Shown in pieces: positions 1 to 40,000 of a stretch of 40,000 nt of DNA. The notes beneath the pieces are model-generated. The model did not search any database and was not told the DNA's origin. It saw only the letters and a program-made list of their open reading frames with translations. Within the stretch, counting starts at the first letter, position 1. Each line of letters opens with the position of its first letter. Both the position numbers and the translations under genes were made by a program. Origin of the DNA: Megamonas funiformis (lineage in GTDB: Bacteria; Bacillota; Negativicutes; Selenomonadales; Selenomonadaceae); the NCBI RefSeq assembly GCF_010669225.1, contig NZ_CP048627.1, forward strand, positions 965,292-1,005,291, written 5' to 3'.

Positions 1-162
1 TGCGATGATGTAATCGACCAAAAAGAATTATGTACTTTTATGGATTGTATGAAACAAATACAGTTGTTATCAGGTGCTTGTGTGGGTATTAGATTATTTA
101 GCCCAATAAAAAAATCCGCACTGACGGGAACAGCACGGATTTCTTTGATAACATCAAGTTAA
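1..162 (+). CDS. 3' end of an ORF running off the left window edge (hypothetical)
   Basis: Frame 1 is open from base 1 to TAA at 160-162 (CDDVIDQKELCTFMDCMKQIQLL...). There is no start in the window and no recognisable motif. Confidence 0.25.
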   Translation, partial: CDDVIDQKELCTFMDCMKQIQLLSGACVGIRLFSPIKKSALTGTARISLITSS

Positions 163-166
163 ATTT

Positions 167-583
167 TTGAAAGTAAGTGTATTATACCACATTAATAAAA
201 TTTTTGAAAGGGTGATTTTTTTGTACTGTACCTATGCTAAAAACGATGAATTTAATTTGTTAATAAACAATATTATGAGTGATAAAGATTTTACGGATAA
301 TCTTGAAAAATGTGTACGCATATTAACAAGGGATTTTGTTAATAAAAAAATGCACGCTATTAAATTTATGTCAAAAATCGTTTATGAATATGGGTTAAAA
401 CAATTTTTGACAAGTAAATGTGTATTCCCATTAAAAGAAGGTACTACACATTTTAAATTTAAAATAAAAAATTTTATTTTTGAAATGGATGTATTTTTAT
501 ATCCATTGGAAAACTTAGAAAAGCCATTCAAAAAATATATACAAGTAACTAGCATAACTTTTGGTTTAGAGGGAAGGTATTAA
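167..583 (+). CDS. hypothetical early protein
   Basis: ORF-track ORF. The real start is probably the in-frame TTG at 221, which follows GAAAGGGTGA (206-215). No family motif recognised. Confidence 0.4.
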   Translation: MKVSVLYHINKIFERVIFLYCTYAKNDEFNLLINNIMSDKDFTDNLEKCVRILTRDFVNKKMHAIKFMSKIVYEYGLKQFLTSKCVFPLKEGTTHFKFKIKNFIFEMDVFLYPLENLEKPFKKYIQVTSITFGLEGRY

Positions 584-720
584 CGTGGTAAGAGTATCAA
601 TTTTCAATAAGGATAGACAATTACAGGGAAAAATAAAACTTCCAGCAACGTCATTAATATTTCGATTATCTGAATTAGTGGAATTTCAAAATAATATTTT
701 AAAAACGGGAGGCATCATAA

Positions 721-2694
721 GTGAAGTTAATAAAATTAGAGTTAAATAATTTTAAAGCAATTAAGGATTTTACATTTGAGCCAAATGGTGAAGATAAAAG
801 CATTTTTGGTAAAAATGGTGTAGGTAAAACTACATTAGTAGACGCTTATTTTTGGGTGCTAGTTGGTAAATCTAGCACCGATAAAAAGATTGATGACGAT
901 ATTAAATTAAAAGATAATACAGGCAATCCACAATTAGATAATGGTATAGAACACAAAGTAGCTGCTACTTTAGAACTAGATAATGGTATACAAGTAACCT
1001 TATCTAAAATATATCAAGAAAAGTGGACTAAAAATCATGGTAAACCTGTAGCCGAATTTGATGGACATACCACAACTTATTTAATTGATGATGTAGCAAG
1101 AAGTCAAAAGGATTATAACGCTTATATTGAGCAACATATCGGCTCTATTGAAGTTTTAAAAATGTTATCTAGTGCCACTTATTTTTGTAATATGCCATGG
1201 AAAAAGCAACGTGAATTATTGCTTGAAGTTTGTGGGGATATTACAGACGAAGATGTAATTAATTCTGATGAGCGATTAAAAGATTTACCTTCTATGTTAG
1301 AAGGTAAAAATGTCAATGATTTTATAACATTAATTACCCAGCGTAAAACTAAATTAAATAGTCAACTAAATAAAATTCCAACACGAATTGATGAGAATCA
1401 AAAAATGCTGGACGACGCCAATGAAGAGATTAACGAAGAAGTTATTGAAATAGAACTGAAGGATTTCCGCAAAAAGAAAAATACTCTTGAAAATAAATTA
1501 ACTACAATCAAAGGTGGGTACGCAGTAGCTCACCTTGAAAGACAAATTGCTCAAATTGATACCAAAATAGAGCAGATAAAACAGCAATATGACGCAACTA
1601 ACAATGCTGATGTATTAGAATTACAAAAACAAAAATCTGCTAAAGAAATAGAATTACAGAAAGAAAAACAACAACTCGACAATAAAAAAAATGAGAGTGA
1701 AATACTTAATAATAAAATGACAAGTATTTCACAACAAATAGAAGATTGTCGAAACGCTTGGAAAGTGGAAAAAAAGAAGGTATTTAGTGGGGATAATATT
1801 TGTCCTACTTGTGGGCAAGCATTACCGCAAGAAAAAATTAACGAAGCAATAGAAAAATTTAATAAAACTAAAGCTGATAATTTAAAAGCTTGTACAGAAG
1901 CAGGTACGAACTTAGCTCATAAGAAACAAGAATTAGAACATAAATTACAGGATAATGAAAATACAATAGCTACACTAGTAGAAAACATCAACAATCTAAA
2001 TAAAAATATCCAGGAATTAGATGTGCAAATTATAGACAAACAAAAGAATATTACTGAGACAGGATATTCCGAAGATGAGGAATATCGAAATCTATATAGA
2101 GAAAAAGTAAATCTAAAGAAAGAACTTATCTCAGTTCAAGATAATTGTGCTAATTCTTTAAAACAATATCAATCGGAGCTTGAACAGCTTGATTTAGATA
2201 TTGATGTAAGAGCAGAGAAATTAGCTAAAATAAAACAATTATCTGCTTTTAAAAATCGCATTAAAGATTTAAAAGCAGAACAAAAACGATTGGGCGAAGA
2301 ATTTAATAACTTAGAATTTAAATTAAACCTCGCCCAAATATTCACTAAAAATAAAGTAAATATGCTCACAGATAAAATTAATAGCAAGTTTAAAATAACT
2401 AGATTTAAGTTGTTTAGTCAACAAGTAAACGGTCTTATAGACGATACTTGTGAAGCCATGACTCAACAAGGTTCGACATATGGTAAGAGTATGTCGAATG
2501 GTGAAAAAATCATAATTGGATTGGATATTTGTAATACTTTAGCACAGCATTATAAATTAGATGTCCCAATGTGGATAGATAATGCGGAGTGTGTAAGTGA
2601 GATATTAAAAACTAATAATAGCCAAATGTTTAATCTTATTGTTGCTCATCATGATTTTTTGAGAATTAAAGAACCAATACTAAAAAGATTTTAA
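721..2694 (+). CDS. Rad50/SbcC/RecF-like SMC-type ATPase (phage recombination/repair)
   Basis: N-terminal Walker A (FGKNGVGKTTL). Long K/E/Q-rich coiled-coil interrupted by a CPTCGQALP CxxC hook-like motif (nt 1801-1827). C-terminal SNGEK signature-like motif and MWIDNAE Walker-B-like motif. GTG start preceded by GGGAGG. Confidence 0.75.
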   Translation: MKLIKLELNNFKAIKDFTFEPNGEDKSIFGKNGVGKTTLVDAYFWVLVGKSSTDKKIDDDIKLKDNTGNPQLDNGIEHKVAATLELDNGIQVTLSKIYQEKWTKNHGKPVAEFDGHTTTYLIDDVARSQKDYNAYIEQHIGSIEVLKMLSSATYFCNMPWKKQRELLLEVCGDITDEDVINSDERLKDLPSMLEGKNVNDFITLITQRKTKLNSQLNKIPTRIDENQKMLDDANEEINEEVIEIELKDFRKKKNTLENKLTTIKGGYAVAHLERQIAQIDTKIEQIKQQYDATNNADVLELQKQKSAKEIELQKEKQQLDNKKNESEILNNKMTSISQQIEDCRNAWKVEKKKVFSGDNICPTCGQALPQEKINEAIEKFNKTKADNLKACTEAGTNLAHKKQELEHKLQDNENTIATLVENINNLNKNIQELDVQIIDKQKNITETGYSEDEEYRNLYREKVNLKKELISVQDNCANSLKQYQSELEQLDLDIDVRAEKLAKIKQLSAFKNRIKDLKAEQKRLGEEFNNLEFKLNLAQIFTKNKVNMLTDKINSKFKITRFKLFSQQVNGLIDDTCEAMTQQGSTYGKSMSNGEKIIIGLDICNTLAQHYKLDVPMWIDNAECVSEILKTNNSQMFNLIVAHHDFLRIKEPILKRF

Positions 2695-2709
2695 AAGGAG
2701 ATATTCAAA

Positions 2710-3513
2710 ATGACAAACACAATAATGCTAAAAGAACAAAATACAATGCCTGGATTTACTTCAAAAGATAGTTACCAGCTTCTTTGGAATATGGCAAAAA
2801 TGTTTTCCGAAACAACATTAATTCCAGAAAGTTTTAGAAAAAATGTAGGTAATTGTGCTATAGCTATTAACATGGCTCAAAGATTAAAAGCCGACCCGCT
2901 TATGGTAATGCAGAATTTATATGTAGTATATGGCAATCCATCTTGGAGTAGTAAATTTCTTATTTCTGTATTCAATCAATGCGGAAAATATACAAGCATA
3001 AAATATAAATATGTAGGAGATAAAAATACAGATGACTACGGTTGTATAGCTTACACAACTGAAATTGCAACTGGAGATAAAATTGAAGGTCCACTTGTTA
3101 CGATTGGTTTAGCAAAAGCAGAAGGCTGGTTTGCTAAAAAAGGTAGTAAATGGCAGACAATACCAGATTTAATGCTTAGATATAGAGCTGCTGCATGGCT
3201 TATTCGTACTACTGCTCCAGAGTTAAGTATGGGATTACAAACACAAGAAGAAATTCAGGATACACACGAAAAAGATATTACAGAAGAAGCAAAACCAGTG
3301 CAGGAAATAAAAGAAAAAATGGCGTCTAAGACATTGGAAATGCCAAAACAAGAACCAAAATCAGAGGTATTGGATAAAATCAATAAAGCTGAAGCTAAAG
3401 CAAAAGAAACAGTACAAACTAAATCTGTAAAAAAAGAAGAACCTAAAAAAGTTAAAATCGAGCAACCTGCCTTTGATGAACAGGAAGACGATGAGGAACA
3501 ACCACCATTCTAA
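2710..3513 (+). CDS. RecT-family single-strand annealing protein with K/E-rich linker and acidic ...EDDEEQPPF C-terminus
   Basis: The core region CAIAINMAQRLKADPLMVMQNLYVVYGNPSWSSKFL resembles the conserved RecT/Bet-type motif (recalled, not searched). Sits between an ATPase and a nuclease-like gene. RBS AAGGAG. Confidence 0.6.
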   Translation: MTNTIMLKEQNTMPGFTSKDSYQLLWNMAKMFSETTLIPESFRKNVGNCAIAINMAQRLKADPLMVMQNLYVVYGNPSWSSKFLISVFNQCGKYTSIKYKYVGDKNTDDYGCIAYTTEIATGDKIEGPLVTIGLAKAEGWFAKKGSKWQTIPDLMLRYRAAAWLIRTTAPELSMGLQTQEEIQDTHEKDITEEAKPVQEIKEKMASKTLEMPKQEPKSEVLDKINKAEAKAKETVQTKSVKKEEPKKVKIEQPAFDEQEDDEEQPPF

Positions 3514-3532
3514 TTTTTAGGAGTGAAGTATA

Positions 3533-4342
3533 ATGTTTATTTCTTGTTATGCCAGTGGAAGTGCTGGAAATCTGTATAAGATAGAGAGTAATAAGACCAC
3601 ACTTTTAATAGAGTGTGGTCTACCAATGAAAGATATAAGACATTGTCTAGGGACAACTATTGATGATGTAGAGGCTGTTTTATTGACACATGAACATAAA
3701 GACCATAGCAAAGCAATACACGAGTTTTTAAGGTTGGGTATCGATATTTATACCAGCAAAGGAACAGCGATTGCCTGTGGGGTGGAGAAAAGCCCCTACG
3801 TGCATTTTATCGAAAGCGAAAAGGTATTTATTGTTGGTGATATAACTATAATGCCATTTAAAACTAACCATGACGCATGCGAGCCGGTAGGATTTGTTTT
3901 AAGAGATAATAAAGATATTTTAATGTTTGCTACTGATACTTATAATCTTGAATTTAATGTCAATAAGATTTCGCAATTAATGGTTGAATGTAATCATAGT
4001 TACGAAATCTTAGATGAAAAGCTTAAAAATGGGCAGATAGATAAGAGCAGATATAACAGGTTAGTAAAAAGCCATTTTTCTTTGGAAAATTTAAAAACAT
4101 GGCTTAGTAAAAATGATTTGACTTGCTTAAAAGAAATCTATTTATTGCATTTATCTAAACAAAATTCAGACGCAGATGAATTTAAACAAGAAATAGAAGC
4201 TATGACAGGTATTCCTGTATATATAGCAGATGAAAATGTAATAAAAACTGGTAATTATATTATGCCAACTAGCACATGGGAATGTGTTCCTAAACCTTCA
4301 ACTCGTAGTAATTTTTTTTACAAAATTTTTAGAGAGGAATAA
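3533..4342 (+). CDS. metallo-beta-lactamase-fold hydrolase (putative recombination nuclease)
   Basis: HxHxDH motif (LLTHEHKDHSKA) and a later TNHD motif. RBS TAGGAG. Confidence 0.8.
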   Translation: MFISCYASGSAGNLYKIESNKTTLLIECGLPMKDIRHCLGTTIDDVEAVLLTHEHKDHSKAIHEFLRLGIDIYTSKGTAIACGVEKSPYVHFIESEKVFIVGDITIMPFKTNHDACEPVGFVLRDNKDILMFATDTYNLEFNVNKISQLMVECNHSYEILDEKLKNGQIDKSRYNRLVKSHFSLENLKTWLSKNDLTCLKEIYLLHLSKQNSDADEFKQEIEAMTGIPVYIADENVIKTGNYIMPTSTWECVPKPSTRSNFFYKIFREE

Positions 4343-4346
4343 AAAA

Positions 4347-4808
4347 ATGAAAATGATAGTGCATACCACTTTTAACGGGAAAGTAAATTTTATAAATCTA
4401 GATGGATTTGAAATATGTGTAAATGGGAATAAATGGGATTTAAGAACTTTTGAAAAATTTCATGTCTGTAACTCTATTTTTAGGTGTAGGGAATATGATT
4501 CTATTGTTTGTGATATTGTGGCAAAATGCAAAACTACAGGGAAACTAATTGAAATATGTAGGGTTGATTCTGTTAATGACGCAAAAGATATTATTCGAGA
4601 AATAATAAATCATATGTCCGATATATATGAAGTAATTCAGAATAAGAAAATATTACCGACTTCATTAAAACATATTAAGAATTATTGTGCAGCTATAAAT
4701 GGCAACTGTAAAAAATGTGAAATTATTAAATACAGTAAATATACATGTGCTGGATGTTATCGCCAGGATTTTAAACCTATGAATTGGAAATTGAGAGAGG
4801 ATGTATAA
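4347..4808 (+). CDS. hypothetical Cys-rich protein
   Basis: The ORF-track ORF 4284-4808 is trimmed to ATG 4347, which follows AGAGAGGA and lies just after the upstream stop. C-terminal CKKCx10CAGC cluster. Confidence 0.5.
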   Translation: MKMIVHTTFNGKVNFINLDGFEICVNGNKWDLRTFEKFHVCNSIFRCREYDSIVCDIVAKCKTTGKLIEICRVDSVNDAKDIIREIINHMSDIYEVIQNKKILPTSLKHIKNYCAAINGNCKKCEIIKYSKYTCAGCYRQDFKPMNWKLREDV

Positions 4809-4809
4809 G

Positions 4810-5418
4810 ATGTCTACAGAAGAACGTTATTGTATTAATAGTGTAAAACTTATTAAAGATAAAATCAGAATGGATTTTACAGACAATGGAGATAGCGTAA
4901 AACGAGATTTTAAACAAAAAGCAACTCCAGAATTTTATGCAGCTATTACAGGTTTAAAAAAAACGGCATTGGCTATGATGGGATTATCAGCTGAAGCTGA
5001 GAAAGAGATTTCTTCAAAAGTGGAATGTTACGGCGTTACTATTTATCACGCTAAAGATAACACTATTGGCTGTAGCATACACCTAAAATTCTATACTGGT
5101 GAGGATGATAATCCTATAATAATTAACACTCCAAAAAGAATGAACCCTTCTGACGAATATAGCGGTGATAAATGTCTTAGCGAAGATGGTAGTAAAAAAT
5201 TAGACGATTTAATTTATGCTGCACTTGATTATTTGAAAGGTAAACGAGCGCAGGTGGCACTATTTGATGCTGAAGGAAATGTCGTGGAACAAACAAAAGA
5301 AGAGCCTAAATCAAAAGAAACAGCAAAACAAAAATCTAAAAATAAAAAGCCTACTGTTCCTGTTAGAGCAGAGGTTATAGATATAAATAGTTTAACAGCG
5401 GAAACATTGCCTAATTAA
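4810..5418 (+). CDS. hypothetical protein with K-rich C-terminal tail
   Basis: In-frame ATG 4810 lies 10 nt after GAGAGAGG and immediately after the upstream stop at 4808. Confidence 0.5.
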   Translation: MSTEERYCINSVKLIKDKIRMDFTDNGDSVKRDFKQKATPEFYAAITGLKKTALAMMGLSAEAEKEISSKVECYGVTIYHAKDNTIGCSIHLKFYTGEDDNPIIINTPKRMNPSDEYSGDKCLSEDGSKKLDDLIYAALDYLKGKRAQVALFDAEGNVVEQTKEEPKSKETAKQKSKNKKPTVPVRAEVIDINSLTAETLPN

Positions 5419-5433
5419 AGTGAGGTGTAATAA

Positions 5434-6276
5434 ATGGGGCGAGTAAATGATGATAGCTATATACAAATACAAGGCTGGATGATGACACGTCTTGATTTAA
5501 AACCATTAGAATTAATAGTATTTGCTATAATACACAATTTTACAATAAATAATCAAAAATATACTGGTAGTTATAGTTACCTAATTGAAAGCCTCAAAAT
5601 TTCTAAACCAACAGCAATAAAAGTTTTAAGTGATTTGGTTAAGAAAAACTATATTCTTGAAAAGAAAGGCAATTTTACGACACCTAATAAATATACTACT
5701 AATATTAAATATATAAAGAAATTGACTACACCTAGTAAAGAAACTTTACCACCAGTAGTAAAAGAAATTGACTACCCTAGTAAAGAAACTTTACCACCAG
5801 TAGTAAAAGAAATTGACTACCCTAGTAAAGAAACTTTACCCAATAATACTATTAATAATACTAAATATAATACTACTAATAATATAGCTGCTGCTAAAGA
5901 AAAACTTCAAAGATTTTTAGATGATGATTTTAAGGAGATAGTTGACTTATTCTCGAACAATATTCATCCAATTAACGGTGAAGTTGAAGGCAATAAACTA
6001 GCTGATTATTTTGACAGTTATGGTAAAAACTGGGTTCTTGAAGCAATAAAAGAAGCTGCGTTATGTCATGGACGGTCGGTTAATTATATTGGAAAAATAC
6101 TAATGCGGTGGGAGAAAGAAGGCTTTAAAAATGATACTAGCAACGAAAAAAAAGCAGCCACAATGGTTCGACAAGGAAAAACAGTTGGACGTAAAAGAGT
6201 ATATTCAACGAATAAAACAGAAACAACCGAAGAGGCAAGAAGAAAATTCGCCAACGAAAAAAGTGGTTGGGATTAA
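5434..6276 (+). CDS. DnaD/DnaB_2-domain replication initiation protein with N-terminal winged-helix-like region
   Basis: The C-terminal segment IHPINGEVEGNKLADYFDSYGKNWVLEAIKEAALCHGRSVNYIGKILMRWEKEG is typical of the DnaD-like C-terminal domain. It sits upstream of a DnaC-like ATPase. Confidence 0.65.
   Translation: MGRVNDDSYIQIQGWMMTRLDLKPLELIVFAIIHNFTINNQKYTGSYSYLIESLKISKPTAIKVLSDLVKKNYILEKKGNFTTPNKYTTNIKYIKKLTTPSKETLPPVVKEIDYPSKETLPPVVKEIDYPSKETLPNNTINNTKYNTTNNIAAAKEKLQRFLDDDFKEIVDLFSNNIHPINGEVEGNKLADYFDSYGKNWVLEAIKEAALCHGRSVNYIGKILMRWEKEGFKNDTSNEKKAATMVRQGKTVGRKRVYSTNKTETTEEARRKFANEKSGWD
5716..5841. repeat. 45-bp direct tandem repeat, about 2.8 copies, inside the DnaD-like gene
   Basis: AAAGAAATTGACTAC(A/C)CCTAGTAAAGAAACTTTACCACCAGTAGTA is repeated head to tail. 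It encodes PSKETLPPVVKEIDY x2 plus a partial copy. Confidence 0.9.
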
Positions 6277-6868
6277 TGAAAAGCAATTAATTAATGCAGG
6301 AATACATGAACGATATGCAGATGTATCTTTTAATACATTGAAAATAGATGGAGATATTAGAGAAAATGCGAAATTAGTTTATAACTACTCAAAAAATATG
6401 AGTGAGTATATAAAAAATGGTATAGGTCTTATATTAGCTGGTGGATATGGTACTTTAAAAACTACATTAGCAGTATGTATTTTAAAAGAATATATAAATA
6501 AAGGTGGATATGGGTTATTTATCCCTATGAGTTCATTAATGGACAATTTATATTCGATGAAAGCGAAGAACATTGATGAATGGACAATGTTTGAGGATAG
6601 ATTAAGAAATACTAATTTATTAGTAATTGATGATTTAGGTGGAGAAGATGTTAATGCACCATGGGTATTACAAAAAGTACACAGTATAATAACTGAAAGG
6701 TACAATCGAAAAAAAACAATAATAATTACAACAAATTTGAATAAACAAGAATTAGAAAATACTTATTCTGGTAGGCTTATTGACCGTTTAAAATCTACAA
6801 ATTACTACATTGCATTTAATTCACCGAGTCAAAGAAAAGTAATGAATATAAATGATTTAAAGGAGTAA
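6131..6868 (+). CDS. DnaC/IstB-like AAA+ helicase-loader ATPase
   Basis: Walker-A-like GGYGTLKTT, Walker B LLVIDDLGGE, and IITTNL sensor-like motif. The start is uncertain because the ORF overlaps the upstream gene by 146 nt. Confidence 0.65.
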   Translation: MILATKKKQPQWFDKEKQLDVKEYIQRIKQKQPKRQEENSPTKKVVGINEKQLINAGIHERYADVSFNTLKIDGDIRENAKLVYNYSKNMSEYIKNGIGLILAGGYGTLKTTLAVCILKEYINKGGYGLFIPMSSLMDNLYSMKAKNIDEWTMFEDRLRNTNLLVIDDLGGEDVNAPWVLQKVHSIITERYNRKKTIIITTNLNKQELENTYSGRLIDRLKSTNYYIAFNSPSQRKVMNINDLKE

Positions 6869-6872
6869 TAAA

Positions 6873-7181
6873 ATGACTGAAGTAATTTTTGTATCTACAA
6901 AAAGAAATAGTAGTATTGGATATTTACAGCAAGGAACTTCTGTGCCATACGAAAAACCTTACTTTAATGCGCTAGTTGAAAAAGTTCTTGGAAAGAAATC
7001 ATCAGAATATATATCACATGAAATAGAAAGTTATTCTAATAAAAAAAGATTTGTAATTGTTCTTCGTGATGAACAACTTAAAACATTTTTAAAAGCAAAA
7101 GCTTTGATAGCTACTTGTAAAGATAAAAGAATTAAAGATGAAAATATTTCAGATTTAATTATGAGTGGAGTTTTAGGATAA
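6873..7181 (+). CDS. hypothetical protein
   Basis: ORF with RBS AAGGAG, tightly packed in the operon. Confidence 0.5.
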   Translation: MTEVIFVSTKRNSSIGYLQQGTSVPYEKPYFNALVEKVLGKKSSEYISHEIESYSNKKRFVIVLRDEQLKTFLKAKALIATCKDKRIKDENISDLIMSGVLG

Positions 7182-7182
7182 A

Positions 7183-7467
7183 ATGCGTAATAAAGATTTA
7201 ATACAAAGAGCTATTCATAGTTGTATGAATAGAATAGGACTTCCTTATAATGGAGCTTTTAAAGTTAAATATAACGATAAAACAGAATTTTGCAAAATAT
7301 GTAAAGGAATAGATGGATATTATGAATTACAATGTTTCGTTGGTGGTGTTTGGATTACTACAAACGAGAGCAAACTTAATGTACTAGATATTCTTTTTGG
7401 AAGTGCTAAGATATTAAAAATTTACAAAGGAATAAACTTCAAAAAAGATTATTATAAACATAATTAA
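7183..7467 (+). CDS. hypothetical protein
   Basis: ORF starting 1 nt after the upstream stop. Confidence 0.5.
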   Translation: MRNKDLIQRAIHSCMNRIGLPYNGAFKVKYNDKTEFCKICKGIDGYYELQCFVGGVWITTNESKLNVLDILFGSAKILKIYKGINFKKDYYKHN

Positions 7468-7511
7468 ATAAATATAACATCAATAATAATTTTTGAAAGG
7501 TTGGTTTTATT

Positions 7512-7889
7512 ATGTGGAAAGAGTGTAAGTATTGTCATAGAGAGTTTTGGACTGATTATATAAAAAAAGAGTATTGTTCTGAACACTGTGCATATAAGTA
7601 TAATTATGAACGTTCAAGAGCAAGTATTTTAGCTAAATATAAAAAACCACGTAATAGTATAGATAATGTTATAAAATCAAAGAAATCAAATAAAGTTGTA
7701 TTTAATTTCATAATGGAACTTAACCAGCTAACTACTTTAAGTTATGGAAAATTAATGCAGTATTATCCAGATTTGAATAAAATTAAAAGTTTTATAGATT
7801 ATCAGCAGGTAGTGGGAAATGCTAAAAAAGTAAATGTAGATAAGATTATGTTGAATCACGCTAAACAATTAAATTTAGATTTTAATTAG
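7512..7889 (+). CDS. hypothetical protein with N-terminal zinc-ribbon-like motif
   Basis: CKYCx17CSEHC motif. RBS GAAAGG. Confidence 0.5.
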   Translation: MWKECKYCHREFWTDYIKKEYCSEHCAYKYNYERSRASILAKYKKPRNSIDNVIKSKKSNKVVFNFIMELNQLTTLSYGKLMQYYPDLNKIKSFIDYQQVVGNAKKVNVDKIMLNHAKQLNLDFN

Positions 7890-7898
7890 GAGTTTAAA

Positions 7899-8357
7899 AT
7901 GATACATGAATTAAAAATAAAGCCAAAATTTTTTCAAGATATTATAAATGGAATTAAAAATTTTGAAATTCGCAAGAATGACCGTATGTTTAGAGTTGGC
8001 GATATATTAGTATTGTCCGAGTTTGATTATATGGATAATACTTATACAGGTAATCAAATTAAAGTAAAAGTAGATAATATATTAACACATGATGATTTTC
8101 CAGATGGTATACCTATTGATTATGTAGTAATGAATATAAGACGATATAACTCTTGGATACCAGTACAAAATGATATTTATTATCGCATAGACATAGACGG
8201 AGATATCGTTGAAGATACATGGGAAGAAACAACATTTGATTATGCTGTTTTGATGATAGGAAATTGCTTTAAAAGTAAAGTACAAGCTGCTATGTATAAA
8301 AATTATTATGTACATTTATATAAGGGGTATCAAAATGAAAAATATAAACGCAATTAA
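7899..8357 (+). CDS. ASCH/DUF3850-like domain protein
   Basis: The N-terminus HELKIKPKFFQDIINGIKNFEIRKNDRMFRVGDILVL matches the remembered DUF3850/ASCH consensus. Confidence 0.6.
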   Translation: MIHELKIKPKFFQDIINGIKNFEIRKNDRMFRVGDILVLSEFDYMDNTYTGNQIKVKVDNILTHDDFPDGIPIDYVVMNIRRYNSWIPVQNDIYYRIDIDGDIVEDTWEETTFDYAVLMIGNCFKSKVQAAMYKNYYVHLYKGYQNEKYKRN

Positions 8358-8838
8358 AACTTTTATGCAAGAAAATGGAGTTCATTTTGAAGAAGAATTT
8401 TATGTTGATTTTGGAGAAAAACAAGAAATATTTAATATAGATAATTTAAAAAAATTTAGTATTTCACAAGATGATGAAGAACTTTATTTCACTAATGATT
8501 CAGGTGAAGAAATATCTTGTGAAGAAATAGGAAACATACTATTTAATGATGATGTTCATGTTATTACTAAAAATTATTTTGAAACAATGATGAATTACTA
8601 TATTAGTATTTCTAAAATATGTGATGACTTTAATAATAATGAAACAGAATGTACTAAATGCCCTGCATGGTCATGTAATGATGGATGTTTTTTTATAGAT
8701 AGTTATATTCCAAATGGAATAGTAGAAAATTTAGGGATTCAACATCATTTGCCTATACCAAGAGATTATAAATATAAAAATAAATTTTTATGTAAATGTA
8801 GAGATTATAAAGAATTAATAGGAAATACCAATGAATAA
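8335..8838 (+). CDS. hypothetical acidic protein with C-terminal Cys cluster
   Basis: ATG 8335 follows AAGGGG. The ORF-track start 8308 has no RBS. ECTKCPAWSCNDGC motif. Confidence 0.5.
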   Translation: MKNINAIKTFMQENGVHFEEEFYVDFGEKQEIFNIDNLKKFSISQDDEELYFTNDSGEEISCEEIGNILFNDDVHVITKNYFETMMNYYISISKICDDFNNNETECTKCPAWSCNDGCFFIDSYIPNGIVENLGIQHHLPIPRDYKYKNKFLCKCRDYKELIGNTNE

Positions 8839-9328
8839 AACACCTTTTGCATTTGTTTTATATGGCAATCCTGTAACAAAAAAGAATAGCCCAGTTATGG
8901 TAAAAGGACGTTCAGTCCTTTTACCAAGTGAGGCTTATCGAAAGTATGAAAGTTCTTGTAGAAAAGCGTTACAGGTATTAAAAGTACAAGAAAAATTAAG
9001 ACATTTTAGTATGGGTGTATCTATGTGCTGTCTATATTACTTAGAAAGTAAAGCTCATTATCCAGATTTATTAGGATTATTACAAGCAACATCAGACATT
9101 ATCTCTGATGAATATAAAACAATAAACCATAAAAAAACGTTATACACAAAATGGGTACTTTCTGACGATAGAATAATAAAAAATTTTGATGGTAGTAAGA
9201 TTGTAGAAGTAAATAGTTTACAACCTAGAGTAATAGTTATAATTACACCACTTAGCACAACTATTGATACGGAAACAGACCCATATATAATTAAACAACT
9301 TCAGGAAGAAAATAATTTATTTGAGTGA
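8831..9328 (+). CDS. RusA-like Holliday-junction resolvase (tentative)
   Basis: N-terminal FVLYGNPVTKKNSP and later LSDDRIIKNFDG resemble RusA-family motifs. The size and position after the replication genes fit. Confidence 0.5.
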   Translation: MNKTPFAFVLYGNPVTKKNSPVMVKGRSVLLPSEAYRKYESSCRKALQVLKVQEKLRHFSMGVSMCCLYYLESKAHYPDLLGLLQATSDIISDEYKTINHKKTLYTKWVLSDDRIIKNFDGSKIVEVNSLQPRVIVIITPLSTTIDTETDPYIIKQLQEENNLFE

Positions 9329-9334
9329 TATGTC

Positions 9335-9517
9335 ATGAATGATAACTATTTTTTAAAAGAATGTGAAGAAAAGGTAAGTATAGAAGCTGGTCATGTACTT
9401 AGAAATTTAGAAAGATTTGCTGAAGAAGAAATGCTTGAATTTGATTGGATATTACTAGAATTTAGAAAACAATTTAATAGAAAGATAAAAGAACGAGGTA
9501 TTAATTATGACTTATGA
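9335..9517 (+). CDS. hypothetical protein
   Basis: 60-aa ORF in operon context. Confidence 0.45.
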   Translation: MNDNYFLKECEEKVSIEAGHVLRNLERFAEEEMLEFDWILLEFRKQFNRKIKERGINYDL

Positions 9518-9935
9518 AGAAATGAAAAATAAACATCAAAACGAATATGATACATTTGCTAAAGACAAAATTTTCTATATATTTACTTCTAGTAAAGAAG
9601 AGTTTGAAAAGAAATTAAAAGAATATGGATTAAATAGAGAAGATATTTGTTCTATTGGTTATGGTGGATTTATAAGAAAGAAAGATAAGGAAGCATTAAA
9701 AAATCTGACACAAAGACATAGAAAAGAAAAGCAAGAAGCTATAGAACAAGATAAGGACGGAAGTGGATTTATAAAATCTATGTTTATTTATGAGCTTTGG
9801 AGTCATGAATTTGCATATACTTATGATACAGAAGATACTTTGAATGATTTGGGATATACAATGGAACAAATAAATAATGATGAAGCTTTAAAGAATGGTT
9901 TAGATTTAGCTATTCAATACTTTTATAAGAATTAA
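9507..9935 (+). CDS. hypothetical protein
   Basis: ORF whose start overlaps the upstream stop. Confidence 0.5.
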   Translation: MTYEEMKNKHQNEYDTFAKDKIFYIFTSSKEEFEKKLKEYGLNREDICSIGYGGFIRKKDKEALKNLTQRHRKEKQEAIEQDKDGSGFIKSMFIYELWSHEFAYTYDTEDTLNDLGYTMEQINNDEALKNGLDLAIQYFYKN

Positions 9936-9952
9936 AAATATAGGAGATTAAG

Positions 9953-10426
9953 ATGAGGGAAATATTATTTAGAGGTAAAGATATAGATACAAATAAATGG
10001 TGTTATGGTGGATATGTTAGGAAAGTTTTATTTAAAAATACAAAAGATGAAAAAATAAGACATTATATATTTGATGGAGAAAATGCCGGACCAATAGTAA
10101 TGCATGAAGTTAATCCAGAAACAGTAGGGCAAGCAATATGGCTTAAAGATGTAAACGGAAATGAGGTTTTTGAAGGAGATATTGTGGAAGAAGTTGAACC
10201 CGAATGGGGAGAACCTTCTCGTGCTGTTGCTGTTTTTGAAGATAATCAATTTGTATTTGGTTATAATACCGGAGCAATATTATCGGTTGAATTTTTTTAT
10301 AATGAAATAAAAATAGTCGGGAACATATTTGATAATGAAGAGTTATTTCAAAAAATATCTGAACAGCACAGAATTAAATATTATCAAGAAATGAAAGAAT
10401 TACACGGTGATTTAGAAAGTTTATAG
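9953..10426 (+). CDS. YopX-family protein
   Basis: MREILFRGKDIDTNKWCYGGY...VNPETVGQ...GNEVFEGDIV is the typical YopX N-terminal pattern. RBS TAGGAG. Confidence 0.7.
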   Translation: MREILFRGKDIDTNKWCYGGYVRKVLFKNTKDEKIRHYIFDGENAGPIVMHEVNPETVGQAIWLKDVNGNEVFEGDIVEEVEPEWGEPSRAVAVFEDNQFVFGYNTGAILSVEFFYNEIKIVGNIFDNEELFQKISEQHRIKYYQEMKELHGDLESL

Positions 10427-10450
10427 GTACTAAAAATACAGAAAGTGTGA

Positions 10451-10612
10451 ATGATTATGCAATGTGATAAACGATATTATGAAGCCAATACAGGTTTTAT
10501 GTGTTGGATTAATAAGAAACCATGTAATAAAGATAATTGCACATTAAAGCATAGATTTATAAAAGATTTCTCAAATAAAGTTGTTAAAAATTTAAAGGAG
10601 AGTACAAAATGA
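10451..10612 (+). CDS. small Cys-containing hypothetical protein (53 aa, below ORF-track cutoff)
   Basis: Hand translation gives MIMQCDKRYYEANTGFMCWINKKPCNKDNCTLKHRF...ESTK-stop. It fills an otherwise empty gap. Confidence 0.3.
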   Translation: MIMQCDKRYYEANTGFMCWINKKPCNKDNCTLKHRFIKDFSNKVVKNLKESTK

Positions 10613-10657
10613 CACCATTTAAATTATTTAATATTTGGAGTAAACGAAAAGTTAAAC

Positions 10658-10882
10658 TTGTTAATAATGGAGAAAACAATGGAAAAACGCAATCATGAGC
10701 ATTATATGGACCCAGTTCCATATAATGCTATAAATAAAATTGAAAAAGAAACTGAACAAAAAAGATTAGTACGATTAAAAATAGCCTTAAAAGCTACGAG
10801 AGCAATATTTAAAGAATTTGGTTTTGAAGTTAAAGAACGTATAGTAGTTAAAGATTTAGAAAGTAATAAAATATATAAATAA
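10658..10882 (+). CDS. hypothetical protein
   Basis: ORF-track ORF with a TTG start. ATG 10679, which follows GGAG, is the more likely start. Confidence 0.45.
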   Translation: MLIMEKTMEKRNHEHYMDPVPYNAINKIEKETEQKRLVRLKIALKATRAIFKEFGFEVKERIVVKDLESNKIYK

Positions 10883-10896
10883 AGGAAGCTTATATA

Positions 10897-11025
10897 ATGT
10901 TTAAAAGACCACCAACTGAATATGAAATTATAAAACAGAATAATGAAAAACGAAATCGTAAAGTTTTTGGAACAACAATAATAATATTTGTTATAATAGC
11001 AATTTCATTTATATTAGCAGGATGA
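10897..11025 (+). CDS. small single-pass membrane protein (42 aa)
   Basis: MFKRPPTEYEIIKQNNEKRNRKVFGTTIIIFVIIAISFILAG-stop. RBS AAAGGAAG. Followed by a terminator hairpin. Confidence 0.35.
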   Translation: MFKRPPTEYEIIKQNNEKRNRKVFGTTIIIFVIIAISFILAG

Positions 11026-11041
11026 AAATATTAATTTATTC

Positions 11042-11066
11042 AAGGAGCGATATATTCGCTCCTTTT
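11042..11066 (+). terminator. rho-independent terminator-like hairpin
   Basis: AAGGAGCGA-TATAT-TCGCTCCTT forms a 9-bp stem followed by TTTT. Confidence 0.5.
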
Positions 11067-11093
11067 GCTGTCGTATTTGCAATGGAGGTAATT

Positions 11094-11588
11094 ATGAATA
11101 AAAGCGTTGATTACATTGGAAAAACAGTTTATTATTTAAAAAATTATAATCAATTTAAAATATCAATTAAAAACTTGACCGAAGATATTGAAGTATTACA
11201 ACAGACTATGCAATTAGAGGCGGTTGCTCCTATAGCTAAATACGGTGATGATATTACTGCTGGAGGCAATAGTGAATTAACAGCAGTTGAAGCATATACA
11301 GCAAAAAAAGCACAGTATAAGGCTAAGATTATAGAATTACAAAATCGTTTAGAAATTATAAACAGAATAATAAAAAAGGTAGACCGCTCCATTGACGGTC
11401 TTGAAGATGAAGAAAAAAGAATTGTTATATCCTTTTATTTAGACAATAAAACATGGCGTGAAATAGCTCAACGGAATTATATATCAGAACAGTGGGCTAA
11501 AAAATGCAGAAATAAAGCTGTTAGAAGATTATCAAGAATGTTATTCGGTTTAACTGCTATACACGAACAGTTAGATTTATTCATATAA
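11094..11588 (+). CDS. ArpU-family / sigma-70 region-4-like late transcriptional regulator
   Basis: The C-terminal RIVISFYLDNKTWREIAQRNYISEQWAKKCRNKAVRRLSRML is a region-4-type HTH. It sits just upstream of the packaging module. ATG 11094 follows GGAGG. Confidence 0.6.
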   Translation: MNKSVDYIGKTVYYLKNYNQFKISIKNLTEDIEVLQQTMQLEAVAPIAKYGDDITAGGNSELTAVEAYTAKKAQYKAKIIELQNRLEIINRIIKKVDRSIDGLEDEEKRIVISFYLDNKTWREIAQRNYISEQWAKKCRNKAVRRLSRMLFGLTAIHEQLDLFI

Positions 11589-11594
11589 ATTATT

Positions 11595-11617
11595 TTATCC
11601 ACAATTATTGTGGATAA
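11595..11617. promoter_or_regulatory. near-perfect 23-bp palindrome (possible terminator or operator)
   Basis: TTATCCACAAT-T-ATTGTGGATAA lies immediately after the regulator stop codon. Confidence 0.4.
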
Positions 11618-11797
11618 ATACATAATTTTAATAGTGATTATTTTAGTACACATTTAGTATACTTTTTGTAGACTTTTAGTAATCATTTTAGTGCGTGTTT
11701 TTATACCCAAATAGGCGCCTTTTTGTTGCTCTTTTTTTATGTTTTTCGTGTTATACTAATAACATCAAAAATTGCATACGAGATTAAATCAATAATA

Positions 11798-11831
11798 AAG
11801 CACAAGCTATAATGCCTGTGCTTTTTCTTTT
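11798..11831 (+). terminator. terminator-like hairpin just upstream of the ParB-like gene
   Basis: AAAGCACAAGC-TATAAT-GCCTGTGCTTT has one mismatch and is followed by TTCTTTT. Confidence 0.45.
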
Positions 11832-11847
11832 GGGGGGAAATAAACAA

Positions 11848-12603
11848 ATGAAGGAATTACAAATAATTTATAAAAATATTTCTGAATTAAATCCTTATGA
11901 GAACAATCCACGATTTAATGATGAGGCTGTTAAATATGTAGCAAATAGCATTAAAGAATTTGGTTTTAAAAATCCAATTATCCTGGATAATAACAATGTA
12001 ATTATATGTGGACACACTAGATATAAAGCAGCTAAAAAATTAAAAATGAATACTGTTCCATGTATTGTTTGTTCAGATTTAACACCAGAGCAAATAAAAG
12101 CTTTTCGTTTAGCAGATAATAAAACTGCTGAATTAGCTGATTGGGATATGGATTTATTAAATCAAGAATTTGCAGATATACTTGATTTTGATATGTCTTT
12201 ATTTGGATTTATGGATAATATTCCAGATGTTAACTTAGATTTAACAAATGATGATAAATACAGTACAAATATTCAAATTCCACAATATGAAATAACTGGT
12301 GAATGTCCTACACTTGAAGCTTTAGTTGATGAGGACAAGTGCAATTCCCTACTAGGGAAAATAGAGCAAGCAAATATTCCAGAAGAAATAAAAGCTTTTC
12401 TACGTAAAGCAGCTACGCGTCATTATGCTTTTAATTATAAAAATATTGCTGAATATTATGCGCATGCACCAGCCGAAATTCAAGAACTTATGGAAGAATC
12501 TGCACTTGTCATTATTGACTATAATAACGCTATTCGTAATGGTTATGTTCAGCTAAGTGAGGATTTAAAATCCCTAGTAGAGAGCGAGGAAGAAAATGCG
12601 TGA
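11848..12603 (+). CDS. ParB-like nuclease-domain (ParB/Srx fold) protein
   Basis: ISELNPYENNPRFNDEAVKYVANSIKEFGFKNPIIL...ICGHTRYKAAKKL is the classic ParBc N-terminal domain. ATG 11848 follows GGGGGG. Confidence 0.75.
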   Translation: MKELQIIYKNISELNPYENNPRFNDEAVKYVANSIKEFGFKNPIILDNNNVIICGHTRYKAAKKLKMNTVPCIVCSDLTPEQIKAFRLADNKTAELADWDMDLLNQEFADILDFDMSLFGFMDNIPDVNLDLTNDDKYSTNIQIPQYEITGECPTLEALVDEDKCNSLLGKIEQANIPEEIKAFLRKAATRHYAFNYKNIAEYYAHAPAEIQELMEESALVIIDYNNAIRNGYVQLSEDLKSLVESEEENA

Positions 12604-13462
12604 TGATTTTGCAGCATTTATTTTATCTAATGGCAGACCTAACAATATAAAAACACTTAGAGCTTTGAAGAAAGGTAATTACACAGGTAATTGGTATATC
12701 ATATGTGATGATTTAGATGTTACATTACCGGAGTATAAAAAGAAATTTAAAGACAGAGTTATCGTATTCGATAAGCGTGCTATAGCTGCTAAAATCGACA
12801 CGGGTATAAACGATAATGAAGATATGCGAGCTATTGTTTATGCTCGCAATGCTTGTTTTGATATAGCAAAACAATTAGGACTAACATATTTTTTAGAACT
12901 TGACGATGATTATACTTCTTTTGACGCTCGATATATTTCAAAAGGGAAAAAAGATAAACTTAAGGTCCGTAAAATTAAAAATCTTGATAATGTATTTGAG
13001 GCAATAATTAAATTTCTAGATACCTCAGGAGCATTATCAGTTGCCATTGCTCAAGCTGGTGACTATATTGGAGGCATTGATGGAAGATTTTATAAAAAAG
13101 GACTTGCTAGAAAGTGTATGAATACTTTCTTTTGTCGTACCGATAATCGCTTTTGGTGGAGTGGAAAACAAAATGAAGATGTATCAACATATACACATTT
13201 AGGAAATAAAGGAAAATTGTTTTTTACTTATACAAAAATATGTATTATCCAAGCAGCTACACAACAGACTACTGGAGGTATGACAGAGGTATATTTGGAA
13301 AAAGGCGGATATAACAAGCCGTTTTCAAGTGTTATTTTTAGTCCGCAAGCAGTTAAGGTGGCAATGATGAACACTAGCCACAAAAGAATACATCACAAAA
13401 TTAATTGGAATTTATGTACTCCGAAAATAATCAATGAAAGGTACAAAAAAAATAAAAAATAA
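12596..13462 (+). CDS. hypothetical protein, possibly GT-A-fold glycosyltransferase-like
   Basis: An N-terminal beta-strand plus GR motif (AAFILSNGRPNN) and a DxD-like FLELDDDY suggest a nucleotide-sugar transferase fold. This is pattern-level evidence only. Confidence 0.35.
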   Translation: MRDDFAAFILSNGRPNNIKTLRALKKGNYTGNWYIICDDLDVTLPEYKKKFKDRVIVFDKRAIAAKIDTGINDNEDMRAIVYARNACFDIAKQLGLTYFLELDDDYTSFDARYISKGKKDKLKVRKIKNLDNVFEAIIKFLDTSGALSVAIAQAGDYIGGIDGRFYKKGLARKCMNTFFCRTDNRFWWSGKQNEDVSTYTHLGNKGKLFFTYTKICIIQAATQQTTGGMTEVYLEKGGYNKPFSSVIFSPQAVKVAMMNTSHKRIHHKINWNLCTPKIINERYKKNKK

Positions 13463-13553
13463 ATATGCGGTATTTATAATTACTCATGGCAGAGCTAATA
13501 GACAATATCCACTAATTATTTCAAGTAAATATAAGAAGGTAAAAAATGATTGA
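13434..13553 (+). pseudogene. 39-codon ORF resembling the N-terminus of the preceding gene (possible truncated paralogue)
   Basis: MKGTKKIKNKYAVFIITHGRANRQYPL compares with MRDDFAAFILSNGRPNNIKTL. It is cut off where the radical-SAM gene begins. Confidence 0.25.
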
Positions 13554-14487
13554 TGATAATAAATTAATTTTTAATATGAATAATGTTTTTTATAAATTGC
13601 CTATTACAGCAGATATATTTTTAACTAATTTTTGTAATAATCATTGTAATTATTGTACATATGGTCGTTGGGATAAATTAAGTCGTAAGCCTAGATATAT
13701 GACATATGATAAATTTATTGAGTATGTACAAATATTATTACAGTTTAATGTTAAAAGTATTATTTTAACAGGTGGCGGTGAGCCAACGCTGAATCCAGAT
13801 TTTGAAAAAATAACAACTTATTTAGAAGAAAACCATATACCATATGGAGTAAATACGAATTTTAATATTTTGAAGAAGATTGCTCCTAAATATTTAAAAG
13901 TATCTTTAGACGCTAGTAATCCTAAGCAGTATAAAGTTATTAGGGGTGTAGATAGATATACACAAGTTATTAAAAATATACAAGCCTATCGAGTGTGGCA
14001 AAAAGAAAATAACATTCCTACAAAATTAGAAATCCAATGTGTAGTAAAAGATTATGCTGACCTTGATTTTTATTATGCACATAAAGATTTAGATGTAGAT
14101 TACATCATATTTAGACCTGTAGAAAGTACGCAAGCTCAATATTATAAGAATAAAAACAATGTAGCTCCAATATTAGATAAATTAGAACGAATACAATGTC
14201 GCGATAAGCGTGTAGTTATAAATTATAAATTTAATAGAATTGGATATACTCCTAGAGAATGTATAGCTAATTTCGCACAGATTGCACTAGATGAGCAAGG
14301 CAATGTTATGTATTGTTGTCACAAACCATATGAAATTATTGGACATATTACAGAAAAAGATATTCTAAAGAAAAAACTACAATATAAAACTAATATGAGT
14401 AAATGTGATGTTCCGTGCAGATTAACTGGTTGTAATTACTTATTAGATAAGGCAAAGGAGCATACTTCTGATAGTATGTTTATTTAG
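13546..14487 (+). CDS. radical SAM enzyme with Cys-rich C-terminal (SPASM/twitch-like) region
   Basis: CNNHCNYC is the CxxxCxxC cluster. GGGEPTLNP is the SAM-binding motif. C-terminal CC...C..PC....C cysteines. Confidence 0.8.
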   Translation: MIDDNKLIFNMNNVFYKLPITADIFLTNFCNNHCNYCTYGRWDKLSRKPRYMTYDKFIEYVQILLQFNVKSIILTGGGEPTLNPDFEKITTYLEENHIPYGVNTNFNILKKIAPKYLKVSLDASNPKQYKVIRGVDRYTQVIKNIQAYRVWQKENNIPTKLEIQCVVKDYADLDFYYAHKDLDVDYIIFRPVESTQAQYYKNKNNVAPILDKLERIQCRDKRVVINYKFNRIGYTPRECIANFAQIALDEQGNVMYCCHKPYEIIGHITEKDILKKKLQYKTNMSKCDVPCRLTGCNYLLDKAKEHTSDSMFI

Positions 14488-14526
14488 CCTTATTTTGACG
14501 TAATTTGACAATTTTACTATAGGATA

Positions 14527-14964
14527 ATGAAAATGGATATAGAAAATAAAAAAACGCGTATAGAACGCGTTAGAAAGGTTACAACGGAACAGGCTGAAAA
14601 AGCTTTGCAGAAAAGTGCAGGAATATTAACTCATGCAGTTACTTATTTAGAGCAAATGTATGGCATTAAGATTACAAGACAAGCATTATCTTATAGAGTT
14701 AAAAAGTCTAAAAGATTACAACGGGCACAGCAAGAAGCAAGAGAAACAGTTCTGGATCTAGCTGAAGGTGTTATTTTTTCGGAGATAAAAAAAGGAAATT
14801 GGAAAGTGTCTTTATCTGTTCTTAGAACATTAGGGAAAAACAGAGGGTATGCTGAAAAAGTCATTCATACAGATAAAGAAGAAACAGAACAACAATCAAA
14901 TGCAGCAGAATTATTAACAGAAGTATTAGAAAAAGTATGGGAGGGGAAAAATGACAAAACATAA
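14527..14964 (+). CDS. terS: terminase small subunit (putative)
   Basis: 145-aa protein with an HTH-like N-terminus that overlaps the terL start. The call rests mainly on position. Confidence 0.6.
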   Translation: MKMDIENKKTRIERVRKVTTEQAEKALQKSAGILTHAVTYLEQMYGIKITRQALSYRVKKSKRLQRAQQEARETVLDLAEGVIFSEIKKGNWKVSLSVLRTLGKNRGYAEKVIHTDKEETEQQSNAAELLTEVLEKVWEGKNDKT

Positions 14965-16363
14965 TAAAAATATTGATGAATTGGCAAGGTCCATGCGTCA
15001 GTATATTGCCGACCCTGTACCATTTGTACAAAATGTTTTAAAAGCACAGCCAGATAAATGGCAAATAGAATGTCTAAGGGCAATAGCTAATCATCCTCGT
15101 GTGGCTGTTCGTTCTGGTCATGGTGTTGGAAAAACTGCACTAGAAAGTTGGGCTATTTTATGGTTTATGTTTACACGTCCATTTCCTAAAGTGCCATGTA
15201 CAGCTCCAACGCAACAACAATTATTAGATATTCTTTGGCCAGAGATTAGTAAATGGCTAAAACGCTCTGAATTATTAGATGGACTTTTTGATTGGCAAAA
15301 AACAAAGGTTCAAAATAGAATACACCCGGAGAGATGGTTTGCTACAGCAAGAACCGCCAGCAAGCCAGAAAATATGGCAGGGTTCCATGAGGAACACCTG
15401 CTTTTTGTTATTGACGAAGCAAGCGGTGTAATGGACCCGATTTATGAAACGATTGAAGGTGCATTGACTACAAAAGACGCTAAATTACTTTTATGTGGTA
15501 ACCCCACACAAAATATTGGAACATTTAAGCGTGCTTTTCACGAGGATAGAGATTTATATTACACAATAAAAGTTAATTGTATGGATACTGACCGTGTAGC
15601 CAGCGCTTATTGTCAAAGACTTATTCGTCAATATGGTATGGACAGTGATGTTGTTAGAGTTCGTGTGCTTGGAGAATTTCCAAAATCAGAGCCAGACGGA
15701 TTAATTCCATTAGAACTTGTCGAAGCTGCAATGATGAGAGATTTAGATATAGATTACAATTCAATGCTTCATGTTGGAGCAGATATTGCTCGTTTTGGTG
15801 ATGACGAAACGATATTTGTTCCTAGAATTGCTGGAAAAACATTGGGATTATTTCACTATACAAAGCAAGATACAACTACTACAGCAGGTAAATTATTGAA
15901 TATTACAAAGAATTTTATGAGAGATTATCACAAGCCATATGCGACCATTCGTATTGATGATGATGGTGTTGGCGGTGGTGTTACAGATATGCTTAGAGAA
16001 ACTATAAGGGAACAACGACTAAACATTGATGTAATAGCTTGTCACAATGGTGGTAGTCCAATAGACAAAGAACATTATGCGAATTGGGCTACTGAACAAT
16101 GGTGTAACTTAAAACAACGATTACTTGATGAAGATATTGAAATTCCAAATGATGATGAATTATCGGCACAATTAAGTACACGTAAATATTCAATAGATAG
16201 ACGAGGACGTATTATTTTAGAAGATAAAAAGACTTATAAAAAACGTATTCGTAGAAGTCCAGACCGTGCAGATGCTTTAATTCTTGCATTTGCTAAGGTT
16301 AGAAATAATATTGACCCAAATATTGCTGCACTTTTAGGAGGGGCAAAATTATATGGTAATTAG
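14951..16363 (+). CDS. terL: terminase large subunit
   Basis: Walker A VRSGHGVGKT, Walker B LLFVIDEASGV, and a C-terminal nuclease-like region with DRADAL. Confidence 0.9.
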   Translation: MTKHNKNIDELARSMRQYIADPVPFVQNVLKAQPDKWQIECLRAIANHPRVAVRSGHGVGKTALESWAILWFMFTRPFPKVPCTAPTQQQLLDILWPEISKWLKRSELLDGLFDWQKTKVQNRIHPERWFATARTASKPENMAGFHEEHLLFVIDEASGVMDPIYETIEGALTTKDAKLLLCGNPTQNIGTFKRAFHEDRDLYYTIKVNCMDTDRVASAYCQRLIRQYGMDSDVVRVRVLGEFPKSEPDGLIPLELVEAAMMRDLDIDYNSMLHVGADIARFGDDETIFVPRIAGKTLGLFHYTKQDTTTTAGKLLNITKNFMRDYHKPYATIRIDDDGVGGGVTDMLRETIREQRLNIDVIACHNGGSPIDKEHYANWATEQWCNLKQRLLDEDIEIPNDDELSAQLSTRKYSIDRRGRIILEDKKTYKKRIRRSPDRADALILAFAKVRNNIDPNIAALLGGAKLYGN

Positions 16364-17852
16364 AAAATGGCTTAATAAAGCCACTGGAGAAATAAGCAAG
16401 CTACGTATTAGAAATTGGTTTTTTAATGTAAATAATATGTATTCTGCTCCATATTCATTGGGGATAGAAGGTCACGTTGATTATAAAAGAGCTAGAGACC
16501 TTTATTACAATCGTGATGAAAGATATAAATTAGGTGCTGGTTTTGCTAAGCCAATTATAAATACATTAGCTGGGTTTATGGGAACTCCAAATTTTATATG
16601 TGAAGATGAGTCAGCACAAGAGGAATTAGATTTATTTATAAAAAATTTAAAAAGCAAAATGCAACGTACTCATCAGAAAAATCTGATTGATGGTGAAGTT
16701 TTTATTCGATTGATTAATAAGAAATCTAATTCCAAACTTTATCCAGAAAATAGCAGGGGTACAATGCTAGATTATATTCTTATCCCACCAGAATTAATTC
16801 CAACAGGTGGAATAGAATATGACCCTATAACAGGAGAATATTCTGCTATTACGTTATTATCACGAAATAAATGGATTGACGAAAAAGGTAATAAACAAGA
16901 ATATATTTTTCGCCAAAAATTAACAGCAAGTAAAATTATTACAACGATTGAAGGAAATGCACCAAAAGGGCTTGAGAGTAAAACAGAATCAAATCCTTGG
17001 GGGTTTATTCCTATCATTCATTTTAAGAACGAACCAGATGAAACAGAATTACATGGTTATTCAGAACTTGAACCAATAGAGCCATTTTTAAAGGCTTACC
17101 ACGATGTAATGATTCACGCAATAACAGGAAGTAAAATGCACTCAACACCTAAACTTAAATTTAAGTTAAAGGACGTTGAAAAATTTTTGCGAGATAATTT
17201 TCCTAATGCTTTCAATGATATGAAACAACAGAAAGATATTAGATTAGATATAAGCGGAAAACAAATCTTGCTAATGCAGGATGAAGATGACGCAAGCTTT
17301 ATAGAGTGTACATCTGCGATTGGAGATACTTCAACTTTATTGCAATTTTTATTTTATTGCATTATTGATACTTCAGAGGTACCAGAATTTGCTTTTGGGG
17401 TTCATATTTCTAGTTCTCAAGCCAGCACAAAAGAACAAGGTCCAATTCTTACTCGCAGAATAGAGCGAAAAAGGGAACAGGTGGAAACATCGTGGAAAAT
17501 GTTCGCAAGAATGGCTTTATCTATGATTAGTTCTATATCTGGCAGAAATTATAAGTCCTACAATGTAGAAATTGAATGGGACGCAGTGATGGATAAAGAT
17601 GAACAATCAGATGCACAAACTTTATATGTAATAACGCAAGCATTAAGTAATGCCTTAGATAGTAATATTATTAGTATTCAATCGGCTGTAGATTACTTAG
17701 CTAAATATATTGATACTATGGAAACATGGGAACAAGAACAGTCTAGAATTGAAGATACAAAAATGCTCAATAAGCCGATAGAAGAAGCATATCAACAAAA
17801 TAAGCAATTAAAAAATATTGATGATATCTTAACCGGAGGCAATGAGGTATGA
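16353..17852 (+). CDS. portal protein
   Basis: 499 aa, lies immediately after terL with an overlapping start, and is followed by a MuF-like gene. Confidence 0.8.
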   Translation: MVIRKWLNKATGEISKLRIRNWFFNVNNMYSAPYSLGIEGHVDYKRARDLYYNRDERYKLGAGFAKPIINTLAGFMGTPNFICEDESAQEELDLFIKNLKSKMQRTHQKNLIDGEVFIRLINKKSNSKLYPENSRGTMLDYILIPPELIPTGGIEYDPITGEYSAITLLSRNKWIDEKGNKQEYIFRQKLTASKIITTIEGNAPKGLESKTESNPWGFIPIIHFKNEPDETELHGYSELEPIEPFLKAYHDVMIHAITGSKMHSTPKLKFKLKDVEKFLRDNFPNAFNDMKQQKDIRLDISGKQILLMQDEDDASFIECTSAIGDTSTLLQFLFYCIIDTSEVPEFAFGVHISSSQASTKEQGPILTRRIERKREQVETSWKMFARMALSMISSISGRNYKSYNVEIEWDAVMDKDEQSDAQTLYVITQALSNALDSNIISIQSAVDYLAKYIDTMETWEQEQSRIEDTKMLNKPIEEAYQQNKQLKNIDDILTGGNEV

Positions 17853-18817
17853 GCGAGCTAGATGGGATTAAATCGGCGAGTGGTGATTATTATAAATGGG
17901 CATTAGAAGCTAGAAAAAAATATTTATTAATGTTACAACAAACTGATGAAACGATAGCCGAATTATATATAGCGTCCATAAATAGAATTATTCAGGAATT
18001 TAAACGAGGAAAAAATAAAAATCTTAAATATTTATTAGAAGCGATAGCAAAAGATGTAGACAAATTTAATGAGGATTTAGCAAAAGTAATAAAATCTGTA
18101 GTGGAAGATGGTGCAGAAAACGGAATGTATTTTACAAAGCAAGTATCTACAGATGTATTAAAAAAAGCTGGTGTTGATATTGTACCATTTATAAAATCTA
18201 TGGAATTTAATCGCAAGCGAGCTGTACAAATAAGTTTTGCGCGTTCGCATAAAGACGGATTGAAATTATCTGAACGTATCTGGAATGTTGGCCAACATAA
18301 TAAAAAAATAATGTCGGATATTGTGCGAGCCGGAACGGGTGAAGATGTTGTTACTGTAGCACGTAGTTTAGAAAGTTATGTAAAAAAAGGTAAAACAAGT
18401 ATATCAGCTAACTATCCTAATATGATGAAAAGAATGGGCAGTCGTATTCCTGCAAATCTTGATTATAATGCGTTAAGACTTGCACGAACTGAACTTACAG
18501 CAGCTTATGGTGAAGGTGTACTTGCTTCTGCAAAAGCTACTCCTGTAGTTAAATATGTAAAATGGGTGATAAGTTCTAGTCATCCACGTAAAGATATTTG
18601 CGACACTAATGCTACTGGTGGACCAAATGGAAATGGAATATACGAGGCAATGTCTTGTCCAATATATCCTGCACATCCAAATTGTATATGTACGTTGCAA
18701 CCAGCACCAGAAAATACAACAGTTGTGGTAGATAAATTAAAAGCTTGGTTAAAAAATCCACAATCACAACCAGAGATAGAAGAATGGTATCAGACACATT
18801 ATAAAATGTTTGAATAA
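17849..18817 (+). CDS. head morphogenesis protein (Mu F / SPP1 gp7 family)
   Basis: The C-terminal YPAHPNCICTL matches the conserved PxHxNCRC motif of Phage_Mu_F. Confidence 0.8.
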   Translation: MSELDGIKSASGDYYKWALEARKKYLLMLQQTDETIAELYIASINRIIQEFKRGKNKNLKYLLEAIAKDVDKFNEDLAKVIKSVVEDGAENGMYFTKQVSTDVLKKAGVDIVPFIKSMEFNRKRAVQISFARSHKDGLKLSERIWNVGQHNKKIMSDIVRAGTGEDVVTVARSLESYVKKGKTSISANYPNMMKRMGSRIPANLDYNALRLARTELTAAYGEGVLASAKATPVVKYVKWVISSSHPRKDICDTNATGGPNGNGIYEAMSCPIYPAHPNCICTLQPAPENTTVVVDKLKAWLKNPQSQPEIEEWYQTHYKMFE

Positions 18818-18834
18818 TGAAAGGGGGTGAAACT

Positions 18835-20130
18835 ATGAGTATAAAAAGAAACGGTATTATGTTAACAGCAAAAATTACTGGTGAAATGAATGTCGAAGAT
18901 ATTCCAGTAGCAAATTGGGCAGATATTGACGCATTAAAAGGTGATGATACTGACCCTTTAGAGGTTATCATGTCTATTCCTGCTGGTAAAAGTACAAGGG
19001 GATGGAATTATACAAGTAATGCACTAAATTCTATTGTTGGTGAAGTAAATAGCACAGGATTACCCGGATTTTTAGGACATCAAAAAGCTGAAAATGTAGC
19101 AACAGAATTTCCAACACCTGTTACTCATTGGATTGGTGCAAAAATGGAAAACGGCACGGCGTATTTCAGAGGATTGATAGATAAATCAGCCGGAGATTTA
19201 AAACGCTGGATACGCGGTAAGGCGATTAATCAGGTGTCTATTTTTGGTTATCCGCAGTTACAGCAAAATTCAGTAACCGGAGAAACAGACGTAATTGATT
19301 ATAAGGGCTTGTCTATCGACTGGACACCGTTAAACCGTGCCGGGATGCCTACTTCTCTAATGGCTACGAGTGGAGAAATGGACGCTATTGCTCAACCTGC
19401 CGATACTTCACATGAAGCATTAAGAGAGACGTTGCGAAGTGATGCATATGCCAAATTGGGCAATAATAGTTCAGACGGCTATGTAAGTGTAAATTCTGTG
19501 TATGATGATTATTTTATTGCTTATCGTAGTGATTACAGCAACAGAGGTAATGAAGAAACATACTATAAAATCGGATATGCAAAAGGACCAGACAACACAA
19601 TCGTTCTTGGTGAACCTGTAGAGGTTAGACGAAAAGAAACATGGGAACCTGTGGGAGAAATGGAGATAAAAAACATGAATAATAAACTAAAAGATTTGCT
19701 TGATGATGGGACAATCACTAAAGAAGATTTAAAACAAGCTTGTGGTGAAATTGGTATTAGTAATAATGAAGAACCTAATAAAATTGAACAAGCTTGCGGT
19801 GAAATGTTTGGAAAAACAGGAGATGAGCTGTTAAATGATATTAAAAGTGCAGCAGAATTATTAAAGCAATCTAATAATAAAAATAAAGAAAAAATTATTG
19901 ATAAAGTTCTAAGTGAAAAAGTAAGTGGAGAAATGGCTCAAAATGTAGTAAAAAAAATGCTCCATACAGATAGTTCTGATGAAGCGGTAATTGCTGGTGA
20001 AATTGATAGCATTTTAGCAGATAAATCCGTACAAGCTTTATTAGCTAATACAAAAATTGATATTGTACCACCGATTAATGTAAATAATAATAACAATTCT
20101 TTCTTTGTTACTAAAAAAGTATCTATTTAA
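18835..20130 (+). CDS. scaffolding / prohead-protease-like protein
   Basis: Lies between the MuF-like gene and the capsid genes. ATG 18835 follows AAAGGGGGTGA. Contains a recurrent xGE(M/I) motif. Confidence 0.5.
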   Translation: MSIKRNGIMLTAKITGEMNVEDIPVANWADIDALKGDDTDPLEVIMSIPAGKSTRGWNYTSNALNSIVGEVNSTGLPGFLGHQKAENVATEFPTPVTHWIGAKMENGTAYFRGLIDKSAGDLKRWIRGKAINQVSIFGYPQLQQNSVTGETDVIDYKGLSIDWTPLNRAGMPTSLMATSGEMDAIAQPADTSHEALRETLRSDAYAKLGNNSSDGYVSVNSVYDDYFIAYRSDYSNRGNEETYYKIGYAKGPDNTIVLGEPVEVRRKETWEPVGEMEIKNMNNKLKDLLDDGTITKEDLKQACGEIGISNNEEPNKIEQACGEMFGKTGDELLNDIKSAAELLKQSNNKNKEKIIDKVLSEKVSGEMAQNVVKKMLHTDSSDEAVIAGEIDSILADKSVQALLANTKIDIVPPINVNNNNNSFFVTKKVSI

Positions 20131-20148
20131 TTTTAGGAGGTTAAAACA

Positions 20149-20847
20149 ATGGCTTATCAAGGACAACCTATACCAAGTACAACATTACCTATATCACAAA
20201 TAAAAATTAGTGATGGTAAATCTGTAGATGTTACTGTCCCAGCAAGTACCGGTGTTGAAGCTGGAGAATTTTGTGTAATTGATGGATTTTTTGGCGTATC
20301 TTTACAAAAAGTAAATAAAGATGAGAATACAAATGGTACATTAATTGCATTACAGACAGAACAAGCAGAATATATTACAACACAAATTGATACATCAAAA
20401 ACATTTGCGATTGGTTCTGCATTATACTTTGATTCAGCGACAAAAAAAATGACAGATGATAGTTCTGTTAGTGGGGCTATTTTAGTTGGAAGAATAACAT
20501 CTGCTAAAGACAAAAATAATGTTATACAGTTTGTTCTTTATCCGCAAAATGTATCTACTACAAATGCAACTAGCTCTATCACTATTGATAATAGTTTAAC
20601 AAAAAGTGGACAAGCTGCTGATTCTAAAAAAGTAGGAGATGAACTTGCTAAAAAATTAAATATTCCAGCAGATGGAAATGGTACAAGTGGGCAATTATTA
20701 AAAACAAACGGTGATGGTACTACAATTTGGTTTACTCCCGAGAAATTAGACCATATTGCAAATGCAACAGGTCAAGAGGATGCACATACTGTATTAAATT
20801 CTTTACTTAGTGCATTACAAGAAAAAGGATTTATGAAAACAGAATAG
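20149..20847 (+). CDS. capsid decoration/cement protein (DUF2190-like N-domain) with C-terminal fibre-like extension
   Basis: GEFCVIDGFFGV...ALYFD...GRITSAKD resembles DUF2190. The extension contains LTKSGQAADSKKVGDELAKK. Lies directly upstream of the major capsid gene. Confidence 0.5.
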   Translation: MAYQGQPIPSTTLPISQIKISDGKSVDVTVPASTGVEAGEFCVIDGFFGVSLQKVNKDENTNGTLIALQTEQAEYITTQIDTSKTFAIGSALYFDSATKKMTDDSSVSGAILVGRITSAKDKNNVIQFVLYPQNVSTTNATSSITIDNSLTKSGQAADSKKVGDELAKKLNIPADGNGTSGQLLKTNGDGTTIWFTPEKLDHIANATGQEDAHTVLNSLLSALQEKGFMKTE

Positions 20848-20860
20848 GAGGATAATATAA

Positions 20861-21895
20861 ATGTTAAATATAGTATCTCAAGACACTTTATTAGAAGCTC
20901 GTAGAAAATACACAGGAGAAAGTAAAATTCCATTTGTATTTAATGGGCAATTAGATTATGTAGACAAAAAAATTATTAATGGAGAAATGGAAACATTAAG
21001 CTTTAGTAAACCATTGGGAGAAATGATTTCTTACGGTGGAACAAATGTTTCTAAAGAATTACTTAGAAAAGTAGTTCTTGATGTAGAGTTAGGTCGAGAA
21101 ACAGTACAGACCTTATATCACCCAATCTATGACACAATCTCCGACTCTAATTTACCAGAAGTTTTAGACGCTAAATGGGCTATGCGTGGCTCTTGCGTAT
21201 TTTTACAGACTGTTGAAGGTAGTGAGATTAAGTTTGGCACAATCGAAGCAGAATATGGACCAACAGCACGTATTGTTACTTATGCTACTGGTTTTGAATA
21301 CACAAAACAAATGAAAGACTTTAATCAGTCTTTTGAAGTTGAAATGTTAAATAAAGCTATGGGAGAAAGTTATAATGCTTTATTAAATCATATTCATCTT
21401 AGTCCTATTTTAGATTTTAGTTATAAATCCAGTAATAAAACAGCGTATGCAGGAGCTAGTGAAGATATTGCTTGGGTACGTTTATATGAAACAATAAAAA
21501 GCGGAATGAAAGACGCTATTACTAAAAAACGTACACCTACAGTTATGTTAGCTAGTGCAGCAAATAAAATTGACATTGAAATGGCTTTACGTGGTGGTTA
21601 TCAAATCGGGGGTACAAATTATCCAGCCATTACAGGAATTAATACGATTATTTATTATGATGGCTGGGAAGAAACTGTTGGTAAAAAATCTTATATTTAT
21701 AATGGTTGTCCGGCAAATAAAATTTATTTAATTCGTCCAAAACGAGGTTTTAAAGAATTGTTAAAGCAGGATTTACGTATCGAAAGTAATGGAGGCGACC
21801 TTACACGCATGATTGAACAGCAAATGGTAGGTTATACTTATCGCGGTGTATTTGCAGCAGTTGAAGAAAATGTACAAGAATTGACAATCGCCTAA
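20861..21895 (+). CDS. major capsid protein
   Basis: 344 aa, with strong RBS AGGAGG, in the canonical position after the scaffold and decoration genes. Confidence 0.75.
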   Translation: MLNIVSQDTLLEARRKYTGESKIPFVFNGQLDYVDKKIINGEMETLSFSKPLGEMISYGGTNVSKELLRKVVLDVELGRETVQTLYHPIYDTISDSNLPEVLDAKWAMRGSCVFLQTVEGSEIKFGTIEAEYGPTARIVTYATGFEYTKQMKDFNQSFEVEMLNKAMGESYNALLNHIHLSPILDFSYKSSNKTAYAGASEDIAWVRLYETIKSGMKDAITKKRTPTVMLASAANKIDIEMALRGGYQIGGTNYPAITGINTIIYYDGWEETVGKKSYIYNGCPANKIYLIRPKRGFKELLKQDLRIESNGGDLTRMIEQQMVGYTYRGVFAAVEENVQELTIA

Positions 21896-21907
21896 TTGAG
21901 GTGAATT

Positions 21908-22270
21908 ATGGTTATCACAGATGAATTAAAGGCTAGATTAAGAAAATATCTACATGAAATTATTCCAGTTGGTGGTAGCGATACTGATACTAATTTTACT
22001 GATAGTGAAATTGAAGAATTATTACAAAGTGTAGATAATATTTATAGTGCAGCTGCACAAGGATGGCGATTAAAAGCTACTAATGCACCAATGGAAGTTG
22101 GACAAATAACAAAATATAGTATTGGTCAAGAAACTTACGAAAAATCTACAGCAAGTGATTATCTTAGTTACTGTTTAGAAATGGCTAAGATGTATGAGCA
22201 AATGGCAGAAAAAAATAATAATCTTTCAGGTAGTAGAATTTTTACAGTAAAGGTGCCAAAAATCTTATGA
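21908..22270 (+). CDS. head-tail connector protein (putative)
   Basis: Called on position and size. RBS GAGGTG. Confidence 0.45.
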   Translation: MVITDELKARLRKYLHEIIPVGGSDTDTNFTDSEIEELLQSVDNIYSAAAQGWRLKATNAPMEVGQITKYSIGQETYEKSTASDYLSYCLEMAKMYEQMAEKNNNLSGSRIFTVKVPKIL

Positions 22271-22656
22271 AAAATTTCATTGAAGAACGTAAAAAAGATA
22301 TTGCAAAAACAATAGCAGAAAATCCAACGAAAATAATAATAAATAGAACAAATAAAGTTCCTAAAGGTGGAGGACGAAGCATAGAAAAATCTGTGCTTGG
22401 TCCTTTTTTAATACGCATTTTTAATCAAAAGTCAAAAGCATTTCAAGTTAATGTATCTAATACTGTAGCGGGAGTTAAACAAACTGATTCAACGTATGCT
22501 TTTTTAGCAGCTAGTGATGTAGATATAAAATGTACACCAAATATAACAGATGAATTTGAAGTCTATGGACAACGGTTCAGAGTAATATCTGTTGTTCCAC
22601 GTTATATTCAAGGTGTTCTTACTAGCTTAGATGGTGGTCTAGAAGTTATTTCATAG
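22267..22656 (+). CDS. head closure / head-tail adaptor (putative)
   Basis: Called on position, with an overlapping stop-start. Confidence 0.4.
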   Translation: MKNFIEERKKDIAKTIAENPTKIIINRTNKVPKGGGRSIEKSVLGPFLIRIFNQKSKAFQVNVSNTVAGVKQTDSTYAFLAASDVDIKCTPNITDEFEVYGQRFRVISVVPRYIQGVLTSLDGGLEVIS

Positions 22657-22666
22657 GAGGCAGAAA

Positions 22667-23080
22667 ATGTTTTGCGATGGTGTTAGAGAAAATTTAAGAC
22701 GTAAAAAAGCAGCAACATATTTATTATGTAAAAATATTTCCGCTGATATGGAAGCCGAAGCTAAATCTATTGCTCCATGGCAAGACCGTACGGCTCATGC
22801 AAGACAGAGTATTAATCATGATACGCAACTGTTAGGTGATGATATAGAAATGAATATTTCTCATGGTGTTAGATATGGTCGTTATTTGGAAACAGGGACT
22901 CCTCCTCATGATATACATTTAAAATATAAAAAAGCTTTTATGTGGAATGGGTTACCACACCCAATAAAGAAAAACCCTATTCATCATCCAGGAACGAAAG
23001 CATATCCAGCGATTGTTCCAGCAGCAGAATATGGGAAAAAGCAGTTAAATATGGCAATAAAAAAATTATGGGAGGAATAA
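22667..23080 (+). CDS. HK97 gp10-like head-tail joining protein (tentative)
   Basis: Called on position and size, with a weak motif resemblance. Confidence 0.45.
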   Translation: MFCDGVRENLRRKKAATYLLCKNISADMEAEAKSIAPWQDRTAHARQSINHDTQLLGDDIEMNISHGVRYGRYLETGTPPHDIHLKYKKAFMWNGLPHPIKKNPIHHPGTKAYPAIVPAAEYGKKQLNMAIKKLWEE

Positions 23081-23083
23081 ATA

Positions 23084-23950
23084 ATGCGTGAAGCAATAAG
23101 AAATGCTTTAATCGAAGCCATTCCAGAAGTTGAAGAACGTATATTTGAGCCACATACAGCAACACCAGATACACAAAAACCATACCTTATAGTTAGAGAA
23201 ATGACCGAAACTGACAATACAGCATGGGCAGGATATAGGGCAAGGATAGAGGTATGGCCCTATTGCGAACAGTCTAGTTATGTAGAAGTTGATAAGTTGG
23301 CAAAAAAAATTAGTAATGCCTTAGATAAGCAATTACTAGGAACAAATGATACAGATACAATAACTTGTATTGCTGACGGTATGAGTGATGATACTGTCGA
23401 TAAAGAATGGGACGCACTTACAAGGTGTGTAAATTTCTATGTATTAGCTCTACAACCTGCCATTTTGCAAGGTCCAATAATTAATGATAATTGGTTAACA
23501 GCTTTGGCTGAATGGAGTAAAGAAAAGCTAAGCGAACAAGTTACAGATTGCTATAGTGGTATCCTGCCAACAGGATATAAGCGTCCATCTATATTATGGA
23601 GATTTGATGGCATGGATGTTGAAGAATGTGGTGCATTAGGCTTTGAGGTTATAAAGAATATAACTTGTCATATTTTTGGACGAAATGCAGTAGAAGAATT
23701 AAATATTGCAATGAAATTAATTGAAGATATCAAAACGGCAATAAAAATTCCTTTGGATGTTAAAAACCGTTGGTATATGACTGTAAAAGATGTATCAGGA
23801 CATTTTTATACAGACGCATTGAAACAAGGTCAAATTAAATTATCTTTAGCACGTAAAGTAAAACGTCCATATGTTGAAGCACCATTAATGATGGAAACAT
23901 ATTTTGATGGAAGAATTAACTTATCTGAAATTGAAAGAAGGTGGAAATAA
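23084..23950 (+). CDS. neck / tail-terminator region structural protein
   Basis: Lies between the connector genes and the sheath gene. No motif recognised. Confidence 0.35.
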   Translation: MREAIRNALIEAIPEVEERIFEPHTATPDTQKPYLIVREMTETDNTAWAGYRARIEVWPYCEQSSYVEVDKLAKKISNALDKQLLGTNDTDTITCIADGMSDDTVDKEWDALTRCVNFYVLALQPAILQGPIINDNWLTALAEWSKEKLSEQVTDCYSGILPTGYKRPSILWRFDGMDVEECGALGFEVIKNITCHIFGRNAVEELNIAMKLIEDIKTAIKIPLDVKNRWYMTVKDVSGHFYTDALKQGQIKLSLARKVKRPYVEAPLMMETYFDGRINLSEIERRWK

Positions 23951-24174
23951 TGGCAGAAGAAGTAATAAAACAATCATCAAAACAAACAAGTAAACAAGTT
24001 GTAGCTCCGATTATTAAATATTCTATTGCAGATTTAAAATCAGTATCTCGTAAGGTTTTTGGATGTAATCCAGAAGTTATTGATGGAGCTATTCACGGTA
24101 AGCCTATACAAGCTTATGGAGTTGAAGAAATGAGAAATTTAATAAATGATTTTTTAAATAAACCAATAAAATAA
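23941..24174 (+). CDS. hypothetical structural-module protein
   Basis: 77-aa ORF whose start overlaps the upstream gene. Confidence 0.4.
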   Translation: MEIMAEEVIKQSSKQTSKQVVAPIIKYSIADLKSVSRKVFGCNPEVIDGAIHGKPIQAYGVEEMRNLINDFLNKPIK

Positions 24175-24190
24175 ATAGGAGTGTTGATAT

Positions 24191-25657
24191 ATGGCTGGTG
24201 GAGCATGGGAAGCAACAAACTTACCTAAATTACCGGGCTTCTATATGAATTTTAAATCTGCTGGACTTGCAGCAATTGAAACTGGAGATAGAGGAACGGT
24301 TGTTTTACCAATTAAAGCACATTGGGGTAAAACAAATAGTTTTACGACTATCGTTACAGAAAGCGATATTTTAAATGAATTCGGATCTTTAGAAGATACA
24401 AATGGCTCTACTTTTTATAAAACACTTAAAATGTGTACATTAGGAGGAGCAAAAAAAATACTTGCTTATAGATTGGCGGATAGCACCGCTAAAGAAGCAA
24501 GTTTAACCCTGCAAAATGAAACAGATACAGATGTAGTGAAAATAACTGCAAAATATGTAGGAGAACGAGGAAATAATTTCAAATTAACGATTGCCCCTTC
24601 ACTTGCTAATGAAGGTACATTTGACATGAAATTATATGAAAATACAGCTTTATTATACACATATAGTTTTGCTACATGGGCAGAATTGATTGATACAGTA
24701 AATACGGCAAATGTTTATATCTTGGCTAGTAAAGCAGAAGGAAGCCCTGACATTAGTGGTAAAGATATTAAAAATATTACTTCTCAAGCATTAACTGGTG
24801 GGAATAGTGGTATTACTGGAATCTCTAATACAGATTATATTAAATTACTTGATGTATTAGAGACACAAGAATTTAACATTCTTTCTTTAGATGGCGTTAC
24901 GGATGAAGCTATTCAAACAAGTATAGCGTCTTGGGTTACGCGTATGAGAACACAAGGTAAAAAAATTATGTGTGTTATGGGTGGTTCTTCCGAAGATGAT
25001 GTTGCTGATGACGCAGTAGAAAAAGTTGTTCAGCGTTCTGCTGGATTTAATCATGAAGGAGTTATTAATATTGGTACTGGAGTAATCCTTGATGATGTGA
25101 AATATTCTAGTGCAGATTTAGCACCATATGTTGCTGGTTTAATTGCTGGACAAAAAATGACTGAAAGTACAACTTATGCAGCTACACCATTTGATGATGT
25201 TACTAGACGCTGGACAAGAAGCGAACAAGAAACAGCAGTTACAAATGGTGTATTTTTATTTATTAATGACGGTCGAATTGTTAAGGTTTTACAGGGAATT
25301 AATTCTTTAATTACATTAAGACAAGACCAAAATAATGCGTTTAAAAAAATTCGTAGTATTAGAACTATGGACGCTATTGACACTGATTTACAGCAAACAG
25401 CAGAAGATAATTACATTGGTAAAATAAATAACACTACGGAAGGGCAACTTGCTTTAATCGGTGCTTGTAAACAATATATGGAGGTCTGCGCTCAAGGTGG
25501 AATAATTGAGCAAGGGACATATACTGTTGAACTTAATCCAACATATCACGGTGATAATGCGACAATTAAACCAGAGCCTGACCAGGTATATTTAAAATGG
25601 TCTGCACATATTACAGATGTTATTGAAAAAATATTTAGTGACTTTATTTGTGAATAG
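24191..25657 (+). CDS. contractile tail sheath protein (XkdK-like)
   Basis: The N-terminus GAWEATNLPKLPGFYMNF matches the sheath PG(V/F)Y motif. Its 488-aa size and position upstream of the tube gene also fit. Confidence 0.85.
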   Translation: MAGGAWEATNLPKLPGFYMNFKSAGLAAIETGDRGTVVLPIKAHWGKTNSFTTIVTESDILNEFGSLEDTNGSTFYKTLKMCTLGGAKKILAYRLADSTAKEASLTLQNETDTDVVKITAKYVGERGNNFKLTIAPSLANEGTFDMKLYENTALLYTYSFATWAELIDTVNTANVYILASKAEGSPDISGKDIKNITSQALTGGNSGITGISNTDYIKLLDVLETQEFNILSLDGVTDEAIQTSIASWVTRMRTQGKKIMCVMGGSSEDDVADDAVEKVVQRSAGFNHEGVINIGTGVILDDVKYSSADLAPYVAGLIAGQKMTESTTYAATPFDDVTRRWTRSEQETAVTNGVFLFINDGRIVKVLQGINSLITLRQDQNNAFKKIRSIRTMDAIDTDLQQTAEDNYIGKINNTTEGQLALIGACKQYMEVCAQGGIIEQGTYTVELNPTYHGDNATIKPEPDQVYLKWSAHITDVIEKIFSDFICE

Positions 25658-25671
25658 AGGTGAATTTTTAA

Positions 25672-26106
25672 ATGGCAATAGATGGTGTTCGTGTAGTTAA
25701 TGGTACATTTGGCTATATATACAAAGAAGGTAAATGGCTTTCGCAATTCAATAAAGCAACTGCAAAAGTTGAAATTCAAAAAGCTGAATTAAAAGTTGCT
25801 GGCGACCGCTGGACTAGACATAAGGTCTTAGGATTAAAAGGTACTGGCTCTATGGGTGGCTATAAAGTAACAGATGAATTAATGCAAGAAGTTATGGTTG
25901 TTACTAATTCTGATAAACCTTCGTATCGAACAGAACTAATTTATGCATTAAAAGACCCAGAAGCATGGGGATATGAAAGAATCCGTTTGATGAATGTTAT
26001 GTTTGACAGTATTGATGTAGCTAATTGGGAAGCAGGAAAAGAAATAACAGAAGAATGGCCATTTACCTTTGAAGGTTATGAGTTGTTAGACCCAATAGAA
26101 GAATAA
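25672..26106 (+). CDS. tail tube protein (XkdM-like)
   Basis: 144 aa, directly after the sheath gene. Confidence 0.8.
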   Translation: MAIDGVRVVNGTFGYIYKEGKWLSQFNKATAKVEIQKAELKVAGDRWTRHKVLGLKGTGSMGGYKVTDELMQEVMVVTNSDKPSYRTELIYALKDPEAWGYERIRLMNVMFDSIDVANWEAGKEITEEWPFTFEGYELLDPIEE

Positions 26107-26129
26107 ATTTTATTTAAGGAGATAAAACA

Positions 26130-26624
26130 ATGGAAAAAAATTTATTAAGTAATGCAGAAGTTGATGAAAATACAGTAGAGCAAAACTTTGAAGATGAAGA
26201 AGTAAAAGAAAAAATAAATAAAGATATGTCTGAAAGTGATATTATTACAGCATTATTAAATAGTAATGCTGATGATAAACCAACAATGATTGTTCCGCTA
26301 AAACGATTAGGTATTCCAGTTACTTTAAAAGCATTAACTGGTAAACAGGTTTCTAGAGTTCGTGAACGTAATACCCGTACAGTTGAGAAAAGAAATAAAA
26401 CAGAAAAGGTTTTAGACTCCGAAGGCTTTAATATGGGACTTATTATTGCTTCTACTGTAAAACCTAATTGGAGTGCGCCAGAATTATTAAATAAATTCCG
26501 TGCTTCTAGTGGTGAGGAAGTTTTAAAACGTATTTTGCTTGGCGGTGAGATTTCTCTGCTCGGTGATGTTGTATTAGAACTTAGTGGATATAATATCAGT
26601 ATTGATGATATAAAAAACTTATAA
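26130..26624 (+). CDS. tail assembly chaperone (XkdN-like, G-type product)
   Basis: Lies between the tube and tape-measure genes and ends just after a slippery heptamer. Confidence 0.7.
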   Translation: MEKNLLSNAEVDENTVEQNFEDEEVKEKINKDMSESDIITALLNSNADDKPTMIVPLKRLGIPVTLKALTGKQVSRVRERNTRTVEKRNKTEKVLDSEGFNMGLIIASTVKPNWSAPELLNKFRASSGEEVLKRILLGGEISLLGDVVLELSGYNISIDDIKNL

Positions 26625-26806
26625 AATCCGGAAAGAATATTTTATCTGTAGCCCATGCACTAAGTATTAGAAGGAATATTAGACCGTCAGAGTTTTTTAA
26701 TATGCCATTCATGGAACGTCAATTTTTAATCGCGTCTATTGAAGTAGAATTAGAAGTAGAACAAGAGGAAATAAACAGAATAAAGGAGAACCGACGTGGC
26801 AGATAA
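26609..26806 (+). CDS. -1 frame extension of the tail chaperone (GT-type product)
   Basis: Hand translation gives YKNLIKSGKNILSVAHALSIRRNIRPSEFFNMPFMERQFLIASIEVELEVEQEEINRIKENRRGR-stop. It fills the otherwise non-coding gap before the tape-measure gene. Confidence 0.55.
   Translation, partial: YKKLIKSGKNILSVAHALSIRRNIRPSEFFNMPFMERQFLIASIEVELEVEQEEINRIKENRRGR
26612..26618 (+). promoter_or_regulatory. -1 programmed ribosomal frameshift slippery heptamer A_AAA_AAC
   Basis: The zero-frame reads ATA AAA AAC TTA TAA. The -1 frame is open from 26609 to 26806. Confidence 0.6.
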
Positions 26807-29801
26807 TCAAGAATTTTATAGATTAAAGCTAGTTTTATCTATGCAGGATAGGCTTACAGCTAGGCTTAAAAAGATAGATGAAGGCGTTGTGAAGTTTGAG
26901 GAACGTATGGCAAAAACTCAAGCAGTTATGGATAAATTTTCTAATACTAAAGTTGAACCAAGAATAACATTAGACACATCAACTATTGAGGATAGATTGA
27001 ATAAAACTAATGAATTATTAGAAAAAATTGCTAAAAAAACGGTTGAGCCTAAAATAAAACCTAAAGATGAAACTGAGCGTACAACTAGCAAAGTTGAAGG
27101 AAGGTTGCAAAAGCTTACAGCGAAAACATGGGATATAACTATAAAGTTAAAAGATAAAACAATTTCCGGATTAGATAAAATAAACAATGCTCTAACATCT
27201 CCTTTAGGAATTTTGGGAGTTGGTGCTGGTGCTGTTGGTATTGGTGGATTAATTACCAACAGCGCTCAAAAATCTATGGACTTTACAGCTGAAATAAGTA
27301 ATATTAAAGCTCTTACTGGAATGCAAGGTGCAGAAATAGAAGCTGTAAGACAACGTGCTTTAGACTTAGGAAAAAGTACAAAATATAGTGCTTTAGAAGC
27401 AGCACAAGGAATGACTGAATTATTAAAAGCTGGAGTAGATACAAAATCTGTATTGGGTGAAGCTTCACAAGCTGCTTTAGATTTAGCAGCTGCTGGAGAT
27501 TTATCTCTTACAGAAGCAGCAGAGGTTATGAGTACTGCAATGAATGTATTTGGAACAAAAGACGCTACACACGTTGCTGATTTATTAGCAGGTGCAGCGA
27601 ATGCTTCTGCAACAGACGTTCATGAGATGAAATATGCTTTTTCACAAGTAGCAGCTGACGCTCACGGTGTAGGTATGAGTATTGATGATGTTAATGTAGC
27701 TTTGGCTACATTTGCTCAATATGGTCAAAAAGGTGAGAAAGCCGGTACAGGTCTTAGAAATATGCTTAATAATTTACAGCCTCATACTAAGCCTGCTACT
27801 GAAACATTTAGCAAATTTAATTTTCTTGATAGCAATGGAAATAGTGTATTTTATACAGCTGAAGGAAAATTAAAAAGTATGGCTGAAATAGCTGATATAA
27901 TGCAAAAAAATTTAGGAAAATTAAACCCTGCCGAATTAGATATGGCACTATACGATATGTTTGGTGTAGAAGGTAAAGGGCTTGCTAAAGTTATTATGGA
28001 ACAAGGTGCAAAAGCTTTCATTGCAATGGAAAAAGAAATGAAAAAATTTACCGCCTCTAGTGTCGCTTTAGAAAAACTTAATAATGCTAAAGGTGATATA
28101 GAACAATTACGAGGTGCTTTTGAAACCTTTCAAATTGAAGCACTTGCTCCATTAGAACCTGCAATTAGAGCAGTAGCTACAGCTTTTACAGACTTTTTTT
28201 CTAATGCTGATACATTAGAATATGTAAAAAGTAATGTTGCTGGAATATCTGATGAAATAGTTGCATTTATGGATAATCTAGCGAGTGATGAAAAATTTCA
28301 GCAAATGCAGTGGGGCGATAAAATTGTTTTCTTGCTCGACCAAATGATGATAAAAATGGATGAGTGGGCTAGTGGTTCTGGTGGCGAACAATTTGGTAAG
28401 GTGATGACTAAACTTGCAGAAATTGGGATAAAAGCATTTGTTGGCGCACTTACTGGAATGATAAAAGCAGCTTTTAATTCTGCAATAGAGGGTAATTTTA
28501 GCAGTGCAATCTCTCTAGGACTGGGTTCAGCATTTATGGCTTCAATTTTACCATTGAGTGGTATTTTTAAAATAGTCAAAAACACCATTGATTTTGGTAA
28601 AAACATTAAAACAGGTTCTTATTGGCTTGGGGACGCTTATAGCAGTGGAACAAGTACAACATCTAAGATATTAAAGAAAATTCCTGTTATTGGAGCAATA
28701 TTTGACGGATATAGATTCTTAACATCTGATGATAAAGCTAAAACTGGTACTGAAATTATTGGTGGTTGGGGCGGTGCTTGGGCTGGTAGTAAAATCGGTG
28801 CTGGTATAGGTGGTGCGATTGGTTCTATTATTCCTGGTGTGGGTACCGCTATAGGTGCTGGTGTAGGCTCTGTTTTTGGAGGTGTTGGTGGTTATTGGCT
28901 TGGTTCAAATACTGTTAGTTCAATTATTGACCCACAAAATAATTCATTTATGAACGAACATGGACAAAGCCAAATTCAAAATTCTAATATGCAATTAGAA
29001 ACAGCAAAAGCACAATCTGCTATGATGAATGAAATATTAGAAAGTGCTGGAGAAAAAATCAATAGATTAAAAGAACTAGGTGCAGAAGGTTGGAATTCTC
29101 TTGGTGAAAATGCTTCTATGAACCTTGAACGTATGCGTTATGGTTTATCATCAGCGAGGGAAAGCATTTTACAAGCTACTAATACTATTAGTGAGGACTT
29201 TGGCGAAATGTCTAATTCAATTAGTGAATGGTGTTCTACAATAGTTACTGATGTTACAAGTTGGTTTGCTCAAATTCCTGATAGAGTTGGACAAGCTATA
29301 GATGAAGCTGTAGCAAGAGCAAATGCAGGTTTATCTGATTTAAAAATTTCTGCATGGAATGCTTTACCAGCTCCATTACGAGATACTATAGATTGGGGAG
29401 CTAAAAAACTTGGTATTAAAGGCTATGCTAATGGTGGATTTTTAAATCAAGACCAGATAATTCGTGTTGCTGAAGGAAATAATGCTGAAGTAATAATCCC
29501 GTTACATTCTTCAAAACGTCAAAGAGGTTTATCACTTTGGCAACAAGCGGGGCAAATGTTGGGGGTTAATAGTAATTTATTTACCAATGTTACGAATAAT
29601 AATTATATGCCAGCAATGGCTTATGCTTTATCTAGTGGTAATACTAGCGATAATGGCAAATCCAATAACTCTAATAATGCTTTTTCGTTTAATGGTTTAA
29701 ATATTCATATCGGAAATAATAAATCTGATGATGAAATGGCAAGTGCTATAGGTTGGAAAATACTTGCGGAAGTAAAACAAGCATATCAAAATAGGGGTTG
29801 A
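26796..29801 (+). CDS. tail tape measure protein
   Basis: 1001 aa, with a helical A/E/K-rich N-terminal half and a Gly-rich hydrophobic segment (GGWGGAWAGSKIGAGIGGAIG). GTG start follows AAGGAGAA. Confidence 0.9.
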   Translation: MADNQEFYRLKLVLSMQDRLTARLKKIDEGVVKFEERMAKTQAVMDKFSNTKVEPRITLDTSTIEDRLNKTNELLEKIAKKTVEPKIKPKDETERTTSKVEGRLQKLTAKTWDITIKLKDKTISGLDKINNALTSPLGILGVGAGAVGIGGLITNSAQKSMDFTAEISNIKALTGMQGAEIEAVRQRALDLGKSTKYSALEAAQGMTELLKAGVDTKSVLGEASQAALDLAAAGDLSLTEAAEVMSTAMNVFGTKDATHVADLLAGAANASATDVHEMKYAFSQVAADAHGVGMSIDDVNVALATFAQYGQKGEKAGTGLRNMLNNLQPHTKPATETFSKFNFLDSNGNSVFYTAEGKLKSMAEIADIMQKNLGKLNPAELDMALYDMFGVEGKGLAKVIMEQGAKAFIAMEKEMKKFTASSVALEKLNNAKGDIEQLRGAFETFQIEALAPLEPAIRAVATAFTDFFSNADTLEYVKSNVAGISDEIVAFMDNLASDEKFQQMQWGDKIVFLLDQMMIKMDEWASGSGGEQFGKVMTKLAEIGIKAFVGALTGMIKAAFNSAIEGNFSSAISLGLGSAFMASILPLSGIFKIVKNTIDFGKNIKTGSYWLGDAYSSGTSTTSKILKKIPVIGAIFDGYRFLTSDDKAKTGTEIIGGWGGAWAGSKIGAGIGGAIGSIIPGVGTAIGAGVGSVFGGVGGYWLGSNTVSSIIDPQNNSFMNEHGQSQIQNSNMQLETAKAQSAMMNEILESAGEKINRLKELGAEGWNSLGENASMNLERMRYGLSSARESILQATNTISEDFGEMSNSISEWCSTIVTDVTSWFAQIPDRVGQAIDEAVARANAGLSDLKISAWNALPAPLRDTIDWGAKKLGIKGYANGGFLNQDQIIRVAEGNNAEVIIPLHSSKRQRGLSLWQQAGQMLGVNSNLFTNVTNNNYMPAMAYALSSGNTSDNGKSNNSNNAFSFNGLNIHIGNNKSDDEMASAIGWKILAEVKQAYQNRG

Positions 29802-29805
29802 GTAA

Positions 29806-30582
29806 ATGTTTGGTTATTTAAATAAAGGAACAACAGCAACTACTATATTAGATGGATTACAAAAAGGCAGTAAATTTGCAGAAGTTGCAGGAAATTTGTT
29901 AAATCAAGCGTTAGTGGGTAATACATGGGTTAATCCTGTAACAATTTTTATCATTGACCAAGTTACAAGTACGATATTTCAGTTGCCAGTTAATCCGCTA
30001 GAAATAAAAATGCAATGGCAAAGAAAAACACAAACGATAAATATTCTTAATTTAGGAGAAATAGATTTTACTACTGGAGATAAATTACAAGAAATCTCAT
30101 TTAGTTCATTTTTCCCTTCGGAATATGTGCCTACGTATTGTATGTACCCAGAATTACCTACACCAGAAAGTGCTAACGCTGTAATGAATAATTGGAAAAG
30201 TCGTTTTAATGACCCTATAAAAGGATTAGCAGACCCGTTACATTTAATAATAACAGGCGCTCAAGATATAAATATGAATGTATTACTTACATCATATGCT
30301 TCACAAGAAAAAGGGGGAGAACCGGGCGATATTTATTTTGATGTTACTTTTAGAGAATGGAAAAATATTGCTGTTCGTACGAAAAGTGAAGAACAACAAA
30401 GTAAAAGAGTAGCTATAAAAGAACGTCCAAAACTTGTTAAAATAAATACTGATGATGACTTATTTGGTACAGAAGAAAGTCTATGGAAAATTGCCAAACA
30501 GTATTATGGAAATGGTGAAAGTTGGACAAAAATTTTAGAAGCTAATGCAGGACAAATAACAAAGCAGGTGATTCTTCCATGA
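29806..30582 (+). CDS. LysM-domain tail protein (XkdP-like)
   Basis: C-terminal LysM-like ESLWKIAKQYYGNGESWTKILEAN. Lies after the tape-measure gene. Confidence 0.7.
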   Translation: MFGYLNKGTTATTILDGLQKGSKFAEVAGNLLNQALVGNTWVNPVTIFIIDQVTSTIFQLPVNPLEIKMQWQRKTQTINILNLGEIDFTTGDKLQEISFSSFFPSEYVPTYCMYPELPTPESANAVMNNWKSRFNDPIKGLADPLHLIITGAQDINMNVLLTSYASQEKGGEPGDIYFDVTFREWKNIAVRTKSEEQQSKRVAIKERPKLVKINTDDDLFGTEESLWKIAKQYYGNGESWTKILEANAGQITKQVILP

Positions 30583-31604
30583 TTGTTACACCTAGTGTAT
30601 GTCGATATGATGTAATATTGCAAAACAAGTATTTTCTTCGTGAATGTATTCAATTTTTAACATTAGAAGATAGACTTGATGAAGTTGCTTATTGTGGGAA
30701 AGTAAAACTTGCTGTTCCAGATGACCAATTTACAGGACTTCCAATAATTATTCCAGGAATGGAAATACGTATCAGCGGTACAAAATTTGGTGAAAGTAAA
30801 TATTCTTACCTAATTCAGCCCGGTGTGGTATGGGACGTTGAAATCGATAATAGGGAACGTCGAAATTGGAATTTAACCATTTATGACCGAACGATATATT
30901 TATCCAAATCGGAAGACCAATTTTTATTTCAGGAAGGAACGACAGCCAGCGACCGTATAAAACAAATATGCAGTGAATGGAATATACCAATATTAAATAT
31001 TCCAGATACAAAGCAAGCCCTTGCACAAGATGTTGTAAGGGCTAAATCTTTATGGAATATTATTCAGGACCAATTAAAAGAAACGGCGGAGAAGTCTGGA
31101 AAATTGTTTACTGTGCGTATGCAACCAGATGGACTAGAGCTATTTGAAATAGGTTCTAATGTAGACCCATGGGTGTTTGAATTTGCTGTTAATTTACAAA
31201 GTGTTAGGCAGAAACAAACGCTTAATGGTGCAGTTACTAAAGTAAAAGTATTAGGTAAACAAGAAAAAGGTTCTACAGCCCCAATAGAGTTTGAAACAAA
31301 TGCTGATATTGATAAATACGGAACAATACAGAAGGTAATTCCGTATAAAAAAGGATTGGATACAAATGCTATACAACAAAAAGCTACCAATACTTTAGCT
31401 GGTATTCAAGAAACAGTCACAGTTGAGGCTATAGATATTAATACTATTCGTAAAGGTGATAAAGTAATTGTGCAGGGCTGGGAAGATGGCTTATATGTAA
31501 TTAGTGTAAAACATAATTGTAATAGTCCCGGAATAATGCAGATGGAGCTTGCTTCACTTGAATATATAAGGAGGAGATATTATCGAAGTGAAAAATCCTT
31601 TTAA
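30579..31604 (+). CDS. baseplate hub / late-control-D-like tail protein (XkdQ-like)
   Basis: Its 341-aa size and synteny match the PBSX-type order. Confidence 0.6.
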   Translation: MIVTPSVCRYDVILQNKYFLRECIQFLTLEDRLDEVAYCGKVKLAVPDDQFTGLPIIIPGMEIRISGTKFGESKYSYLIQPGVVWDVEIDNRERRNWNLTIYDRTIYLSKSEDQFLFQEGTTASDRIKQICSEWNIPILNIPDTKQALAQDVVRAKSLWNIIQDQLKETAEKSGKLFTVRMQPDGLELFEIGSNVDPWVFEFAVNLQSVRQKQTLNGAVTKVKVLGKQEKGSTAPIEFETNADIDKYGTIQKVIPYKKGLDTNAIQQKATNTLAGIQETVTVEAIDINTIRKGDKVIVQGWEDGLYVISVKHNCNSPGIMQMELASLEYIRRRYYRSEKSF

Positions 31605-31971
31605 AGAATTAGCTGCACTTATTGATGAACAAGCTAAAAAGCGAGTTAATGATGGATTTACAGGACAATGGATTACATCACAAATTGGCACAGTTACAGC
31701 TAAAGGTGTAATGATAGACGGATTTCCTTATGAATTGACGAATGTTTATGTAAATAGAGCTTGTACATTGAACGAGCCATATATGACTAATACTAAAAAT
31801 GTTGCTGGTGGTAGCGGCGACGCACAATATGAAAGCCATAGCCACCCTGTTATAACGCCAACTCCAATATTGCCATTGCATATTGGGGATAGAGTAAAGG
31901 TTACTCCGATTAATGGCGGTCAATATTGGTGTATAGATTGTGTTATAGTTCCGTTTACAGGTGGTGCTTAA
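31588..31971 (+). CDS. baseplate spike/plug protein (XkdR-like)
   Basis: 127 aa, called on synteny. Confidence 0.5.
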   Translation: MKNPFKELAALIDEQAKKRVNDGFTGQWITSQIGTVTAKGVMIDGFPYELTNVYVNRACTLNEPYMTNTKNVAGGSGDAQYESHSHPVITPTPILPLHIGDRVKVTPINGGQYWCIDCVIVPFTGGA

Positions 31972-31973
31972 TT

Positions 31974-32426
31974 ATGCCAGATTTATTTCCAACTGTTGGA
32001 GTAACTAATGCAAAATATATTGATGAGGTTGCTTCTGATAAAGTCAATTATGGAAAAACTGTACAATTTGATTTTGAAAAACATGAATTTATATTAAGTC
32101 CTACTGGTAAACAAAAAACCATTACAGGTTCAAATGCTTGGGCTGAATGGTGTGTAAAAGCTATATCTTCCGAACGATATAAATATCTTATTTATAGTGA
32201 TAATTATGGTGAGGAAATAGATACTTTATTAGGAAAAAGTTATCCTAAAAAAGTAGTAGAAAGTGAAATAAAACGTATGGTAAAAGACTGTTTAATGGCA
32301 GATAAAAGAACTGCTAGTGTTGATAATTTTACTTTTACATGGATTGATGACGGTATAATGTTTACCTGTGATGTTAAAAATACTATTGGTGAAAGTATTA
32401 CTATATCAAGAACGGTGGTGAGATAG
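31974..32426 (+). CDS. baseplate wedge protein (XkdS / gp25-like)
   Basis: ATG 31974 lies right after the upstream stop. The ORF-track start 31926 overlaps the previous gene. Called on synteny. Confidence 0.5.
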   Translation: MPDLFPTVGVTNAKYIDEVASDKVNYGKTVQFDFEKHEFILSPTGKQKTITGSNAWAEWCVKAISSERYKYLIYSDNYGEEIDTLLGKSYPKKVVESEIKRMVKDCLMADKRTASVDNFTFTWIDDGIMFTCDVKNTIGESITISRTVVR

Positions 32427-33112
32427 TGTCCGATGAAATTAATTATTTAGATGAGGTTATGACTACAGAAGAAGCTATTCGTAATAGAATGCTTAACAAT
32501 ATTTCTGATGAATGGGATAAAGAAGAGGGAGGATATATCTACGATAGCATAGCACCTGTAGCTATAGAAATGGTTTTCATTGGGATGATGGTTCGCAAGG
32601 TGCTTAATTTAGGTTTTGCACAAACAACAAATGGGACTTACTTAGATTATAGAGCTGGTGAACATGGTATTTATAGAAAAGAAGCTGTTTTTGCTACTGG
32701 AAATATAAAAATAACAGGTAAAGTAGGGGCGAAGATAAATGCTGGATTAAAAATTGCAACAGAAGCTGATACAACCTTAAATATACAATCCGTAGAATTT
32801 ATTACAACTAAAGATGTTATTATTCCCGAAGATGGATATATTTATGCTCCGATAGAATCAACTGTAGCTGGTAATATTGGCAATGTAACAGCAAATAAAA
32901 TTATTATTTTGGTAGAAAATAATAATAATATAACATCTGTGATAAATACTGAACCAACAACGGGTGGAACAGATGTAGAAAATGATGTCGATTTGTTAGA
33001 ACGTTATCTTGATTATGTACGAACTCCTGGTACCAGTGGTAATGTGCAAGATTATAAGCAATGGGCATTATCTATTCCGGGAGTAACTGCGGTTCATGTT
33101 AAGCCACTTTGA
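32426..33112 (+). CDS. baseplate J-like protein (XkdT-like), N-terminal 228 codons ending at an in-frame TGA
   Basis: GTG start overlaps the upstream stop. Called on synteny. Continues in the same frame after TGA 33110-33112. Confidence 0.65.
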   Translation: MSDEINYLDEVMTTEEAIRNRMLNNISDEWDKEEGGYIYDSIAPVAIEMVFIGMMVRKVLNLGFAQTTNGTYLDYRAGEHGIYRKEAVFATGNIKITGKVGAKINAGLKIATEADTTLNIQSVEFITTKDVIIPEDGYIYAPIESTVAGNIGNVTANKIIILVENNNNITSVINTEPTTGGTDVENDVDLLERYLDYVRTPGTSGNVQDYKQWALSIPGVTAVHVKPL

Positions 33113-33127
33113 AATGGTAATGGGACA

Positions 33128-33550
33128 GTGAAAGTAATTATTTTAGGCGGAGATGATGAGCCTGCAACCGATGAATTGGTTAAAAAGGTTCAAGATTATA
33201 TTGCTGGTGATAATAATTTAGGAGAAAGACAAGCTCCTATTGGAGCAGATGTCACTGTAATTAGTGCAGAAGCTATAACTATAAATATAAATGCTAATGT
33301 TGTTATAGATAAGGAAATAACTACATTAGAAAAAGTGCAAGCACTTTTTAAAAATAGTGTAGAAAACTATTTAAAAGAAAATGCGTTCAATTCTAATACA
33401 ATATATTTGTCTAAAATAGGTGGTTTATTAATAAATATAAATGGTGTATTAGATTATACAGATTTAAAATTAAACAATAACACAGAAAATATACCAACCA
33501 ATGATGAGCAAGTAGCTGTTACTGGTGAGGTGGTATTGAATGAAAAGTGA
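33128..33550 (+). CDS. baseplate J-like protein, C-terminal part (same frame as 32426-33112)
   Basis: Both ORFs are in the same frame (start coordinate mod 3 = 2). The junction reads VHVKPL-stop-NGNGTVKVIILGG. Confidence 0.6.
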   Translation: MKVIILGGDDEPATDELVKKVQDYIAGDNNLGERQAPIGADVTVISAEAITININANVVIDKEITTLEKVQALFKNSVENYLKENAFNSNTIYLSKIGGLLININGVLDYTDLKLNNNTENIPTNDEQVAVTGEVVLNEK

Positions 33551-34553
33551 TAAAGGAAAAGAAATGCTTACTTTTACTGATTGGTATTATCAAGACAGTA
33601 AAATAATGCAAAGTATTTTAGATACACAAGGTATAGAAATAGATGCTATACGAGATAAAATAAAAAATATTTTAGAACAGTTTTATGTAGATACTGCAAC
33701 ATGGGGTTTAGATTTATGGGAAAAAGAACTTAATATACAAGACACTACAGGTAATTACTCTGAGCGTAGAAATCGTATTAAGTTATATTTAGCAAAACCT
33801 GTATCAGTTACACCGAGATTTTTAACTGATTTAGTAAATAGATATTCAGAAAAAAAATCTGCCAAAATAATAGAACATAATTCTGAATATTGTTTTGAAA
33901 TCGAGGTTGCAGCTGATGACAAAATAGACTGGGATAATATAAATAAAAGTATAAACTTATATAAACCAGCACATCTAGGATTTTATACATCATTAAAAAT
34001 ATTTTTATTAACAAAAATAATTAATACTGTAAAAATTATTAATTATTTAAATGCCAACCATAATTTCTGGAATTTGGGCACGGCGGAAAATACGTACTGG
34101 GACGGCGTATGGTGCTGGGACGGCAGTATCGACTGGAGTGGCATAAAACCGGATGCAAAATACAAAGAAAGGCAGTCCCATGTTATAGACATTTTAACTA
34201 AAGTTAATTCTACACAGACCTTTAAGACAGGACAAAGCGCAGATATAACGTATAAAATAACATCTAAGCACAGACTTTTAACAAGCCATAAAGCAGGCAG
34301 TATTTATTATGTAGATATAGACTTAAAACAAAACATTGAACACAGGGCATTAAATACAGGTAAAATTAATGCTATGCAGAGCCGAACCACAGGGAACGCA
34401 AAAAACCTATGGGACGGCTCTTTTTGTTGGGACGGCAGCCACGCATGGAGCGGCGATTACACCTTGCAAAATACACAGATGGAAAATTTATGTACCTGCT
34501 ACAGTATAGATAAAAATGGAAACATGAAGAAAGGAACGTTTGAAAAATTATGA
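33540..34553 (+). CDS. tail protein with DUF2313/XkdU-like N-domain and a 2x W-D-G repeat C-terminal extension
   Basis: The N-terminal region DWYYQDSKIMQSILDTQGIEIDAIRDKIKNILEQFYVDTATWGLDLWEKEL is typical of XkdU / P2 gpI-like proteins. YWDGVWCWDGSIDWSG and LWDGSFCWDGSHAWSG are repeats. Confidence 0.6.
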   Translation: MKSDKGKEMLTFTDWYYQDSKIMQSILDTQGIEIDAIRDKIKNILEQFYVDTATWGLDLWEKELNIQDTTGNYSERRNRIKLYLAKPVSVTPRFLTDLVNRYSEKKSAKIIEHNSEYCFEIEVAADDKIDWDNINKSINLYKPAHLGFYTSLKIFLLTKIINTVKIINYLNANHNFWNLGTAENTYWDGVWCWDGSIDWSGIKPDAKYKERQSHVIDILTKVNSTQTFKTGQSADITYKITSKHRLLTSHKAGSIYYVDIDLKQNIEHRALNTGKINAMQSRTTGNAKNLWDGSFCWDGSHAWSGDYTLQNTQMENLCTCYSIDKNGNMKKGTFEKL

Positions 34554-35023
34554 GCGATACACAAAATATTAATCCGAAACAAACATTGGCAATAAACGGT
34601 GAACCGGCACCGCTGGCAGATTTTAATACAGATACCTTCTTGCAGTCCAATAAGAAAACTACGACTGATTACAGAGCGGCATTTGCACAAGCTATAGGAA
34701 CAACAGGGAGAATAAGTAAAATTGTAAAAATGGCTTTTGGTATAGCAGGGGAAACAGACGAGCAAGGAAATCCTGCACCACCAACAGACAATGGTTCACT
34801 TAATAATGTTGTTTTAACTAAAGATATTACTTCTGTAACTTATCCGTTTGAAACGTCTGTTTGTTTTGAAGCAGAGATTGAAGCCGGAGATTATACGGGA
34901 GATATCAATGAGGTTGCTCTGATTGATGAGGACGACCGCACCGCCGCAAAAATGAGGCTTTTAACAAGTAAAGGTATAGACGCAGAAAGTGGCGCTGTAT
35001 TTCGCTGGACTGTAGAATTTTGA
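34550..35023 (+). CDS. tail-collar-fibre N-terminal-domain-like protein (tentative)
   Basis: KMAFGIAGETDEQGNPAPPTDNGSLNNVV...INEVALIDEDDRTAAKMRL resembles the DUF3751-type fibre N-domain pattern (recalled). Confidence 0.45.
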   Translation: MSDTQNINPKQTLAINGEPAPLADFNTDTFLQSNKKTTTDYRAAFAQAIGTTGRISKIVKMAFGIAGETDEQGNPAPPTDNGSLNNVVLTKDITSVTYPFETSVCFEAEIEAGDYTGDINEVALIDEDDRTAAKMRLLTSKGIDAESGAVFRWTVEF

Positions 35024-35032
35024 GGTGATTAG

Positions 35033-36685
35033 ATGAATAGTGAAGAATTAAAAAAAAATTTTAGCTTATTAATGCCAAGTGAGATAAATGGATTTAAAAG
35101 ACCAAAGGAACCGATAGCTAATGATAATGATTTCTTTTTGGAAGTTCCACAACTAATACAAAAAGACCCAGTACTTTATTCGACCATGAATTTAATATTA
35201 GGAGTACTTGTAAGTAACGATAAGCTACTTAAACAATGGCATGATACATTGCAAAATGTAGTAAATGCTCAAGATTGGCGAGTGGTTACAGATAGTTTAA
35301 AAGGTTATATGACCCCAGAACTAAAGAAAAAATTAGATGGAATTGCTGCTGGAGCTAATAATTATATACACCCAAGCACGCACCCTGCAAGTATGATTAC
35401 TCAGGACACGACCCACCGTTTTGTAACAGATACAGAAAAAACTACATGGAACGGCAAAGCAAGTACAGCAGTTGTATCAACAACGGCAAATGGACTAATG
35501 CCCAAAAGAGATGGTAGTGCAACATCTATTTTTACAGGAGACGGCGTCTGGAAAAGCCTTGCATGGAATTTAATCACAGGAAAACCATCAACATTTGCGC
35601 CGTCTGCTCACAATCATGATAGTAGTTATTTAAAACGTAATCAAACTACTCAAAATGATATGAATGTTTGTACAGTTGAAGGTATTTATCGTTTTAGTGG
35701 AAATTTAAGTAATGCTTGGACTGGTACAAGTTGGGGTACATTATTAGTATTTAATAATAATTATAACGGTGGTAGTGGTACAGGTGGAACTTATTTAGTT
35801 CAAATGGCATTACCAACAGATGGTAGAATATGGATTAGACAGAGAGTTAATACTGAAGCTTGGAGTGGTTGGGTTAAAGTAGCAATTACTTCAGATACTG
35901 TTGCTGGAGCAACTAAAGCTACTCAAGATAGTCAAGGTCAAGCAATAAATACAACATATATAAAAAGTATTACGGCTTCTAATGCTACATTAACTCTAAC
36001 AAAAGGAAATGGGACAACATCTACTGTTACTATTAATAATGTAGGAAATTCTACAAGAGCTACTCAAGATAAAAATGGTAAAGATATTACAGGATATCTT
36101 TATAAAACAGAAGATTTAACATTAAATTCAAATGCTGAAATTTTAACAGTAGGAAATATTTCAGAAATACTCAATTCCTTTTGTACAAAATTTAAACAAA
36201 TTCAAGGAACAGGTACTTATGCTGAAAACTCACCAACAAGCATAAAAAGTTTAAACGATAATAAGGCACCAAAAGCAAGCCCGGCATTTAGTGGCACTCC
36301 GACATCACCTACACCTGCAACAAGCGATAATAGTACAAAAATAGCTACAACTGAATTTGTTAGAAACCTCATCAATCAATTTAAAAATGATGGTACACTT
36401 GGTGGTATTGTTGGTGGTAGCTTAACACAAAATGGTTGGGTTAAATTTAGTAATGGTCTAATTCTACAATGGGGAAGTTCTGACTTTGGAAAAGAAAATA
36501 ATTTTCCTATTAGTTTTAATGTATTATTCGTATTTAACTTTAGCACTTACTCAACATCAGGAGATTATAGTAATAACGGAGATGGTGTAGATAGTATAAC
36601 TTTGATAAATAACACCAAATTTAAAGTAAATCATGGGAGTAATATTAGTAATGCAAAATTATTTTGGATAGCAATAGGAATTTAA
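35033..36685 (+). CDS. tail fibre protein. Its last 73 codons (36467-36685) form the currently expressed tip cassette C0.
   Basis: Contains fibre motifs HPSTHPASMITQDTTHRFVTDTEKTTWNGKA, repeated A(T/R)QD..G..I, and SPAFSGTPTSPTPATSDNSTKIATTEFV. The C-terminal NGWVKFSNGLILQWG is the hallmark entry into a gp53-like tip domain. Confidence 0.85.
   Translation: MNSEELKKNFSLLMPSEINGFKRPKEPIANDNDFFLEVPQLIQKDPVLYSTMNLILGVLVSNDKLLKQWHDTLQNVVNAQDWRVVTDSLKGYMTPELKKKLDGIAAGANNYIHPSTHPASMITQDTTHRFVTDTEKTTWNGKASTAVVSTTANGLMPKRDGSATSIFTGDGVWKSLAWNLITGKPSTFAPSAHNHDSSYLKRNQTTQNDMNVCTVEGIYRFSGNLSNAWTGTSWGTLLVFNNNYNGGSGTGGTYLVQMALPTDGRIWIRQRVNTEAWSGWVKVAITSDTVAGATKATQDSQGQAINTTYIKSITASNATLTLTKGNGTTSTVTINNVGNSTRATQDKNGKDITGYLYKTEDLTLNSNAEILTVGNISEILNSFCTKFKQIQGTGTYAENSPTSIKSLNDNKAPKASPAFSGTPTSPTPATSDNSTKIATTEFVRNLINQFKNDGTLGGIVGGSLTQNGWVKFSNGLILQWGSSDFGKENNFPISFNVLFVFNFSTYSTSGDYSNNGDGVDSITLINNTKFKVNHGSNISNAKLFWIAIGI
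36466..36476 (+). repeat. crossover-core candidate S0 (ACAATGGGGAA) inside the tail-fibre gene
   Basis: An exact copy of the core shared by all cassettes. It encodes (L)QWG in frame. Confidence 0.8.
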
Positions 36686-36892
36686 TTAAATTCCTATTGC
36701 CAAAATATAACCTAAAGCATCTCCACCTCCACTACCATGACCACGTGATATCCACGTTACATTTGTCAACGACTTACTTGCAACTATTAACGAATATTCG
36801 TAACCTCCTCTATTTCTTGTAAGAAAAACAGAAAAACACGTTTGTGTAAAACTAATTGGAAAAGTAAAATTTCCCTCTCCACTTCCCCATTG
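36686..36892 (-). other. silent tail-fibre tip cassette C1 (68 codons + stop, no start codon)
   Basis: Hand translation from the core gives QWGSGEGNFTFPISFTQTCFSVFLTRNRGGYEYSLIVASKSLTNVTWISRGHGSGGGDALGYILAIGI-stop. Confidence 0.8.
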
Positions 36893-36893
36893 T
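36883..36893 (-). repeat. core S1 (TTCCCCATTGT on the + strand)
   Basis: Abuts the stop codon of C2 (36894-36896). Confidence 0.8.
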
Positions 36894-37100
36894 TTAAACT
36901 CCTATTGCAATATATCTAGTTTGCCCTTGTTGTACACCTCTGCCATAAAAAACAGCTCCTGTTTTTGAAATTGTAGTAATTACTAAATCTTCATATTGAG
37001 ATGTAGCATGAGATGCTGTTATTGAAAATATATTATTTACAAATGATATTGGGAAATTTATTGTTATAGATTGTTGTACATTTGAAAGAATTCCCCATTG
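36894..37100 (-). other. silent tail-fibre tip cassette C2 (68 codons + stop)
   Basis: QWGILSNVQQSITINFPISFVNNIFSITASHATSQYEDLVITTISKTGAVFYGRGVQQGQTRYIAIGV-stop. Part of ORF-track 36894-37121. Confidence 0.8.
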
Positions 37101-37112
37101 TACAATGGGGAA
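37091..37112. repeat. cores S2/S3 head-to-head: perfect 22-bp palindrome TTCCCCATTGTACAATGGGGAA
   Basis: Reads P-I-V-Q-W-G on both strands. Confidence 0.9.
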
Positions 37113-37309
37113 AATTAACAAAAACTAGCTGGGATACATTTAGTGGTAACTTTCCGATTGCTTTCAATATTTGTTATGCTGCCATAGGTGTAGCAAATGA
37201 TATTGGATATACTGGCTGTAGTTTTAATAATAAAAGTATTAATGTTCATAGTAGATGGGAAAGTTCTAATGCGAGTAATATCGCCACGTATTTAGCAATA
37301 GGAAAATAA
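37103..37309 (+). other. silent tail-fibre tip cassette C3 (68 codons + stop)
   Basis: QWGKLTKTSWDTFSGNFPIAFNICYAAIGVANDIGYTGCSFNNKSINVHSRWESSNASNIATYLAIGK-stop. Confidence 0.8.
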
Positions 37310-37310
37310 A

Positions 37311-37532
37311 TTATTTACCTATAGAAAACCAAAACATACTACTATGTTCGCCAACAGAAATAGAGAATTGGGTTAAACTTTCTACATTTGCTGAATGAGC
37401 ATTTTTTGTTGCCCCTGTACCTACATTTCCTTTAGGATTAGCCGACATCATATAAACAGCAGAAGAATATGCTACAGGGAATGAATATACTTTACGAGAA
37501 TAACTCCCTTGTCCATTATTATTTCCCCATTG
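37311..37532 (-). other. silent tail-fibre tip cassette C4 (73 codons + stop)
   Basis: QWGNNNGQGSYSRKVYSFPVAYSSAVYMMSANPKGNVGTGATKNAHSANVESLTQFSISVGEHSSMFWFSIGK-stop (hand translation). Confidence 0.8.
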
Positions 37533-37533
37533 T
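37523..37533 (-). repeat. core S4
   Basis: TTCCCCATTGT, abutting the stop codon of C5 (37534-37536). Confidence 0.8.
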
Positions 37534-37755
37534 TTATATACCTATACCTAATATATTTCTTGTCCCGTATTGGGAACAATACTGAAAAGATGTGTTATTT
37601 ACATTTCGTAAACCTCTAACATCTGCATCTGTACCTCGCCCTGAATTAAATATGTTAGCATCTACAGCCACGAAAATAGTATTAAAAGCAACGGGCCATG
37701 TTTTTGAATAATACACTTCACCACCACTATCACGATTTGAACCAACTACCCATTG
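37534..37755 (-). other. silent tail-fibre tip cassette C5 (73 codons + stop) with variant entry QWV
   Basis: QWVVGSNRDSGGEVYYSKTWPVAFNTIFVAVDANIFNSGRGTDADVRGLRNVNNTSFQYCSQYGTRNILGIGI-stop. Confidence 0.75.
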
Positions 37756-37767
37756 TACAATGGGGAA
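37746..37767. repeat. cores S5/S6 head-to-head, with the S5 arm degenerate (CTACCCATTGT|ACAATGGGGAA)
   Basis: The left arm carries 2 mismatches to the consensus, giving QWV for C5. Confidence 0.8.
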
Positions 37768-37955
37768 CTTGTATTAATGGCGATAATATATATCCTATTA
37801 GTTTTTCTAAATTTTGTACTTTAAGTATAGGAGGAGAACATCCTTATAGTGGAGGAGGTTCTTTCTTGCCTAAAAAACCAACAGCTTTAAATGGTTTTTA
37901 TTATACATTAACTGTAGATACTTATTATGGTGGCTATATAGCTATTGGAGTTTAA
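37758..37955 (+). other. silent tail-fibre tip cassette C6 (65 codons + stop)
   Basis: QWGTCINGDNIYPISFSKFCTLSIGGEHPYSGGGSFLPKKPTALNGFYYTLTVDTYYGGYIAIGV-stop. Confidence 0.8.
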
Positions 37956-37998
37956 TAATAGAAATGTATTTATAATGCAATTTATTTTTTATTGGATT

Positions 37999-38217
37999 TT
38001 AGTTTCCTATTGCTATCCAAAATAATTTTGCATTACTAATATTGCTTCCATGATTTACTTTAAATTTGGTTTCATTTATCAAAATTATACTATCTACGCC
38101 GTCTCCGCTATTACTATAATCTCCTGATGTTGAGTAAGTACTAAAATCAAATGCGAATAATACATTGAAATTAATAGGAAAAGCATTTTCTTTTCCAAAA
38201 TCAGAAGTTCCCCATTG
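37999..38217 (-). other. silent tail-fibre tip cassette C7 (72 codons + stop), close paralogue of expressed C0
   Basis: QWGTSDFGKENAFPINFNVLFAFDFSTYSTSGDYSNSGDGVDSIILINETKFKVNHGSNISNAKLFWIAIGN-stop. It differs from C0 at 9 of 72 residues. Confidence 0.85.
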
Positions 38218-38229
38218 TACAATGGGGAA
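38208..38229. repeat. cores S7/S8 head-to-head: second perfect 22-bp palindrome
   Basis: TTCCCCATTGTACAATGGGGAA, identical to 37091-37112. Confidence 0.9.
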
Positions 38230-38411
38230 AAGGGCATGATACTCAAACTATAATTTTTCCTATAGCGTTTACCCAGCAAGCTTTTTGTTGTATAGTAACT
38301 CCTATTGGAGGTGGACAAGGTTCAGATAGAGTATATAGTTTAAGTGTAAAAAGTTTTCAAATTCTTTGTGGTACTAATAATGATGGTTTATGGTTAGCGT
38401 TAGGTATTTAA
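38220..38411 (+). other. silent tail-fibre tip cassette C8 (63 codons + stop)
   Basis: QWGKGHDTQTIIFPIAFTQQAFCCIVTPIGGGQGSDRVYSLSVKSFQILCGTNNDGLWLALGI-stop. Confidence 0.8.
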
Positions 38412-38425
38412 TATAAAATATTATT

Positions 38426-38650
38426 TTATTTACCTATTGCAATATAATTTACTGGAACAGCGCCATCATTGGAATATATTCTAACTTGCGTTTTATTCCA
38501 ATCGCAAGCACCAGCAGAGTTACCATCTTTTGCTCCCCAACCATTATCTTGACGGTTTGTAACTACTTGATAACATATATCAGGAAAAGAAATAGGGAAG
38601 TTATACCACGGAGGGTTAGGACCATCTGCTCCATTGGCACTTCCCCATTG
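38426..38650 (-). other. silent tail-fibre tip cassette C9 (74 codons + stop)
   Basis: QWGSANGADGPNPPWYNFPISFPDICYQVVTNRQDNGWGAKDGNSAGACDWNKTQVRIYSNDGAVPVNYIAIGK-stop. Confidence 0.8.
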
Positions 38651-38671
38651 TTTACTTTGAACAATGGGGAA
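38641..38671. repeat. cores S9 and S10 head-to-head, separated by a 9-bp spacer TTACTTTGA
   Basis: TTCCCCATTGT-TTACTTTGA-ACAATGGGGAA. Confidence 0.85.
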
Positions 38672-38862
38672 GTATTAATATAATCTATGGCACAGGATTT
38701 TATACCTTAAATTTTCCTATATCATTTAATTCTCTTTACGCAATAGTAGATGGTGGAGTTTTTGATATTGAAATACAATCAAGAAATACTTCTAATTTTA
38801 AGATAGAACAACGTAGTGGTCAAAATAGTGATATTTATTGTTATATTGCAATAGGTAATTAA
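38662..38862 (+). other. silent tail-fibre tip cassette C10 (66 codons + stop)
   Basis: QWGSINIIYGTGFYTLNFPISFNSLYAIVDGGVFDIEIQSRNTSNFKIEQRSGQNSDIYCYIAIGN-stop. Confidence 0.8.
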
Positions 38863-39095
38863 ATTCCTATTGCAATCCAATATATTTTACAATTAGCAAC
38901 ATCTGAACCATGATGAAAAATAAAACTATTTGTTGTAATTTTTATTATATTGTCTGCTCCGCCTCCAGCATTATTATAGGAACCATTTGTAGAATATAAA
39001 TTAGATATTACACAATATATATCACTAAAAGATATAGGAAGGTTAATAGAAATGTTACTATCTCCAGAAGAACTACTAGATGACAATCCCCATTG
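38859..39095 (-). other. silent tail-fibre tip cassette C11 (78 codons + stop)
   Basis: QWGLSSSSSSGDSNISINLPISFSDIYCVISNLYSTNGSYNNAGGGADNIIKITTNSFIFHHGSDVANCKIYWIAIGI-stop. Confidence 0.8.
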
Positions 39096-39096
39096 T
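39087..39096 (-). repeat. core S11 (TCCCCATTGT), the right-hand boundary of the cassette array
   Basis: Followed directly by TAAAGGAG, which is the RBS of the next gene. Confidence 0.8.
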
Positions 39097-39112
39097 TAAA
39101 GGAGTTGAAAAA

Positions 39113-39388
39113 ATGAATTTATTTATAAATACATCTGATGTAAAAAATTTTATAAAACATGGTTTTGAATATAAAAAATCTAATGATAATAAATATAACC
39201 GTTTAGAATATATGATATACTGTGATGGCTTTGATTATATGATTTTAATAGCAGAATGGACAAGAGGTGAAAAAACAGCATTACTAAAAATAGAAAAAGA
39301 GATTTGCGAAGGTATAAGTTATATGACATTAGAATTACCAAACGTGATTTACGATTTGATAAATAAAGGTTTATTAAAGAAAGGCTGA
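39113..39388 (+). CDS. hypothetical protein (91 aa)
   Basis: ATG 39113 follows AAAGGAG. The ORF-track start 39080 lies inside core S11 and cassette C11. Confidence 0.5.
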   Translation: MNLFINTSDVKNFIKHGFEYKKSNDNKYNRLEYMIYCDGFDYMILIAEWTRGEKTALLKIEKEICEGISYMTLELPNVIYDLINKGLLKKG

Positions 39389-39392
39389 TTTT

Positions 39393-39803
39393 ATGTATTT
39401 AATGAAATTTGATGAAGAAGGTAAAAAAATATCTGCTGTTCCTTTGATTTTAGTTAATGATTGGGGAGGTGTAGAAAAATTGAAAAATGAAGGATATATT
39501 GAAGTATCTGATGAAGATTGGAATTACTATACTGGTAATTGTGGAGATGGTGATAATGATACAGGATATATAAGGGATAGTATTACTGGAAAACCTATTT
39601 CTGCACCTGCTAGAGTTATTACATTAGAGGAGCAAGCAAATGCTCTTAAAGCAGAATATGAAGCTAATGTTAAAGCAATTGATGAGGCAATACAGATTGC
39701 CAAAAATAACAATGATGATGAATATGTTAGTGAATTGCAACAGGAAAGACAAAATATATTAGATGAATATGCAAAAAAATTGGAGGAATTGACAAATGCT
39801 TAA
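39393..39803 (+). CDS. hypothetical protein with coiled-coil C-terminus (post-fibre position, XkdW-like placement)
   Basis: ORF in the operon. The functional assignment rests on position only. Confidence 0.45.
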   Translation: MYLMKFDEEGKKISAVPLILVNDWGGVEKLKNEGYIEVSDEDWNYYTGNCGDGDNDTGYIRDSITGKPISAPARVITLEEQANALKAEYEANVKAIDEAIQIAKNNNDDEYVSELQQERQNILDEYAKKLEELTNA

Positions 39804-39960
39804 ATTTTGTACATTTTGTGGAAGAAAACTTGATACAGAAGGCTTTTGCACTAATAAAAAGTGTCCTGATTACAAACGAAAAGAACTTATAGAAACAGAA
39901 AAGAAAGTGTTAGCAGAAAAAGCAAAAAGCACCCAAGAAGCTAATAATAATAAGGCTTAG
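39796..39960 (+). CDS. small zinc-ribbon protein (54 aa)
   Basis: MLKFCTFCGRKLDTEGFCTNKKCPDYKRK... is a CxxC...CxxxxC pattern. RBS GGAGGA lies 7 nt upstream. Below the ORF-track cutoff. Confidence 0.4.
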   Translation: MLKFCTFCGRKLDTEGFCTNKKCPDYKRKELIETEKKVLAEKAKSTQEANNNKA

Positions 39961-39974
39961 AGGGTGCTTTTATT

Positions 39975-40000
39975 ATGTCAAAAATTATATTACCGTATTT
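39975..40000 (+). CDS. 5' end of an ORF running off the right edge
   Basis: ATG follows GAGGGTG and encodes MSKIILPY... Confidence 0.3.

Follow-up and report, generated by a model that had tools for sequence, protein, structure and literature searches.

The 2.6-kb cassette region between positions 36466 and 39096 of the analysed stretch (the window, 40,000 nt in total) most likely represents the tail-fibre shufflon of a Megamonas funiformis prophage, in which twelve copies of a short core, ACAATGGGGA, act as crossover sites for inversions carried out by a tyrosine recombinase encoded downstream. According to this model, the recombinase would pair two inversely oriented cores and exchange strands within their first 7 bp, ACAATGG; the bases GGA at positions 8-10 would form the specific arm of the site, while the left arm would be essentially non-specific and retain only a T at position -3. 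An inversion involving the expression site S0 would bring a different tip in frame after the ...GLIL-QWG of the tail fibre, and an inversion between internal sites would reorder and reorient the cassettes. One tip would thus be expressed and 11 would be silent. The comparisons below are based on Megamonas prophages from metagenomes and from IMG/VR (L-numbered loci), which contain the same cassettes in other arrangements.

The tail fibre gene and its cassettes

The window consists of prophage DNA with a GC content of about 31%. Downstream of Mu Gp48-like and baseplate J genes lies the tail fibre gene, whose product matches the Pfam tail-fibre tip domain Gp53-like_C at residues 471-549 (Table 1). 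All twelve cassettes are open from the QWG-coding core to the stop codon, encode 63-78 aa and end with (I/L/S)(A/I/G)(I/L)G-x-stop; several of them match Gp53-like_C by themselves. Given the 12 open frames and the resemblance to Gp53-like_C, the set of cassettes provides one expressed gene with alternative 3' ends that are all in frame. They have diverged considerably (median pairwise identity 29%); between C0 and C7, identity reaches 88% in protein and 91% in DNA. Neighbouring cassettes occur in all three relative orientations: tail to tail, head to head and, for C2 then C1 and C5 then C4, head to tail.

Table 1. Features of the tail-fibre locus (window numbering; the last entry lies past the window end).
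Feature	Position	Strand	Remarks
Tail fibre gene, 550 aa	35033-36685	+	constant part 35033-36465 fused at S0 to C0
S0, expression-site core ACAATGGGGA	36466-36475	+	codons ..A CAA TGG GGA; inside the tail fibre gene
C0, 72 aa	36467-36685	+	in expressed position; elsewhere in order in L080 and L088
C1, 68 aa	36686-36893	-	core S1 36884-36893
C2, 68 aa	36894-37101	-	core S2 37092-37101
Perfect 22-bp palindrome	37091-37112	.	S2 and S3 back to back
C3, 68 aa	37102-37309	+	core S3 37102-37111
C4, 73 aa	37311-37533	-	core S4 37524-37533
C5, 73 aa	37534-37756	-	starts QWV, not QWG; variant core S5 ACAATGGGTA 37747-37756
C6, 65 aa	37757-37955	+	core S6 37757-37766
C7, 72 aa	37999-38218	-	core S7 38209-38218
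Perfect 22-bp palindrome	38208-38229	.	S7 and S8 back to back
C8, 63 aa	38219-38411	+	core S8 38219-38228
C9, 74 aa	38426-38651	-	core S9 38642-38651
C10, 66 aa	38661-38862	+	core S10 38661-38670, 9 bp from S9
C11, 78 aa	38859-39096	-	fixed right-end core S11 39087-39096
Three small conserved ORFs (91 aa, 136 aa, 54-aa zinc-ribbon-like)	39113-39960	+	between shufflon and recombinase
Tyrosine recombinase, ~349 aa	ends ~40080 (continued numbering)	-	~80 bp past window end; L079 10688 onward

Some further observations concern the surroundings of the cassettes. The middle of the tail fibre gene (35636-36265) is not conserved in several relatives (L008-L016), whose N-terminal 1.5 kb and final 200 bp ahead of S0 share 85-90% identity with the window; the constant part is therefore itself mosaic. 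A promoter scan of the shufflon region returned 34 matches, compared with 33 in shuffled sequence. At the tail-to-tail join of C0 and C1 (36671-36700), the convergent ...AIGI-stop codons give rise to a 30-bp perfect palindrome, GCAATAGGAATTTAATTAAATTCCTATTGC, and a similar but imperfect one is located at 38845-38876. None of the isomers shows an exchange at the tail-to-tail palindrome 36671-36700. Elsewhere in the prophage, a DNA-modification module may be made up of three early genes at 11812-14487: a ParB_N nuclease-like gene, a gene with a match to PF20691 (TAGT) and a 313-aa ORF with the CxxxCxxC typical of radical SAM enzymes. The relatives L080 and L082 possess, at 12300-15000, an N6/N4 methyltransferase gene and a glutathionylspermidine-synthase-like gene (PF03738) between holin and endolysin; the prophage of the window is without this pair and has an Amidase_3 lysin instead.

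The core and its flanks

With at most one mismatch allowed, ACAATGGGGA is matched 13 times in the window, versus 2.3 +/- 1.5 expected from shuffled sequence (shuffle maximum 5). Twelve of the 13 matches cluster within 36466-39096 and occur in both orientations, with five plus-strand and seven minus-strand copies. The rightmost site, S11, is 2 nt away from the ribosome-binding site of the next gene, and S5 is the only one of the twelve with a variant core.

The first-pass annotation of this DNA had proposed that the twelve sites share nothing but the core and a following A. Our realignment agrees as far as the 10 bp of the core are concerned, but base 11 is A in just 10 of 12 sites (A, T or G in relatives), and a T at position -3 is present in all twelve; given this T, the conserved footprint is slightly wider than had been stated. 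The letters quoted for the unrelated 5' flanks of S0, S1, S4, S9, S10 and S11 proved exact, and conservation on the 3' side is indeed lost early, namely after base 11. Information in the flanks does not exceed 0.8 bit per position: the site is asymmetric, and its other arm is variable. That the core lies on the QWG codons is true of this lineage but not of others, in which homologous cores occupy other reading frames.

The arrangement of facing sites was also described correctly. The two perfect palindromes 37091-37112 and 38208-38229 (TTCCCCATTGTACAATGGGGAA) show no mismatch to their own reverse complement and read PIVQWG on both strands; the imperfect palindrome 37746-37767 differs from its reverse complement at 4 positions, and 38641-38671 contains two cores 9 bp apart. 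When the window and its relatives are considered together, the spacing of back-to-back core pairs ranges from 0 to 12 bp, and from 9 to 12 bp in the pairs that do not abut. Because the spacing varies to this extent, the 22-bp palindromes are merely two head-to-head sites without a spacer, and not a functional unit.

A different interpretation would take the symmetric 22-bp palindrome as the true substrate, consisting either of inverted GGGGAA arms around a spacer or of a Hin/Gin-type site with a central TA, with the lone cores as degenerate half-sites. The existence of two perfect palindromes and an imperfect one is in agreement with it, and so is the T at -3/-4, which partly mirrors A10/A11. 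However, apart from the variable spacing, the left flanks of 6 of the 12 sites are unrelated, including those of S0 and S11, the two fixed ends, at which relatives show many different cassettes, and in 71 comparisons of the same cassette the bases -1 to -4 never move with the cassette beyond chance. Furthermore, neither tblastn with Hin nor the Pfam lists revealed a serine recombinase. The probability of a palindromic substrate is accordingly small; its serine-invertase version was rejected on account of the unrelated left halves and the lack of a serine recombinase match. As an accessory DNA site, we considered the FPISF-coding stretch and rejected it: its proline codon varies (CCT, CCA, CCC, CCG), as does its distance to the core.

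The tyrosine recombinase next to the cassettes

The 40,000 nt of the window themselves contain no recombinase gene. The window matches scaffold JH601090.1 of GCA_000245775.1 with 100% identity over the aligned region (L079 position = window position minus 29392), and a tyrosine recombinase gene is found there about 1 kb downstream of the last core (Table 1). TrmD and SHMT, encoded in the flanks, match proteins of M. funiformis YIT 11815 exactly. Every related locus likewise encodes a 346-349 aa PF00589 protein on the opposite strand; its gene is preceded by three small ORFs and followed by those for holin and endolysin. On scaffold JH601090.1 the recombinase gene is split by an N gap with duplicated flanks (L079 ~11452-11553, corresponding to ~40844-40945, past the window), and the recombinase sequence used for this genome is a reconstruction across that gap; the gene is intact (346-348 aa) in L080, L082 and L084-87. 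A second N gap with duplicated flanks is present in the Gp48-like gene (L079 4588-4689), where the window is continuous (33980-34081). Both gaps are probably scaffolding or assembly artefacts.

The recombinase matches PF00589 at 8e-22, and the putative catalytic set R206, K231, H294, R297, H320 and Y330 is invariant in an alignment of 30 homologues. An AlphaFold model, made on protein P0001 (95% identical to the reconstructed recombinase; mean pLDDT 84), consists of an N-terminal three-strand-plus-helix domain (residues 14-56), a helical core-binding domain and a catalytic domain; its chain stops 19 residues past Tyr330 and an extra C-terminal domain is absent. The top Foldseek matches are Tn1549 Int and full-length lambda Int, and the alignments with lambda Int extend over about 360 columns, near the whole length. 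Annotation pipelines give this invertase the name 'integrase'. A second, canonical integrase is encoded at the other end of the prophage, beside rimM/trmD and repressor genes, and is 25% identical to the shufflon recombinase. A tblastn search of the window and its flanks for a serine invertase, with Hin as the query, gave only matches with E >= 2.2, and the Resolvase family is absent from the Pfam lists for the prophage loci.

Of the three small ORFs, those of 91 aa and 136 aa have no Pfam match. The 54-aa ORF (39796-39972 region) carries CxxC...CxxC and directly precedes a strong hairpin, AAAAGCACCC...GGGTGCTTTT; this hairpin terminator (~39925-39972) separates the small ORFs from the convergent recombinase gene. 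The zinc-ribbon-like ORF is kept in the Megamonas lineage, and Phascolarctobacterium relatives have a DUF4376 protein in its place. A search for arm-type repeats around the recombinase gene, the small ORFs and the right end yielded nothing convincing, only the terminator hairpin.

Recombinase lineages and their cores

Homologues with 41-55% identity are found in Phascolarctobacterium, Megasphaera, Anaerovibrio, Selenomonas and other Negativicutes elements, where they also adjoin tail-fibre cassettes. Each locus of this clade, some with up to 14 sites, has its own invariant core, the first five nucleotides of which are uniform within the locus and differ between lineages: ACAAT, ACAGT, GCAGT, ACAGC, CTGTC or CCGTT, each followed by GGGGA. 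The core varies together with the recombinase. ACAATGGGGA accompanies enzymes that are 84-100%, and some that are 54-55%, identical to that of the window; for ACAGTGGGGA the identities are 88% and 42-55%, for GCAGTGGGGA 52-55%, for ACAGCGGGGA 53%, for CTGTCGGGGA 42-47% and for CCGTTGGGGA 41%. We surveyed 37 loci that have a recombinase of 42% identity or more together with 2.5 kb or more of flank. Inverted copies of one NNNNNGGGGA are present in 27 of them; the available flank of the other 10 contains no inverted GGGGA pair, and in three of these 10 there are several same-strand core copies on a contig that ends before the expression site. At 39-42% identity GGGGA is replaced by GAGGA or GATGA, and homologues at 30-35% identity (Clostridia) have no such repeats. 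Some of the latter have other repeats near the gene, which we take as a sign of ordinary integrases.

GGGGA occurs in all three codon phases. As xGG GGA it reads QWG in the Gp53-like cassettes, as GCG GGG AAx it reads TAGN in L101, and as GGG GAA it reads VGE in L120, which possesses a different tip family; judging from their HNN...RTA C-termini, we take the L120 tips to be tail-collar-like. Being kept across codon phases, GGGGA is therefore conserved as DNA and not as protein, and the overlap with QWG is specific to this lineage. Variation of the five 5' bases by lineage, together with 3' bases that track the protein, is the pattern that would be expected of an overlap region plus a binding arm.

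Inversion could also be brought about in trans, by the integrase at the left end of the prophage or by a host recombinase, if the adjacent recombinase had some other role. The prophage does have a second tyrosine recombinase, and the adjacent one retains a predicted integrase-like N-terminal domain; yet the adjacency of recombinase and cassettes is kept in elements of Megamonas, Phascolarctobacterium, Megasphaera, Anaerovibrio and Selenomonas, the core changes with the recombinase lineage, and homologues at ~30-35% identity are without such repeats, which makes action in trans very improbable. We infer that the adjacent recombinase is the enzyme that catalyses the exchange, presumably also in this strain; it would favour inversion over deletion.

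Isolated phage genomes gave no match to 35033-40000 by megablast, and by tblastn with the recombinase only integrases of at most 35% identity; no cultured phage therefore appears to carry this system. Our literature search found no paper that pairs 'shufflon' with these Negativicutes genera.

Junctions in natural isomers

The core had been put forward as the crossover site, and breakpoints in the FPISF- or IAIG-coding stretches had been named as evidence to the contrary. In the natural isomers, the junctions map to the 10-bp core, and none of them lies in either stretch. In 186 informative comparisons, the switch between left context and cassette occurs at the edges of the 10-bp core, with the exception of 6 variant-core pairs that stop earlier. 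Of 115 pairs of sites with the same left context and different cassettes, 69 stay identical up to position 10 and 28 up to position 11; another 12 extend by chance to positions 12-17, and the 6 that stop at position 2 or 8 all involve variant cores. Conversely, of 71 pairs with the same cassette and different left contexts, 43 are identical from position 1 onward and 23 from the base before it, and the remaining five extend a few bases further left.

Of 51 cassettes, 23 were found with at least two left contexts. In relatives, the expression-site context, ...GGTCTAATTCT directly followed by ACAATGGGGA, precedes at least 8 different cassettes, and the right-end context, ...CAACTCCTTTA followed by the same core, at least 7; the same cassette turns up in three settings, each in a different locus: at the expression site, at the right end and within a palindrome. 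All BLAST blocks common to the window and its relatives end no more than 6 nt from a core, and tail-to-tail cassette pairs always remain linked. In L082 the block 37749-38228 is inverted and C10 is found at the right end. A single inversion between the outermost sites distinguishes L096 from L097, whose flanks have 0 mismatches over 9,756 bp; L095, with one flank mismatch relative to these two, represents a third isomer. In addition, the contigs L001, L102, L117 and L118 end exactly at the final A of the core, L084 starts there, and L105 is one base short; this is how an assembly graph behaves when a sample holds several isomers.

Conservation of QWG at the protein level combined with ancient mosaicism might account for the repeats in a locus that is static today, and QWG does begin the Gp53-like_C domain. 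We give this explanation very little credence: the bases A1, A4 and A10, which are synonymous or belong to neighbouring codons, are invariant, the homologous core lies in other frames elsewhere (TAGN, VGE), near-identical strains differ by inversions only, and breaks in assemblies coincide with the core. Homologous recombination or gene conversion between the coding stretches (FPISF, IAIG, QWG) instead of site-specific exchange is extremely improbable despite the common protein motifs of the cassettes and the 91% DNA identity of C0 and C7, as all block boundaries are at cores (within 6 nt by BLAST, exactly at the junction level) and none in FPISF or IAIG, tail-to-tail cassette pairs are always linked, and RecA needs identity far beyond 10 bp.

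Two assemblies deserve separate mention. The right-end junction of L097 (9757-9785), ACAATGGGGA-GCT-TAACAG..., joins the first 3 nt of one cassette to the body of another, and the reciprocal junction is normal. Mixed isomers in a noisy long-read assembly have probably led to an erroneous consensus here; if the chimera is real, it would place an exchange 3 nt outside the core. L081 (ENA contig_97_polypolish, 1-20411) contains two mirror-image prophage right ends with facing recombinase genes and different shufflon arrangements, and is probably a long-read foldback or assembly artefact that caught two isomers of one sample.

A probable 7-bp exchange region

Base -1 is always that of the left context, and base 11 always that of the cassette. 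Variant cores provide further landmarks: the T9 variant stays with C5 under two left contexts (window and L080), and an A8 variant stays with its cassette under four. Since the T9 core is found with C5 under a different left context in L080, this site has evidently still undergone exchange. Among 297 distinct sites from 47 loci, 16 of the 19 single-base variants are at positions 8-9, and none at positions 1, 2, 5, 6, 7 or 10. Because base -1 stays on the left and the variants at positions 8 and 9 stay with the cassette, the exchange is probably confined to positions 1-7, with ACAATGG as a 7-bp overlap. Seven base pairs are the usual size of the overlap region for tyrosine recombinases. The core of the sfx site likewise has 7 bp (PMC11852207).

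In non-redundant left flanks excluding back-to-back partners, T is the commonest base at position -3 (60-77%) in four core lineages. This position mirrors A10 across the 7-bp overlap, and the T at -3 and -4 partly mirror A10 and A11; the T at -3 would thus fit a second, nearly non-specific left arm. GGA (8-10), part of the clade-wide GGGGA, would then be the sequence-specific arm. For a tyrosine recombinase, 3-5 bp is a very short arm, and the conserved core is unlikely to be the whole functional site; because the arm is so short, other determinants would be needed, such as the N-terminal domain, host factors or DNA shape.

Comparison with known inversion systems

In Min (p15B), Gin (Mu) and Cin (P1), as in the Megamonas locus, inversion switches the C-terminus of a tail fibre, and the crossover falls where the constant part meets the variable one. 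Those enzymes are serine invertases that act on symmetric 26-bp sites with a Fis enhancer. The sites described here, in contrast, are asymmetric, and no serine recombinase was found. The earlier distinction from the symmetric 12-2-12 sites of Hin, Gin and Cin is in agreement with the unrelated left halves of 6 of the 12 sites and the absence of a serine invertase match. The logic of an sfx-like site recognised by a tyrosine recombinase, which had been suggested instead, is corroborated by the conserved core, the variable left arm and the tyrosine recombinase just past the window end.

The R64 sfx site is asymmetric: to the right of its 7-bp core (spacer) lies a conserved arm, to the left a variable one (PMC11852207). 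Both systems feature multiple inversion with a tyrosine recombinase, an asymmetric site and cassettes that are alternative C-termini of one gene. They differ in that sfx conserves 19 bp (7-bp core plus 12-bp right arm), compared with 10-11 bp here, and that the target is the pilV adhesin on a plasmid rather than a phage tail fibre. Rci, according to its description, also has an extra C-terminal domain, whereas the chain here ends 19 residues past Tyr330.

The kind of system has already been described in other gut phages. Rin, the closest precedent, is a phage tyrosine recombinase beside tandem cassettes for receptor-binding-protein C-termini in Bifidobacterium and Eggerthella prophages (PMC6109161, PMC8778435). 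Its rix site, reported in 2018, is asymmetric, 11 bp long (TTCCCTAACCC) and located before each cassette and once inside the expressed gene (PMC6109161). Rin is described as XerD-like, without an N-terminal arm-binding domain, and its prophages have a separate integrase at the other end (PMC6109161, PMC8778435). The Megamonas locus shares the phage-borne location, the receptor-binding C-terminus cassettes, the asymmetric sites of ~11 bp and the separate integrase, and the reverse complement of rix, GGGTTAGGGAA, also ends in GGGAA. In contrast to Rin as described, the recombinase of the Megamonas locus has a predicted lambda-Int-like N-terminal domain (residues 14-56). Core sequence and virion type differ as well (a myovirus-type tail module here), the cassette fold is Gp53-like_C rather than TP901-1 RBP-like or lectin, and the hosts are Negativicutes rather than Actinobacteria, with up to 12-14 cassettes. 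A preprint from 2026 reports a BV01-like Phocaeicola phage with a directional 10-bp motif between its tail-fibre cassettes, a flanking recombinase and all configurations in the reads (PMC13596623). That phage, from a Bacteroidota host, has three cassettes and the motif TGGGAGAACT with extensions of 14-18 bp, whereas the Megamonas locus has 12 cassettes and almost no conserved flank. The supposition that the core is shorter than any known site is contradicted by both systems, given the 11 bp of rix (PMC6109161) and the 10-bp motif of the BV01-like phage (PMC13596623).

Implications

What our comparison adds to these precedents is the putative 7-bp exchange window, the proposed overlap/arm rule and sequence evidence for what appears to be a sizeable uncharacterised invertase clade. 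We tentatively suggest that this clade might be distinct and unrelated to Rci and Rin, having emerged from lambda-Int-like integrases of which it kept the N-terminal domain, and that it might use a compact site made up of a re-codable 7-bp overlap and a GGGGA arm of ~3-5 bp. As part of the same tentative reading, the clade may be widely distributed among prophages of Negativicutes, its loci having up to 14 cassettes and its tips belonging to at least three unrelated families.

Natural isomers alone resolve the exchange region to 7 bp, under the reading given above. If positions 1-5 need only match between partner sites, and GGGGA is kept throughout the clade, a testable rule for site design would follow; the overlap could then be reprogrammed by changing both partner sites, which would provide orthogonal tools for multiplex inversion. 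For metagenomics, the consequence is that shufflon loci of this kind break assemblies at the core. The system would be modular, with one recombinase clade serving three unrelated tip families in Negativicutes prophages. For the temperate gut phage itself, 2.6 kb of DNA would supply a choice of 12 receptor-binding tips, and its host range within Megamonas populations is probably broadened or switched in this way.
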